Shown: piece after piece, positions 1 to 20,928 of the stretch | Numbering within the stretch: the first letter of the stretch is position 1 | Layout: the number at the start of each line of letters is the position of its first letter | UHGV virus genome: UHGV-0008299 | Strand: one strand, 5' to 3' | DNA length: 20,928 nt | DNA from: a virus | Notes under the pieces: generated by a model | What the model was told of the DNA's origin: nothing | The model's input: the letters and a program-made list of their open reading frames with translations, nothing else | Databases searched by the model: none | Position numbers and translations under genes: made by a program

Positions 1-1
1 C

Positions 2-157
2 GAAACCTCCAGCGCCTCCGGCATGGGCAATGATGCCACCGTCGAACTCTCTCCAGTTGCTGGACGAAACGTTCTCGATATCCGGGACGGAATTATCCGC
101 GACCAAACAGCACTGAGAACGCTTCAGGAATACATCAGGACGCAATGCCTTCGATGA
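2..157 (+). CDS. Rz-like i-spanin, C-terminal fragment (5' end outside window)
   Basis: Open frame from the window edge to TGA at 155-157. Translation ends ...LRTLQEYIRTQCLR, which resembles the C-terminus of lambda Rz as I recall it (...QKYINEQCR). Too short to appear in the ORF track. Confidence 0.55.
   Translation, partial: ETSSASGMGNDATVELSPVAGRNVLDIRDGIIRDQTALRTLQEYIRTQCLR
3..116 (+). CDS. Rz1-like o-spanin, C-terminal fragment embedded in +1 frame inside Rz
   Basis: Frame 3 translates KPPAPPAWAMMPPSNS..., a proline-rich motif resembling lambda Rz1 (PPPPPAWIMQPPP). Ends at TGA 114-116, inside the Rz frame, as expected for an embedded spanin pair. Confidence 0.5.
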   Translation, partial: KPPAPPAWAMMPPSNSLQLLDETFSISGTELSATKQH

Positions 158-331
158 TAGCGATAATTTTACTCATCATCCTTCACATCTGGCTCTGTGG
201 ACAGGGTGGTGATCACTTCTGGAGTGAATCCAGATTAAACATCTCATTGCTGATGCTTGATATTGAGCATCTTGCGCGCGGTAAGGGGCTGCGTTGAGAT
301 AAGAGCCAGTCATTACAAATACCAGGATTTA

Positions 332-357
332 GCCTCGCATTCGCGGGGCTTTTTATT
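332..357 (+). terminator. Rho-independent terminator candidate downstream of the lysis genes
   Basis: 7-bp GC-rich stem (gcctcgc / gcggggc, one G-U pair) with a 4-nt loop, followed by tttttatt. Confidence 0.5.
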
Positions 358-401
358 GCCATTATCAAAGCCACTCCCTACAGAGTGGCTTTGATAATGG
401 C
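358..401. repeat. Perfect 19-bp inverted repeat (hairpin) with 6-nt loop
   Basis: Arm 358-376 gccattatcaaagccactc is the exact reverse complement of arm 383-401 gagtggctttgataatggc; loop cctaca. It directly abuts the terminator T-run. Confidence 0.7.
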
Positions 402-461
402 TTATACCCTACACGGGATAGCTTAACTGATATCCCTTTTAACGGATAAACGGAGCCAACA

Positions 462-704
462 ATGGCAGAGATTATTCCCATGACTGAAGAACAGAAATTC
501 CAGTTAGAGATTTACAAGCTGGTCATGAACCAGAACGCAGCCGCAGAAGAAGCATTTCAGTTCATTGGCACTGACGAGCTGAAGCTTGAGCTATTCAAAA
601 TTCACTTCCAGTCAGGTGGCGCTAATTCAGATATCACGACCCGCACTATCGAAGCGGTGCGTAAATCGAAGGAAGCGCTAGACCTGTTTACTGCCGGAGC
701 ATAA
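462..704 (+). CDS. Hypothetical small protein upstream of terminase
   Basis: 80-aa ORF with ATG start and a cggag Shine-Dalgarno 7 nt upstream. Its stop lies 2 nt before the small terminase ATG. No recognisable motif. Confidence 0.5.
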   Translation: MAEIIPMTEEQKFQLEIYKLVMNQNAAAEEAFQFIGTDELKLELFKIHFQSGGANSDITTRTIEAVRKSKEALDLFTAGA

Positions 705-706
705 AC

Positions 707-1147
707 ATGGCGCGCCCAACAAAGTATCAAGAGGCGTACGCCGAACAGGCACGCAAACTGTGCTTGCTGGGCTACACCGATGCAGAGCTTGCTGATTTCT
801 TCGAAGTCAGTGAGTCAACTATTAACAAGTGGAAGCTTGATTATCCTAAGTTTTCGGAGTCCATAAAAAAGGGTAAGGCCGTCGCTGATGCAGAAGTTAG
901 TGATCGTCTTTATCAACGCGCTATGGGCTTCGTGGCTCCAGACATCGATATTCGTGTTATTGAAAACAGAATTGTCGAAACTCCGCTTGAGAAGTATTAC
1001 CCGCCTGATACAACCGCTGCCATCTTCTGGCTTAAGAATCGACAGAAGGATAAATGGCGCGACAAGGTTGATCACGAGCTAACAGGCAAAGACGGCGGCG
1101 CAATTCAGATTGAAACATCACCGATGAGCACTCTATTCGGAAAATGA
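707..1147 (+). CDS. Terminase small subunit (Sf6 gp1-like)
   Basis: 146 aa, directly upstream of and overlapping the large terminase (ATGA). The C-terminal tail ...GKDGGAIQIETSPMSTLFGK matches my recollection of the Sf6 small terminase C-terminus. The N-terminal half looks like a helix-turn-helix region. Confidence 0.8.
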   Translation: MARPTKYQEAYAEQARKLCLLGYTDAELADFFEVSESTINKWKLDYPKFSESIKKGKAVADAEVSDRLYQRAMGFVAPDIDIRVIENRIVETPLEKYYPPDTTAAIFWLKNRQKDKWRDKVDHELTGKDGGAIQIETSPMSTLFGK

Positions 1148-2559
1148 CCTCGATTAATCCTATCTTTGAACCGTTCATTGAGGCGCATCGCTACAAAGTC
1201 GCCAAAGGCGGGCGAGGTAGCGGTAAGTCATGGGCAATTGCTAGGCTGCTTGTTGAAGCGGCGCGTCGTCAGCCAGTGCGTATTCTCTGCGCTCGTGAAC
1301 TGCAAAACAGTATCAGCGATTCGGTAATCCGGTTGCTTGAAGACACCATCGAGCGGGAAGGGTATTCGGCTGAGTTTGAAATTCAGCGTTCAATGATTCG
1401 TCATCTCGGAACGAATGCTGAATTCATGTTCTACGGCATCAAAAACAACCCGACGAAGATTAAATCGCTCGAAGGTATTGATATCTGCTGGGTGGAGGAA
1501 GCGGAAGCGGTAACGAAGGAATCATGGGATATTCTGATACCAACCATCCGCAAGCCGTTTTCCGAAATATGGGTGAGCTTCAACCCTAAGAACATCCTCG
1601 ACGATACCTATCAGCGATTCGTTGTAAATCCTCCAGATGATATTTGCCTGCTGACGGTGAACTACACCGACAACCCGCACTTTCCAGAAGTTCTCCGTCT
1701 GGAGATGGAAGAGTGTAAACGCAGAAATCCGACACTGTATCGTCACATCTGGCTTGGTGAGCCGGTAAGCGCAAGTGATATGGCAATCATCAAACGTGAA
1801 TGGCTTGAAGCCGCAACCGATGCGCACAAGAAACTCGGATGGAAAGCGAAAGGCGCGGTTGTTTCTGCTCATGACCCGTCAGATACAGGGCCAGATGCTA
1901 AAGGTTATGCATCGCGTCACGGTTCGGTGGTTAAGCGCATTGCCGAAGGTCTGCTGATGGACATTAACGAGGGTGCTGACTGGGCTACTTCGCTGGCGAT
2001 TGAAGACGGCGCTGACCATTACCTGTGGGATGGTGATGGTGTTGGTGCCGGGCTACGCAGACAGACAACGGAAGCGTTCTCCGGTAAGAAAATCACCGCC
2101 ACGATGTTTAAGGGTAGTGAATCGCCATTCGATGAAGATGCGCCTTATCAGGCCGGAGCATGGGCTGATGAAGTCGTACAGGGCGACAACGTTCGCACTG
2201 TTGGCGATGTGTTCCGCAATAAGCGAGCGCAATTCTATTACGCGCTGGCTGACAGGCTGTATCTGACATATCGGGCTGTTGTCCACGGTGAGTATGCAGA
2301 CCCCGACGACATGCTGAGTTTCGACAAAGAAGCGATAGGCGAGAAGATGCTGGAGAAGCTGTTTGCAGAACTGACGCAGATTCAGCGCAAATTCAATAAT
2401 AACGGGAAGCTGGAGCTTATGACTAAGGTCGAAATGAAGCAGAAGCTCGGTATTCCATCTCCTAACCTGGCTGATGCGCTGATGATGTGTATGCATTGCC
2501 CGGAGTCGGCTGCGCAACCCGACTATTACAGTTACTCAATTCCTTGTGGTGTAGGTTGA
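1144..2559 (+). CDS. Terminase large subunit (ATPase/nuclease)
   Basis: 471 aa. Walker A motif GGRGSGKS near the N-terminus; size and position match the Sf6/CUS-3-type large terminase. Start overlaps the small-subunit stop. Confidence 0.92.
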   Translation: MTSINPIFEPFIEAHRYKVAKGGRGSGKSWAIARLLVEAARRQPVRILCARELQNSISDSVIRLLEDTIEREGYSAEFEIQRSMIRHLGTNAEFMFYGIKNNPTKIKSLEGIDICWVEEAEAVTKESWDILIPTIRKPFSEIWVSFNPKNILDDTYQRFVVNPPDDICLLTVNYTDNPHFPEVLRLEMEECKRRNPTLYRHIWLGEPVSASDMAIIKREWLEAATDAHKKLGWKAKGAVVSAHDPSDTGPDAKGYASRHGSVVKRIAEGLLMDINEGADWATSLAIEDGADHYLWDGDGVGAGLRRQTTEAFSGKKITATMFKGSESPFDEDAPYQAGAWADEVVQGDNVRTVGDVFRNKRAQFYYALADRLYLTYRAVVHGEYADPDDMLSFDKEAIGEKMLEKLFAELTQIQRKFNNNGKLELMTKVEMKQKLGIPSPNLADALMMCMHCPESAAQPDYYSYSIPCGVG

Positions 2560-2560
2560 T

Positions 2561-4759
2561 ATGGCAGAAAAAAAGATGACTGACTGGCATCGCAAGGTGC
2601 TGTGCAACTTTGATAATGCCTGGTCAGCAACGCAGGATATGCGTGAGCAGATTATTGAGGCTCAACGTTTCGTCCGGGTATCCGGCGCACAGTGGGAAGG
2701 CAGCACAAACGCTGGTTACTCATTTGATGAAGGCAGGTTTGAGCATTACCCGCGCTTTGAACTGAATAAGATTGCCCGTGAATGTGATCGCATCATTGGC
2801 GAGTATCGACAGAATCGCATCAGCGTTAAATTCAGGCCGAAGGACGACAAGGCATCGGAAGCGTTAGCCGAAAAGATGAACGGCAAATTCCGCGCTGACT
2901 ATCAGGAAACATCCGGTGGCGAAGCGTGTGATAACGCATTTGATGATGCCGTAACGGGCGGATTCGGTTGTTTCCGCATGTGTGCCGATTACGAAGATGA
3001 AATGGATCCGAGTAACGAGCAGCGCCGCATCAGCCTTCTCCCGGTTTACGACCCAGCGACATGCGTCTTCTTCGATCAGGACAGCAAGCAATATGACCGC
3101 TCTGATGCTATGTGGGCTATGGAAATGTTCTCCATGACGCCTAAAGCGTTCGAGGCTGAATACCCTGATTCCATTGCGGCAAGCCTTTCTCGTGATGACA
3201 CTGGTACTCAGTATGACTGGTCAACGCCCGATGCCATCTATGTTGGACGCTACTACGAAGTTCGCATAGAGAAGGTGAAGCTCACGGCGTGGCGCAACTC
3301 TGTTAGCGGAGAAACGGCAATCTATGATGAAGAACAGATCAAAGATATTGTTGACGAGCTAACCGATGGTGCATTCGAGCTGATCGGTGAGCGGACAGTG
3401 AAGAAACGCCGAGTTTATTGCGGTCTTCTGTCTGGCGCTGAATGGCTGGAAGAACCGAAGCGTATTCCGGGCGAACATATTCCTCTCATCCCGGTATATG
3501 GGCGTCGCTCATTTGTTGATAATCAGGAGCGAATCGAAGGCCACGCAGCAAAAGCGATGGATGCGCAGCGTCTTGAGAACCTGATGGTTTCCATGATTGC
3601 AGATAACGCTACTCAGGCTGGCGGTGATGGCATTCCTGTAGTTGATGTTGACATGATTCCTGGTCCTCTTGCCACTCATTGGGCGGAGCGCAACAAAAAT
3701 CGCCCGGCGTTCCTGCCGATGGTCAGTCTGAAAAACAAAAACGGAGATATTACTGCGCAGGCTCAGGTCAGCAGTTATACGCCTCCGACACAAATGCCTC
3801 CAGCTCTTGCCGGGCTATTGCAGTACACCGGAACGGCTATTCAGCAAATTACAGGTGCGTCGCAGCTTGAGAACATGCCGAGCAACGTCGCCACCGATAC
3901 CGTTGATAGCATCTTTAACCGGATGGATACGCAGTCCTATATCTACATGGACAACATGGCTAAATCCATGCGTCGCGCTGGCGTTGTGTGGCTTTCTATG
4001 GCGCGTGAGGTCTATGGCAGTGATACGCCGATGCGTATCGTTAATGAGGACGGCAGCGATGACGTGGCGCTGATGACTGGTGAAGTGGTTGACCGTCAGA
4101 CAGGGCAGGTTATCGCGCTTAATGACCTTTCGCAGGGCAACTATGAAGTGACTGTCGATGTCGGTCAGTCGTTCGCTACTCGCCGTGATGCAACGGTTAA
4201 GTCGTTACTTTCCATGCTGGCACTTATCCCACCAGGAACGCCGAAGCACGACCTTGTATCGTCGATGATTCTCGACAATATGGACGGCGAAGGGATGGAC
4301 GACCTTAAAGAATACAACCGCAATCAGTTGCTTCTGTCTGGAGTTATCAAGCCGAGAACGCCAGAAGAGCAGCAAATGGTTGAGCAGGCGAAACAACAAC
4401 AGGCCAGTCAGCCAGATCCGGCTATGGTTGCTGCGCAAGGTCAGCTTCTTGCTGGTCAGGCTGAATTGCAGAAAGCGCAGAACGAACAGGCAGTCATTCA
4501 GGTTAAAGCATTCCAGGCACAGACTGATGCTCAGGTTGCAGCGGCAAATGTTGTGAAAATCCTCGCATCTGCCGATAGCCAGCAGAAATCTGATATCCGC
4601 GAGGCTCTGAAACTGCTCGGACAGTTCCAGCAACAGCAAGGAGACAATGCCCGTGCTGATGCAGAGCTTGTCCTGAAAAGTCAGGCACAGGGCCATGCGC
4701 AGCGCATGGACATCAGCAGCATCCTGCAAAAATCAACTCAGCAACAACCACAGCAGTAA
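2561..4759 (+). CDS. Portal protein (P22 gp1-like)
   Basis: 732 aa immediately after the large terminase. Gln-rich helical C-terminus, as in the P22 portal barrel; size matches P22 gp1 (about 725 aa). Confidence 0.9.
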   Translation: MAEKKMTDWHRKVLCNFDNAWSATQDMREQIIEAQRFVRVSGAQWEGSTNAGYSFDEGRFEHYPRFELNKIARECDRIIGEYRQNRISVKFRPKDDKASEALAEKMNGKFRADYQETSGGEACDNAFDDAVTGGFGCFRMCADYEDEMDPSNEQRRISLLPVYDPATCVFFDQDSKQYDRSDAMWAMEMFSMTPKAFEAEYPDSIAASLSRDDTGTQYDWSTPDAIYVGRYYEVRIEKVKLTAWRNSVSGETAIYDEEQIKDIVDELTDGAFELIGERTVKKRRVYCGLLSGAEWLEEPKRIPGEHIPLIPVYGRRSFVDNQERIEGHAAKAMDAQRLENLMVSMIADNATQAGGDGIPVVDVDMIPGPLATHWAERNKNRPAFLPMVSLKNKNGDITAQAQVSSYTPPTQMPPALAGLLQYTGTAIQQITGASQLENMPSNVATDTVDSIFNRMDTQSYIYMDNMAKSMRRAGVVWLSMAREVYGSDTPMRIVNEDGSDDVALMTGEVVDRQTGQVIALNDLSQGNYEVTVDVGQSFATRRDATVKSLLSMLALIPPGTPKHDLVSSMILDNMDGEGMDDLKEYNRNQLLLSGVIKPRTPEEQQMVEQAKQQQASQPDPAMVAAQGQLLAGQAELQKAQNEQAVIQVKAFQAQTDAQVAAANVVKILASADSQQKSDIREALKLLGQFQQQQGDNARADAELVLKSQAQGHAQRMDISSILQKSTQQQPQQ

Positions 4760-4849
4760 TTAACCCATAACGTGCAATGGCTGTCTTTATGAGGCCTGGC
4801 GCCCTATTGCCTTCCGATGGGCGGAACATCGAGTAAACAGGGGTAACAA

Positions 4850-5746
4850 ATGGACCAGATGGCAGAAAACACACCAGAAGTTGAAATCGAAACCGACGCG
4901 TCAGAGCAGATTCCTGATGATGTCGAACTGGCTAAAGAAGTCGAAATAGAAGATGGCAGTGAGTCCTCCGGCAATGATGCAGAGGAAGCTACTGAAACTG
5001 ATGACGACGAATCAGAACAGGAATTCTACTTTGGTGACGAAAAGCTGGATTCGCCAACCAGCGAAGATGGCGCAGAGCATGGACTGGTAAAACACCTGCG
5101 CAAGACGATTAAAGAGAAAGACCGTGAGCTGAAAGAGCTGATGCGTCAGTCTCAGAAACCCGTCGAGCAGCAGCCGGTAATCACTCAACCACCGCGAATG
5201 CCAAAACTGGATGATGAGGACATCGGTTTCGATGAGGAAATCTATCAGCAACGCATGGCTAAGTGGGCAGAGGATAACGGCAAGTACCAGCAACAGGAGA
5301 TGGCTCGCAAGCAGAAGGAGCAGGAGCTTCAGGCTGCCTATCAAGAGCGATTATCCAAATATCAGCAACGTGTTAAGGCTCTCAAAGTTCCTGGCTATCA
5401 GGAAGCAGAACAGGCCGTACTCGAGGAAATCCCCATCGAGACACAAAACGCGATCCTGTTTGAGTCAGAAAAGCCGGAAATCGTTGTTCTGGCGCTTGGT
5501 CGCAACGCTGAACTGCGCAAGCAACTGGCAGAGGCTACCAACCCCGTAGCAATTGGTCGTCTGCTGGAACGTATCGAATCGAAGGCTAGAATCATGCCAA
5601 AAGCAAAAACCACGGCAGCCACAACCCCGAAAGTTAAGGGGAGCAACGGCGCAGTAATCAACAACCTCGACAAACTTCTCGAAAAAGCGCGCGACACCGG
5701 TGATTACACCGAATACCGGGCGGCGAAGAACAAAGCTAAAAAATAA
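4850..5746 (+). CDS. Scaffolding protein (P22 gp8-like)
   Basis: 298 aa between portal and coat. Highly acidic N-terminus, charged helical middle, basic C-terminal end. Size and position match P22 gp8. Confidence 0.8.
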   Translation: MDQMAENTPEVEIETDASEQIPDDVELAKEVEIEDGSESSGNDAEEATETDDDESEQEFYFGDEKLDSPTSEDGAEHGLVKHLRKTIKEKDRELKELMRQSQKPVEQQPVITQPPRMPKLDDEDIGFDEEIYQQRMAKWAEDNGKYQQQEMARKQKEQELQAAYQERLSKYQQRVKALKVPGYQEAEQAVLEEIPIETQNAILFESEKPEIVVLALGRNAELRKQLAEATNPVAIGRLLERIESKARIMPKAKTTAATTPKVKGSNGAVINNLDKLLEKARDTGDYTEYRAAKNKAKK

Positions 5747-5766
5747 TCCATCGGAGCTAAATACCT

Positions 5767-7026
5767 ATGTCTAACCAGTTAACCAAAGACCTCGAAATCC
5801 TCTTTGAGAACGTCATTGATAGTTTTGAGGCGTCTAATGTCGTTTCCCGCGAGTGCAGCAAGTTCCGACCGGGCGACACTGAAATGCAGCGCGCTGGCGA
5901 CGTTGTTTATCGCCCTCAGGGCTACCACCTGAAAACCGTGAGCGGACTTGATCTGACTTCGGCCACTGCAAACTCACTCGTTCAGCGTCAGGTGCCTGCT
6001 CGCTTCCGCGAGCCAGAGAACGTCATCTACGAACTGGACGCAAAAGAAATGCGCGATCCGTGGCACAAAGAGCAGGCTGGCAAGGCGGCGGGTCGCCAGT
6101 TGGCGGCGTGGGTTGATAACATGATCGTCGATGAGGTGGCCGCTCGCTCCACCAACGTGGTCACCATTAAATCGGCGTCCACCGGTAACACTCTCGGCGA
6201 AGAACTCTGGAACGCATCGGCCGAAGTTGATGCAATGATGCTGTCCATTGGTGTGCCTCAGGGTGGTCAGCGCAAGGCGTTCTACAACCCGTTCAACTAC
6301 AAAGACCTGGCTAAGGAGCTTGGCTCTCGCGCATATGCGGTCGGTGCAACTCTGACAGCCTATGAGAAAGCTCAGATTCCACCGGTGGCATCCTTCGACA
6401 GTTTCCGCGTTGATTATGCTGGCGCAATGAAGGCTGGTTCAGCTACCGCTGTAACTCTCGGCGGCGCAGTAAAACACAAAGTTACCGCGATGGATTCCAA
6501 CGGCGCGCCTACCGATAACCGCCAGGGTGACATCACCGTATCCACTGCTGACGTACTGGCTGTCGGCGATGCATTCACTATCGCAGGCGTTAACAGTGTC
6601 CACATGATCAAGAAGGTGGATACAGGTAAGCCGCAGGTATTCCGCGTCCTGGCAGTAAATGGCACTACCGTTACCATCAGCCCGAAAATTCTGCCACCAG
6701 ACAACGAGGATAAGGCGTCTATTCCTTACCAGAACGTTACCGCCAATCCGGCGGAAAACGCGGCGATCACCATCCTCAACACGAAGGCTGCGGCTTCCAA
6801 CATCTTCTTCGCTGAGGGTTCTGTTGAGCTGATGTATGGCAAGTTGGCATTCCCTACCGGCCAGGGTCCGCAGGTTATGACCGCAACGACCGAGCAGGGT
6901 GCGACCATCATCATGGCTTACCAGTTCGACGCTAAATCTGGCAAAACGTGGACTCGCTTCACCACGCTGGCTGGCGCAAGCGTACTGGTCCCGGAATTCA
7001 CCGGCCTGGTACTGGCTAACCAGTAA
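5767..7026 (+). CDS. Major coat protein (P22 gp5 / Sf6 gp5 family)
   Basis: 419 aa, in the position after the scaffold gene and followed by a strong terminator. High-GC, codon-biased gene typical of a highly expressed structural protein. Confidence 0.85.
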   Translation: MSNQLTKDLEILFENVIDSFEASNVVSRECSKFRPGDTEMQRAGDVVYRPQGYHLKTVSGLDLTSATANSLVQRQVPARFREPENVIYELDAKEMRDPWHKEQAGKAAGRQLAAWVDNMIVDEVAARSTNVVTIKSASTGNTLGEELWNASAEVDAMMLSIGVPQGGQRKAFYNPFNYKDLAKELGSRAYAVGATLTAYEKAQIPPVASFDSFRVDYAGAMKAGSATAVTLGGAVKHKVTAMDSNGAPTDNRQGDITVSTADVLAVGDAFTIAGVNSVHMIKKVDTGKPQVFRVLAVNGTTVTISPKILPPDNEDKASIPYQNVTANPAENAAITILNTKAAASNIFFAEGSVELMYGKLAFPTGQGPQVMTATTEQGATIIMAYQFDAKSGKTWTRFTTLAGASVLVPEFTGLVLANQ

Positions 7027-7030
7027 TCCA

Positions 7031-7055
7031 AGGGGCTTCGGCCCCTCTTTTTTTT
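7031..7055 (+). terminator. Rho-independent terminator after the coat gene
   Basis: aggggc-ttcg-gcccct perfect 6-bp GC stem with a 4-nt loop, followed by a 9-T run. Confidence 0.7.
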
Positions 7056-7065
7056 GGAGATCGAA

Positions 7066-7254
7066 ATGTCTCAAATCATGCTTTATAAGCCGGGCTCGAT
7101 GATCACCTGCGGCCCCCACTCGCTGGATTACATCATTGTTGATGACGAAGAAGTTAAATCTCACCTGAAAAAAGGTTGGGTGAAAACTCCTGAAGAAACC
7201 GCAACGAAGCAAAAAGTGGCTAAGGCGGAAGAAGATGGCGAAAACGAAGGGTGA
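7066..7254 (+). CDS. Hypothetical small protein between coat and gp4
   Basis: The track ORF 7054..7254 begins at TTG; the first ATG is at 7066, with a ggaga Shine-Dalgarno at 7056-7060. Acidic C-terminus. Overlaps the gp4-like start by 20 nt. Sf6-type phages carry a small ORF at this position. Confidence 0.45.
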   Translation: MSQIMLYKPGSMITCGPHSLDYIIVDDEEVKSHLKKGWVKTPEETATKQKVAKAEEDGENEG

Positions 7255-7696
7255 TCTCGTTCTAAAGGCTTTACGAAAAGCCGGGCTGTATTCCAATGCC
7301 ACGTTGACAGATGCTGACCCTCAGGCAATTGAAGATGCCATTAATGACCTCGAAGACATGATGGCAGCATGGCAGGCTAAAGGTATCGAGCTTGGATATC
7401 AGTTTGCTGATACAGAAAACGGCATCATGCCGTTACCTGACGATGATTCAGGTATCCCTGCATGGGCAAATGATGGCGTCGCTTTGAAGCTCGCTGTGCA
7501 AGTGTGCATGGATAACGTCATTCAGCCGTCAGACGCTCTCCTTACCGCTGCTGACAGTGCATATCAGACAATCTGCATCGCTTTAACCAAAATACCACCA
7601 CTTGAGCGGCGAAATGACATGCCTCGCGGTAGTGGTAACAAAAGCGCGTTTACGTGGAATCGGTTTTACATCGAGAAAGATAATCCGAGTACGTGA
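7235..7696 (+). CDS. Head completion / tail adaptor protein (P22 gp4-like)
   Basis: 153 aa. N-terminus MAKTKGDLVLKALRKAGLYSNATLTDADPQAIEDAINDLEDMMAAW closely parallels P22 gp4 as I recall it. Confidence 0.8.
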   Translation: MAKTKGDLVLKALRKAGLYSNATLTDADPQAIEDAINDLEDMMAAWQAKGIELGYQFADTENGIMPLPDDDSGIPAWANDGVALKLAVQVCMDNVIQPSDALLTAADSAYQTICIALTKIPPLERRNDMPRGSGNKSAFTWNRFYIEKDNPST

Positions 7697-7705
7697 GGTG
7701 AATAA

Positions 7706-9124
7706 ATGCCGATTCAGCAACTTCCGCTCATGAAAGGTGTCGGCAAAGATTTCCGAAACGCCGACTATATCGACTATCTGCCAGTGAATATGTTGGCTAC
7801 ACCCAAAGAAATCCTGAACAGCAGCGGATATCTTCGCTCATTCCCGGGCATTGCCAAACGTTCTGATGTGAACGGTGTATCGCGCGGAGTCGAGTACAAC
7901 ATGGCGCAGAGTGCTGTTTATCGCGTGTGTGGTGGGAAGCTCTACAAAGGCGAAAGCGAAGTCGGTGACGTCGCTGGAAGTGGTCGCGTATCAATGGCGC
8001 ATGGTCGAACATCTCAGGCTGTAGGCGTTAATGGTCAACTGGTCGAGTATCGCTATGATGGCACGGTTAAAACCGTCTCAAACTGGCCTACAGACAGCGG
8101 ATTCACGCAGTATGAGTTAGGTTCGGTTCGTGACATTACTCGCTTACGTGGGCGTTATGCGTGGTCAAAAGACGGTACTGATTCATGGTTCATCACTGAC
8201 CTTGAAGACGAATCGCATCCTGACCGTTACAGCGCACAATATCGTGCCGAGTCTCAGCCTGACGGCATCATCGGCATCGGAACATGGCGAGACTTCATCG
8301 TCTGCTTTGGTTCATCAACGATTGAGTATTTCTCCCTGACTGGCGCAACCACTGTTGGTGCCGCTTTGTATGTCGCACAGCCATCGCTGATGGTGCAGAA
8401 AGGCATTGCCGGGACTTACTGCAAAACGCCATTCGCTGATTCGTATGCGTTCATCAGCAATCCGGCAACTGGTGCGCCATCTGTATACATCATCGGCTCC
8501 GGTCAGGTATCACCAATCGCCAGCGCGAGCATTGAGAAAATACTACGCTCCTACACTGCTGATGAACTGGCTGATGGTGTGATGGAGTCTCTGAGATTTG
8601 ATGCTCATGAGTTGCTGATTATCCACCTTCCGCGTCACGTCCTCGTGTACGACGCATCTTCAAGCGCCAATGGTCCGCAATGGTGTGTGCTGAAAACAGG
8701 CCTGTATGACGATGTGTACCGCGCTATCGACTTCATTTACGAAGGCAATCAGATAACGTGCGGCGATAAGCTGGAATCGGTTACCGGCAAATTGCAGTTC
8801 GATATCAGCAGCCAGTACGACAAGCAACAGGAACACCTGCTGTTTACTCCACTCTTCAAAGCGGATAACGCCAGAGTTTTCGACCTTGAAGTTGAATCGT
8901 CAACTGGCGTAGCTCAGTACGCCGACCGCCTGTTCCTCTCTGCAACCACTGACGGCATAAATTACGGGCGTGAGCAGATGATTGAACAGAATGAACCGTT
9001 CATTTACGACAAACGTGTTTTGTGGAAGCGAGTCGGGCGCATCAGGAAAAATGTTGGCTTCAAATTGCGCGTTATCACGAAGTCACCTGTCACTCTGTCT
9101 GGCTGCTCTATTAGGCTGGAGTAA
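7706..9124 (+). CDS. Tail hub protein (P22 gp10-like)
   Basis: 472 aa, the same length as P22 gp10. N-terminus MPIQQLPLMKGVGKDF... matches my recollection of gp10. Confidence 0.85.
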   Translation: MPIQQLPLMKGVGKDFRNADYIDYLPVNMLATPKEILNSSGYLRSFPGIAKRSDVNGVSRGVEYNMAQSAVYRVCGGKLYKGESEVGDVAGSGRVSMAHGRTSQAVGVNGQLVEYRYDGTVKTVSNWPTDSGFTQYELGSVRDITRLRGRYAWSKDGTDSWFITDLEDESHPDRYSAQYRAESQPDGIIGIGTWRDFIVCFGSSTIEYFSLTGATTVGAALYVAQPSLMVQKGIAGTYCKTPFADSYAFISNPATGAPSVYIIGSGQVSPIASASIEKILRSYTADELADGVMESLRFDAHELLIIHLPRHVLVYDASSSANGPQWCVLKTGLYDDVYRAIDFIYEGNQITCGDKLESVTGKLQFDISSQYDKQQEHLLFTPLFKADNARVFDLEVESSTGVAQYADRLFLSATTDGINYGREQMIEQNEPFIYDKRVLWKRVGRIRKNVGFKLRVITKSPVTLSGCSIRLE

Positions 9125-9126
9125 TA

Positions 9127-9621
9127 ATGATTTCACATGAAGAGTTGAAGCGTCATTTATCATATGACCCAGAAACCGGGGTTTTTACCCGAAAAATATC
9201 AAATACAGCGAGCGTCACCGTTGGTGATGAAGCGGGAACCATGTGCACTGGTTATTTAAGGATAATGGTCTGTGGTAAGAGATACTTAGCGCATAGGCTT
9301 GCTTGGTTTTATATGACAGGAAAACCTGCAAATTGCTTAATAGATCATATTAACGGAGACAGAACGGATAACAGATTTTCAAATTTAAGATTGGCAAATA
9401 GATCCCAGAATGGGATGAACAGGAATATTCAAAGAAATAATAAGTCAGGATATCCGGGTGTCTGTTGGCACAAAAATCTCTGCAAGTGGACTGTTTCTTT
9501 CAAGAAAAATAAAAAACAGGTTCACGTTGGATGCTTCGATGACCTGGACGAAGCTATCTCAGCATCAATGATGGCAAGAGCAGAAAATTTTGGAGAGTTT
9601 GCAAGGCAGAGGATTGAGTAA
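9127..9621 (+). CDS. HNH homing endonuclease with AP2-like DNA-binding domain
   Basis: 164 aa. HNH motif [23 protein letters not shown], followed by a C-terminal AP2-like segment ([10 protein letters not shown]...WTVSF...[10 protein letters not shown]). Visibly more AT-rich than the flanking gp10 and gp26 genes. Confidence 0.8.
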
Positions 9622-10322
9622 TGGTTGATTCATCACTGAATGATCCTGTCGTGGTTCAGGCTACGCGCCTTGATGCTTCAATTTTGCCACGCAATATATT
9701 CAGCCAGTCTTACCTGCTGTATGTCATAAATCAGGGAGCTGATGTCGGCGCAATTGCCGGGAAGGCAAATCAGGCTGGTCAGGGCGCTTACGATGCTCAG
9801 GTAAAAAACGATGAACAGGACGTCGAACTGGCTGATCACGACGCAAGAATCACCGCAAACACAAAAGCGATAAATCTACTTGAGGTCAGGTTAACAACTG
9901 CCGAAGGGAAGATAGTCGTACTGCGTAGCGATGTTGATTACTTGCTGGATGAGGTTATCGATATTCAGGCGCATCTGGTCACTGTTGACCAAAGACTGGA
10001 TGACGTAGAAAACGATGTCTCTGGCATTAAGAGTGATTACGTATCGAAAACCGTAACAGAATCGCAGTCTCTTGCGTCACCGCTGGATGTAAAAACATCA
10101 TATTCAGTTGATGGAATTCAGGTAGTTGGAGCAAGACAGACTGGATGGACTGCAGCCACAGGTACGCCACTTCTTGGCTCATTCAACGCAAACCAGTCAT
10201 ACACTGTCGGCACTACGTACACGCAATCCGAAGTCGCAGCTCTCGCAACAGGTTTGCAGCAGGCGCGGCAGCGTATTCTGGCGCTTGAAACAGCACTTAG
10301 ATTACATGGGCTGATTGACTGA
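9621..10322 (+). CDS. Tail needle (P22 gp26-like)
   Basis: 233 aa, the same length as P22 gp26. N-terminus ...[21 protein letters not shown]... and a central heptad coiled-coil region. Confidence 0.85.
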
Positions 10323-10777
10323 TGATTACATTCAAACCAACGCGAAACATCGACCTGATAGAAGCAGTCGGAAATCACCCTGACATTATCGCCGGGAGCA
10401 ATAACGGTGATGGATACGACTACAAACCTGAATGCCGTTACTTTGAGGTGAACGTGCACGGGCAGTTCGGCGGCATTGTTTACTATCAGGAGATTCAGCC
10501 GCTGACATTCGATTGCCACGCCATGTACCTGCCCGAGATTCGCGGCTTCAGCAAGGAAATCGGGATGGCGTTCTGGCGGTACATTCTGACTAACACCACC
10601 GTTCAGTGCGTCACATCGTTCGCTGCACGCAAATTCCGCCACGGGCAGATGTACTGCGCAATGATTGGCCTTAAGCGTGTAGGAACCATCAAGAAATACT
10701 TCAAAGGCGTGGATGACGTGACGTTTTACAGCGCCACACGCGAAGAACTAATCGACTTCCTGAAGCACGGGAGATAG
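10322..10777 (+). CDS. gp14-like protein (head/ejection accessory)
   Basis: 151 aa in the position of P22 gene 14, between the tail needle and gp7. Start overlaps the upstream stop (TGATG). Confidence 0.55.
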   Translation: MITFKPTRNIDLIEAVGNHPDIIAGSNNGDGYDYKPECRYFEVNVHGQFGGIVYYQEIQPLTFDCHAMYLPEIRGFSKEIGMAFWRYILTNTTVQCVTSFAARKFRHGQMYCAMIGLKRVGTIKKYFKGVDDVTFYSATREELIDFLKHGR

Positions 10778-10779
10778 CC

Positions 10780-11472
10780 ATGTTATATGCATTTAAGCTG
10801 GGCAGAAAACTGCGCGGCGAGGAACCTTATTGTCCTGAAAAAGGCGGGAAAGGTGGCAGTTCTGATAAAAGCGCAAAGTATGCAGCAGAAGCTCAGAAGT
10901 ATGCAGCAGACCTGCAAAATCAGCAGTGGCAGACGATCATGAAAAACCTTGCTCCGTTCACGCCTCTTGCGGAACAGTATGTTAACCAGCTTCAGAACCT
11001 TTCCAGTTTAGAAGGTCAGGGGCAGGCACTTAATCAGTATTACAACTCTCAGCAGTATAAAGACCTTGCAGGTCAGGCTCGTTACCAGAGTCTTGCTGCT
11101 GCGGAGGCGACGGGTGGACTTGGTTCGACAGCCACAAGCAATCAACTGGCTACGATCGCGCCGACACTCGGTCAGTCTTGGTTATCAAATCAGATGAGCA
11201 ATTACAACAATCTGGCAAACGTTGGGCTTGGTGCGCTGCAAGGTCAGGCAAACGCCGGGCAAACATATGCCAACAACATGAGTCAGATTTCGCAGCAAAG
11301 TGCGGCTCTTGCAGCGGCAAATGCCAACAGACCATCAGCAATGCAATCTGCTATTGGCGGAGGTGCGTCTGGTGCTATTGCTGGGGCCGGACTTGCGAAA
11401 TTAATTGGTTCATCAACTCCGTGGGGGGCTGCGATCGGCGGCGGTCTTGGTCTGCTTGGCTCGTTGTTTTAA
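10780..11472 (+). CDS. Ejection (internal) protein, P22 gp7-like
   Basis: 230 aa (P22 gp7 is about 229 aa). Gln/Asn-rich low-complexity body and a Gly/Ala-rich hydrophobic C-terminus (GGGASGAIAGAGLAKLIGS...GGGLGLLGSLF). Confidence 0.7.
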   Translation: MLYAFKLGRKLRGEEPYCPEKGGKGGSSDKSAKYAAEAQKYAADLQNQQWQTIMKNLAPFTPLAEQYVNQLQNLSSLEGQGQALNQYYNSQQYKDLAGQARYQSLAAAEATGGLGSTATSNQLATIAPTLGQSWLSNQMSNYNNLANVGLGALQGQANAGQTYANNMSQISQQSAALAAANANRPSAMQSAIGGGASGAIAGAGLAKLIGSSTPWGAAIGGGLGLLGSLF

Positions 11473-11482
11473 GGGGTAATCA

Positions 11483-12898
11483 ATGGCTACGTGGCAACAG
11501 GGTATTAATTCTGGTGGTTTTCTGGCTGGCATCGGTACGCAAAATGAGAATGCGCCAAAGGCAAGCGACATTAACGCAACGCTTGGTCTGATCCGCGAAA
11601 ACAATGAACTGGCTCGCTCAGGTGCAAATAACGTTGGCCTGACCGCGTTACGTGGTCTGGCTGGAGTTGCTGATATTTACAATCAGGAACAGCAACAGAA
11701 AGCTATTAGTGCGTTCAATAAGGTTCACGCTGATGCATGGGCTTCTGGTGATCCATCGGGACTATTTAAGTTTGCCCAGGAAAATCCAGCGTTTGTTGCA
11801 CAGGCACAACAGGCGTTTTCCGGTCTTAATGATCAGCAACGCAACGATATGGGCGATTTAGCCATGAGGGCTAACGTCGCTCTTTCTCAGGGGCCGGAAG
11901 CCTACAGTAAATTCATTACTGACAACAAGGACAGGTTAAATCGCGTTGGTGCTAATGCTGACTGGATGATTCAGACAGGTATCCAGAATCCAGAGCAGCT
12001 ATCACACATGCTGACTACTATGTCTCTCGGTGCGCTTGGACCAGAAAAGGCGTTTGCTGTTCAGGATAAGATGGCTGGTCGTGAAATTGACCGAGGCAGG
12101 CTGGCAGAGACAATCCGCAGCAATCAGGCTGGTGAAGCACTTCAGGCGAGAGGGCAAAACCTTTCCTATCAGTCAGCAATGACTGGGCACAATATCGCAG
12201 CACAACGCTTGGCTCTGGATCAGCAAGAGTTCGGGTTTAAGATGCAGCAAGCGCAGGAAAAGGCTCAGCAGTTGATTAGCGAAGCACCTAAGCTGTCAGT
12301 AAACATGGAAAAAGGAATCGAGACGGCTGTAAACAATGCCACAGCATCATCAAACTCAGCCAATTCCATGAGTGCGCTTGCTCAACAGTTCAGAGCAGAA
12401 AAACCAACGACAGGTTTGTTCGGTAACGCACAGAACATGTTCGCAAAACTTACCGGAAGCGATACGACATTGCGTGATTTGCGCATTCGCCAAAATGCCC
12501 TTGTTAACAGTCAGGTTCTTAAATTCCTACCTCCCGGCCCAGCAACGGATAAAGACGTTGAGATCGTTAGACAGGGTGCGCCAACTGACATGGATAACCC
12601 TGAGACGGTCGCAAGATGGCTTGATGCAATGGCAAACCTTGAGCGACGAAACGCGCAGTTTAATGAGTTTAAAGCCGAGTGGATGAGCGCGAATGGCAAC
12701 CCTGGACAATCGCGTAATGGCGGTCAGATATTGGGGTTGGATGTTAAAAAAGGTGAATCATTGGGGAGTGCCGTTAAGCGGTATATGTCAATGAATACTG
12801 ACGCAGCGCCAGCACAAGATTCGACACCTTCAGGAGAACCACGGAGTCAGGTTGGATCATATACCTCAAAATCAGGCATTCAATTTACGGTGGAATGA
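11483..12898 (+). CDS. Ejection protein, P22 gp20-like
   Basis: 471 aa, the same size and position as P22 gp20. Confidence 0.7.
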
Positions 12899-14901
12899 TG
12901 AAAGTAACTGCAAACGGTAAGACATTTACCTTTCCTGATGGTACGAGCACCGAAGATATTGGCACCGCCATTGATGAGTATTTTGCTGGTCAGTCAGCAC
13001 CAACACAACAAGGTGTTCAGCAATCGCCAGCAGACAACTCACTTGCATCAGGATATGCACAGCTTGCCACTCAGCAGAAGGAAGGACTAGATCGCTCTGC
13101 TGAGCAAGGGGCTGTTTTAGGTGCTGCAATGCGCGATGCCGTTACCGGTGAAAGCCGAATGACACCAGAAATGGAGAGACTGCAAAATGTTGGGTCTGCT
13201 CCAGAGCTTAATAGCTTAAGCACTGATGCGCTGCGTGCTGGATTGGGGCAGCTATTTGGTTCCGACGCTTCACAGGAGAAAATACTGCAAAGTATTGGCG
13301 GGAAAATCCGGAAGGATGAGAAGGGAAATTCCATAGTCACCCTTCCTTCAGGGGAATATGCACTTAACAAGCCTGGTTTGTCACCGCAGGATATAACGTC
13401 ATTCTTGGCAAATGCTCTTGCATTCACTCCAGCAGGTAGAGCTGCGTCTGTTGTAGGTGCAACACTAAAATCAGGCGCTACTGATTTAGCTTTACAGGGT
13501 GCCACTAAGATCGCTGGCGGTGAGAATGTTAATCCAGTTCAAACTGCAATTTCTGCTGGTCTTGGTGGGGTACTAAAGGGTGTAGAAAACACCGCAAGCG
13601 CAGTGTCTCGTTCTGCTATGGGTAAGATTGCTCCTGAAAAACAAGCTCAGATTGACTTTGCCAAGCAGAACAACTTGCCACTGATGACAACAGATCTTGT
13701 GGAACCGGGAACAAATATTGGTAAGCAAGCACGAGCTATGGCTGAGCGAATCCCAATAGCCGGAACAGGTGGGATAAGAAATGCACAGCAAAAGGCCAGG
13801 GAAGATTTAGTTAGAACATTTAGCGATAATGTTGGTGGAATATCTGACGCACAACTTTACCAATCAGCTACTCGTGGTCAGCAGCAATTTATTCAGGCTG
13901 CTGGCAAGCGGTACGACAGGATCATCAGTTTGATGGGGGATACTCCTGTTGACATCACTGGAACAGTGAAAGCAATTGATGAGCAGATTTCCAAGTTAAC
14001 TCGCCCAGGAGTATCGCAAGACCGCTCAGCTGTTTCTGTCCTTCAACAGTTTAGAAATGACATCACCAGCGGTCCAAATAACCTGCAATTAGCTAGAGAA
14101 AACCGTACAAACTTACGTAAGCGCTTTATGGCAGCACCTGACGAGGTCGATAGAGATACGCTGGAGAAAGCTGCGCAGTCTGTTTATAACGCATACACAA
14201 CAGACATGAAAAAAGCGGTTGGCGCAAAACTAGGTGCGAAGGAAGCGCAAAACATGTCGCGTGTTGATCGTTCTTGGGCAAAGTTCAACGACATGATGAG
14301 CAATACACGTGTCCAAAAAGCTATTCAGAGTGGTAAAACAACGCCAGAAGATGTCACTAAACTAGTATTCAGCCAAAGCCCAGCGGAAAGGGCGCAACTT
14401 TATCGATTGCTTGATGATAGTGGGCGTCAAAATGCTAGAGCAGCACTTGTTCAGCGTGCAATGGATAAGGCGACAAGCGATTCAGGAAAGCTTAGCGTTG
14501 AGAAGTTTATTAATGAAATGAAAAGGAATCGGAAGCAGGCTGAGACGTTCTTCAGAGGAGAGCATGGGAAACAGCTTGATGGGATAATGAAATATCTTGA
14601 TTCCACTAGACAGGCAGCTACTGCTGCCGCAAGCCCACTAACAGGGCAAATGGTAGCTGGTCCAGCAGCGCTGATAACAGCTCTTGCGTCTGTTACAAAT
14701 CCAATGTTTGCAAAAGTTGCGGCAGTTGGAGCTGGTATCGGTATGGCTGGCAGGGGCTATGAGTCACGCGCGATGAGGAACGCATTACTAAAGTTAGCAA
14801 ACACGCCAAAAGGAAGTACTGCTTATGATAGAGCGATCAGACGGGTATCTGAAACTCTTACACCTCTAATTCAGGCTTCAAGTGAGCAAGCCCAGCAGTA
14901 A
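12895..14901 (+). CDS. Ejection protein, P22 gp16-like
   Basis: 668 aa. Last gene of the rightward structural operon before the immI region, in the position of P22 gp16. Start overlaps the upstream stop (ATGA). Confidence 0.7.
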
Positions 14902-14909
14902 AAAGTTGG

Positions 14910-15230
14910 TTAGCGGTTGATGGTTGCTTTTTTCGGGTCATACCATCTCGGCCATTCTTTCAGGAATGGGAATGAGTCGGGAGCGTGGTTCTTTTTGTAC
15001 GATTTAAGCAGCCTTAACCGCTCAATCGCACACTCATAAACCTCTTGTTGCCCTGTAGTCATCTCGGTCCATGAAAGGTGATCCATTGATAAGACAACGT
15101 TTTCAGCTTCTTTTATGAGGGCGTTTTTATTTCTCACCGCAGCAGCATGGCTGACAGAGCAATCCTGCCATATTCTTAAAAGCCAAATAGCTAAGCAGAT
15201 GAAAAAAATGGTAGAGAGCGATATGTACAT
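14910..15230 (-). CDS. Hypothetical small membrane-anchored protein (immI cargo)
   Basis: 106 aa with ATG start. Strong Shine-Dalgarno (AAGGAG, reverse complement of 15238-15243) about 7 nt upstream. N-terminal hydrophobic helix ISLSTIFFICLAIWLLRIW. AT-rich. Confidence 0.5.
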   Translation of the reverse strand: MYISLSTIFFICLAIWLLRIWQDCSVSHAAAVRNKNALIKEAENVVLSMDHLSWTEMTTGQQEVYECAIERLRLLKSYKKNHAPDSFPFLKEWPRWYDPKKATINR

Positions 15231-15310
15231 GCCGATCTCCTTAGATTTATCAATGCTGCATGATTTTCAACAGACATCAATCATGCAGCTATAGGTAATA
15301 AATCAAGAAA

Positions 15311-15820
15311 CTATTGAGAACGTTTGTCTTTTTGAGACTCTAATATAGCCAATACCTTATAAAGAGATTGGTTTGTTGAGTCTAATTTTTGATCAGTGTT
15401 ATCAATCCTTGACTGTAATACTGATTGGTTGTTTTGGATAGTAGCCATTATCTCTGCCTTACTGGTTTGGATGTTTCCTGTTAGCTCTTGTCGTGATGAT
15501 TCAACTTTATCATCTATAGTGCCTCGAATCGTCCATGTGGCGGCAACGATAGAACCAATGATAGCAACTGCAACCCCGTATAGCTCTAAACGTTTCACGG
15601 TATCACGACCTTCTTCTTTGTGTTGCTCTTCTTGTAGGCTAAATATTTGTGGTTCCTTTGACGGATTTCTGTCAGTTGGTCTGTAATACTCTGAATATTT
15701 AGCGTTTTCTATTGAACTCCATAACGATTTGTCAAAGTCAAGGTTTTCATGTTGGCTTTGAGCATCTCCATAAATACTAGGTGATTTATTGTGAACATGT
15801 TGGTCAAACATTATCTCCAT
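15311..15820 (-). CDS. Hypothetical single-pass membrane protein with coiled-coil C-terminus (immI cargo)
   Basis: The track ORF starts at GTG 15823; the first ATG is at 15820. One central hydrophobic helix (LYGVAVAIIGSIVAATWTI) followed by a Gln/Ser/Asp-rich heptad-like region. Overlaps the upstream zinc-ribbon ORF by about 17-20 nt. AT-rich. Confidence 0.55.
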   Translation of the reverse strand: MEIMFDQHVHNKSPSIYGDAQSQHENLDFDKSLWSSIENAKYSEYYRPTDRNPSKEPQIFSLQEEQHKEEGRDTVKRLELYGVAVAIIGSIVAATWTIRGTIDDKVESSRQELTGNIQTSKAEIMATIQNNQSVLQSRIDNTDQKLDSTNQSLYKVLAILESQKDKRSQ

Positions 15821-16151
15821 CACCCTTTACGAATTTTCCAGAAGAGATATTTTCACTAACTTTGTTTAAACTAAAAAAGTGGAAGAAACCGCAAGTGGTG
15901 CATTGCATGGCTACCATGTTAAGACTATCGTTGCTATAAGTATCTTGATTAACAGGATTATTAGGCAAGCTTTTACCTGGTATGGATGGGCCTATAACTT
16001 CAACACCATCATCTTTTTTAAGATGCTCAGGTGCTAAAAGAGTCCAGTTTGTATTGCTGCATATTGGGCATACATAAGTTTTTTTGAATGAAGTCAAGTA
16101 ATTACTAAAAGACTCAAAAGTAACTTTTAAGTATTGCTCCTTACTGCTCAT
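15804..16151 (-). CDS. Hypothetical zinc-ribbon protein (two CxxC pairs), immI cargo
   Basis: 115 aa with CPIC and CTTC motifs about 55 residues apart. Its ATG overlaps the mnt stop (TAATG on the minus strand). gagg Shine-Dalgarno 6 nt upstream. AT-rich. Confidence 0.55.
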   Translation of the reverse strand: MSSKEQYLKVTFESFSNYLTSFKKTYVCPICSNTNWTLLAPEHLKKDDGVEVIGPSIPGKSLPNNPVNQDTYSNDSLNMVAMQCTTCGFFHFFSLNKVSENISSGKFVKGDGDNV

Positions 16152-16390
16152 TATTGGCCTCGAATCTTCTTAAGTACGCTAATTGCAATATCCATTGCTT
16201 CCTTCTCTGTTTTTGTGAGATCTTGAGATGTCGATGGTATGACCTTTTCTCTGTTAATCTTAATCCATAGCTGTATTGCAGCTATGATTTCAGCATTGAT
16301 AGAGCGCCTGTTTGTTGCCGCAATGTGAGTAAGCTGCTGCTTGATTTCACTTGGCATTCTTACGTTAAATTGTGGATCGTTTCTAGCCAC
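16151..16390 (-). CDS. mnt: Mnt repressor (ribbon-helix-helix)
   Basis: N-terminus MARNDPQFNVRMPSEIKQQLTHIAATNRRSINAEI parallels P22 Mnt (MARDDPHFNFRMP...NGRSMNSEL). GTG start with GGAGAG Shine-Dalgarno 4 nt upstream. Divergent from arc. Confidence 0.85.
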   Translation of the reverse strand: MARNDPQFNVRMPSEIKQQLTHIAATNRRSINAEIIAAIQLWIKINREKVIPSTSQDLTKTEKEAMDIAISVLKKIRGQ

Positions 16391-16483
16391 GTCGCTCTCC
16401 TGTTATTTGTTGACATGCTAGAACGGTAGTAGTACGCTTTCAATAGTAGTACGGTGCTATCATTTAATGGAATGGAGTGGAAT
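16391..16483. promoter_or_regulatory. Divergent mnt/arc control region (Pant and Pmnt candidates with repeated operator-like elements)
   Basis: Plus strand: -35 TTGACA at 16410-16415 and a weak -10 TACGCT at 16433-16438. Minus strand: -35 TTGAAA (reverse complement of 16438-16443) and -10 TAGCAT (reverse complement of 16415-16420), 17-bp spacer. Direct repeat TAGTAGTACG at 16427-16436 and 16444-16453. Confidence 0.5.
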
Positions 16484-16645
16484 ATGCAAGGCGCAAGAAA
16501 AATGCCGCAGTTCAATTTGCGGTGGCCTAAAGAAGTATTGGATTTGGTACGCAAGGTGGCGGAAGAGAATGGTCGGTCTGTTAACTCTGAGATTTATCAG
16601 AGAGTAATGGACAGCTTTAAGAAGGAAGGGCGCATTGGCGCGTAA
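16484..16645 (+). CDS. arc: Arc repressor (ribbon-helix-helix)
   Basis: [53 protein letters not shown] is near-identical to P22 Arc as I recall it. The track ORF starts further upstream at 16454, but ATG 16484 with ggagtgg upstream gives the canonical Arc length. Confidence 0.88.
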
Positions 16646-16725
16646 AGTTGAAGCCCCAACTACGGGAACAGTCAGGGCTTCGGTTGTCGGTAAATTCGTG
16701 GAGAAAAACCAACATGAATAGTATA
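16646..16725 (-). ncRNA. sar: sar-like antisense RNA candidate (promoter plus transcript)
   Basis: Minus-strand -10 TATACT (reverse complement of 16720-16725) just inside ant. Transcription from about 16712 would run about 68 nt through the ant ribosome-binding site to a hairpin (GAAGCCC/GGGCTTC, 16650-16681) followed by CUUUA. P22 has a 68-69 nt sar RNA at this position. Confidence 0.4.
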
Positions 16726-17649
16726 GCAATTTTAGAAGCAGTGAACACCTCTTACGTGCCTTTCAATGGTCAGCAGATTTTAACCGCTGTGGCTGCCGGA
16801 GTGACTTATGTAGCGATGCGTCAAATTGTGGAAAACATTGGTATCGACTGGACTGGTCAATCTGTTAAGTTGCGTAAAATGAAGGACAAATTCAACTGTA
16901 GAGATATCTCTATGGTTGCTGCTGATGGCAAGTTACGTAAGCTTTTATGCATCCCGCTGAAGAAGTTAAATGGATGGCTGTTCAGCATCAACCCTGAGAA
17001 AGTTCGTGCTGACATCCGTGATAAACTGATTCAGTACCAGGAAGAATGCTTTAGCGTGCTGCATGACTACTGGACTAAAGGTCATGTAGTTAACCCACGC
17101 AAAGCTAAAAAGGCGTTGCCGGGTAAAATCACCACTGAACAGCAGGAAGCCATTAAACAACTCGTCATGAGTCGCGGTCAGTCTCTGCCAAAAGAAAAAC
17201 AGGCTAAGGCGATGATCACCATGTGGTCGTCACTGAAATCCCATTTTGGATGTTCGTACAAAGAAATCAGTGAGGAGCAGTTTACCGAAGCACTATCACT
17301 TGCAGCTCGAGTTCCACTTGAAGGTGAGTTCATTGGCAAACAAGAGAAGAAAACCAACGAGCTTTCTGCAAAAGAAGCAAACAGCCTTGTATGGTTATGG
17401 GATTATGCTAACCGCTCACAGGCATTATTCCGCGAACTGTATCCGGCATTAAAACAAATTCAATCGAACTATTCCGGCAGATGCTACGACTACGGTCATG
17501 AATTCTCGTATGTTATCGGAATGGCGAGAGACGTTTTAATCAATCACACACGCGATGTTGATATCAATGAGCCAGACGGACCAACGAATCTTTCCGCATG
17601 GATGAGACTTAAGAATAAAGAATTACCTCCTTCAGTACATAACTACTGA
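16714..17649 (+). CDS. ant: Antirepressor Ant
   Basis: The track ORF starts at TTG 16648; the first ATG is at 16714 ([21 protein letters not shown]...), with ggag at 16700-16703. Position after arc, about 310 aa, as for P22 Ant. Confidence 0.8.
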
Positions 17650-17668
17650 CAGATAACCAACGCGACAA

Positions 17669-17691
17669 CCCAGCTTCGGCTGGGTTTTTTT
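17669..17691 (+). terminator. Rho-independent terminator after ant
   Basis: cccagc-ttcg-gctggg 6-bp stem with a 4-nt loop, followed by a 7-T run. Confidence 0.7.
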
Positions 17692-17749
17692 ATGCCCAAA
17701 ATTCACCGTAGCCATGCTGCGGCGATTCCTTGTATCTGGAGCAAATTAA

Positions 17750-20695
17750 ATGACAGACATTACAGCCAATGTGATCGTATCGATGCCTTCGCAACTCTTC
17801 ACTATGGCGCGTTCTTTTAAAGCCGTAGCCAATGGTAAAATTTATATCGGTAAAATTGACACTGACCCGGTAAACCCTGAAAACCAGATTCAGGTTTATG
17901 TGGAGAACGAAGACGGCTCTCACGTTCCTGTTTCGCAACCAATCATCATTAACGCCGCTGGTTATCCTGTATATAACGGACAGATTGCCAAATTCGTAAC
18001 TGAGCAAGGCCATTCTATGGCTGTTTATGATGCGTATGGTGCACAGCAGTTCTATTTTCCTAATGTGCTGAAGTATGATCCTGATCAGCTACGGCAGCAA
18101 TTAGAAGACCCAGATGGAGCGGATAAATACCCAAAACTTCAGATAGCAAGATGGAGAGACAGTTATGATCTAAGAGGTTGGGGGGCTATTGGTGATGGTG
18201 TTCATGATGACACATCAGCTCTATCAGAATTACTTTCTGTTGCAACAGGTGGTGAAAAGATAGATGGGCGAGGGCTTACTTTTAAAGTGTCAACTCTTCC
18301 GGATGTCAGTCGATTTAAAAATGCTCGTTTTTTATTTGAGAGAATACCGGGTCAGCCTCTTTTTTATGCTTCTGAAGATTTTATCCAGGGAGAGTTGTTT
18401 AAAATTACAGATACACCGTGGTACAACGCCTGGACGCAGGATAAAACGTTTGTATATGACAATGTCATCTATGCGCCTTTTATGGCTGGAGACCGCCATG
18501 GTGTAAATAACCTCCATGTTGCATGGGTTCGCTCAGGAGATGACGGGAAGACCTGGACAACGCCGGAATGGCTTACAGATTTACATGAAAACTATCCCAC
18601 AGTTAACTATCACTGCATGAGTATGGGGGTTGTCAGAAATCGCCTTTTTGCTGTAATTGAGACGCGGACCGTGAGCGGAAATAAACTGCAGGTTGCAGAG
18701 TTGTGGGATCGCCCAATGAGTCGCAGCCTTCGCGTTTATGGTGGTATAACGAAAGCAGCAAATCAGCAAGTCGCTTATATTCGCATTACTGATCACGGAT
18801 TATTTGCTGGTGATTTTGTCAACTTCTCAAACTCTGGTGTTACAGGTGTTACCGGGAATATGACGGTGACTACTGTTATTGATAAAAATACTTTTACAGT
18901 TACGACGCAAAATACCCAGGATGTGGATCAGAATAACGAGGGTAGATACTGGAGTTTTGGTACATCATTTCACTCGTCACCATGGAGAAAAACCCGTCTT
19001 GGAACTATTCCTTCTTTTGTTGACGGAAGCACTCCTGTTACTGAGATTCACAGTTTTGCGACGATTAGCGATAACAGTTTTGCTGTTGGCTACCATAATG
19101 GTGATATTGGGCCACGCGAGCTTGGGATACTCTATTTCTCTGATGCTTTCGGTTCTCCTGGTAGCTTTGTTCGCAGACGCATACCTGCAGAATATGAGGC
19201 GAATGCATCTGAGCCATGTGTAAAATATTATGATGGCATTCTGTATCTGACGACCAGGGGAACATTAAGTACTCAACCCGGTAGTTCATTACACAGAAGC
19301 TCTGATTTAGGTGCATCATGGAATTCTCTTCGCTTCCCAAATAATGTTCATCACTCAAACCTTCCTTTTGCCAAAGTTGGCGATGAGCTGATTATTTTTG
19401 GCAGTGAGCGCGCATTTGGTGAGTGGGAAGGAGGAGAACCTGATAACCGTTATGCAGGAAATTATCCAAGAACATTTATGACCAGAGTTAACGTCAATGA
19501 GTGGAGTCTGGATAATGTAGAGTGGGTTAATGTTACTGATCAGATTTATCAGGGCGGAATAGTTAACTCTGCGGTTGGTGTTGGTTCAGTTTGTATCAAA
19601 GACAACTGGCTGTACTACATTTTCGGTGGGGAAGACTTTCTAAACCCATGGAGCATAGGGGATAACAACAGAAAATATCCTTATGTTCACGATGGTCACC
19701 CGGCTGATTTGTATTGTTTCAGGGTAAAAATTAAACAGGAAGAATTTGTTTCAAGGGATTTTGTCTACGGAGCCACTCCTAACAGAACGCTTCCTACTTT
19801 TATGTCGACGTCAGGCGTGAGGACGGTTCCTGTACCCGTTGATTTCACAGATGATGTTGCCGTCCAGTCACTGACTGTCCATGCCGGTACATCAGGACAA
19901 GTTCGCGCGGAAGTCAAACTTGAGGGTAATTACGCCATTATTGCGAAGAAAGTACCGTCTGATGATGTTACCGCTCAGAGATTAATCGTTAGCGGCGGTG
20001 AAACAACGTCTTCAGCAGATGGTGCAATGATAACGTTGCATGGTTCCGGAAGCAGTACTCCACGTCGCGCGGTATATAACGCACTCGAACATCTTTTTGA
20101 GAACGGAGATGTTAAACCTTATCTTGATAATGTAAATGCTCTTGGTGGTCCGGGAAACAGGTTCTCGACAGTTTATCTTGGCTCCAACCCTGTAGTTACC
20201 AGTGACGGAACATTAAAGACAGAGCCGGTCTCTCCTGATGAAGCATTGCTGGATGCCTGGGGTGACGTCAGGTATATCGCTTATAAATGGCTGAACGCTG
20301 TCGCTATAAAGGGGGAAGAAGGGGCGAGGATACATCATGGTGTAATCGCGCAGCAACTTCGTGATGTTCTTATTTCTCACGGACTCATGGAAGAAGAAAG
20401 CACAACATGCCGCTATGCCTTTCTTTGTTATGACGATTATCCCGCAGTATATGATGACGTCATTACTGGCCAAAGGGAAATGCCGCTGACTGATAATGAC
20501 GGGAGCATCATTGTTGATGAGGATGATAATCCAGTGATGGTAATGGAAGACATCATTGAGCGCGTTGAAATAACGCCAGCAGGATCTAGATGGGGGGTCA
20601 GACCTGATCTCTTATTCTATATCGAGGCAGCATGGCAGCGCAGAGAAATAGAAAGAATAAAAGCTAGGTTAGACTTAATAGAAGGGAAGCACTAA
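17750..20695 (+). CDS. Tailspike: P22-type head-binding domain fused to a sialidase-like (endosialidase-type) receptor domain and C-terminal intramolecular chaperone domain
   Basis: 981 aa. The first ~115 residues ([11 protein letters not shown]...VLKYDPDQ) parallel the P22 gp9 head-binding domain. Downstream there are two Asp-box motifs (SGDDGKTW at 18533-18556, SSDLGASW at 19298-19321) and a C-terminal region with an S-x4-K motif (SDGTLK, 20201-20218) and ...[20 protein letters not shown]..., resembling the self-cleaving chaperone domain of K1 endosialidases. Confidence 0.8.
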
Positions 20696-20802
20696 ATGTT
20701 TCGTTGGTGTCAAAAATATGAACTGCTCACATAAAGAAGTAAGTACATTGGCAAAAAACATTGACGCCAACGAAATTAAATATAAAAATTTAAATGCTTT
20801 TT

Positions 20803-20832
20803 AATGACAAGAAAAGTAACTAGTGGTAAAAT
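20803..20832 (+). promoter_or_regulatory. Candidate sigma70 promoter for the downstream repeat-containing gene
   Basis: -35-like ATGACA/TGACAA at 20803-20809 and an extended -10 TGgTAAAAT at 20824-20832, followed by a tagga Shine-Dalgarno at 20837-20841, 7 nt before ATG 20849. Confidence 0.35.
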
Positions 20833-20848
20833 AACGTAGGATACTAAT

Positions 20849-20928
20849 ATGTCAAGACTCAAGACTCAAGACTCAAGACTCAAGACTCAAGACTCAAGAC
20901 TCAAGACTCAAGACTCAAGACTCAAGAC
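20849..20928 (+). CDS. neuO: Start of neuO-like phase-variable O-acetyltransferase gene (5' end only; continues beyond window)
   Basis: ATG at 20849, then in-frame AAGACTC heptanucleotide repeats encoding MSRLKTQDSRLKTQD... This matches the known 5' repeat tract of CUS-3 neuO. Only 80 nt lie in the window. Confidence 0.75.
   Translation, partial: MSRLKTQDSRLKTQDSRLKTQDSRLK
20852..20928. repeat. Heptanucleotide tandem repeat (AAGACTC)n, at least 10 perfect copies, truncated by the window edge
   Basis: Perfect 7-nt periodicity from 20854 to the window end (10 full units plus a partial). It lies within the 5' coding region of the ORF starting at 20849. Confidence 0.95.

Follow-up and report, generated by a model that had tools for sequence, protein, structure and literature searches.

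A repeated RNA hairpin between the lysis and packaging genes of P22-like and lambdoid phages, a candidate RNase III processing signal

The stretch of DNA analyzed here (the window, 20,928 nt of the virus genome UHGV-0008299) comes from a P22-like phage and carries a hairpin between Rz and the DUF2560-terminase-portal block. The first-pass annotation, made from the letters alone, had placed this hairpin between lysis genes and packaging genes, about 60 nt ahead of the first packaging ORF, and the setting was confirmed by the identification of Rz, the DUF2560 protein, both terminases and the portal. The features of the locus are as follows.

Up to 157: C-terminus of Rz (PF03245); the end of the Rz spanin gene opens the window
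145 to 297, + strand: conserved ORF of 50 aa from the ORF list, the upstream cistron (phrog_11822, E=7e-37), overlapping the end of Rz
311 to 319, + strand: CATTACAAA, relic of the left (5') arm of a hairpin copy located upstream, from the alignment with Sf6
331 to 357, + strand: intrinsic terminator from the terminator scan, stem 331-338/343-350, loop ATTC, T-run 351-357
358 to 401, + strand: the hairpin, arms 358-376 and 383-401, loop 377-382, from structure, covariation and model scores
402 to 461, + strand: conserved leader travelling with the hairpin, a C/A-rich stretch with the Shine-Dalgarno sequence GGAG at 452-455
415 to 440, + strand: small optional hairpin in the leader, GGGATA (415-420) and TATCCC (431-436), then TTTT (437-440)
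462 to 704, + strand: DUF2560 protein, the downstream cistron (PF10834, E=1e-43; tblastn against phages)
707 to 1147: small terminase
1144 to 2559: large terminase
2561 to 4759: P22-type portal

The 50-aa ORF is a homologue of the Sf6 gene annotated as gene 65. The DUF2560 gene, first in the packaging block, corresponds to P22 orf80, HK620 hkbM and Sf6 gene 67. About 165 nt of non-coding DNA separate these two genes, and the distance from the end of the hairpin to the start of the DUF2560 gene is 60 nt.

The arms of the hairpin, GCCATTATCAAAGCCACTC at 358-376 and GAGTGGCTTTGATAATGGC at 383-401, are 19 nt each and 100% complementary, with 6 nt between them, exactly as they had been described in the first-pass annotation. 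Its statement that such a stem is unlikely by chance holds as well: plain arithmetic (about 21,000 positions x 8 loop sizes x 4^-19) gives an expectation of about 6e-7 occurrences of a perfect 19-bp hairpin with a loop of 3-10 nt in 21 kb of random sequence. The whole 20.9-kb window contained no second hairpin-type inverted repeat of comparable size, the runners-up being imperfect palindromes of 13-15 nt. The + strand of the region 300-470 folded with z = -7.75, and none of the 200 shuffled sequences folded as well. The terminator said to adjoin the hairpin is real by the consensus scan; the sequence 331-357 has an 8-pair stem (six G:C pairs), a 4-nt loop and the run TTTTATT. In the record of phage Ayreon, a 'terminator' is annotated at the corresponding site.

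Copies of the hairpin in other genomes were gathered through three conserved leaders located just downstream of it; the arms were excluded from the anchors to avoid selecting on them. This gave 292 copies, with 107 distinct variants fitting one register. The right arm was present everywhere in the relatives, while the left arm was variable. Their common architecture begins with a lower stem of 6-7 bp, GC[C]ATTA / TAAT[G]GC. Above it lies a 2x2 internal loop, whose two strands read 5'-CA and 5'-GA in 98-99 of the 107 distinct primary variants, followed by an upper stem of 9-10 bp and an apical loop made of 3-6 nt of free sequence. The remaining copies were aligned by the CA/GA motif, and 191 of their 206 distinct variants fit. 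In most variants the upper stem has 10 contiguous bp plus an adjacent non-canonical pair, as in R1.1 of T7. The lower stem and the internal loop are nearly invariant in sequence; the apical part is variable.

Conservation with compensatory changes in relatives, which the first-pass annotation had named as the check on its hairpin, was assessed in a MAFFT alignment of 98 distinct hairpins, and the outcome was clearly positive. Standard pairs occupied 94.6% of the cells compared to 33-49% when the partners were slid by 1-3 columns, and changes on both sides were found at 13 of the 17 pairs. The observed pairing values were reached in none of 500 column shuffles, a control that ignores shared ancestry and therefore does not give a probability. 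RNAalifold independently produced the same two helices with the internal loop between them. Examples of covarying pairs are L1 (A:U/G:C), U1 (G:C/A:U), U3 (A:U/G:C), U4 (G:C/C:G/A:U), U5 (C:G/G:C) and U9 (U:A/C:G). The covariation is nonetheless strong, as judged by the slid-partner control and by how many independent types of pair were seen.

Besides the pairing itself, the family showed a marked dependence on the strand. Non-Watson-Crick cells, when read on the + strand, comprised 225 G.U compared to 48 A.C; the A.C cells of the + strand are the would-be wobble pairs of the - strand. Covariance-model scores were, for example, 60.5 bits on the + strand and 25.1 bits on the - strand, and the window hairpin scored 50.6 and 38.8 bits, respectively, with a model built from prophage copies only (R1). 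With a family HMM we found 446 copies in 302 loci (2.6 Mb), and in loci of defined orientation 443 of the 444 copies had the same orientation as the packaging or late genes. An asymmetry of G.T wobbles is also expected from a hairpin in single-stranded DNA of the + strand. Still, RNA is the simpler reading, because the orientation is fixed relative to transcription. It is thus very probable that the hairpin is a selected RNA structure of the + strand. A protein-binding site in DNA, an option of the first-pass annotation, fits the strand asymmetry poorly.

In the family register, the hairpin of the window has its lower stem at 358-364/395-401 and its upper stem at 367-376/383-392. The internal-loop positions are occupied by TC at 365-366, where the family has CA, and by GA at 393-394. 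Since this TC pairs with the GA, the 19 bp of the window are uninterrupted, and the CA/GA internal loop of the family is, by the inferred register mapping, not present in the window's own copy. The long perfect stem had been the main argument of the first-pass annotation; the stem is real, but its perfection is atypical and derived, being found in only 3 of the 134 copies having the window's leader type, and the family normally has an internal loop, a difference of importance to the mechanism proposed below. The window version was matched at 99% or more in only 20 of 2331 E. coli records. The perfect stem is an exception, not a conserved feature of the family. Template-switch correction of a quasi-palindrome yields adjacent complementary substitutions in one step, and the two adjacent changes that perfected the palindrome would be the expected product of a single event of this kind.

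The element was found in P22-like podoviruses, HK97/HK022/mEp siphoviruses, Stx2 phages, and Klebsiella and Salmonella phages. It is carried by 2312 of 5426 complete E. coli genomes (about 43%), with a median of one place and a maximum of five places per carrying genome; the RefSeq annotation of E. coli has no entry for it. Every place examined in detail was phage DNA. The number of copies per phage varies from one to four, with at least two in about half of the loci, and the copies bracket small genes (Sf6 gene 66, Emek orf53, the DUF2560 gene in 716R3 and in Klebsiella phages). For example, the whole Sf6 genome has exactly two copies, both between Rz and terminase, the examined stretch of Kp4885-3 has three, and the window has one plus the relic.

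On the left, the conserved unit starts at the base of the hairpin and is preceded by the stop codon of a small ORF or by a terminator; 149 of 423 copies start 5 nt or less from an upstream stop codon. On the right, a C/A-rich leader extends to the Shine-Dalgarno sequence of the next gene (DUF2560, the HK97-type HNH endonuclease region and others), and the distance from the hairpin to the next start codon is 25-60 nt. The leader is conserved up to GGATAAA, after which at least four different downstream genes follow. We place the small leader hairpin at 415-436 outside the core unit because it is missing from the two other leader types. In the KpF5-type loci only the right arm is left and the junction falls mid-hairpin; in P22 and BTP1, about 670 nt (the pid region) are inserted after the element. 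The notion that P22 is free of the element is wrong, as a copy is present 670 nt upstream of orf80. The KpF5-type loci, P22 and BTP1 show that the element is dispensable for the downstream gene.

Within the hairpin, homology with other phages sets in or breaks off. In megablast comparisons with phage records, matches begin at window positions 350, 358-361 or 383; many P22-like phages begin matching there, and others match in two pieces with extra genes between them. In the comparison with Sf6, the gene 66 cassette that lies between the two Sf6 copies is lost in the window. A recombination feature, another option of the first-pass annotation, is compatible with this clustering of breakpoints inside the hairpin, though pairing is not required for it.

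The comparison with Sf6 also bears on the terminator. The window and Sf6 are collinear through gene 65 into CAGT(T)CATTACAA and then diverge; in Sf6, this sequence is the left arm of an intact upstream copy of the hairpin (copy 1; model R1 score, 38.8 bits). Beyond an insertion of 12 nt, the terminator of the window, AGCCUCGC-AUUC-GCGGGGCUU-UUUAUUG, aligns with the upper stem and 3' side of Sf6 copy 1, AGCCUAUC-UACG-GGUGGGCUU-GAUAAUGA, at about 61% identity. Model R1 gave no significant match at the window's terminator. In other loci we observed a converted unit, GUCAUCA-CA-AAGGCCACC-UCCG-GGUGGCUU-UU-UUAAUG. The conversion amounts to two substitutions, GA to UU, which give a U-tract right after the upper stem; it occurs with several different stems and, as judged from the sequences, looks unmistakable in these loci. 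It is plausible that the window's terminator is an older, degenerate copy of the hairpin unit whose 3' side became a U-tract. On this reading the site would plausibly be a tandem of two units, the first of which turned into a terminator. The first-pass annotation had treated the terminator and the hairpin as unrelated neighbors; the Sf6 alignment and the converted units suggest that they are related.

The hairpins of the family resemble RNase III sites of T7. The T7 intergenic hairpins before genes 0.3, 0.5, 1, 1.1, 1.3, 4.7 and 18.5 read CAAGGNCNNNC-loop-GNGUGGCCUU-UAUGAU. We take the positions of the R sites other than R1.1 to be those of Dunn and Studier (1983), and checked them only against the gene map and by mutual similarity. 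No RNase III sites are listed in the feature table of the T7 record V01146. The hairpin at T7 5861-5884 was tied to R1.1 via the features described by Pertzev and Nicholson (2006; PMC1540722), namely the GCAA tetraloop, U12:G27, C13:G26, the U-C 'pair' at proximal-box position 4 and the UA/UG distal box, all of which fit the sequence.

There is little difference between the upper stem of R1.1, AAGGUCAUUC-GCAA-GAGUGGCCUU, and the family variant GGAGCCAUUC-GCC-GAGUGGCUUC, both having 10 bp, and T7 R1 (UUACAGGUCAUCUGCGGGUGGCCUGAAUAGG) is close to the family variant UUACAAAGCCCAUCUACGGGUGGGCUUGAUAAUGG. The top of the stem in the family (C:G, U:A, U.G, A:U, C:G) is the same as in R1.1, including the UA/UG distal box. 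The T7 R sites and the family also have in common the intercistronic position, the transcribed strand, the presence of several copies per genome, an internal loop adjoining the base of the upper stem and, in the 3' arm, the motif U-G-A-U. On the other hand, the internal loop of the family is symmetric (2x2, CA/GA), whereas the T7 sites have a larger, unequal-sided interruption, and the highly conserved lower stem GC[C]ATTA/TAAT[G]GC is the family's own, unlike the T7 sites. A subset of the family carries C:G where inhibition was found in studies of R1.1. The phages that carry the family are temperate lambdoid and P22-like phages transcribed by the host polymerase, unlike T7, and cleavage in them is a prediction.

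When the prophage-only model R1 was run on T7 (both strands, 80 kb, no filters), R18.5 and R1.1 ranked first, and five of the ten matches fell on R sites; these sites make up about 1% of the genome. The individual E-values are marginal (0.17 and 0.19), and the argument therefore rests on the locations of the matches; comparable background scores of 14-18 bits were observed in Sf6 and in the window. The reverse model R2 was built solely from the seven T7 sites. Its top match in the window was at 362-402 on the + strand, with 23.9 bits (E=6e-4), and the next unrelated match had 10.4 bits. Model R2 also scores ordinary terminators with an AAGG...CCUU stem, so a part of the T7 likeness is generic; the apical identity CCAUUC...GAGUGG is not generic. 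The similarity to bona fide T7 sites thus appears to exceed chance in both sequence and structure.

RNase III substrates typically span two helical turns, and internal loops restrict cleavage to one phosphodiester, leaving a 3' hairpin that protects the upstream product (PMC1540722). The helix length fits about two turns, with 7 bp, the 2x2 loop and 10 bp in the family and 19 continuous bp in the window, and at the family level the cleavage-restricting internal loop is present (98-99 of 107). The internal loop is 10-11 bp from the apical loop; the minimum distance between the cut and the loop is 11 bp, and the canonical distal box is UA/UG (PMC1540722). In the family, pair U8 is U.G in 143 of 191 variants and pair U9 is U:A in 142 of 191, identical to pairs 15:24 and 16:23 of R1.1. 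That the U.G wobble is the majority state suggests that it is kept for a reason. The window has C:G at U8, like T7 R0.5, R1.3, R4.7 and R18.5. A further rule is that position 2 of the proximal box should be neither G:C nor C:G. With the boxes mapped by homology, such a pair was found in none of the 107 primary copies; with all copies included, C:G was found in 30 of 191, and this subtype is located mainly downstream of DUF2560. An RNase III cut on the 3' strand is predicted within window positions 392-396, from comparison with the homologous T7 R1.1 and from the 11-bp rule given in PMC1540722. The range arises because the geometry puts the cut after T395 and the UGAU motif puts it before G393.

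We consider, with moderate confidence, that the hairpin belongs to an intercistronic RNA element that recurs in the Q-antiterminated late transcript of lambdoid and P22-like phages, and that it most likely serves as a recognition and processing signal for the host RNase III, of the T7 R1.1/R1/R18.5 type. During lytic growth, the Q-modified polymerase would pass the terminator 331-357 and transcribe the hairpin, and RNase III would bind the coaxial helix of about 19 bp. In the usual form of the element, the CA/GA loop, about 10-11 bp below the apical loop, would limit cutting to the 3' strand; the upstream lysis/accessory message would keep a protective 3' hairpin, and the packaging message would be released, starting a few nucleotides upstream of the C/A-rich unstructured leader. 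Such a signal could set the mRNA segments where the Q-modified polymerase ignores terminators. RNase III sites in the Q-dependent late RNA of lambda were reported by Daniels et al. (1988), according to the citation of that work in PMC7547250.

For the window's own copy the prediction is different. RNase III cuts both strands of R1.1[WC], and a C:G pair beside the scissile bond in uR1.1 lowers catalysis 7-14 fold with binding unaffected (PMC1540722). By analogy with R1.1[WC], the closed loop of the window (TC for CA) may lead to a cut on both strands; alternatively, the copy may be bound but poorly cut, because the TC puts C:G next to the scissile bond. The terminator stem upstream in the window could take over the 3' protection.

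The evidence for a + strand RNA structure applies as well to an RNA stabilizer that works without RNase III, whether as a barrier to 3'-5' exonucleases, like REP and terminator stems, or as a protective structure at a 5' end. Such a stabilizer would set the half-lives of the lysis and packaging segments after cleavage elsewhere, e.g., by RNase E in the A/U-rich flank. The hairpins adjoin stop codons, like 3' stabilizers, and they interchange at the same positions with intrinsic terminators, which too leave a 3' hairpin. However, a barrier needs only a stable stem; the near-invariant CA/GA loop and ATTA/TAAT lower stem, and the specific likeness to T7 RNase III sites with the UA/UG distal box, would stay unexplained, and we regard this alternative as unlikely. 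The near-invariance of the lower stem and internal loop might just as well reflect recognition by a sequence-specific protein that is not RNase III. An operator-like hairpin, to which a phage or host RNA-binding protein would bind to control the translation or stability of the following gene, would agree with this near-invariance next to a varying apical part and with the position 25-60 nt upstream of the next start codon. Yet at least four unrelated downstream genes follow the element, and the packaging and regulatory modules of its carriers (P22-like, HK97-like, Stx, and Klebsiella siphoviruses) are unrelated to one another. There is no one phage protein whose occurrence matches that of the element, and the tests that were run suggested no candidate host protein, so that an operator is distinctly improbable.

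A role at the DNA level is suggested by the homology breakpoints at window 350, 358-361 and 383, by the copies that bracket variable cassettes (the gene 66 cassette being lost between copies in the window versus Sf6) and by the KpF5-type loci with a junction in the middle of the hairpin. The element would then be a linker or boundary, a short homology for the exchange of cassettes (morons) among lambdoid phages, with the hairpin shape secondary. Recombination homology needs no pairing, yet pairing is kept here by compensatory changes and strand-specific wobble; moreover, the orientation is fixed relative to transcription, and the curated Sf6 record marks other boundary sequences and none at this site. 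As the explanation of the hairpin, this is quite unlikely; a linker role is likely a side effect that coexists with the RNA function and does not replace it. It is very improbable that the hairpin is a second factor-independent terminator or a pause hairpin that backs up 331-357, even though a U-rich stretch (CUUUGAUAAU) comes after its GC-rich upper stem, the change of GA to UU makes family members canonical terminators in several loci, and the T7-site model cross-matches terminators. The sequence 358-401 fails the consensus scan and has no U-tract, the stem being followed by TTATACCC; the U-rich segment would be engaged in pairing with the conserved lower stem, and Q-antiterminated late transcription must pass to the packaging genes.

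Several other candidates were rejected. A weak full-length match of the Rfam family RF01407 (STnc560) to 241-420 had 21.3 bits compared to a gathering threshold of 55, and STnc560 is a chromosomal sRNA locus of Salmonella between ydeI and ydeE, not the locus of the window. Matches to miRNA families (mir-458, MIR781 and others) are of the kind given by generic long hairpins. With respect to promoters in or around the hairpin, the only consensus match on either strand of 1-1500 was an unrelated, weak one on the minus strand (119-92); manual inspection of TTGATA and GATAAT gave no partner hexamer at valid spacing. A minus-strand terminator was rejected, since the sequence after the stem on that strand, AAUAAAAAG, contains no U-tract. 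The known prophage sRNAs Pas, STnc100, AgvB, AsxR and Esr41 are located near Q and holin, and the Rfam models (all but Pas) gave no match. A pac or cos packaging site was rejected by reasoning, since the element occurs with unrelated terminases and in both headful and cos phages; in HK97, it lies about 800 bp from the genome end. Of the options offered by the first-pass annotation, a function in the processing or stability of the late RNA is supported by the covariation and the + strand preference, whereas a small RNA is not: there is no conserved promoter and no Rfam sRNA match, the STnc560 match being weak and belonging to a chromosomal locus.

No Rfam family came near its gathering threshold for the hairpin, and no Rfam model matched the R1.1-R1.3 region of T7. 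The hairpin was not described in the literature covered by searches by sequence and topic; the HK97/HK022, HK620 and Sf6 genome papers were outside this scope and may contain an earlier remark. Nothing at the hairpin position is mentioned in the genome paper of phage L, in the transcriptome paper or the record of BTP1, or in the preprint on the Pas sRNA, and the curated regulatory and boundary (bsq) features of the Sf6 record include nothing at the hairpin.

Among known systems, the RNase III sites of lambda (sib, N-leader, Q-dependent late RNA) are likewise RNase III hairpins in lambdoid transcripts; for the family described here the role of RNase III is predicted. The sib site of lambda is complete only when an antiterminated polymerase reads through a terminator. 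The window has a parallel arrangement, with a terminator directly followed by a predicted processing hairpin in an antiterminated operon. The likeness is one of arrangement; the lambda sites lie elsewhere, sib downstream of int and N-leader upstream of N. The boundary sequences of mosaic lambdoid genomes (bsq in Sf6) are also short conserved sequences with homology breakpoints at the junctions of exchangeable modules, and here matches start at window 350-383 and the breakpoint between the window and Sf6 lies in the left arm. In contrast to bsq, the hairpin is structured, strand-specific and covarying, and it is absent from the bsq list of Sf6. The REP/BIME palindromes of enterobacteria are also repeated and imperfect, located after stop codons and able to stabilize upstream mRNA. 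REP elements have hundreds of chromosomal copies; the family, with its median of one place and maximum of five per carrying genome, in phage DNA, is set apart by both copy number and location. We would place the element, so far unannotated, as a new and widespread candidate family in the known class of phage RNase III processing hairpins.

If RNase III does cut at these hairpins, the late transcript of lambdoid and P22-like phages, about 20 kb long, would be segmented at defined hairpins, as in T7. This would provide a mechanism by which the lysis, accessory and packaging genes could be expressed at different levels under antitermination, a condition in which terminators are ineffective. A broader reading, which we offer tentatively and hold to be possible rather than probable, is that the hairpins are portable punctuation common to virulent T7-like and temperate lambdoid phages. 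At the bounds of small accessory-gene cassettes, they might combine RNase III-type cuts into separately stable late messages, flips to and from terminators by the GA to UU change (late-operon versus lysogen-type expression), and homology for the gain, loss or swap of cassettes. If this were true, the same RNA element would also drive moron mosaicism. The position at cassette boundaries and the easy conversion to terminators bear on the acquisition of morons. A covariance model of the element would improve prophage annotation, given that about 43% of complete E. coli genomes carry the element, Stx phages included, and that it is annotated nowhere; such a model would also remove spurious extended ORFs such as orf118 of ST64T/L.

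Copies of the hairpin were found on both sides of single small genes, namely gene 66 of Sf6 and the DUF2560 gene of 716R3 and of two Klebsiella phages. The copies in four comparison loci, each in its own coordinates, are as follows.

Sf6 (L002), 463-498 and 1124-1169: hairpin copies
L142, 525-563, 1136-1177 and 1446-1488: hairpin copies
L140 and L141, about 1135-1177 and 1446-1488: hairpin copies

Because of this placement on both sides of single genes, the flanked genes resemble cassettes with the hairpin element at either end. The gene 66 cassette is present in Sf6 and absent from the window.

In phage KpF5 (L144, about 1140-1180) and in 14 IMG/VR copies, the right (3') arm, GGCTTCGATAATGC, was kept and the left (5') arm was replaced by unrelated sequence. 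A new short hairpin, GCCGC-TACCGT-GCGGC, is found in KpF5-type loci where the left arm would be. Judged from these sequences, the putative recombination junction at such loci is in the middle of the element. In HK97 (L136, about 1580-1665), the DUF2560 gene located 3' of the hairpin and the leader is present with its first 28 codons only. HK022, HK446, mEpX1 and mEpX2 likewise keep only these 28 codons, and the region of the HNH endonuclease gp74 comes next. The stub looks like a leftover from recombination inside DUF2560.

We also observed, across many loci, that the intrinsic terminator 5' of the hairpin is often a converted copy of the hairpin unit. A change of GA to TT at the 3' internal-loop position of the unit makes a U-tract; an example of a converted unit is GTCATCA-CA-AAGGCCACC-TCCG-GGTGGCTT-TT-TTAATG. 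Within window positions 311-357, the terminator can be aligned with the upper stem of the hairpin copy that stands intact upstream in Sf6. The window and Sf6 have CATTACAA in common, followed by a 12-nt insertion before the aligned terminator/upper-stem part.

Within Sf6 (L305), the top match of the model built from seven T7 RNase III sites was an ordinary intrinsic terminator of the early left operon, between ral and gene 34.

24784-24818 (-): intrinsic terminator, AAGGCTGCC-TGAT-GGTGGCCTT-TATTTTTG

Since the best Sf6 match of this model is a terminator, some terminators share a stem shape with RNase III stems of the T7 type.

Further hairpin-like sites in the window are listed below.

2585-2621 (+): TGGCATCGCAAGGTGCTGTGCAACTTTGATAATGCC, within codons 1-20 of the portal gene
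415-440: small hairpin with arms GGGATA/TATCCC and a 10-nt loop, then TTTT, in the leader that separates DUF2560 from the main hairpin
16893-16918: short imperfect palindrome, 15 nt, 87%
6375-6392: short imperfect palindrome, 13 nt, 92%

Among the window matches of the hairpin model, the portal-gene site ranked second (18.3 bits, E=0.016). It has GGCAT...TTTGATAATGCC in common with the hairpin family, its upper stem is poor, and the match is probably due to chance. The small leader hairpin is conserved with the window's leader type and missing from the two other types; no covariation in it was seen in the collected data. It is weakly terminator-like. The two palindromes were the only other close-range inverted repeats in the window.

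Some annotations in relatives are doubtful. In phage L (L138), the annotated orf118 (phage L/ST64T; 1087-1443) spans the hairpin at 1133-1175 and runs into the DUF2560 homologue, where the match starts at 1201; the ORF call was probably extended too far, by the N-terminal 38 codons. The small terminase of the window (707-1147; phrog_309, E=1e-67) has a homologue in ON470589 (L001) from 1375 onward. The label ‘HNH homing endonuclease’, given to the small-terminase homologue in phages vB_EcoP-611R6, 683R2 and phiv205-1, is probably a misannotation.

Follow-up and report, generated by a model that had tools for sequence, protein, structure and literature searches.

The window analysed here, a stretch of 20,928 nucleotides from the virus genome UHGV-0008299, carries a small open reading frame between the tail genes gp10 and gp26, which raises the question of what this gene is, how it came to lie exactly there and whether it still moves. 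An earlier reading of the letters alone (hereafter the sequence-only reading) had proposed an AT-rich gene for an HNH/AP2-type homing endonuclease, recently acquired and possibly converting the structural genes beside it. The gene and its two neighbors were found where that reading had placed them, and the Pfam and PHROG identities agree with the coordinates:

7706..9124, + strand: gp10 (tail hub / head closure Hc3); PF11134, E 1e-299; phrog_578
9127..9621, + strand: HNH-AP2 (HNN-AP2 type) endonuclease ORF, ATG start, 164 aa, the same as RefSeq WP_021529423.1
9621..10322, + strand: gp26 tail needle, native backbone; phrog_1219, E 2e-113

Downstream of gp26 follow gp14 (DUF2824) and gp7, while the large terminase gene (1144-2559) lies 6.5 kb upstream of the HNH ORF. 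The low GC content was borne out as well, at 0.396 for the HNH ORF against 0.504 for the remaining late operon (gp10, 0.509; gp26, 0.483). The gene stands outside any intron or intein, since gp10 has its own stop codon and gp26 its own start, and an Rfam scan at gathering thresholds found no group I or group II intron or other family at the insert site. A sar RNA, away from the insert site, was the only Rfam match in the window. Counts of promoters and terminators of the gene's own did not exceed the shuffled expectation, indicating that the HNH gene is probably co-transcribed with the late genes. In RefSeq, WP_021529423.1 is already named 'HNH endonuclease'.

The 164-aa protein was resolved into the following parts:

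9127..9276, + strand: N-terminal beta-strand region, residues 1-50 (strands E11-14, E19-22, E38-40 and E43-48)
9283..9417, + strand: HNH_3 nuclease core, residues 53-97 (Pfam)
9343-9348, 9382-9384 and 9409-9411, + strand: catalytic/metal residues D73-H74, N86 and N95, codons confirmed in the window
9445..9585, + strand: AP2-type DNA-binding domain made of a three-stranded sheet and a helix, residues 107-153

The nuclease core matched the full 46-position Pfam model HNH_3 (PF13392; E 4e-16; 58.7 bits, cut-off 24.8), and the whole protein matched PHROG_99 'HNH endonuclease' (E 4e-70). The Pfam AP2 match (E 8e-5, 23.3 bits) was below its gathering cut-off of 33.3, and many homologues carry a precomputed PF00847 match. 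Since sequence searches of the PDB returned only weak matches (a Plasmodium AP2 domain, 3igm, E 0.004; I-HmuI, E 0.19), a fold search was needed to confirm both domains. An AlphaFold2 model of the protein (pLDDT 92.3) was matched by Foldseek to I-HmuI (1u3e_M; probability 1.0, 113 columns, rmsd 4.1, TM 0.43), a match that is partial because the C-terminal domains differ, and its C-terminal domain was matched to the plant AP2/ERF structures 7et5, 7et4 and 1gcc (probability 1.0, rmsd 1.5-2.4 over about 50 residues). The HNH/AP2 assignment of the sequence-only reading was thus upheld, through Pfam for the first domain and through the fold match for the second.

The active-site residues are intact. 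A phmmer alignment, with residues numbered by our own count, placed D73, H74, N86 and N95 opposite D74, H75, N87 and N96 of I-HmuI, and among 52 homologues D73, H74, N86 and N98 are invariant while N95 is at least 90% conserved. All boxes of the HNN type are present (AHRLAW at 55-60, DNR at 81-83, NLR at 86-88 and QN at 94-95), and no CxxC dyads flanking the nuclease motif were found in the protein sequence. With I-HmuI of Bacillus phage SPO1 (PDB 1U3E) the protein shares the His-Me/HNH_3 core with its D-H...N...N active site, an N-terminal beta-strand region before this core and a modular, probably monomeric build; by analogy, residues 1-50 likely contact DNA as in I-HmuI. The sequence similarity between the two is weak (E 0.19), and I-HmuI is encoded in a group I intron and ends in a helix-turn-helix, whereas the window gene is free-standing and has an AP2 domain instead. 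I-HmuI is reported to nick DNA (Shen et al. 2004).

If this gene were a mobile addition to the operon, one would expect the junction between gp10 and gp26 to be empty in many relatives. The adjacency of these two genes, which had been stated for P22, was seen in the insert-free phages HK620, IME10, Sf6, Sf101, NM-3 and SI8 (P22 itself is not among them). Among the 37 records of the phage collection that match the junction region, a single one has the insert, namely Escherichia phage vB_EcoP-683R2 (99.8% identity), in which the copy is mislabelled 'endolysin'; IME10, HK620, CUS-3, HF4s and about 10 others match both flanks and leave a gap of 497 bp. We then turned to 5426 complete E. coli genomes, of which 918 match the gp10 region and 741 match a 131-bp junction probe. 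The HNH gene occurs in 16 of these 741-918 junction-bearing genomes (about 2%), always at 99.7% identity or more, and 13 of the 16 copies are intact while three are split by IS2. IMG/VR added 11 further loci with the same junctions, one of them frameshifted by a 1-nt deletion. Every copy examined sits between gp10 and gp26, and in each background the gene keeps a GC content of 0.40, a foreign composition against flanks of about 0.50. More distant homologues, sharing at most 48% identity, were counted in 3578 phage records, where a genome often holds more than one copy. The comparison of junctions that the sequence-only reading had suggested therefore went in favor of an insertion: the gene is missing from nearly all relatives and differs from its backbone in composition. 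The copies split by IS2 or frameshifted would be the decay stages expected of a selfish gene.

The borders of the insertion were then defined by comparing occupied and empty junctions. At the downstream end, the HNH stop TAA (9619-9621) and the gp26 ATG (9621-9623) share one nucleotide, giving TAATG. At the upstream end, the gp10 stop TAA (9122-9124) is followed by a 2-nt spacer (TA) and the HNH ATG at 9127. Tight overlaps had been claimed for both ends: the downstream one is there, and upstream the string TAATAATG is present, with a spacer and no overlap between the two genes. Empty gp10/gp26 junctions have TAATG in HK620, IME10 and Sf6, or a 3-nt spacer in Sf101 and in the Salmonella phages NM-3 and SI8. 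Those of HK620, IME10, Sf6 and E. coli prophages read ...GGC TGC CAG ATA AGG ATT GAG TAA TGG, so that gp10 ends in ...GCQIRIE* with its stop overlapping the gp26 start (the HK620/IME10/CUS-3-type junction is ...GTCTGGCTGCCAGATAAGGATTGAGTAATGGCTGAT...). Carrier loci read ...GGC TGC TCT ATT AGG CTG GAG TAA TA ATG[HNH] on the left side and [HNH]...GCA AGG CAG AGG ATT GAG TAA TGG on the right, which gives the following parts:

7706..9106, + strand: gp10 body, native backbone as far as the cassette's left border
9107..9124, + strand: recoded last five gp10 codons and stop, left end of the cassette (TCT ATT AGG CTG GAG TAA = SIRLE*)
9118..9121, + strand: GGAG, a Shine-Dalgarno-like motif made by the recoded tail, 5 nt before the HNH start
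9607..9621, + strand: displaced original gp10 tail, now the last four codons of the HNH gene (CAG AGG ATT GAG TAA = QRIE*)

The SIRLE* tail was found in every carrier locus read, including 16/16 E. coli carriers, and in none of about 725 insert-free genomes, as judged from the best insert-free match to the probe, which has exactly the six mismatches of the recoding. An ordinary gp10 allele as the source of SIRLE* was rejected, Sf6, Sf101 and the Salmonella phages encoding QIRIE* or QIRLE*. BLAST ran some insert-free matches as far as 9125, and those of Sf101 and the Salmonella phages to 9128. The GGAG motif at 9118..9121 is a putative ribosome-binding site of the HNH gene. On the other side, the segment 9607..9621 equals the empty-site gp10 tail except for a lost ATA codon, and it retains both the AGGA of gp26 (its ribosome-binding site, 9610-9613) and the TAATG stop/start overlap. 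A T/C polymorphism at 9615 in this displaced tail recurs in APEC O1, there in the gp10 tail of an empty site. HNH homologues of about 50% identity end in ...GEFARxx, without a QRIE-type tail, and the QRIE* residues are of low confidence or disordered in the AlphaFold2 model.

Between these borders the cassette of 497 bp, a size that follows from alignment with empty sites, is nearly invariant: carriers differ at 0-2 positions, and among nine carrier loci only 9456 and 9615 vary. Its surroundings, in contrast, are diverged. The bodies of gp10 are 93-95% identical among insert-bearing and insert-free relatives, and the same cassette was found in at least six gp10 backgrounds about 6% apart and beside five types of gp26 N-terminus. 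Carriers do not form one group and are, in gp10 and gp26, nearer to insert-free genomes than to each other; gp10 of the carrier 683R2 shares 99.5% identity with its counterpart in insert-free Sf6 and about 94% with that of other carriers, and gp26 of the carrier XJ23PTE1 (a knob-type needle of 317 aa) is 98.6% identical to that of insert-free Ecol_276 and 56% to that of other carriers. Polymorphisms unlinked to the insert reach up to position 9100 on the left (7 nt from the cassette) and start at 9625 on the right (4 nt), and no co-conversion beyond the 18-nt recoded tail was found in the cassette flanks compared. A near-identical cassette within diverged and unlinked flanks indicates that a segment of about 9107-9621 moved recently among diverged P22-like genomes; the cassette is thus mobile. 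As to the proposal that the gene drives gene conversion of neighboring structural genes, for this gene it holds for the last five codons of gp10 and not beyond them, where the flanks are unlinked.

Its association with the junction is much older than this spread. The nearest protein relatives (P0003, 78% aa identity; P0004, 75%) come from metagenomic P22-like contigs, where their genes lie between gp10 (PF11134) and a gene resembling the needle; gp10 of these contigs is merely 66% identical to that of the window. At the nucleotide level, the HNH gene is 80% identical to three of these orthologous loci (L021-L023) and 72% to another (L025). Their gp10 tails read CSIRVE* or CSVRLE* and are followed by a 2-nt spacer, their HNH ORFs end in KRIE* and overlap gp26 through TAATG or TGATG, and these ORFs again have a GC content of 0.40-0.41 on a background of about 0.50. 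Between the window gene and L021, dN/dS was 0.08 at a dS of 1.3, with similarly low ratios in the N-terminal, HNH and AP2 parts. Low dN/dS together with orthologues at the same site indicates that the gene is functional and that the junction has long been occupied. 'Recently acquired' is thus right for a sweep through the P22-like phages of E. coli, where near-identity reflects recent spread, and wrong for the link between this gene lineage and the junction, which is old (same-site orthologues, dS above 1).

Altogether, these comparisons suggest that the ORF is a free-standing, site-specific HNH(HNN)-AP2 homing endonuclease gene resident at the gp10/gp26 junction of P22-like phages, a reading to which we give a probability of roughly 80%. 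The homing interpretation of the sequence-only reading is thereby favored, since the junction is mostly empty, the cassette is identical across backgrounds, the catalytic residues are intact and the gene is under purifying selection.

We propose that such an enzyme would act as follows. The gene would share a transcript with the tail genes, and the GGAG of the recoded gp10 tail would serve for its translation. During a mixed infection, or when the phage meets a related prophage, the enzyme would bind the uninterrupted, insert-free junction, with a target around ...TCTGGCTGC / CAGATAAGGATTGAGTAATGG..., and would nick or cut there or very near; by analogy with I-HmuI, it would likely do so as a monomeric single-strand nickase. 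Recombinational repair off the carrier genome would then copy the cassette in. Carrier genomes would be immune, their site being broken up by the insertion and by the six substitutions in the gp10 tail. Since the insertion and the recoded tail are the sole consistent differences between carriers and non-carriers, self-immunity would imply that the recognition site spans the intact junction; a break placed exactly where the cassette inserts would also account for flanks that stay behind. The cassette would be cheap for the phage, which would merely obtain a substitute gp10 C-terminus (SIRLE* for QIRIE*), and its read-out through the displaced tail would leave gp26 with its ribosome-binding site and its coupled start.

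It counts against homing that no co-conversion reaches past the 18-nt tail, which is unusual because flanking markers are commonly carried along when a nuclease drives homing; this phage group is moreover so mosaic that ordinary homologous recombination could have moved the cassette as well. In a first alternative, the HNH gene would be a homing gene, or one derived from such a gene, that has lost its homing activity at this site and owes its patchy distribution to ordinary recombination and occasional loss. The late genes are indeed mosaic, with gp10 alleles about 94% identical and gp4 and gp26 modules swapped, the borders of the cassette are very sharp and lack flanking co-conversion, and inactivated copies exist (by IS2 and by frameshift), all of which such a passive gene would share. 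It would hardly keep a dN/dS of 0.08 and intact catalytic residues; to reach at least six backgrounds, numerous separate crossovers would have had to fall within a few nucleotides of each border, a pattern better explained by breaks at the junction; and the gene would not be expected to occupy the same site where gp10 is merely 66% identical. We consequently regard this alternative as unlikely.

Strong purifying selection and long persistence at one site would also suit a nuclease retained mainly for cutting related insert-free genomes, in mixed infections or as resident prophages, with self-propagation being secondary. Such a weapon would have the same biochemistry as a homing enzyme, and nuclease genes at exchange boundaries have been discussed together with phage competition for other phages (PMC10448857). 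With about 2% of junctions occupied, there is no sign of a fixed advantage, and inactivated copies persist; we find this explanation, which is compatible with homing and not mutually exclusive with it, very improbable as the main reason for the gene. A role as a morphogenesis or packaging accessory HNH protein (terminase-associated, as in HK97-type cos phages) or as an AP2-type regulator of late genes, although in keeping with a DNA-binding domain and a position inside the virion assembly operon, is scarcely credible for a gene that is missing from about 98% of similar phages, including the working phages HK620, Sf6, CUS-3 and IME10, is not adjacent to the terminase, combines HNH_3 with AP2, unlike the terminase-associated HNH type, and conserves a full nuclease motif. 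A packaging factor of the HK97 gp74 type, which would be conserved, located beside terminase or portal and required in all members, was likewise rejected, the gene lying 6.5 kb from the large terminase gene and being absent from about 98% of relatives.

The gp10/gp26 junction has a second, unrelated occupant in other genomes: phage HZ41 and 16/5426 E. coli genomes, as prophages, carry a 181-aa NUMOD4 plus HNH_3 gene (WP_021514124.1) there. It resembles the window gene in occupying this junction, in being equally sporadic and in belonging to the HNH_3 superfamily. Its protein differs in having an N-terminal NUMOD4 and no AP2 domain, with 32% identity to the window protein over a 56-residue core only. 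The gene is preceded by a 21-nt spacer with its own AAGGAG, and it is accompanied by about 320 bp of foreign sequence at the 3' end of gp10. This foreign tract shares 60-69% identity with other gp10 genes, whereas the sequence before it shares 92-99%; between two carriers with upstream gp10 sequences about 6% apart, the tract is 96-100% identical. By these identities the tract of about 320 bp is a classic co-conversion tract, and such a tract marks the junction as a recurrent target. The idea of localized gene conversion thus applies most clearly to the genomes with this NUMOD4-HNH_3 gene, outside the window.

The layout of the window cassette suggests one further, more tentative step. The homing gene may have inserted in a splicing-free, 'self-patching' manner, entering gp10 five codons before its stop, traveling with recoded replacements for these codons and exiting through the displaced tail with the coupled start of gp26 preserved, a possibility that we place slightly short of an even chance. 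That the junction layout was kept between lineages with a dS above 1 suggests selection. If this were correct, the recognition site would be the intact junction of gp10 tail and gp26 start, and two unrelated HNH families would compete for one junction with opposite strategies, a minimal patch of 18 nt in one case and a foreign gp10 tract of 320 bp in the other.

Free-standing nuclease genes with comparable habits are known from other phages. The genes for the SegF, SegG and Mob enzymes of T4-type phages stand free, lie between essential genes or at their ends, occur sporadically among relatives and spread by break repair; the enzymes are of the GIY-YIG type or of another HNH type, and as a rule they cut some way off and carry flanking markers along. 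For the window cassette, in contrast, the sole linked flank measures 18 nt. The HNH-AP2 architecture itself is a recognised homing endonuclease family (PMC2248197; PMC10448857), and both of these articles cite Magnani et al. 2004 for the wider HNH-AP2 family. Free-standing HNN-AP2 genes were described in the Xanthomonas phages Xp10, OP1 and Xop411 (PMC2248197), and the window gene resembles them in its two-domain architecture, in the boxes HRLAW, DNR, NLR and (E/Q)N, in the lack of a Cys-dyad zinc motif, in its free-standing habit and in a life cycle of gain and decay. Those genes are scattered in virulent phages, whereas the window gene occurs once, at a single defined junction in temperate P22-like phages, and, unlike them, its cassette brings a replacement for the codons it displaces. 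The 'IPA-HNH' genes of phage ICP1 also combine HNH and AP2, lie beside essential structural genes and have gene borders that are mosaic boundaries (PMC10448857). Their HNH domains are too diverged to be detected by Pfam HNH_3 (Barth et al. 2023; PMC10448857), whereas the match to HNH_3 is strong here, and the window gene has no multi-kilobase island attached to it. In the searchable full-text literature, whose coverage of the relevant work is incomplete, no previous mention of a gene inserted between gp10 and gp26 of P22-like phages was found.

By these comparisons the element would be an ordinary free-standing HNH-AP2 homing endonuclease gene of a known kind, and it reveals no new kind of element; the patched junction makes it modestly interesting. 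Its assets as a system are nucleotide-exact borders, hundreds of empty sites, decayed copies and the use of this junction by another, unrelated nuclease gene. In the intensively studied temperate P22-like phages, it could serve to measure how a gene spreads among prophages and how the mosaic boundaries of tail genes are shaped, and to identify what DNA is targeted by an enzyme of the HNH-AP2 family, of which very few members have been characterised.

Two further features of the junction were also observed. Empty sites of the HK620 type contain a 6-1-6 palindrome, TCTGGC-T-GCCAGA, that is destroyed by the recoding; it may be due to chance, since it is absent or imperfect in sites of the IME10, Sf6 and Sf101 types. 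A repeat search returned, in favor of the homing reading, an imperfect direct repeat of 13 nt that is formed by the recoded and the displaced gp10 tails at the two ends of the cassette:

9113..9125, + strand: left copy of this repeat, AGGCTGGAGTAAT
9610-9622, + strand: right copy of this repeat, AGGATTGAGTAAT

The two copies lie 497 nt apart, which equals the size of the insertion.

At the empty gp10/gp26 junctions of HK620 type, where the tail hub and tail needle genes adjoin directly (HK620 itself, L004, and loci L010, L015, L016 and L017), a 6-1-6 palindrome spans the point at which the HNH-AP2 cassette is inserted in the carriers. This palindrome is broken in the insert-bearing genomes, which read GCTCTA, and it is imperfect or absent at sites of the IME10, Sf6 and Sf101 type. 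At the HK620-type junctions it could form part of the target site, or it could be there by chance.

Equivalent of window 9098-9110, empty junctions: palindrome TCTGGC-T-GCCAGA

Among 5426 E. coli genomes, 16 have the gp10/gp26 junction occupied by another endonuclease gene, encoding a 181-aa protein with NUMOD4 and HNH_3 domains (WP_021514124.1). This gene is accompanied by a foreign gp10 3' segment of about 320 bp, within which identity is 60-69% vs 92-99% upstream; this segment is clearly a co-conversion tract.

1547-2092 of L003 (phage HZ41), outside the window: NUMOD4 + HNH_3 gene
2047-2592 of L011 (E. coli SBF22), outside the window: NUMOD4 + HNH_3 gene

Inactivated copies of the HNH gene of the cassette were also detected: in three E. 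coli genomes it is interrupted by IS2, which follows approximately codon 36, and one IMG/VR contig carries a 1-nt deletion within a T run, which could reflect a sequencing error rather than a real inactivation.

2761-3989 of L008 (E. coli FDAARGOS_1280): inactivated HNH gene copy
2500-2991 of L036 (IMG/VR): HNH gene copy with the 1-nt deletion

The HNH gene or its homologues carry the public labels "endolysin" or "putative class I holin" in phage vB_EcoP-683R2 and Salmonella phages STP03 and S4lw, and the domain evidence speaks against these labels.

3528-4022 of L001 (phage vB_EcoP-683R2, ON470594): HNH gene copy

Upstream of gp10, the module that begins just after the coat gene and runs through gp4 is about 98% identical between the window and some carriers (L005, L007), whereas it shows only 40-65% identity to others (L001, L006), which shows how mosaic the background is in which the cassette moves.

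7054-7254 and 7235-7696: swapped module, from the small ORF 3' of the coat gene through gp4

The domain set of the tailspike identifies the window as a CUS-3-like phage with specificity for the K1 capsule; CUS-3 itself, unlike the window phage, lacks the HNH insert.

17750-20695, plus strand: tailspike, in which a P22-type head-binding domain precedes endosialidase domains and the S74 chaperone peptidase

Between gene 16 and the immI region, GC content is low, at 0.35-0.39 (14910-16150). The three minus-strand ORFs located there (14910-16151) gave no Pfam match and matched solely PHROG families of unknown function (10450, 24865 and 4293); accessory functions, with expression from the prophage, are possible for them.

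14910-15230, minus strand: low-GC ORF
15311-15823, minus strand: low-GC ORF
15804-16151, minus strand: low-GC ORF
16151-17649: immI-type region, comprising
16151-16390, minus strand: Arc-like repressor
16646-16713, minus strand: sar antisense RNA (Rfam RF00262, 89.5 bits)
16648-17649, plus strand: P22-type antirepressor

Follow-up and report, generated by a model that had tools for sequence, protein, structure and literature searches.

The analysed stretch of DNA, in the following called the window, has a length of 20,928 nt and represents a P22-like phage, as gp20, Arc, sar, Ant and an endosialidase tailspike were all identified. Between the gene for an ejection protein and the repressor gene mnt lies a cargo stretch, 100% identical to Escherichia phage N7, with three genes here called A, B and C in the order in which they follow mnt. 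The interval and its borders contain these features:

12895..14901, plus strand: gene 16-type ejection protein of 668 aa, which borders the cargo slot on the left and is located 3′ of gp20 (Pfam Inj_translocase)
14910..15230, minus strand: gene C, 106 aa, ORF; phrog_10450, E 3.2e-52 (PHROGs family without assigned function)
15240..15307, minus strand: hairpin in the B-C gap, perfect 11-bp arms (15279-15289/15255-15265), 13-nt loop, no T-run
15311..15820, minus strand: gene B, membrane protein of about 166-169 aa, ORF; phrog_24865, E 1.6e-116 (PHROGs family without assigned function)
15804..16151, minus strand: gene A, 115 aa, Cys4 zinc-ribbon-like, ORF; phrog_4293, E 4.7e-31 (PHROGs family without assigned function)
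16151..16390, minus strand: mnt, 79 aa, GTG start, Arc/Mnt-family ribbon-helix-helix repressor (Pfam Arc PF03869, E 4.8e-13)
16415..16443, minus strand: Pmnt-like promoter, −35 TTGAAA (16438-16443), 17-nt spacer, −10 TAGCAT (16415-16420), consensus scan 9/12
16484-16645, plus strand: arc, immI (Pfam Arc 6.3e-31; N7 annotation)
16646-16713, minus strand: sar antisense RNA, immI (Rfam RF00262, 89.5 bits)
16714-17649, plus strand: ant, immI (Pfam P22_AR_N/C; N7 annotation)

The three minus-strand ORFs which the initial annotation had placed between the last ejection gene and mnt are thus present, with gene 16 ending at 14901. Divergent homologues exist for A, B and C, by which all three are, judged from their sequences, genuine genes. 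The gene 16 product has no Pfam match at 1e-5, and the gene 16 equivalent is labelled 'injection protein' or 'P22-gp16 family' in RefSeq. On the right side, the N-terminus of Mnt (MARNDPQFNVRMP) can be aligned with P22 Mnt, and the whole protein shares 81% identity with its counterpart in L011 (loci used for comparison are given as L numbers), a locus that also has an A-B pair. The Pmnt-like promoter matches the annotated P22 mnt promoter and the L011 equivalent column for column in the alignment and, by analogy with P22, should be active in the lysogen.

Gene A begins within the stop codon of mnt, and the reported overlap TAATG was found as described. The designation of its product as a zinc-ribbon protein is justified by a CxxC...CxxC pattern with cysteines at positions 28, 31, 84 and 87. 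C28, C31, C84, C87 and G88 (ORF numbering) are invariant across 13-14 homologues, which keep all four cysteines at identities of 24-35%. Owing to these four invariant cysteines, A probably binds zinc. The AF2 model of A is of low confidence (pLDDT 66); it contains strand E35-38 after the first CxxC knuckle and strands E77-83 and E89-93 around the second, and the two conserved CxxC knuckles on predicted beta-hairpins correspond to a generic zinc-ribbon fold. A search for structural neighbours of this model found none, and no named Pfam zinc-ribbon family scored above its gathering threshold with A. The protein is without transmembrane segment and is presumably cytoplasmic. It belongs to a rare family with 16 clusters (50% identity) in a collection of 1.84 billion representatives; an exhaustive search of these gave 16 matches at E<=0.001, eight of them at E<=1e-10. 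The exhaustive search was required to find homologues, as a word-indexed protein search with A retrieved its own cluster only.

The start of gene B is uncertain and may be a GTG at 15823 (170 aa), an ATG at 15820 (169 aa) or an ATG at 15811 (166 aa). Every one of these candidates overlaps the end of A, and the overlap of both ORFs, which had been noted before, is seen as GATAATGTTTGA at the A end and B start. The protein consists of a variable N-terminal part of about 70 aa, one predicted transmembrane helix, formed by a single strongly hydrophobic 19-mer (residues 77-95), and a conserved helical tail. The homologues of B are 24-49% identical and have the core ATWTIS..I.D...SR.EL.G..Q...E...RID..EDK in common, with an 11-residue indel in the tail. 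Since the positive charges are balanced on both flanks of the transmembrane helix, the topology of B is ambiguous. In the initial annotation B had been regarded as a single-pass membrane protein with a coiled-coil tail, of which the single pass is borne out by the hydrophobic 19-mer; the tail is proline-free and helical, but its hydrophobic period (3.6-3.65 in nine of ten homologues) is not significant for most sequences singly, so that the coiled coil was not retained.

Gene C is convergent with gene 16, leaving a gap of 8 nt, and is preceded by an AAGGAG ribosome-binding site located 7 nt upstream. Its first 21 residues are hydrophobic and form a predicted N-terminal transmembrane anchor, in agreement with the membrane-anchored protein of 106 aa proposed originally. 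The homologues of C are 64-76% identical and share 25 invariant columns. The AF2 model (pLDDT 78) contains one helix from residue 4 to 47 and another from 58 to 76. A sigma-70 promoter for C was found neither by scan nor by eye.

The searches for known families and structures gave no function for the three proteins. A, B and C have no match above threshold in PADLOC, Pfam and NCBIfam, where only sub-threshold noise was obtained, and the statement that none of them belongs to a known defence family therefore stands. In PADLOC-DB 2.0.0, which covers systems described up to 2023, A, B and C matched no family at E<=1, and the lambdoid homologues of A and B as well as the relative of C in phage mEp043 matched none at E<=0.01. 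The same family scans returned nothing useful for the lambdoid homologues and other occupants of the slot. When PDB sequences were searched with profiles of the three proteins, nothing was obtained below E 0.02, and no matches to PDB or BFVD entries were obtained in the structural searches. Signal peptides, adhesin and enzyme signatures were looked for in A, B and C and not found.

The three genes had been described as one AT-rich block. A GC content of 34.8% for A and 37.7% for B fits with this description, whereas C (43.6%, GC3 0.505) agrees with ant (43.9%) and with the gene of the tailspike (44.3%) in a window of 47.7% GC. The block itself could not be upheld, because 19 other complete E. 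coli records have C but not A-B, and their sequences are shared with the window only to about 15249. A-B and C are therefore considered two separate modules. The position of the genes had been equated with that of sieA. The order in P22 is gene 16, sieA with its own promoter, the mnt terminator, orf59a and mnt. According to this order, A-B occupy the orf59a slot and only C, which adjoins gene 16 in all P22-like loci examined, lies in the sieA slot. At least eight different contents of the gene 16-mnt interval were counted across the loci compared, which confirms the suggested variable hotspot; the interval is already known as a variable 'ant moron' (PMC2629481). The mnt-coupled cargo slot of P22-like prophages thus holds many uncharacterised genes. 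Non-defence cargo is also present in slots behind repressors.

The position in this interval, which holds sieA in P22, raises the question of superinfection exclusion at the level of entry, by which B with A as a helper, C, or both would block the delivery of P22-like genomes from the inner membrane, in a SieA-like manner and without cell death. SieA interferes with the gp16/gp20 conduit, and gene 16, with which C is always convergent, is its target gene (PMC10883804). Both B and C are predicted to be membrane proteins, and gp16 differs between loci along with the cargo (34% identity of gp16 between the window and L011). Nevertheless, A-B occur equally in lambdoid siphovirus-type prophages, which are without gp16/gp20. 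To our knowledge, the entry blockers SieA, Imm and Sp of T4, HK97 gp15 and Cor are all single envelope proteins, for which an obligatory soluble zinc-ribbon partner would not be expected. In addition, B and C have no similarity to P22 SieA, one of three SieA types (BLASTP, best E 4.3), and one predicted transmembrane helix each instead of three, for which reason both were rejected as SieA homologues. Altogether, entry exclusion is regarded as unlikely.

The arrangement of mnt, A and B supports a translational coupling of A to mnt and of B to A. Beside the mnt/A junction, the A/B overlap amounts to 8-20 nt in the window and to 1-20 nt in other loci; L012 and L014 have short gene calls for B, but their open upstream frame has an ATG overlapping the A end. 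A B homologue was found directly 3′ of the A homologue in every A context examined. The translation of A and B from the Pmnt transcript, which had been claimed before, agrees with this coupling and with the Pmnt-like promoter upstream, while the co-transcription itself is predicted from these features. By means of the coupling from mnt through A to B, both proteins are expected wherever Mnt is made, which is the lysogen in P22, and expression of A and B in lysogens is accordingly likely. Compared with Mnt, the cargo appears to diverge fast: between the window and L011, where Mnt is 81% identical, the identity is 35% for A and 37% for B (25% in the N-terminal and 46% in the C-terminal part of B).

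The strongest regularity of the A-B pair is that a prophage repressor gene of the same strand immediately precedes it, as was observed for about 24 of the 25 distinct loci with homologues that were inspected. This is the position of RexAB-type genes, directly downstream of the lysogenic repressor, and a shared transcript may be assumed. The upstream repressor is Mnt in P22-like and CI-type in lambdoid prophages; in the latter, A-B fill the cI-N slot, where lambda has rexAB. All 16 IMG/VR loci found with a profile of B show the repressor, then an A-like ORF and then B on the same strand, ten with CI-type repressors (HTH + S24) and six with Mnt. The CI-type repressors of these ten loci belong to at least five sequence types with 26-99% identity to reference repressors. 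The same linkage was present in L006-L015, L017 and L018 (CI) and in L011 (Mnt), and the sole exception is L016, where A-B are located 250 nt past a tmRNA gene. The different repressors behind which A-B keep their placement thus number at least six and belong to two unrelated types. As far as sequence comparison can indicate, this linkage is good circumstantial support for a function expressed in the lysogen, whereas the position behind a repressor as such proves only likely co-expression in lysogens.

For C, the connection to repressors is similar. It follows Mnt directly or nearly so in L021, L004 and L020 and an HTH+S24 repressor in L003, and a distant relative of C is located 3′ of cI in phage mEp043. 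Among 50,697 phage records searched by tblastn, A, B, C and a lambdoid A homologue match only N7 and HZ41, and C in addition mEp043; CUS-3, P22 and other sequenced isolates in these records are without A, B and C. A narrower profile of B had no match in contigs with one genome per species. Most E. coli carriers are near-identical strains, so the prevalence of carriers says little on selection.

These carriers are mainly pathogenic or animal-associated E. coli, which is in line with a lysogenic-conversion cargo that has nothing to do with phages and serves, e.g., stress tolerance, envelope change or host interaction, or with nearly neutral hitch-hikers, and other occupants of the slot are equally uncharacterised. 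Moreover, mnt and its neighbour genes in Gally, a P22-like prophage of LF82, are induced 6-40-fold inside macrophages (PMC9928086), which shows that the mnt region can respond to host conditions and fits with conversion cargo; LF82 itself does not belong to the 57 genomes with C. Yet a conversion cargo or hitch-hiker would not readily account for the strict pairing of A and B, for residues that stay invariant at 24-35% identity and for the recurrence in independent immunity regions, which together argue for a selected function tied to lysogeny. The missing signal peptide, adhesin and enzyme signatures speak against it as well, and this explanation is considered quite unlikely.

The gap between B and C is occupied by the hairpin listed above, for which an RNA folding energy of −27.3 kcal/mol (z = −3.3) was calculated. 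A GC hairpin is found immediately 3′ of B in seven other loci, followed by a clear T-run in L006, L007, L011, L012 and L017 and, in L014 and L016, by one that is shorter or interrupted. The hairpin of the window thus takes the place where B has an intrinsic terminator in other loci. The hairpin of the window was dropped as a canonical terminator, since it has no T-run and a simple scan calls none, and as a repeated operator, since its arms were found exactly only here. An Rfam match to mir-2013 (E 0.054, far below the gathering score) is attributed to chance.

A further variation of the slot was identified in L020. Its first product is a zinc-ribbon protein, for which hhalign gave a probability of 90% with the A family, and its second is tail-anchored and XhlA-like, with a match to PF10779 that is below threshold (E 5.8e-5, 23.6 bits against a Pfam cut-off of 34.7). 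The resemblance of this partner to XhlA of prophage lysis cassettes, although sub-threshold, is compatible with a toxin-antitoxin-like addiction or lysis-timing module, in which B would act as a membrane toxin with A as its antidote, and the pair would stabilise the prophage or modulate lysis instead of providing defence against other phages. A small soluble gene placed first and overlapped by a membrane gene corresponds to the usual antitoxin-then-toxin order, and the operon starts with a ribbon-helix-helix or HTH repressor as in many type II systems. However, no match to toxin or antitoxin families was found in Pfam, NCBIfam and PADLOC, where only sub-threshold ribbon-helix-helix matches to Mnt itself appeared. 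Since A-B keep the same place behind two unrelated repressor types, they seem to be cargo and not the partner of the repressor. A toxin-antitoxin module is therefore distinctly improbable as a separate explanation; it overlaps with the preferred one, because toxin-antitoxin and abortive-infection roles are compatible.

With a probability of roughly 0.55, the locus is best explained by two independent cargo modules that use the transcription unit of the lysogenic repressor, A-B being a two-part prophage defence and C a separate exclusion or conversion factor. In the first module, the mnt-A-B operon, A and B would be made alongside Mnt. A could serve as an intracellular sensor or regulator and B as a membrane effector, either by a membrane collapse that aborts the infection, as is thought for RexA/RexB, or by a block of genome entry. 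The second module, gene C, is probably a single-protein exclusion or conversion factor, always downstream of a repressor, and might be expressed by read-through of the weak B-C hairpin or from another promoter. We infer the anti-phage role of A-B and of C, and their topology as well.

Every lysogenic cell expresses the genes that share a transcript with a prophage repressor, and the classic occupants of repressor-linked slots (rexAB, bstA, sieA) are anti-phage systems. The repressor linkage thus turns three 'hypothetical proteins' into a specific and cheaply testable hypothesis. If A-B defend, they would form a compact system, about 280 aa for both proteins together, with separable soluble and membrane parts, which could be easier to dissect than RexAB. 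Among the pathogenic E. coli in which P22-like prophages reside are K1-specific and Shiga-toxin-producing strains, where prophage-encoded resistance is of relevance to phage therapy. A wider proposal, tentative and put at somewhat less than even odds, is that A-B are founding members of a new two-component prophage immunity system, a cassette placed behind whichever repressor maintains lysogeny and a functional replacement of RexAB in lambdoid prophages. Together with the pair of L020, which would be distantly related, it might represent a wider class of 'zinc-ribbon plus membrane protein' systems on repressor transcripts, and C might form a second family, independent of the first but with this lifestyle in common.

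Among known proteins, XhlA (PF10779) of prophage lysis cassettes resembles B in having a short helical or coiled segment and a single transmembrane helix. B has no XhlA match, however, and its domain order is reversed, with the transmembrane helix on the N-terminal side of the helical tail. In P22, the place of A-B is taken by orf59a, which lies 3′ of mnt and 5′ of the terminator preceding the sieA slot. It is likened to A-B by this position and differs from them as one ORF of 59 aa without mnt overlap and without family match.

[quoted passage not shown] The window genes are also found between genes 16 and 9, C in the exact slot beside gene 16, and C is likewise a small membrane protein of a P22-like prophage. 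In contrast to SieA, B and C have one helix each, and C is without recognisable promoter. The analogy with SieA is positional only and limited to C.

BstA of BTP1 and relatives is encoded after the prophage repressor, a pattern that A-B also show. It consists of one large protein, which is cytoplasmic, associates with DNA and has a cognate aba element (PMC8585504), and it has no similarity to A, B and C according to PADLOC. The cI-N slot is a recognised site of lysogen-expressed abortive-infection genes, e.g., rexAB and bstA (PMC8585504).

For A, B and their lambdoid homologues, no sequence similarity to RexA or RexB of lambda was detected (no PADLOC, Pfam or NCBIfam match). RexA is much larger than the 115-aa protein A and lacks the Cys4 motif, and RexB is polytopic, whereas B has one predicted transmembrane helix and a helical tail. 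RexA/RexB cause abortive infection and are expressed together with cI from PRM. In both cases two genes lie directly 3′ of the lysogenic repressor on the same strand, the A-B homologues even in the same cI-N slot, and both pairs combine one soluble with one membrane component, as predicted for A and B.

The three minus-strand ORFs between gene 16 and mnt are real genes, which belong to two modules, the A-B pair and a separate gene C. They agree with the initial annotation.

14910-15230, minus strand: gene C, an ORF with a hydrophobic N-terminus (residues 1-21)
15311 to 15811, 15820 or 15823, minus strand: gene B, an ORF with an uncertain start
15804-16151, minus strand: gene A, an ORF of 115 aa with cysteines at positions 28, 31, 84 and 87

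As had been noticed before, the start of A overlaps the mnt stop (TAATG), and B begins within the final codons of A (GATAATGTTTGA). A GAGG ribosome-binding site precedes the A start by 6 nt. All three genes had also been described as AT-rich and as a single block. The first statement holds for A (34.8% GC) and B (37.7% GC) against 47.7% for the window, but not for C (43.6% GC, GC3 0.505). Only A and B are therefore compositionally foreign, since the values of C match those of ant and the tailspike gene. The single block was not upheld, as another 19 complete E. coli records lacking A-B have C next to gene 16, at about 97% identity. The sequence shared with these records stops at about position 15249, which lies 19 nt ahead of the point where C begins.

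The window comes from a P22-like phage (Lederbergvirus), of which it represents the late region. Its immI region is complete (Mnt, Arc, sar antisense RNA, Ant), as a full-length sar is present between arc and ant, and its tailspike is a 981-aa endosialidase, which makes the phage K1-specific.

Window, gp20: Pfam Inj_translocase
12895-14901, plus strand: protein of 668 aa in the gene 16 position, no Pfam match at E 1e-5
16646-16713, minus strand: full-length sar antisense RNA between arc and ant (Rfam RF00262, 89.5 bits, E 6.8e-19)

Gene 16 is very divergent in the window: its product is only 34% identical to that of the P22-like prophage of GCA_008011815.1 (L011), and PF26808 (Phage_P22_gp16) is matched by the gene 16-position proteins adjoining the C homologues in two other prophages (L020, L021). 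The region 14800-16500 is 100% identical to Escherichia phages N7 and HZ41, where A, B and C are labelled 'hypothetical protein'. The stretch from gene 16 over mnt to arc is identical to N7, whereas 17750-20695 differs, encoding the 981-aa endosialidase (K1) in place of a 709-aa tail protein; the window is thus a mosaic. Among 5,426 complete genomes of E. coli, 41 have the whole interval at ≥99% identity, and not one of the 5,426 contains as much as 80% of the window. Its nearest relatives are CREC7837, which is the closest overall, and SCAID URN1-2021; they cover 75% of the window (about 95% identity) and have C but lack A-B.

In the P22 record, gene 16 is followed by sieA with its own promoter, the mnt terminator, orf59a and mnt. 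A-B therefore occupy the orf59a position in the mnt transcription unit, so that the sieA position, formerly assigned to all three genes, applies to C only.

16415-16443, minus strand: Pmnt-like promoter (TTGAAA-17-TAGCAT), aligning with the annotated P22 Pmnt and the equivalent site of L011
15279-15289 and 15255-15265: arms of a perfect 11-bp hairpin between B and C (extended stem 15240-15307, -27.3 kcal/mol, z = -3.3)

The hairpin has no T-run and was not called as a terminator by the scan. A GC-rich hairpin also lies immediately after B in seven other loci, with a clear T-run in five of them and a short or interrupted one in L014 and L016. By comparison with these loci, the hairpin of the window delimits the A-B cassette, but transcription may pass it. 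Neither a scan nor inspection of the sequence showed a sigma-70 promoter for C, which may be expressed by read-through or from a transcript of its own. The Pmnt of P22 immI is active in the prophage, and mnt is annotated with 'maintenance of lysogeny' in the P22 record. In the P22-like prophage Gally, mnt and its neighbours are transcribed in lysogens (PMC9928086).

When 1.84 billion representative proteins were searched exhaustively with HMMER, no more than 16 proved to be related to A (E ≤ 0.001). Fragments aside, they have about 104-160 aa and 24-35% identity, and retain the four cysteines, G88 (ORF numbering) and several aromatic residues. A has no hydrophobic segment and, given its four invariant cysteines, is presumably cytoplasmic. 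In B, a single hydrophobic 19-mer (residues 77-95) precedes a polar tail that lacks proline. Its relatives (24-49% identity) have the transmembrane helix and a tail motif (ATWTIS..I.D...SR.EL.G..Q...E...RID..EDK) in common, while the N-terminal 70 or so residues vary. An 11-residue indel in the tail, equal to three helical turns, would preserve the register of a continuous helix. The aligned B homologues fall into two length classes exactly 11 residues apart in the helical tail, the longer form being found in the window, L011 and L017.

Each A homologue examined is directly followed by a B homologue with an overlap of 1-20 nt. In L012 and L014 a short B was called, and the frame is open upstream to an ATG overlapping the end of A. 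Between the window and L011, identity is 81% for Mnt but 35% for A and 37% for B (25% in the N-terminal part, 46% in the tail). The cargo therefore diverges much faster than the repressor, or was exchanged between distant alleles.

The A-B pair follows repressors of different types. Four distant B homologues (P0004-P0007) are located in lambdoid prophages between a 235-aa repressor (HTH and Peptidase_S24) and the N gene, the slot which in lambda is occupied by rexAB. They are preceded and overlapped by a 125-aa ORF with 34% identity to A (E 5e-23). The A homologues of L012-L015, L017 and L018 show the same arrangement with different CI-type repressors, and L011 has the pair behind mnt. IMG/VR scanned with the B profile gave 16 loci, and all of them show B overlapped by an A-like ORF that immediately follows a repressor gene of the same strand, which is CI-type in ten and Mnt in six. 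The ten CI-type repressors comprise at least five sequence types (26-99% identity to reference repressors). The sole exception overall is L016, where A-B begin 250 nt beyond a tmRNA gene; prophages commonly use such genes as attachment sites. This locus may be a prophage edge or remnant; at 3386-4794 the pair precedes dinI and a small S24-like gene, with no recognisable repressor ahead.

In the mnt-coupled slot of L020 (2196-2886), another P22-like prophage, an analogous pair precedes the C homologue. Its first gene encodes a 121-aa CPxC...CxxCG protein distantly related to the A family (hhalign probability 90%, E 1.5e-6). The second protein (110 aa) is helical towards the N-terminus and ends in a transmembrane helix, a layout similar to that of B with reversed domain order, and resembles XhlA (PF10779, E 5.8e-5, under the cut-off).

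Without exception, the more distant homologues of C (64-76% identical) converge on gene 16. Like A-B, C follows repressors: Mnt in L021, L004 and L020, and one of the HTH+S24 type in E. coli HB37, where no other gene lies between. This CI/LexA-type repressor (L003, 4387-5028) stands in the usual place of mnt in a P22-like prophage, so the repressor in the immI position can evidently be replaced by an unrelated type. Among sequenced phages, the only distant relative of C (38% identity over 58 aa) is mEp043_049, located directly after cI and ahead of PL.

The interval had been suspected to be a variable hotspot, and its contents indeed differ in CREC7837, K71-77, HB37, KSC207, L011 and L020. Among the prophages that have C but no A-B, K71-77 has between C and the repressor a 69-aa protein and two opposite-strand genes, KSC207 a truncated mnt, and CREC7837 a 193-aa protein matching nothing in Pfam or PADLOC. 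The latter gene (L038, 4044-4625) overlaps the mnt stop by 4 nt and is another uncharacterised occupant of the mnt-coupled slot. In L011, the slot adjoining gene 16 (5034-5758) encodes a 104-aa and a 128-aa protein, both with N-terminal signal-peptide-like sequences, one of them weakly matching the N4 gp8 domain (PF25713, E 9e-4). The gene 16-tailspike interval is described as the variable 'ant moron' (PMC2629481), in which sieA sits in P22 (PMC10883804), and the region between cI and N is known as a hotspot of mosaicism, in which the abortive-infection systems rexAB and bstA are found (PMC8585504).

Judging by their placement, both modules are very likely co-expressed with the lysogenic repressor. 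A-B are best read as a putative two-part defence, in which A, presumably in the cytoplasm, would act as sensor or regulator and B as membrane effector. An abortive, RexAB-like mode is weakly favoured over a block of phage entry, since entry blockers seldom need an obligatory soluble partner, A-B serve siphovirus-type and podovirus-type prophages alike, and the analogous pair of L020 includes a partner resembling a lysis-associated protein. For C, a membrane protein that acts by itself, as SieA does, is more likely. Since several K and R follow its helix and no charge precedes it, the helical domain of C probably faces the cytoplasm.

A, B and C gave nothing above threshold in PADLOC 2.0.0 (systems to 2023), Pfam and NCBIfam. 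Their PHROG matches are function-unknown families, and structure and PDB-profile searches gave no match, so that the modules are members of no family testable here. Neither the variability of the slot nor the concept of defence genes linked to repressors is new. As far as checked, and one 2025 screen of E. coli prophage defences aside, there is no earlier description of the A-B family, of how strictly it is paired, of its occurrence in both immI and immC, or of the separate C family. A-B and C are candidates for a defence role. B and C do not resemble SieA in sequence or in the number of transmembrane helices, and the likeness of the modules to SieA is one of placement only, whereas that to RexAB comprises both placement and the two-part layout.

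Follow-up and report, generated by a model that had tools for sequence, protein, structure and literature searches.

The 93-bp gap between two divergent repressor genes (positions 16391-16483) in the 20,928-nt stretch of viral DNA analysed here, hereafter the window, is the control region of a P22-type immI switch whose specificity allele is uncharacterised. It contains two copies of TAGTAGTAC(G), which are probably adjacent repressor-binding subsites of two different operators within a P22-type immI switch that carries a distinct specificity allele of the N7/Emek type. From the anatomy of the region, its positional homology to P22 and its conservation among relatives, all of which can be read directly, we infer protein binding and the assignment of each protein to its site. 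Arc and Mnt are textbook models of DNA recognition by a beta-sheet, and to our knowledge the P22 allele is the only Arc/Mnt allele that has been studied.

The locus is an immI module of the P22 type, with mnt reading leftward, followed by arc, the sar RNA and ant. The mnt-like gene occupies 16151-16390 on the minus strand and, according to the list of open reading frames, encodes 79 aa from a GTG start at 16390; its product has a ribbon-helix-helix (RHH) N-terminal domain, matches the Pfam family Arc (PF03869, E = 4.8e-13) and has 1mnt as the closest solved structure. On the plus strand, arc (16484-16645, 53 aa, ATG at 16484) encodes a protein identical to P22 Arc at 48 of 53 residues (91%), matching the same Pfam family with E about 6e-31. 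Next to it lie the sar antisense RNA (16646-16713, minus strand; Rfam RF00262, full length, 89.5 bits) and the antirepressor gene ant (16714-17649, plus strand), whose product contains the Pfam domains P22_AR_N and P22_AR_C. The identification as P22-type immI follows from this combination of two repressors in the Pfam Arc family, an Ant with both P22 antirepressor domains and a full-length sar. Shine-Dalgarno motifs were recognised by reading the sequence: AGGAG at 16397-16401 on the minus strand for mnt (the reverse complement of 16388-16406 is ATAACAGGAGAGCGACGTG) and GGAG at 16474-16477 on the plus strand for arc. The gap had been proposed in the earlier note to be a divergent control region for mnt and arc-ant, and gene order, Pfam domains and face-to-face promoter hexamers at P22 positions all agree with that proposal.

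By sequence comparison, Escherichia phages N7 and HZ41 are 99.8-100% identical to the region studied here, and Salmonella phage Emek has a control region with 92.6% identity; all three phages are P22-like (Lederbergvirus). We found no literature on the immI region of N7 or Emek or on the N7-type allele. The "ant moron" region has been described as highly variable among P22-like phages (PMC2629481, PMC8022706).

The positions of P_ant, P_mnt, O_arc and O_mnt in P22 were taken from the curated record BK000583, and the alignment showed the control region to be collinear with those of P22 and epsilon34. The equivalent of P_ant lies at 16410-16438 on the plus strand, with a -35 element TTGACA (16410-16415), a 17-bp spacer and a -10 element TACGCT (16433-16438); the latter matches the consensus at three of six positions and was not called by a generic promoter scan, the promoter being placed by homology alone. 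The equivalent of P_mnt, at 16415-16443 on the minus strand (-35 TTGAAA at 16443-16438, -10 TAGCAT at 16420-16415, 17-bp spacer), matched at 9 of 12 positions in the scan and coincides with the P22 position. The putative hexamers of both promoters occupy P22-homologous positions and face each other. Two face-to-face promoters sharing about 90 bp had been suggested before; as placed here, the putative promoters do overlap in this orientation, though over about 34 bp, and the 90 bp correspond to the whole intergenic gap. Two further candidate features were rejected. For a second promoter with TACGGT of the downstream repeat copy as its -10 element, reading of the sequence found no plausible -35 element 16-18 bp upstream, and a structured leader RNA of arc was dismissed, as 16444-16490 folds with an unremarkable -6.1 kcal/mol (z = -0.38 vs shuffles).

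The repeated sequence, TAGTAGTACG, is present in exact copies on the plus strand at 16427-16436 (copy 1) and 16444-16453 (copy 2). As had been noticed earlier, the two direct copies are 17 bp apart, counted from start to start, which leaves a gap of 7 bp. No third copy exists in the window with one mismatch allowed, and non-overlapping direct repeats of at least 10 nt occurred in 10 of 5000 dinucleotide shuffles of 16391-16483. The repeat is genuine, and chance is an unlikely explanation for it. It extends weakly to a 17-nt period, with 71% identity between 16426-16442 and 16443-16459. Both copies had been located between the promoter hexamers. This is true of copy 1, which extends from the P_ant spacer over the first four bases of the -10 element; copy 2 is situated downstream of the P_ant -10, where it covers the inferred start site, and directly upstream of the P_mnt -35.

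Aligned with the annotated operators of P22, each copy falls into a 21-bp element. The element at the O_arc position (16415-16435) consists of subsite S1 (ATGCTAGAAC, 16415-16424), the centre G16425 and subsite S2 (GTAGTAGTAC, 16426-16435). At the O_mnt position (16443-16463), the dyad element consists of S3 (ATAGTAGTAC, 16443-16452), the centre G16453 and S4 (GTGCTATCAT, 16454-16463; reverse complement ATGATAGCAC). The subsite centres, 16419.5 and 16430.5 in the first element and 16447.5 and 16458.5 in the second, are 11 bp apart within each 21-mer, and the centres of the two 21-mers are separated by 28 bp, here as in P22. By this transfer of P22 features, copy 1 is the right half (S2) of the first 21-mer together with the first spacer base, and copy 2 is the left half (S3) of the second 21-mer together with its dyad centre. 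The tenth base of the repeat thus differs in status between the copies: G16436 varies among relatives, being A in ATCC 43886 and T, accompanied by an extra base, in prophage PK8241, whereas G16453 is the centre of the dyad and invariant within the N7 type.

Both 21-mers fit the skeleton nTnnTAnnAC-G-GTnnTAnnAn. The pattern TNNTANNACSGTNNTANNA matches both without mismatch and nothing else in the window even when one mismatch is allowed; as it was derived from the same two sites, this match demonstrates their likeness but cannot serve as independent evidence. For independent testing, a weight matrix was derived exclusively from 14 sites that precede distant Mnt-like genes (loci L036-L043); it ranked 16443-16463 first in the whole window (24.2 bits) and 16415-16435 second, with 15.6 bits, a score within the range of the maxima from shuffled windows (mean 11.8, highest 15.9). 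With the P22 operators, the element at the O_arc position shares 12 of 21 bases and the one at the O_mnt position 11 of 21, the ACGGT centre being common to the latter pair. S3+S4 is also identical to the reverse complement of P22 O_arc at 16 of 21 positions, including the outer seven base pairs on each side.

A direct repeat in place of symmetric operators would, according to the earlier note, imply an altered operator grammar or binding by another factor. Our analysis does not support this. Copy 2 has an inverted partner at 16454-16463, with which it forms a dyad where P22 has O_mnt (dyad score 7/10 here, 9/10 in locus L033 and 8/10 in L037), and copy 1 is part of a 21-mer with a dyad score of 6/10, equal to that of the genuine P22 O_arc. 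The premise that operator symmetry has been lost in the region fails, and, judging from the sequence, a new grammar or an extra factor is unnecessary. The second element is a dyad over the P_ant start with an ACGGT centre, and its arm reads TAGTAGT vs AGGTCC in P22. The first element has a single TAGA box (16419-16422) instead of two inverted ones; the right core, AGTAGT in S2, lies on the top strand like the core GCTAGA of S1, whereas the TAGA cores of P22 are inverted. What is left of the direct-repeat claim is that the TAG core of S2 points in the same direction as that of S1, opposite to P22.

RHH dimers are two-fold symmetric. S2 itself is palindromic at 8 of 10 positions; its counterpart in L018 (GTAATATTAC) is fully palindromic, and that in L036 is flipped in the opposite direction. 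According to the 1PAR structure, the sheet of Arc contacts six adjacent base pairs, AGTAGA (PMC12645479), from which the AGTAGT core of S2 and S3 deviates by one base. The midpoint of this contact coincides with the central T|A step of the 10-bp subsite, so that on a flipped subsite the dimer would stay in the same place. Other RHH proteins (omega, ParG and ArtA) have been reported with both direct and inverted subsites (PMC2777438, PMC3413123). Here, the subsites within each element are one helical turn apart, with centres at a distance of 11 bp, and each would fit a symmetric dimer; their order is S1>, S2>, S3>, <S4. The omega heptads, the ParG tetramer boxes and ArtA have in common with this region one symmetric RHH dimer per short subsite, in direct or inverted orientation. 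They differ from it in being arrays for a single protein, whereas two operators and two paralogous repressors, P22-like positions and dyad-symmetric skeletons are found here.

The two copies could also be read by one factor (some other protein of the host or phage, or a repressor with a new head-to-tail grammar) as a true direct repeat with a 17-bp period. The exact identity over 10 nt, which is unlikely by chance, and the conservation of both copies in the N7/Emek clade would fit such a factor. However, the 1-bp insertion in PK8241 changes the spacing to 18 bp, suggesting that one more base pair is tolerated, a distance of 17 bp amounts to about 1.6 helical turns and hence to different faces of the DNA, and each copy has a partner subsite of its own 11 bp away. 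Furthermore, S2 and S3 are unlike each other in the diverged loci L018 (GTAATATTAC and ATCGTAGTAC) and L034 (GTGATAGTAC and ATGGTAGCAC), which keep the skeleton of each 21-mer. Exact direct repetition is therefore restricted to one clade, and it is the operator pair that is conserved. In a comparison of 14 distinct N7-type control regions, no skeleton base varied, and changes were confined to subsite positions 3, 4, 7 and 8 and to the 7-bp spacer. No candidate for such a factor is evident either: the three ORFs downstream of mnt gave no significant Pfam match, to a DNA-binding family or otherwise, and a factor encoded by a neighbouring gene was rejected on this ground. Taken together, we regard a single factor bound to the paired copies as highly improbable. 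A 115-aa ORF downstream of mnt showed a zinc-finger hint below threshold.

Alternatively, the identity of S2 and S3 may have arisen by local duplication or gene conversion between the operators and may itself be unselected. The 71% extension over the 17-nt period and the restriction of the exact identity to one clade point in this direction, whereas similarity is weak in the flanks outside the subsite and both subsites still occupy conserved operator positions. We judge such a by-product improbable as the explanation of the repeat; as an origin, it would be compatible with two operators and not opposed to them.

If the copies belong to two adjacent operators, as we favour, each operator would be a 21-bp unit in which a centre base separates two 10-bp subsites whose midpoints are 11 bp apart; each subsite would take up one RHH dimer, its two-stranded sheet placed at the central T|A step, like Arc on P22 O_arc. 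Copy 1, as S2, would form the right half of an operator that lies between the hexamers of the two promoters and also overlaps them. Copy 2, as S3, would form the left half of an operator that covers the P_ant start and lies immediately upstream of the P_mnt -35. By homology to P22, Arc produced from P_ant would bind S1+S2 cooperatively and shut both promoters, and Mnt produced from P_mnt in the lysogen would bind S3+S4 and block P_ant, keeping ant off and P_mnt free. The similarity of S2 and S3 is probably due to Arc-like DNA-reading segments in both repressors of this allele; with such similar segments, the subsites may be expected to converge on ATRNTAGNAC with an AC-G-GT operator centre.

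The repressors had been called near-identical to those of P22, which does not hold for the pair: next to an Arc with 48 of 53 identical residues, the mnt-like protein shares 19 of 40 N-terminal residues with P22 Mnt, its C-terminal half is unrelated, and its recognition strand reads PQFNVR vs PHFNFR. Arg2, His6, Asn8 and Arg10 are Mnt residues relevant to operator specificity, with Arg2 having a role in operator binding, and it is an old result that a short N-terminal segment sets specificity. In agreement with this, the specificity module seemingly extends from mnt through the control region to no further than the fifth codon of arc. The N-terminal arm of Arc is MQGARK here and MKGMSK in P22, and 6 of 12 bases differ in codons 2-5 of arc, compared with 5 of 147 elsewhere in arc. 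Divergence from P22 is also seen in the control region (61/93) and in mnt (69/120). Because the divergence is confined to these parts, the N-terminal arm of Arc forms the variable module together with mnt and the control region.

For comparison across relatives, we used 32 IMG/VR loci with the Mnt-like protein and 80 with Arc, plus E. coli prophages and other phages. The 80 arc loci form two unmixed classes: 12 combine a MQGARK Arc and a QFNVR Mnt with TAGTAGTAC sites, and 68 combine a MKGMSK Arc and a HFNFR Mnt with P22 operators, a linkage that could reflect adjacency on the DNA instead of functional coupling. In locus L019, whose mnt is 82% identical and which has no arc, ant or sar, S3+S4 is kept (ATGGTATTAC-G-GTGATACTTG) and S2 is lost. 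In L036 and L037, where the partner of the Mnt-like gene is a non-Arc RHH gene, sites like S3+S4 are kept and the TAGAAC box of S1 is missing. Every locus whose partner gene is of the Arc type has this box, and it is lost where arc is missing or has been replaced. Together with positional homology, L019, L036/L037 and the distribution of the TAGAAC box support binding of Mnt to S3+S4 and of Arc to S1+S2.

The two repressors of the variant appear to read very similar DNA. Their DNA-reading 13-mers (MARNDPQFNVRMP in Mnt) are identical at 8 of 13 positions vs 5 of 13 for the P22 pair, and the substitution S5R gives Arc an Arg three residues before the Pro, which matches the position of Mnt Arg2. 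The AC-G-GT centre, found only in O_mnt in P22, is present in both 21-mers here, as are TAG cores. In distant relatives, two to three sites of one skeleton lie between two divergent RHH genes. In combination with the 16/21 identity of S3+S4 to the reverse complement of P22 O_arc, these features would suit operators held in common: Arc and Mnt, with nearly the same specificity, would each bind both 21-mers in a different order of preference, like lambda CI and Cro on OR1-OR3, and the identical S2 and S3 would be the physical basis of cross-regulation. For example, Mnt could autoregulate via S1+S2, and Arc could repress P_ant via S3+S4 without closing P_mnt. We consider such sharing possible but unlikely, as the full TAGA box occurs in S1 alone and tracks the Arc-type gene, and S3+S4 tracks mnt when arc is absent. 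Moreover, Arc and Mnt of P22 are reportedly operator-specific (title of Knight and Sauer 1989, as listed in PMC3413123). Equally doubtful is the corresponding evolutionary scenario, in which Mnt and Arc of N7/Emek would have converged on one code (a Q-N-R strand, Arg three residues before Pro, TAG-core subsites and AC-G-GT) and would share all four subsites with different preferences. If true, the antirepressor switch would be a CI/Cro-like competition for common sites and not a matter of two private operators, and the flipped S2 would exemplify, in nature, the use of head-to-tail subsites by an Arc-type tetramer. As S3+S4 is closer to P22 O_arc (16/21) than S1+S2 is (12/21), Arc might prefer or also use the site at the O_mnt position.

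Two separate operators, the arrangement we prefer, are also those of P22 immI (Sauer et al. 1983; BK000583), with which the locus shares the gene order mnt, arc, sar, ant, a gap of about 90 bp, the positions of the putative hexamers with 17-bp spacers, two 21-bp sites with centres 28 bp apart, a 91% identical Arc, and conserved sar and ant. The differences lie in the operators (12/21 at the O_arc and 11/21 at the O_mnt position, one TAGA box, a flipped right TAG core and AC-G-GT in both), in a N7-type Mnt with Gln for His6 and another C-terminal domain, in the Arc arm MQGARK and in a weaker P_ant -10 element.

The Mnt-only "ant morons" of ST64T, L and SE1 also encode a Mnt homologue, with PQFNLR, and have an upstream palindrome at an O_mnt-like position (PMC2629481, PMC8022706). 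In contrast to the locus described here, their palindrome, AAGACCAC-C-GTGGTCTT, is like P22 O_mnt and not like TAGTAGTAC, and arc and ant are missing. An explanation of the TAGT subsite by Gln in place of His6 of Mnt is thereby weakened, as Mnt-like proteins with PQFNLR in ST64T/SE1 and in L040 adjoin AAGACCAC-S-GTGGTCTT palindromes. That Mnt of the ST64T/SE1 type combines PQFNLR with a presumptive P22-O_mnt-like operator argues that the residues of the strand alone do not set the subsite.

The N7-type allele of mnt looks like a natural counterpart of hybrid Arc/Mnt repressors, because S3+S4 is identical at 16 of 21 positions to the reverse complement of P22 O_arc and at only 11 of 21 to P22 O_mnt. 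Such hybrids have reportedly been engineered (Knight and Sauer 1989; Raumann, Knight and Sauer 1995; both cited in PMC3413123). In both cases, a Mnt-type protein with Arc-like N-terminal residues is found beside a site resembling the arc operator; unlike the engineered proteins, the N7-type Mnt is a natural allele, it has the Arc-like Gln (PQFN) alone, and its arm MARND and its operator centre are Mnt-like.

The N7-type allele can be regarded as a natural experiment on how a pair of paralogous repressors and their operators can change specificity together. It predicts that N7-type and P22-type immI regions are heteroimmune, and it raises the questions of whether a flipped subsite can serve an Arc-type tetramer and whether two repressors with nearly the same reading head still tell the operators apart. 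Besides phages N7, HZ41 and Emek, about 73 of 5426 complete E. coli genomes and 12 of the 80 IMG/VR arc loci carry the allele. In the recombinant prophage HNSQ2209, a TTGGCA -35 element was considered as a compensation for a mismatched Mnt, which was rejected because TTGGCA also occurs in the ordinary P22-type locus L088. Scanning genome contigs with Mnt as query returned just two distant loci. Finally, the analysis corrects the database annotation of mnt in phage N7.

A prophage of mixed type was found in E. coli HNSQ2209 (NZ_CP137737.1; positions 716-1210 of locus L011), where an N7-type Mnt (PQFNVR) accompanies a control region and an Arc of P22 type. This apparent mismatch between repressor and operator occurred once among 5426 complete E. 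coli genomes, and the combination might mean that N7-type Mnt is able to act on O_arc, the P22 Arc operator. The -35 hexamer of its arc-ant promoter, TTGGCA, is a variant also present in an ordinary P22-type locus (L088). In P22-type control regions (L061-L128) O_mnt has either G or C at its centre, with free variation between the two (CCAC-G-GTGG or CCAC-C-GTGG), which is consistent with a dyad axis running through a base that the repressor would leave uncontacted.

Distant relatives on IMG/VR contigs (L036-L043) have a common architecture, in which a divergent pair of ribbon-helix-helix (RHH) genes flanks a region carrying two to three sites of the skeleton TAnnAC-S-GTnnTA (on every contig, some 130 bp upstream of position 1201). 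Both genes of the pair are Mnt-like in L038. The arrangement appears to be a divergent RHH-pair switch that is widespread beyond P22-like phages.

Within arc, the minus strand carries a terminator-like hairpin at 16505-16522, CCGCAAATTGAACTGCGG, with a T-rich run after it. The hairpin falls within the codons for PQFNLR, and its conservation in P22 follows from its being coding sequence; it could end antisense transcription running leftward before the control region is reached. In the Emek-type relatives (L001 860-1081; L008 1207-1428) Arc ends in a different C-terminus (…KRVLDSLKREGITV), and an additional ORF of 73 aa is inserted between arc and sar, the latter being retained at a lower score (62-64 bits).

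Directly downstream of mnt on the minus strand, an ORF of 115 aa (15804-16151) encodes two CxxC pairs and had no significant match in Pfam. Its start codon overlaps the mnt stop codon, and the two genes are therefore probably co-transcribed. A counterpart with 35% identity (1440-1841) also adjoins mnt in L019, a locus without arc and ant.

A further observation concerns the start sites of the mnt-like gene and arc (16151-16390 and 16472-16645; 2772-2978 and 3093-3266 in L004). As annotated for phage N7 in GenBank (MH717096), the mnt-like gene begins at an internal Met (207 nt) and thus lacks the entire DNA-binding beta-strand (MARNDPQFNVR), and arc is given a start four codons before the ATG that is homologous to P22's. 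Several Mnt homologues are named "partition protein ATPase" in RefSeq.

The tailspike (17750-20695, plus strand) is a chimera, in which the P22 head-binding domain is joined to a complete endosialidase comprising N-terminal extension, beta-propeller, beta-barrel and tail-spike domains as well as a C-terminal S74 chaperone. These domains suggest that the phage is specific for the polysialic-acid (K1-type) capsule, a specificity in which it would resemble CUS-3.

Follow-up and report, generated by a model that had tools for sequence, protein, structure and literature searches.

The window, that is, the whole stretch of 20,928 nt that was analysed, represents the late operon of an E. coli phage or prophage that is P22-like (Lederbergvirus) and mosaic: in its structural genes and tailspike it is similar to CUS-3 and phiv205-1, and in its immunity I (immI) region to N7. 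In the immI region, a P22-type layout was found, with a divergent mnt-like gene and an arc-ant operon flanked by the DNA-injection genes on one side and the tailspike gene on the other, and the gene order is that of N7, epsilon34 and P22 (Table 1). The ATG of ant is at 16714-16716, and the arc-ant spacer of 68 bp is entirely filled by an element that, judged by its sequence and position, is the orthologue of the sar antisense RNA of P22.

Table 1. Positions of the immI features and of the tailspike gene in the window.
Feature	Position	Strand	Basis
mnt-like Arc-family repressor gene, divergent	16151..16390	-	Pfam Arc 5e-13
Pant-equivalent promoter (TTGACA, 17 nt, TACGCT)	16410..16438	+	predicted from alignment with annotated P22 Pant
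arc (53 aa)	16484..16645	+	Pfam Arc 6e-31; 48/53 identical to P22 Arc
sar antisense RNA, 68 nt	16646..16713	-	Rfam RF00262 match, P22 misc_RNA mapping, P22 identity
sar stem-loop II, predicted G+C-rich terminator hairpin of 13-14 bp	16650..16681	-	Rfam, MFE fold, P22 terminator mapping
sar stem-loop I, 6-bp stem (GUUGGU/ACCGAC) with 16-nt loop	16686..16713	-	Rfam structure line, MFE fold, compensatory changes in relatives
ant Shine-Dalgarno GGAG (+), anti-SD CUCC at sar nt 11-14 (-)	16700..16703	both	read from sequence
ant (antirepressor, 311 aa), sar target	16714..17649	+	Pfam P22_AR_N 2e-42, P22_AR_C 6e-30; annotated antirepressor in N7
Psar extended -10, TGCTATACT, in ant codons 3-5	16720..16728	-	identical in P22 and epsilon34, inside their annotated Psar
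Psar -35 position, GTGTTC	16743..16748	-	placed from the 29-bp P22 promoter annotation 15097..15125
tailspike, 981 aa	17750..20695	+	P22 head-binding domain, K1-type endosialidase, C-terminal S74 chaperone domain

The endosialidase part of the tailspike consists of End_N_terminal, beta-propeller, beta-barrel and End_tail_spike, arranged as in CUS-3. Part of a 610-bp immI segment was matched in 356 of 5426 complete E. coli genomes, and at least 80% of the segment in 45 of them; no complete genome in this collection joins this immI type to this endosialidase tailspike. Similarity to the immI-matching genomes ends near 18090, at about the end of the tailspike head-binding domain. Between the injection genes and mnt, at 14910-16151, three minus-strand ORFs (106, 170 and 115 aa) are found where P22 has sieA and other moron genes (PMC2629481). 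None of the three gave a Pfam hit, and matches were obtained only to PHROG families of unknown function; the 115-aa product contains two CxxC pairs and the 170-aa product a hydrophobic segment.

Upstream of arc, the region departs from P22. Of the Arc and Mnt operators that P22 has at Pant/Pmnt, only the left Arc half-site (TAGAA) persists here, along with the -35 TTGACA; a tandem 17-nt repeat, GTAGTAGTACGCTTTCA / ATAGTAGTACGGTGCTA, at 16426-16442 and 16443-16459, takes the place of the right Arc half-site and of the palindromic Mnt operator. A generic promoter scan placed a Pmnt-like promoter at 16443..16415 (-). The Mnt-like protein shares 48% identity with P22 Mnt in its first 40 aa and is unrelated beyond; its DNA-reading strand, PQFNVRMP, resembles that of Arc (PQFNLRWP), the P22 Mnt strand being PHFNFRMP. 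This suggests that the Mnt-like repressor may recognise another operator than P22 Mnt does, which agrees with the operator having changed. The departure concerns the protein repressors and not sar. The Pant -10 is TACGCT here versus TATATT in P22 and thus weaker, so that the levels of the arc-ant target mRNA may differ from those in P22. For arc itself, the N7 GenBank record places the start 12 nt upstream (16472-16484; MEWNMQG...). A GGAG precedes the ATG at 16484 by 6 nt, and this start fits the P22 Arc N-terminus; the arc of the N7 record is probably too long by four codons.

When the window was compared with all 4227 Rfam families, a single match was obtained, to the covariance model RF00262 (sar RNA). 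It is full-length, covering model positions 1-68 of 68, runs from 16713 to 16646 on the minus strand and reaches 89.5 bits (E = 4e-18), the gathering score being 43 bits. The 5' end of the RNA is G16713, which lies 7 nt downstream of the -10 element and adjoins the ant start codon; the predicted 3' end is 16646 ± 2 nt, adjoining the arc stop codon, and the P22 RefSeq annotation would carry it to 16644. Consequently, the complementarity of the RNA extends over the entire ant leader, from the arc stop to the base that precedes the AUG. The first-pass annotation had proposed a sar-like antisense RNA over the ant ribosome-binding site, with a minus-strand transcript of about 68 nt crossing the ant Shine-Dalgarno sequence. 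Both proposals are supported, as the matched interval measures 68 nt and spans the GGAG at 16700-16703; with 93% identity to P22 sar, "sar-like" understated what is an orthologue.

Folding of the RNA revealed two hairpins with a minimum free energy of -27.7 kcal/mol (z = -4.3), and none of 200 shuffles folded as well. With G16713 counted as nt 1, stem I is formed by nt 1-6 and nt 23-28, and stem II by nt 33-45/46 and nt 51/52-64. The anti-SD CUCC lies in the loop of hairpin I and is the exact complement of the GGAG of ant. Hairpin II is followed by the tail CAACUUUAC (16649..16641), which runs into the arc stop codon and matches the P22 tail base for base. It is only weakly U-rich, with three consecutive U. 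Stem and tail are those of the annotated P22 terminator except for one G-C pair changed to G-U and one loop base. A hairpin with a U-rich tail had been predicted in the arc-ant spacer; the hairpin was confirmed at 16681..16650, and "U-rich" was a generous description of the tail.

Over the region from arc into ant, the window is 92% identical to P22, 94% to epsilon34 and 99.8% to the E. coli phages N7 and HZ41. The P22 RefSeq record NC_002371 annotates sar as a misc_RNA at 15021..15090 (-), its terminator at 15021..15058, a promoter at 15097..15125 and the ant start at 15091. Mapped to the window by way of the ant ATG at 16714, these become 16644..16713 for sar, 16644..16681 for the terminator and 16720..16748 for Psar. 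The same sar annotations are present in epsilon34 (misc_RNA, EU570103), where the promoter is annotated "by similarity with P22 Psar". The positions relative to arc, ant, Psar and the terminator agree with the annotations of both phages, as had been anticipated from the length and geometry of P22 sar.

Comparison of the RNA with P22 sar showed 63 of 68 nucleotides to be identical (93%). Among the five substitutions relative to P22, those at sar nt 16, 18 and 48 are located in loops, that at nt 25 turns the G4-U25 pair of stem I into G-C, and that at nt 52 turns G45-C52 at the top of stem II into G-U. No base pair is therefore lost, the changes being confined to loops or to exchanges between G-U and G-C. 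The change at nt 52 (16662, C to U) is all that separates the window from N7 over the 131 bp around sar; none of the other phage records examined showed it, and the IMG/VR search pattern described below is unable to detect it. Predicted length, arc-ant position, extended -10, start relative to the ant ATG, CUCC in loop I and tail are all shared with P22 sar, whereas P22 differs in its host (Salmonella instead of E. coli) and has a Pant/Pmnt operator region and an Mnt of another type. The epsilon34 sar shares the architecture and also the -35 GTGTTC, and differs from the window by three substitutions within the 68 nt.

The predicted promoter Psar is of the extended -10 type, with TATACT at 16725..16720 (-) in ant codons 3-4 (AGT ATA) and a TG one base upstream. 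A four-way alignment with the reference phages showed no difference in the -10, in its TG extension, in the start region or in the post-hairpin tail, and the distance from Psar to ant is as in the P22 reference genome. The -35 GTGTTC matches the consensus at 2 of 6 positions; GTGTTA of P22 is one match better, and the element is poor in both. Extended -10 sigma-70 promoters need no good -35, and a poor -35 is usual for them. The generic sigma-70 promoter scan of 16100-17000 did not flag Psar, because its rule demands at least 4 of 6 matches in the -35, nor was the sar terminator flagged by the generic terminator rule in the same interval, where a tail of at least five T is required. Both omissions reflect the scan rules and are not evidence of absence. 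The first-pass annotation had pointed to a strong minus-strand -10 (TATACT) just inside ant. Its position was verified; "strong" was a generous word for it.

For an assessment of conservation, eleven phage loci, chosen to span the BLAST identity range, were scanned with RF00262. Ten of the eleven scored above threshold; SEN22 fell just below, at 32 bits. In addition, a set of 130 sar loci was assembled from an exact-pattern IMG/VR scan for hairpin II, the loci from phage records and the window. In all 130, the six nucleotides after TGnTAnnCT end in CAT, which is complementary to the ant ATG, and a purine start comes next. The -10 variant is TGCTATACT at 112 loci, TGCTAAGCT at 9, TGCTACACT at 8 and TGCTAAACT at 1. 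The -10 overlaps conserved Ser-Ile-Ala codons, and part of its conservation could reflect protein coding. The Psar arrangement is, however, kept even in loci with an unrelated ant coding sequence downstream of codon 5 (Kapi1 and S.Kent types), and thus promoter conservation is not simply conservation of the Ant protein.

For stem I, at least four sequence types were found (GUUGGU/ACYGAC, UCAAUA/UGUUGA, UCGUUA/UUACGA and UCGAUA/UUCGA), all of which pair. Per-sequence folds of the relatives gave two hairpins each, and loop I holds a CCU-containing anti-SD in all of them. Both hairpins were also recovered independently by RNAalifold from a plain MAFFT alignment, and in four of the pairs both partners had changed. 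As MAFFT partly misaligns stem I, reliance was placed on the cmscan alignments and the per-sequence folds, RNAalifold serving as a conservative check. Hairpin II is nearly invariant in the relatives, an invariance that is partly by construction, since loci were selected on the hairpin sequence. The Kapi1, EC.P3, S.Kent and Emek types all exceed the Rfam threshold and share hairpin II, the extended -10 with its spacing, the two-hairpin plan and the anti-SD in loop I. They differ in carrying other sequence types of stem-loop I and of the ant N-terminal module, with the stem kept by compensatory changes, and their upstream gene is not always arc.

A sar orthologue whose Psar no longer usefully fires could have been kept as a silent relic, only because its sequence doubles as the leader, ribosome-binding site and opening codons of ant. 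The -35 with 2 of 6 matches, one fewer than in P22, the failure of the generic scan to detect Psar and the placement of the -10 within coding sequence are what such a relic would look like. Nevertheless, we consider it very unlikely: the extended -10 (TGnTATACT) is identical to that of the experimentally characterised P22 promoter and does not require a good -35, and GTGTTC is shared with epsilon34, N7 and others and is present in the commonest IMG/VR variant. Moreover, the structure-preserving substitutions argue for continued selection on the RNA.

Still less probable, and hardly to be expected, is that the hairpins act on the sense strand only, in processing, stability or translational control of the arc-ant mRNA or as a recombination joint, with antisense transcription being incidental. 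The sense strand does form hairpins (-24.1 kcal/mol), and hairpin II is a mosaic joint between differing flanking modules. The sense fold is, however, less exceptional than the antisense fold (z = -2.1 versus -4.3), and the stem II G-U pairs U40-G57 and G41-U56 become A-C mismatches on the sense strand. A sense-strand role also leaves the extended -10 at its fixed distance unexplained, and the genetics of P22 sar mutants, in the account of Wu et al. 1987 as cited in PMC2629481, show that it is the antisense RNA that acts. Finally, a chance -10-like hexamer beside a chance hairpin would be conceivable from TGNTATACT alone, which is not rarer than chance (at least one copy in 34 of 100 shuffles of the window), yet it is excluded for all practical purposes by the Rfam E-value of 4e-18 and the 93% identity to P22 sar in the same gene context. 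The significance of the element accordingly derives from homology, position and conservation and not from the -10 hexamer.

For P22, the sar RNA is known to be made, with a length of 68-69 nt, and to repress ant translation (Liao et al. 1987, Wu et al. 1987 and Schaefer & McClure 1997, as cited in PMC2629481). It has been described elsewhere as a translational repressor of ant (PMC7968456) and as 69 nt long (PMC3134472), and the locus was detected by small-RNA sequencing of infected cells (PMC13397905). By analogy, we infer that sar would be expressed and would repress ant in the present phage, as in P22. Very probably, the element is the sar of a P22-like E. coli phage, a two-hairpin RNA made from Psar that limits Ant synthesis by blocking the ribosome-binding site.

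In the proposed mechanism, RNA polymerase would start at Psar (TGCTATACT) in the first ant codons, read about 68 nt leftward across the arc-ant spacer and stop at the G+C-rich hairpin beside the arc stop codon. The resulting two-hairpin RNA would be fully complementary to the leader of ant in the arc-ant mRNA transcribed from Pant, with the 16-nt loop of hairpin I displaying the anti-SD CUCC. Once paired with the leader, sar would mask the ribosome-binding site as far as the base preceding the AUG and so block Ant translation, so that antirepressor synthesis would be limited by sar alongside the protein repressors Arc and Mnt.

Among other short cis-antisense RNAs, IS10 RNA-OUT and lambda OOP also have their promoter inside or beside the target gene; in sequence and structure both are unrelated to sar. 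IS10 RNA-OUT occludes the ribosome-binding site, as sar does (see Ma & Simons 1990, cited in PMC7968456), whereas lambda OOP acts via RNase III-dependent decay and not by occlusion of the ribosome-binding site.

The sar described here is an already known RNA, belonging to a curated family and found in a context as in the type example, and the finding has little importance beyond annotation; it is a classic antisense regulator that can be recognised from sequence alone. In the N7 GenBank record and in the RefSeq E. coli prophage annotations examined, the sar ncRNA is missing and only Arc and Ant are given. Adding it would correct those records and also cautions against calling mechanical minus-strand ORFs over the spacer. 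Two such ORFs, 16617..16748 (-) (43 aa, GTG start) and 16460..16729 (-) (89 aa, TTG start), were rejected as genes, since both start codons are upstream of the sar 5' end at 16713.

A further observation concerns hairpin II (16650-16681). Across the 130 loci, it is a mosaic joint at which five modules, each made up of stem-loop I, Psar and the ant start, are combined with 17 arc-side sequences, and the latter include upstream genes other than arc. Selection of the loci on the hairpin explains part of its invariance and not the shuffling of its flanks. It is possible, if rather doubtful, that beyond terminating sar, hairpin II is also a preferred recombination joint of the "ant moron". If this were true, every exchange at hairpin II would transfer the matching ant ribosome-binding site along with the antisense promoter and the anti-SD loop, so that replacement of the upstream gene would leave the regulator matched to its target.

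Follow-up and report, generated by a model that had tools for sequence, protein, structure and literature searches.

The tailspike locus

The DNA analysed here, referred to below as the window, is a 20,928-nt stretch of the virus genome UHGV-0008299. Positions 17750–20695 of its plus strand hold a single, intact and uninterrupted open reading frame that starts with ATG and encodes 981 amino acids, in agreement with the one reading frame proposed for this region in the initial annotation. Comparison with public records identified this gene as an allele of siaK1 from Enterobacteria phage CUS-3 (CP000711.1), to which it is 98.6% identical at the nucleotide level and 98.9% identical at the amino acid level over its full length. 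The two genes are collinear and free of gaps, and they differ at 41 nucleotides and 11 amino acids. The product of CUS-3 siaK1 is annotated in GenBank as "endosialidase tailspike protein", with an endo-alpha-sialidase activity assigned by direct assay (IDA; PMID 16689790), and the CUS-3 record gives E. coli RS218 as the host. The features of the locus are the following.

17650–17749, plus strand: spacer between ant and the tailspike gene, equivalent to the boundary sequence bsq1 in the CUS-3 annotation
17750–20695, plus strand: tailspike gene, allele of CUS-3 siaK1 (endoNK1), 981 codons plus stop
17750–18088, plus strand: P22-type head-binding (virion attachment) domain, aa 1–113 (Pfam PF09008, E 1.4e-65)
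18089–18184, plus strand: joint and neck, aa 114–145, where the P22-like similarity ends and the endoNF-like similarity begins
18185–18385, plus strand: N-terminal extension of the endosialidase, aa 146–212 (Pfam PF12218 End_N_terminal, E 8.8e-37)
18386–19735, plus strand: catalytic six-bladed beta-propeller, aa 213–662 (Pfam PF12217 End_beta_propel, E 3.9e-233)
18533–18556, plus strand: Asp-box 1, SGDDGKTW, aa 262–269, from a motif scan; aligns with SGDDGQTW of endoNF
18719–18967, plus strand: beta-barrel inserted in the propeller, aa 324–406 (Pfam PF12195 End_beta_barrel, E 1.2e-46)
19298–19321, plus strand: Asp-box 2, SSDLGASW, aa 517–524, from a motif scan; aligns with SRDIGQTW of endoNF
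19736–20200, plus strand: stalk (tail-spike) domain, aa 663–817 (Pfam PF12219 End_tail_spike, E 7.5e-78)
20201–20692, plus strand: C-terminal intramolecular chaperone, aa 818–981 (Peptidase_S74, Pfam PF13884, aa 818–878, E 1.6e-10)
20849–20928, plus strand: start of neuO (polysialic acid O-acetyltransferase) with its poly-psi heptanucleotide repeat, running off the end of the window

The synteny is that of CUS-3, a prophage that constitutes a mobile contingency locus of E. coli K1, with ant, the spacer, the tailspike gene and the neuO repeat in the same order. A hairpin scan placed a terminator-like hairpin at 17667–17686, within the 100-nt spacer. On the 3′ side of the tailspike gene, 229 of 233 nucleotides are identical to CUS-3, and the neighbouring gene had indeed been recognized as neuO-like: an ATG at 20849 is followed by copies of the heptamer AAGACTC up to the end of the window. 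Tandem Repeats Finder (TRF) counted 11 copies with a period of 7 and a 100% match, and the equivalent repeat_region in CUS-3 is annotated as neuO. The position of neuO between siaK1 and int has been described previously (PMC8653822). An Rfam search detected no RNA element in or beside the tailspike gene, its sole match being sar, which lies upstream. A minus-strand open reading frame that overlaps the start of the gene (17690–18013, 107 aa) was rejected as spurious, as it lies wholly within conserved coding and spacer sequence.

A P22-type head-binding domain and its joint

The initial annotation held that the first ~115 residues parallel the head-binding domain of P22 gp9. Our Pfam scan assigned aa 1–113 to the Head_binding family PF09008 with a score of 219 bits against a cut-off of 24, and tblastn revealed 75.2% identity to P22 gp9 over the same residues, after which the similarity stops. 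The identity to Sf6 is higher, reaching 90.4% over aa 1–114. In a sequence search of the PDB, the N-terminus matched Sf6 gp14 (7sg7, aa 1–118, E 1e-65) and P22 gp9 (2xc1, 1lkt and 8tvr, together with the head-binding structure 2vky), with E-values of 1e-65 to 1e-44 for the Sf6 and P22 matches. [quoted passage not shown]

Several lines of evidence agree in placing the joint at nt 18088–18104, close to nt 18095, where the P22 similarity had been said to stop. The DNA matches to the P22-like phages N7, Huey, Sf101, Kapi1, E212 and EC.P3, whose receptor domains are different, all end at nt 18088–18103, and the match to HZ41 ends at nt 18104. From the other side, similarity to K1F gp17 sets in at aa 114 (nt 18089; K1F residue 214) in a local alignment that continues up to the C-terminus, with 53% identity in the neck at aa 116–145. 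In the multiple alignment, the switch comes directly after the conserved YDPDQLR hinge. The protein is thus far from uniformly similar to P22 gp9 along its length, as the similarity stops at the joint.

Base composition did not mark this joint. The part of the gene behind it had been called AT-richer, but its total GC content is 0.444 (nt 18095–20695) versus 0.438 in front of it (nt 17750–18094), and a sliding GC profile along the gene, suggested earlier as a means of locating the junction, displayed no step at the joint. The GC content at third codon positions is 0.426 before and 0.362 after the joint; we estimate this gap at ~1.4 standard errors, with 115 codons on one side, which is within noise. 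A compositional step at the joint was consequently rejected. The gene as a whole has a GC content of 0.443, lower than that of the rest of the window (0.484).

The receptor module is an endosialidase

Pfam analysis clearly revealed six domains in the expected order, all of them far above the curated cut-offs. The propeller family PF12217 is matched over its full length (1–367 of 367), as are PF12195, PF12218 and PF12219. The receptor part had been described as a sialidase-like domain; four endosialidase families (E 4e-233 to 9e-37) cover it, so that this wording was right in kind. On the strength of these matches, the C-terminal 850 residues are assigned as a bona fide endosialidase, and "sialidase-like" understates what they are.

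The structural and sequence comparisons support this assignment. In the PDB sequence search, endoNF, the K1F endosialidase (1v0e, 3gvl), matched aa 145–817 with E = 0, and the phi92 endosialidase (4hiz) gave an E-value of 5e-273. Solved structures at 56–70% identity span aa 1–127 and aa 145–979. Alignment with the K1F and K1E endosialidases, which the initial annotation had recommended, yielded 64% identity for K1F and 58–59% for the K1E-type enzymes, and the phi92 endosialidase is 60% identical to the tailspike.

Two Asp-boxes had been noted, and both were recovered with the pattern S-x-D-x-G-x-T/S-W and aligned with Asp-boxes of endoNF. In the second of them, the threonine found in CUS-3 at aa 522 is replaced by alanine (T522A), at a variable position of the Asp-box. 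In the pairwise alignment with endoNF, H350, E581, R596 and R647 are conserved as H250, E488, R503 and R554. Of these, E581, R596 and R647 are reportedly the active-site residues of endoNF, as Stummeyer et al. are said to have described in 2005. A chain carrying the R647A mutation (3gvj) is present among the endoNF entries in the PDB.

We considered whether the module might have another specificity, either as an exo-sialidase or as a depolymerase for K92 or a non-sialic polymer, instead of being a K1 endosialidase. Asp-boxes and beta-propellers are common to all sialidases, Pfam reported a weak, sub-threshold BNR_2 match (E 0.0021), and the 60% identical phi92 endosialidase also cuts K92. However, the endosialidase-specific domains are matched over their full lengths, including the beta-barrel and the stalk, which exo-sialidases lack; endo-alpha-2,8-sialidase activity has been assayed, according to the GenBank annotation of CUS-3, for an enzyme with which the protein shares 98.9% identity; and the records that hold the gene and name a serovar are K1 strains. 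Another specificity is therefore extremely improbable, and we regard the module as a K1 endosialidase.

The C-terminal chaperone domain

The C-terminal chaperone domain (aa 818–981) was absent from the account given in the initial annotation. The family PF13884, "chaperone of endosialidase", is matched at aa 818–878 with 41.6 bits against a cut-off of 22, and the structure of the endoNF C-terminal domain (3gw6) was retrieved over aa 698–979 with an E-value of 8e-95. The maturation pair S911/K916 of K1F corresponds to S818/K823 here, in a conserved motif YLGSNPVVT|SDGTLKTEP. According to the K1F record, mature gp17* ends and the released C-terminal domain begins at exactly the position equivalent to aa 817/818, and the crystallized fragments of endoNF stop at the counterpart of aa 817. 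It is predicted from this conservation that self-cleavage before S818 releases the C-terminal domain.

Proposed function of the tailspike

Our reading of the locus is as follows. The N-terminal 113 residues would dock the trimeric spike on a P22-type tail hub. The endosialidase module, which follows a short neck and is built from the N-terminal extension, the six-bladed beta-propeller with its two Asp-boxes and inserted beta-barrel, and the stalk, would bind the alpha-2,8-polysialic acid of the K1 capsule and cut it internally, and by this cleavage the virion would tunnel its way through the capsule and reach the outer membrane. The final 164 residues would act as an intramolecular chaperone driving the folding of the stalk into a trimer, and would afterwards detach by self-cleavage in front of Ser818, for which the Ser818/Lys823 pair would serve. 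In the lysogen, the phase-variable neighbour neuO would O-acetylate the same polymer. Trimerization, self-cleavage, virion attachment and capsule degradation are inferred for this allele by analogy with studied homologues, because the relevant residues are conserved and the behaviour of endoNF and P22 gp9 is established; enzyme activity is likewise expected by analogy. These expectations draw on the 98.9% identity of the product to an assayed protein and on its 64% identity to one with a solved structure.

This reading agrees with the earlier suggestion of a domain swap by which a P22-like virion was retargeted to the polysialic acid K1 capsule, and siaK1, to which the gene is 98.6% identical in nucleotides, is the published case of precisely such an architecture. 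Taken together, the gene almost certainly belongs to a temperate podovirus of E. coli K1, P22-type and CUS-3-like, and specifies its receptor-destroying tailspike; no result spoke against this.

The surrounding prophage and the distribution of the gene

A late operon of P22 type ends with the tailspike gene, which follows the genes for the ejection proteins and the ant moron. The gene order in the window is terminase, portal, scaffold, coat, the homologues of gp4, gp10, gp26, gp14, gp7, gp20 and gp16, then mnt/arc/sar/ant and the tailspike. The P22-type set of virion genes in the remainder of the window is complete and 91% identical to CUS-3. An alignment to CUS-3 covers approximately 70% of the window, with identities of 91–98%. 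In the DNA comparison, nt 12081–16975 and nt 9125–9610 had no CUS-3 counterpart, and in the window neither the genes for the ejection proteins nor the left part of immI had a DNA match to CUS-3. The prophage is a mosaic relative of CUS-3 and a different phage. Two further observations were made on this backbone: the window contains the P22-type arrangement of arc, sar RNA and ant, and a rare HNH endonuclease open reading frame is inserted between the gp10 and gp26 homologues.

We searched complete E. coli genomes and phage records for the gene. It is present at full length in 181 of 5426 complete E. coli genomes, where it is annotated as "phage tailspike protein", and the carriers include the K1 strains S88, CE10 and APEC O1. 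Among the complete E. coli genomes and phage records, there was no match to the gene above 98.8–98.9%, the best match to its 5′ 550 nt reached only 96.9%, and no record matched more than 75% of the window.

In some E. coli genomes (FY26, NCTC11151), CUS-3-type tailspikes are interrupted by IS3; decay therefore does occur in this tailspike family. The gene could accordingly be a relic in a defective prophage, with an intact reading frame that serves no virion and is either drifting or kept by its linkage to neuO. The extent of the window also leaves room for such a history, as it covers the late region, with the integrase, immunity and replication genes lying outside it. However, all virion genes in the 21-kb window are intact open reading frames of the expected length, only 11 of 981 residues have changed relative to CUS-3, with all catalytic and cleavage residues kept, and the gene bears no sign of pseudogenization. 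A relic is thus very unlikely, although less so than a different specificity, and a working tailspike of a K1 phage is the reading that we retain.

For annotation, this fixes the gene as a K1-specific endosialidase tailspike. The gene also marks the source of the DNA as an E. coli K1-type lysogen, or its phage, with a phase-variable neuO locus for capsule acetylation. It bears on ExPEC, APEC and neonatal meningitis strains, as well as on endosialidases employed as reagents for stripping capsules.

Comparison with known systems

The closest known system is CUS-3 siaK1 (ABQ88383.1; PMID 16689790, PMID 17601779), which has the same length, domain order, joint and flanks. The differences between the two alleles are unevenly spread: 21 of the 41 nucleotide substitutions fall within the first 435 nt (Fisher p = 3e-8), whereas only 15 positions differ across nt 18400–20695. 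The adjoining 3′ end of ant is 93.9% identical to CUS-3; the prophage backbone around the gene shows 91% identity, and in places is unrelated. The segment from ant to the head-binding domain is closer to HZ41, a P22-like phage whose receptor domain is unrelated to the one described here (98.0% over 16901–18104, versus 94–95% to CUS-3). Because the receptor module has diverged far less from CUS-3 than the virion genes, which are about 91% identical, it is either much younger or much more constrained than the backbone. Ongoing exchange at the hinge would fit such a pattern.

K1F gp17 (endoNF, GH58; 1v0e, 3gvl, 3gw6) resembles the tailspike over the whole receptor module, which aligns from the neck to the C-terminal domain with 64% identity over 851 aligned residues and 70% in the propeller. 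Conservation between the two extends to the catalytic E/R/R residues and H350, to the two Asp-boxes and to the Ser/Lys pair for self-cleavage. K1F differs in being a lytic Kayfunavirus and in having an N-terminal part of ~213 residues instead of the 113-residue P22-type domain; this N-terminus is T7-type, similar to the T7 tail fibre (PMC5380687).

With the tailspikes of the Lederbergvirus phages P22 (gp9, named endorhamnosidase in PDB records), Sf6 (gp14) and HK620, the protein has the head-binding domain in common, up to the conserved YDPDQ hinge, but no similarity to these three was found beyond the N-terminal ~127 residues. CUS-3 has already been presented in a review as the textbook example of tailspike evolution by module exchange, with an N-terminal domain common to HK620, Sf6 and P22 and a catalytic domain common to K1F, the catalytic domains of HK620, Sf6 and P22 being completely different from its own (PMC5380687).

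A second junction is seen in the tail fibre of vB_EcoP_ZX5 (Uetakevirus; QTH80017.1), whose endosialidase module is 99.2% identical at the nucleotide level to nt 18271–20663 of the window. ZX5 carries other N-terminal ~232 residues, and its last ~10 residues also differ. Its junction with our sequence lies within the endosialidase N-extension domain, at about aa 174, away from the P22 hinge. One possibility, which we put forward tentatively and consider rather less probable than its opposite, is that the endosialidase and neuO form a cassette that has recently been mobile on a diverged P22-like backbone, with the hinge at 18088–18104 and the position near 18271 as live recombination joints. 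The basis of this suggestion is the gradient of identity to CUS-3, which is ~91% in the virion genes, 94–95% from ant to the head-binding domain and 99.2% in the receptor module, together with the 99.2% match of the module in ZX5. If it holds true, unrelated temperate podoviruses would be being retargeted to K1 strains today; the mechanism of the tailspike would be unchanged.

Since the gene is an allele of a characterized protein, CUS-3 SiaK1, its architecture is already known: it was correctly read in the initial annotation, and it is ordinary and previously described. For CUS-3 and K1F, the literature already covers the architecture, the structure, the maturation and the evolutionary origin by module exchange. 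What the locus adds to these systems is modest: one new allele, and an instance in which a step in divergence clearly falls at the module boundary.

Divergence step across the tailspike gene

Comparison with CUS-3, an E. coli K1 prophage, revealed that identity changes stepwise within positions 16901-20695 of the window. The 3' end of ant, the head-binding domain and the neck are 94-95% identical to CUS-3; starting at about nt 18400, identity in the endosialidase portion is 99.3%. We also observed that the block from the ant 3' end to the neck is 98.0% identical to that of phage HZ41, whose receptor domain is not the same. Taken together, the divergence step and the HZ41-like 5' block imply, at the sequence level, that reassortment would have occurred at or just past the hinge (nt 18088-18104), where the P22-like similarity ends.

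Mosaic backbone

Essentially zero DNA similarity to CUS-3 was detected by blastn in 12081-16975, which contains most of the gp20 homologue, the whole gp16 homologue, mnt/arc and three small ORFs. On nucleotide comparison, this prophage stretch is a different mosaic block. It overlaps the P22-type immI region (16151-17649):

Features of the block and of the immI region
within 12081-16975, minus strand, three small ORFs, function unknown (PHROGs 10450, 24865 and 4293)
16151-16390, minus strand, mnt-like ORF
16454-16645, plus strand, arc-like ORF
16646-16713, minus strand, sar antisense RNA (Rfam RF00262, 89.5 bits)
16714-17649, plus strand, ant

A published comparison found arc apparently missing from CUS-3 (PMC2629481); its presence here suggests that ant control differs between the two relatives. 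The window has no counterpart of ECRS218_0024, a hypothetical 612-nt CUS-3 ORF that separates the lysis genes from hkbM/small terminase, and the aligned blocks around its site (window 355-382 versus CUS-3 23029-23869) abut within ~30 nt.

One further ORF lies in the tail gene cluster, flanked by homologues of gp10 and of gp26 (tail needle):

9127-9621, plus strand, HNH endonuclease ORF of 164 aa (PHROG_99, E 4e-70)

It has no CUS-3 counterpart (blastn gap at 9125-9610), and only one of 50,697 phage records, vB_EcoP-683R2, carries the full-length ORF. The ORF has the appearance of a free-standing homing endonuclease inserted into a P22-type tail gene cluster.

The endosialidase module and its neighbour in relatives

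Downstream of the tailspike gene, the window cuts neuO, the polysialic acid O-acetyltransferase gene:

20849-20928, start of neuO

Its first codons are ATG TCA AGA CTC, compared with ATG TTA AGA CTC in CUS-3. At least 11 heptamer copies precede the window end, which falls inside the repeat, so that total copy number, and hence the on/off phase, is not readable.

An IS3-family transposase splits the CUS-3-type tailspike gene in E. coli FY26 (NZ_CP101741.1) and NCTC11151 (NZ_LR134031.1), suggesting that the spike is inactivated in some lysogens. Escherichia phage vB_EcoP_ZX5 (MW722083.1, Uetakevirus) carries the same endosialidase module, with 99.2% nucleotide identity (gene stretch 2303-5422 compared with window 18271-20663), whereas the N-terminal ~232 residues of its protein are unlike those of the window tailspike; the junction lies at ~aa 174 of the window protein, within the endosialidase N-extension domain.

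Follow-up and report, generated by a model that had tools for sequence, protein, structure and literature searches.

The question raised by this locus is whether the tailspike encoded in it ends in a domain that cuts itself away from the finished protein. The stretch analyzed here, referred to as the window, comprises 20,928 nucleotides of the virus genome UHGV-0008299, and all features described below lie on its plus strand. The initial annotation had read the last ~160 residues of the tailspike as a chaperone domain of the peptidase S74 type, opened by an S-x4-K motif at S818 and K823, and had expected a C-terminal piece of about 18 kDa. Indeed, codon 818 is AGT (Ser, 20201–20203) and codon 823 is AAG (Lys, 20216–20218), reading SDGTLK; the piece that they open is 164 residues long, with a computed mass of 18.69 kDa and a computed pI of 4.5, and a 20-residue peptide quoted for it is found at residues 864–883. 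S-x4-K occurs four times in the tailspike against ~2.1 expected occurrences and is not significant by itself; the motif alone is therefore unremarkable, and the case rests on homology. On this ground, residues 818–981 (20201–20692) very probably constitute a C-terminal intramolecular chaperone domain (CIMCD) of peptidase S74, which would cleave itself off at T817-S818 after templating the stalk. Both the cleavage and the chaperoning are activities that we infer for this tailspike from its homologs.

The tailspike gene and its domains

The open reading frame at 17750–20695 encodes 981 amino acids and ends with a TAA stop codon at 20693–20695 in the program-made listing of open reading frames. 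It is evidently the gene for an endosialidase tailspike of the siaK1 type, from a CUS-3-type, P22-like prophage of Escherichia coli K1. Positions 17750–20928 of the window are 98.6% identical at the DNA level to phage CUS-3 (CP000711), whose host is E. coli K1 RS218, and in CP000711 this region is annotated as siaK1 (“endosialidase tailspike protein”) and, beyond it, the first part of neuO, which carries heptanucleotide repeats. The CUS-3 SiaK1 protein, also called endoNK1, was reportedly cloned by Stummeyer et al. in 2006, a work cited in the GenBank note on siaK1, and is said to be an active endosialidase. The tailspike and CUS-3 SiaK1 (ABQ88383.1) are identical at 970 of 981 residues; none of the 11 substitutions is catalytic, and one of them falls in the 164-residue domain (A832 here, Thr in CUS-3). 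Not only is the gene essentially the same, but its neighbors are also shared, with ant upstream and neuO with AAGACTC repeats downstream. Cloning and endosialidase activity of CUS-3 SiaK1 are also described in reviews (PMC5380687, PMC3594737).

The remaining window is a P22-like late operon with genes for the large terminase, P22 portal, scaffold, P22 coat, a gp10-type stabilization protein, an injectosome protein and the ant antirepressor. Among 5426 complete E. coli genomes, 194 carry region 20105–20928, in every case on the chromosome. The exact tailspike protein is present in NCBI (MEJ3158119.1), where fragments that share its 90% cluster carry the name “peptidase S74”, and no NCBIfam model matches the whole tailspike or its C-terminal domain. 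The gene in the window is evidently an allele of CUS-3 siaK1 that is present in many E. coli K1 genomes. An antisense open reading frame of 86 amino acids at 20213–20473, within the part encoding the C-terminal domain, has no match in Pfam and is regarded as incidental to coding on the opposite strand.

Residues 1–113 (17750–18088) of the tailspike match the Pfam family Head_binding (PF09008, E 1.4e-65), and in the PDB they match the N-termini of tailspikes of the P22/Sf6 type (E 1e-65 to 1e-44). This P22-type head-binding domain is evidently what attaches the spike to the tail. The mature endosialidase body occupies residues 146–817 (18185–20200) and is composed of an N-terminal extension (End_N_terminal, PF12218, residues 146–212, E 8.8e-37), a beta-propeller (End_beta_propel, PF12217, residues 213–662, E 3.9e-233) into which a beta-barrel is inserted (End_beta_barrel, PF12195, residues 324–406, E 1.2e-46), and a stalk with the triple beta-helix (End_tail_spike, PF12219, residues 663–817, E 7.5e-78), ending with GSNPVVT. 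The PDB sequences of mature endoNF from phage K1F (1V0E, 3GVL, 3GVJ and 3GVK) align end-to-end with residues 145–817 at ~1050 bits. The beta-propeller, its inserted beta-barrel, the stalk and the full-length alignment to endoNF place the protein among the endosialidase tailspikes of the endoN family (GH58). At the extreme C-terminus, the Peptidase_S74 region directly follows the PF12219 stalk, and the stop codon comes after residue 981.

The stalk contains another Ser-Asp pair, S737-D738 (19958–19963), which the initial annotation had offered as an alternative site and from which a fragment of ~245 residues would be released. The dipeptide is indeed present, and nothing else speaks for it. As a cleavage site this candidate was rejected because position +5 is A742 and not Lys, because endoNF has Thr at this place, and because the pair lies inside the PF12219 stalk, which is retained in the mature endoNF crystals; the S74 profile also starts elsewhere. 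The chance that the tailspike is cut at S737-D738 is practically negligible.

Family and predicted fold of the C-terminal domain

The membership of residues 818–981 in the S74 family is indicated by several kinds of comparison. First, the profile search gives Peptidase_S74 (PF13884) with 41.6 bits against a gathering cut-off of 22 (E 1.6e-10), and with 45.3 bits when the domain alone is the query, in agreement with the assignment made from the sequence at the outset. Positions 1–57/58 of the Pfam model map to residues 818–878 (20201–20383), so that model position 1 is S818, and this core includes a conserved block of K854-G, A859-R860, H862, G864 and A867-Q868. Second, the last 184 residues of the tailspike match PDB 3GW6, the endoNF S911A construct in its pre-cleavage form, with E 7.3e-61; the alignment reaches residue 979/980, and identity over 818–980 is 56%. 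Weaker sequence matches in the PDB are the tail spike 9VVR, 3GUD (E 6e-11), the Klebsiella fiber 7Y5S (E 1.7e-6) and the tail spike 6EU4. Third, in PHROGs the last 164 residues are placed at the C-termini of several families of tailspikes and tail fibers, such as phrog_1171 (E 1e-75).

An exhaustive HMMER search with residues 786–981 found 5260 cluster representatives at E ≤1e-3 and 1821 at ≤1e-10, while a word-indexed protein search with the same residues matched a single fragment. A homolog was found in 339 phage genome records, with hosts including Escherichia, Klebsiella, Salmonella, Aeromonas, Pseudomonas and Vibrio, among others.

The fold was predicted with an AlphaFold2 monomer model of residues 698–981, built from an alignment of 65 sequences and having a mean pLDDT of 77.7. 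The pLDDT splits sharply, with blocks at 45–61 up to model residue ~120 and 88–98 from ~121, which is S818, to the end. The low values of the stalk (698–817) are to be expected when an intertwined trimer is modeled as a monomer. In the confident part, the model predicts a long beta-hairpin and a C-terminal helix of 29 residues, besides short helices and strands. A Foldseek search of the PDB returned, in this order, the 3GW6 chains (E ~2.5e-24), 3GUD (1e-7), the mature endoNF stalk and 7DC3 (2e-3), and no unrelated structure scored better than E ~0.08. The predicted domain boundary at 818, the modeled fold and the conservation across the family all agree with, and support, the S74 reading.

The beta-hairpin, or tentacle, is predicted at residues ~892–950 (20423–20599; strands 195–215 and 233–253 in model numbering). 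It is acidic, and no other part of the domain is as weakly conserved. Against 3GW6 it shows gaps of 2 and 6 residues, and 10 of 35 aligned residues (~29%) are identical in 901–943 versus 55 of 82 in 818–900. The C-terminal alpha-helix is predicted at residues 952–980 (20603–20689; helix 255–283 in model numbering) with pLDDT ≥95. By analogy with the homologs, in which this helix acts as a coiled coil (PMC4690869, PMC8326128), it is expected to form a trimeric coiled coil that nucleates trimerization.

Predicted catalytic site and cut

In the alignment with 3GW6, VTSDGTLK of the tailspike stands opposite VTANGERK, so that S818 falls on the mutated S911, which is Ala in this construct, and K823 falls on K916. 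S911 and K916 are the catalytic dyad of endoNF, and R897 is a key residue of its stalk (PMC8326128); the same dyad and Arg are given for endoNF elsewhere (PMC3742443). S818, where the Pfam S74 model begins, is thereby the predicted nucleophile and K823 the predicted general base, and the dyad proposed in the initial annotation coincides with the published one. In the tail fiber protein pb1 of phage T5, Ser1264 is activated by Lys1269 (PMC4690869).

Analogy indicates that the site is more than a dyad, and that R804, D793 and T817 would also take part. R804 (codon AGG, 20159–20161) corresponds to R897 of endoNF and R1250 of T5 pb1, and lies 14 residues before S818. D793 (codon GAT, 20126–20128) corresponds to Asp1239 of pb1 and lies 25 residues before S818. 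These spacings are identical in pb1 (1250 and 1239 relative to 1264), endoNF (897 and 886 relative to 911, where 886 was counted on the aligned sequence) and the tailspike (804 and 793 relative to 818). In the homologs, a neighboring chain supplies the sensor Arg, which forms the oxyanion hole and ties cleavage to correct folding of the trimer (PMC4690869, PMC8326128), and Asp1239 of pb1, 25 residues before the catalytic Ser, helps to position this Arg (PMC4690869).

The cut is predicted at T817|S818 (20198–20203), on the N-terminal side of the serine, because the mature endoNF chains stop at the equivalent Thr and because T5 pb1 is cut between Thr1263 and Ser1264. The deposited chains of 1V0E, 3GVL, 3GVJ and 3GVK all end with GSNPIVT, and their final Thr is aligned to T817. 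For pb1, the paper that reports the cut at the Thr1263-Ser1264 bond also finds the Ser to be without density in the mature fiber and states the same for K1F (PMC4690869). It is very improbable, in the face of these four PDB sequence sets and the pb1 cut, that the chain is broken after S818 instead of before it, a minor possibility that is raised by a model for phi29 mentioned in the same paper (PMC4690869). With the bond lying N-terminal to the serine, S818 would therefore depart with the chaperone. The predicted products would be a mature spike chain of 90.6 kDa ending with GSNPVVT (residues 1–817, computed average mass 90,611 Da with Met1 retained) and an 18.7 kDa fragment starting with SDGTLK, from a precursor of 109.3 kDa.

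Conservation of these residues was counted in a MAFFT alignment of 146 sequences, consisting of the query and 145 full-coverage homologs with 37–62% identity, taken from the 5260 cluster representatives at E ≤1e-3. K823 is Lys in all 146 sequences (100%), and S818 is Ser in 142 (97%) and Cys in the other four, so that the first position of S-x4-K is Ser or Cys and the second is Lys throughout. Upstream of the dyad, D793 is Asp in 141 of 146 (97%), R804 is Arg in 139 of 146 (95%) with mostly Lys in the rest, and T817 is conserved at 98%; D819, next to the nucleophile, is conserved at 97%. K854, R860, H862, G864, Q868, C893, D895, R951, R964 and R965 are likewise invariant or nearly so, and the conserved positions of the C-terminal helix are E959, A961, R964 and R965. 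The Thr-Ser bond is consistent with this pattern as the scissile bond.

This conservation also bears on whether the domain leaves the spike at all. According to Pfam, the protein is P22-like over its N-terminal third, and in P22 itself the C-terminal auto-chaperone region remains part of the tailspike (PMC3357383); by the same token, residues 818–981 might be a chaperone or trimerization module that is retained on the mature spike like the C-terminal fin of P22, remains in the virion and possibly contributes to receptor binding. Such retention is, however, highly unlikely because the cleavage apparatus is intact, with all five residues present and strongly conserved across the family, and because the C-terminal module is of the endoNF type rather than the P22 type. 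In addition, uncleaved T5 pb1 is not competent in receptor competition (PMC4690869).

Proposed mechanism and comparison with known systems

By analogy with endoNF and T5 pb1, a sequence of events can be proposed for a domain that releases itself at T817-S818. The chaperone domain would align three nascent chains in register by means of its C-terminal coiled-coil helix, its alpha/beta core and the long beta-hairpin tentacles that would embrace the stalk, and would then serve as the template on which the stalk forms its intertwined triple beta-helix. With this helix correctly folded, R804 of the neighboring chain, held by D793, would adjoin the carbonyl of T817, and K823 would activate the hydroxyl of S818. 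Cutting of T817-S818 in each chain would allow the chaperone trimer (3 × 18.7 kDa) to dissociate. The product would be a kinetically stable endosialidase spike (3 × 90.6 kDa), which the head-binding domain at its N-terminus would fix to a P22-type tail. The chaperone domain has been shown to be needed for folding or trimerization in endoNF and phi29 gp12 (PMC3357383), and a corresponding need for residues 818–981 in folding or trimerization of the upstream spike is inferred for the present protein.

After CUS-3 SiaK1, a close known counterpart is the CIMCD of endoNF (3GW6; MEROPS/Pfam Peptidase_S74). Common to both domains are the T-S-x4-K site, an Arg at −14, an Asp at −25 and the position after an endosialidase stalk, as well as the fold of the core, the tentacle and the C-terminal helix, which is a predicted one in the tailspike. 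Compared with endoNF, the tentacle hairpin here has 8 additional residues, a more acidic composition and poor conservation, and the spike is built on a P22-type head-binding domain, whereas endoNF is mounted on a T7-type adaptor (PMC5380687). [quoted passage not shown] In MYRF, the upstream stalk is not part of the catalysis, and the domain stays membrane-bound (PMC8326128).

Two further readings can be framed. In one, the CUS-3-type tentacle, longer, strongly acidic and poorly conserved relative to endoNF, masks a different or larger surface of the stalk, and its release would then switch polysialic-acid binding or processivity in a manner specific to CUS-3. In the other, the 18.7 kDa trimer would serve a separate function after its release. 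Neither the switch nor the separate function has a positive pointer among the present findings, and either is quite improbable.

The S74/CIMCD family was defined on endosialidases and solved at the structural level in 2010, and its structure and mechanism have been characterized since 2007–2010 (Schwarzer 2007; Schulz 2010). Because the family is characterized in this way, the gene is an allele of that for the published CUS-3 endosialidase and its cluster mates in NCBI are labeled “peptidase S74”, the feature is already known and carries little weight as a discovery.

The assignment nevertheless bears on how the gene is annotated and expressed. For annotation, the mature virion spike can be taken as residues 1–817 (90.6 kDa per chain). 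In a recombinant depolymerase for the K1 capsule, residues 818–981 must stay in the expression construct because folding of the trimer is expected to depend on them, and the substitution S818A or K823A would yield the uncleaved pre-form.

Variation within the chaperone domain

The predicted self-cleavage site of the C-terminal chaperone domain (peptidase S74) of the endosialidase tailspike is not uniform among its relatives. At the position of the predicted nucleophile, S818 in the window tailspike, Cys replaces Ser in four of the 145 homologous tailspike or fibre proteins aligned (P0016, P0030, P0031 and P0036). These homologues read …INTCDGREK…, and the Lys, Thr and Arg of the site (K823, T817 and R804) are all kept. 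The four sequences suggest that the S74 self-cleavage site may also occur as a Cys-Lys variant. The lowest conservation of any stretch in the domain is found in the tentacle, a long β-hairpin that is very acidic (residues about 901–942, window 20450–20575). The tentacle of endoNF, the endosialidase of phage K1F, is 8 residues shorter than that of the window tailspike.

The capsule-degrading module on another N-terminal part

A second E. coli protein, P0154 (1039 aa), shares the endosialidase and chaperone module with 96% identity from residue 134 of the window tailspike onward (window 18149–20692). Its N-terminal region, roughly 190 residues long and beginning MTVSTEVDHNEYTGNG..., is wholly unlike that of the window tailspike, and the final dozen or so residues differ too. 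In E. coli prophages the capsule-degrading module is thus carried by at least two different virion-attachment modules.

The neuO start and the flanks of the tailspike gene

The ATG at 20849 opens neuO, the CUS-3 gene for a phase-variable polysialic acid O-acetyltransferase, of which the window holds the 5′ end. After this ATG, the 7-base unit TCAAGAC (register AAGACTC) is repeated in 11 perfect copies up to the window end (20849–20928), and translation from the ATG gives MSRLKTQDSRLKTQD... The CUS-3 record annotates 19 copies; since the window ends within the array, its 11 copies set the number in the source only at 11 or more. An AT-rich spacer of 153 bp (20696–20848) separates the tailspike stop codon from the ATG of neuO, and a simple scan found no terminator-like hairpin in it. 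The spacer holds two promoter-like sites on the + strand, one at 20761–20789 and the other, with a TG extension, at 20804–20832. Upstream of the tailspike, between the stop codon of the antirepressor gene ant (17649) and the tailspike start (17750), there is a strong terminator-like hairpin (17667–17686), whose 8-bp stem includes 5 GC pairs and has a run of T behind it; the hairpin is located within the boundary sequence named bsq1 in the CUS-3 record.

Follow-up and report, generated by a model that had tools for sequence, protein, structure and literature searches.

The 3′ end of the DNA analysed here, a window of 20,928 nucleotides from the virus genome UHGV-0008299, is almost certainly the 5′ end of neuO, the gene of the K1 capsule polysialic acid O-acetyltransferase, which is carried as prophage cargo and is phase-variable by the number of its repeat units. 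This is a contingency locus that is already known, present in its common Ser2 allele on a mosaic CUS-3-like prophage. The coordinates of the features discussed below are collected in Table 1.

Table 1. Features of the window and the basis on which each was placed
Feature	Position	Strand	Basis and remarks
HNH endonuclease ORF, 164 aa	9127–9621	+	phrog_99 (E=4e-70); flanked by gp10-like head-closure and tail-needle genes
3′ part of ejection-protein gene and gp16-like gene	within 12082–16643		
Three ORFs of unknown function	14910–16151	−	within 12082–16643
Arc-like gene	16151–16390		within 12082–16643
Endosialidase tailspike gene, 981 aa	17750–20695	+	ORF list; PHROG tail spike phrog_1171; directly upstream of neuO
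Tailspike–neuO intergenic region, 153 nt	20696–20848	+	
Shine-Dalgarno-like AGGA	20838–20841	+	direct sequence reading; spacing to ATG of 7 nt
neuO start codon ATG	20849–20851	+	direct reading; equals the start of the PGAP acyltransferase CDS in in-frame genomes, e.g. L007 2550–3326
Heptanucleotide tract (poly-psi VNTR)	20852–20928	+	direct reading, TRF, shuffles, translation, alignment with the CUS-3 repeat_region

The heptanucleotide tract and its identity

The tract consists of TC (20852–20853), 10 perfect AAGACTC units (20854–20923) and the letters AAGAC, which reach the last base at 20928. TRF reports the whole of it as an array of period 7 with 11.0 copies, 100% matches and a score of 154, and this is the only period-7 array that TRF finds across the 20.9-kb window. 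Three consecutive AAGACTC units occur 8 times in the window, compared to 0 times in 100 dinucleotide-preserving shuffles. The window end cuts the tract, so that 10 full units plus 5 nt are a minimum for the unit number.

Read from the ATG, the tract codes S(RLKTQDS)n, and the translation is MSRLKTQDSRLKTQDSRLKTQDSRLK. All three forward frames through the tract are open. On the reverse strand, the single frame that was translated has a stop every 7 codons. The TGA comes back at intervals of 7 nt, a number that shares no factor with 3, and hence closes every reverse frame. Codon 2 of the window allele is TCA, which means that the 2 nt after the ATG match the repeat register and that the 7-nt periodicity begins directly behind the ATG.

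A sequence-only reading of this DNA had described at least 10 perfect AAGACTC units after an ATG with a good Shine-Dalgarno, encoding repeated RLKTQDS heptads and running off the window, which leaves copy number and ON/OFF state unreadable here. Direct reading, TRF and translation bear out each of these points, but the offset of the units from the ATG is 2 nt and not 3 nt as had been claimed. The published neuO likewise has tandem AAGACTC from 2 nt past the start codon (PMC3046976).

The identity of the locus follows from its close relatives. Window 20300–20928 is 99.2% identical to phage CUS-3 (CP000711) across the full 629 nt, and the annotation of CP000711 at the matching spot reads [quoted passage not shown]. 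Over the 279 nt of window 20650–20928, alignment with CUS-3 shows 4 substitutions, three of them intergenic (20708, 20726 and 20767) and one in codon 2 (20852). For the same 629 bases, identity to prophages of complete E. coli genomes is 99.4%. Among 5,426 such genomes, 194 have a match, which covers at least 80% of the query in 154, is always chromosomal and is mostly at least 99% identical.

The protein encoded by these relatives is NeuO. A locus with 18 units and the same TCA allele as the window (L007) translates to 258 aa, and residues 17–258 of this product align with crystal structure 3JQY of NeuO, with 241 of 242 positions identical (E=1e-160). The product also has a Pfam Hexapep match (E=1e-10), and the runner-up in the PDB for the NeuO body is the OatWY structure 2WLC (E=5e-31). 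Acetyl-CoA-dependent O-acetylation of α-2,8 polysialic acid has been established for a 99%-identical protein (PMC3046976, PMC13001214). The acetyltransferase body lies outside the window, and we therefore infer its presence in this genome from relatives. The match to the phase-variable neuO of CUS-3 that had been proposed from the letters thus stands on the identity of the repeat, the tailspike gene upstream and the NeuO product of in-frame relatives, and the published description agrees with it (PMC3046976, PMC13001214).

The same unit is also found far from any neuO gene. An exact scan of 185,579 species genomes for (AAGACTC)x4 gives at least 120 stretches (L020–L139) from unrelated phyla, mostly outside long ORFs and beside other 7-nt repeats, and a tract of this kind could be a non-coding, STRR-like heptanucleotide repeat unrelated to translation. 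In the window, however, there is one array and not several scattered ones, it lies in frame directly after a Shine-Dalgarno and an ATG, and it shares 99% orthology with neuO. The other-phylum loci have no NeuO body or conserved flanks among the matches listed, and published enzyme work contradicts an absence of translation through the tract (PMC3046976). We give this possibility practically no weight.

These stretches were also considered as neuO homologues outside E. coli and rejected, as a NeuO body is absent and the flanks are unrelated among the at least 120 matches listed. In some MAGs, e.g. Acidobacteria SZAS-13 and a Methylococcales sponge symbiont, (AAGACTC)x4 occurs several times per genome, and 835 kb of the listed stretches contain 127 other period-7 arrays with different units. 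The genomes with unrelated (AAGACTC)x4 appear to be generally rich in heptanucleotide tandem repeats.

Reading frame and repeat number among related loci

The sequence past the window end was approached by searching public assemblies with the exact tailspike protein. A metagenome scaffold (L018, ENA ERZ28615552) is 100% identical to window 13750–20854. Past the equivalent of 20854, a 100-N gap (L018 7106–7205) interrupts its tract, which then resumes with further AAGACTC units and leads into an intact body of 215 codons with KLTQ at its end. Therefore, a hexapeptide-repeat acetyltransferase body, which the sequence-only reading had named as the feature to look for downstream, is present in the nearest relatives, the scaffold and the window being the same over the 7.1 kb that lead up to the tract. 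A contig from a separate assembly (L019, GCA_037399725.1) is 99.9% identical to window 13750–20928, and its 16 units put the body out of frame. In addition, tblastn matches at 99.5–100% place the 215-aa body in 9 IMG/VR loci. The neuO body 3′ of the tract contains GTTTTCCGTTGATGATAATGG.

That the window stops inside a low-complexity run could mean that the tract is an artefact of assembly at a contig end and no biological feature. Seven CUS-3-like IMG/VR contigs (L141, L142, L145, L152–L155) also stop inside the tract, and the gap in L018 lies at the same place; short-read assemblies fail here. This explanation is nevertheless extremely improbable and is dismissed, because the tract is found in closed genomes too, in the same place, with 12–39 units and flanks at least 99% identical. 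Assemblies break at the tract since it is real and long or heterogeneous. The IMG/VR scan as a whole gave 16 CUS-3-like contigs and 3 unrelated ones.

The complete tract can be counted in 25 loci, namely 15 complete E. coli genomes, the CUS-3 record, L019 and 8 IMG/VR contigs. Across these loci, the unit number n ranges from 8 to 39 between near-identical flanks, so that variation in copy number between strains is observed directly. Whenever n is a multiple of 3 (11 of 11 loci) the ORF is full, with a length of 237–307 aa that is exactly 216 + 7n/3. All 14 loci with any other n end at 35–94 aa, at stops 4 codons (…VFR*) or 19 codons beyond the tract. The rule that translation is in frame only at multiples of 3, put forward in the sequence-only reading, thus holds in all 25 of these loci. 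CUS-3 is recorded with 19 units (OFF), and the 21 units counted for strain MS7163 equal the published value (PMC13001214). The 11:14 ratio of ON to OFF is not a frequency estimate, because the genomes were partly chosen by annotation. An unbiased published count gives 34% ON and 65.6% OFF among 64 complete genomes with 3–53 repeats, and in a single culture of strain MS7163, 93% of cells had 21 repeats, 1.9% had 20 and 5.4% had 22 (PMC13001214). The neuO tract has been described as starting 2 nt past the start codon, with 2–93 copies, and as ON only at multiples of three (PMC3046976).

There are two neuO alleles, one with TCA (Ser) at codon 2, found in 16 of the 25 loci and of the window type, and one with TTA (Leu), of which CUS-3 is the prototype. 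In most cases the codon-2 allele goes with a GGA/GGG difference directly 3′ of the tract, L140 being an exception, and the two neuO bodies that were compared also show an Ile/Val difference.

The canonical GTTTTCCGTTGATG junction is present in 25 of 25 relatives with a resolved tract, and the body is intact in the 11 in-frame loci, the 9 IMG/VR loci and L018. It is thus very unlikely that a deletion, an insertion or a rearranged junction after the tract has left this genome with a neuO remnant and no functional switch, even though the window stops short of the body, neighbouring genes are interrupted by IS elements in strains Es_ST80 and MS1657, and defective copies exist, such as that of L143, an IMG/VR contig without 12 nt including the ATG. 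In this contig (IMG/VR 3300007747_000060, 1723–1740, minus strand), AACGTAGGA is followed directly by AAGACTC, and the missing 12 nt, which include the start codon, are TACTAATATGTC. Either this neuO copy is a deletion allele locked OFF or the contig is mis-assembled here.

For the window, phase-variable neuO is accordingly the reading that we retain. With all three forward frames open, ribosomes would always read through the tract, and in-frame entry into the acetyltransferase body would be set by the unit number only. When n is divisible by 3, full-length NeuO with n/3 RLKTQDS heptads at its N-terminus would be made, while with any other n, translation would end 4 or 19 codons beyond the tract. 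Units would be gained or lost by slipped-strand mispairing in replication, and capsule O-acetylation would thereby be switched ON and OFF in a reversible and stochastic manner. For slippage as the mechanism, for enzyme activity and for the phenotypes (resistance to phage and neutrophils, serum sensitivity) we rely on the literature, according to which slippage alters n mostly by one unit, the enzyme is active only at multiples of three (PMC3046976, PMC13001214) and enzyme efficiency climbs with the number of heptads (PMC3046976).

Transcription of neuO needs DsdC, which binds chiefly inside neuO and 3′ of it (PMC9659370). A promoter scan gives, in the tailspike–neuO intergenic region, two putative sigma-70-like matches (20761–20789 and 20804–20832), which are matches to the consensus only. 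No terminator-like site was found in the scanned region 20300–20928.

Finally, the state of the tract affects how the gene is annotated. In seven out-of-frame genomes (L002, L005, L006, L010, L012, L013 and L015), PGAP gives only a 111-aa “acyltransferase” fragment (WP_011478229.1) with an internal start codon. Such fragment-only calls hide phase-variable neuO in annotation. Short-read assemblies routinely break in the neuO tract, and in genomes in the OFF phase the switch is easily missed.

The surrounding prophage

The genes of the window form the late region of a P22-like prophage, with small and large terminase, portal, scaffold, coat, head-completion, tail needle and ejection proteins, Arc/Ant immI and the tailspike. 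Genes follow one another as in CUS-3 (P22-like late operon, ant, endosialidase tailspike, neuO), with neuO as cargo at the right end of the prophage, directly downstream of the tailspike gene; in CUS-3, neuO lies after siaK1 and before the integrase. A protein identical to the tailspike has the Pfam domains Head_binding, End_N_terminal, End_beta_propel, End_beta_barrel, End_tail_spike and Peptidase_S74. The tailspike–neuO module (window 16975–20928) shares 97.7% identity with CUS-3, where it spans siaK1 and the first part of neuO.

The late region as a whole is not collinear and near-identical with that of CUS-3. No more than 70–75% of the window is covered by CUS-3 or by any complete E. coli genome, at about 95% identity, and only 70% of it aligns to CUS-3, which means that the prophage is a mosaic relative of CUS-3 and not CUS-3 itself. 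For window 12082–16643, CUS-3 offers virtually no counterpart; the CREC7837 prophage matches part of this segment, as far as 15248. This divergence is typical P22-like mosaicism around immI. Moreover, segment 9126–9609, which holds most of the HNH ORF, is absent from both CUS-3 and the CREC7837 prophage, and resembles the insertion of a homing endonuclease gene into the late operon.

A wider reading, which we offer tentatively and consider possible but rather doubtful, is that the canonical neuO switch lies here in a CUS-3-like mosaic without a full-length match in the complete E. coli genomes and phage records searched, distinguished by the HNH insert and a different immI/ejection segment, and with a tract that is maybe long or heterogeneous enough to break assembly. 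If this were true, the prophage would be a new variant with a known contingency gene, and not a new mechanism.

Comparison with known systems and meaning for the host

Slipped-strand contingency loci in coding regions are known from other bacteria, among them the tetranucleotide repeats of Haemophilus influenzae lic and the pentanucleotide repeats of Neisseria opa. These loci resemble neuO in that expression follows the number of units in a tandem repeat that lies close to the 5′ end of an ORF and shifts its reading frame. Compared to lic and opa, the unit of neuO is 7 nt long and is translated into a functional, length-graded N-terminal domain, and the locus is borne by a prophage.

OatWY of Neisseria meningitidis W-135/Y (PDB 2WLC) is, like NeuO, a left-handed β-helix polysialic/sialic acid O-acetyltransferase. 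However, its solved chain is without an N-terminal heptad tract, and its sequence is distant from that of NeuO.

The closest known system is neuO of CUS-3, which was originally reported by Deszo et al. 2005 (PNAS 102:5564) and King et al. 2007 (J Bacteriol 189:6447), both as cited in PMC3046976. The AAGACTC unit, its position after the ATG, the Shine-Dalgarno, the intergenic region apart from its three substitutions, the endosialidase tailspike upstream and the coding of RLKTQDS are all shared. The differences are codon 2, which is TCA (Ser) in the window and TTA (Leu) in CUS-3, and the mosaic nature of the window prophage.

The neuO finding here raises no new question, and its meaning lies in what it says about the host. 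O-acetylation of the K1 capsule by NeuO alters antigenicity, makes the cells more resistant to K1-specific phages and neutrophils, and renders them more sensitive to serum (PMC13001214, PMC9659370). Given these effects on the K1 capsule, neuO flags the host of this virus as a likely K1 extraintestinal pathogenic E. coli with a CUS-3-type prophage.
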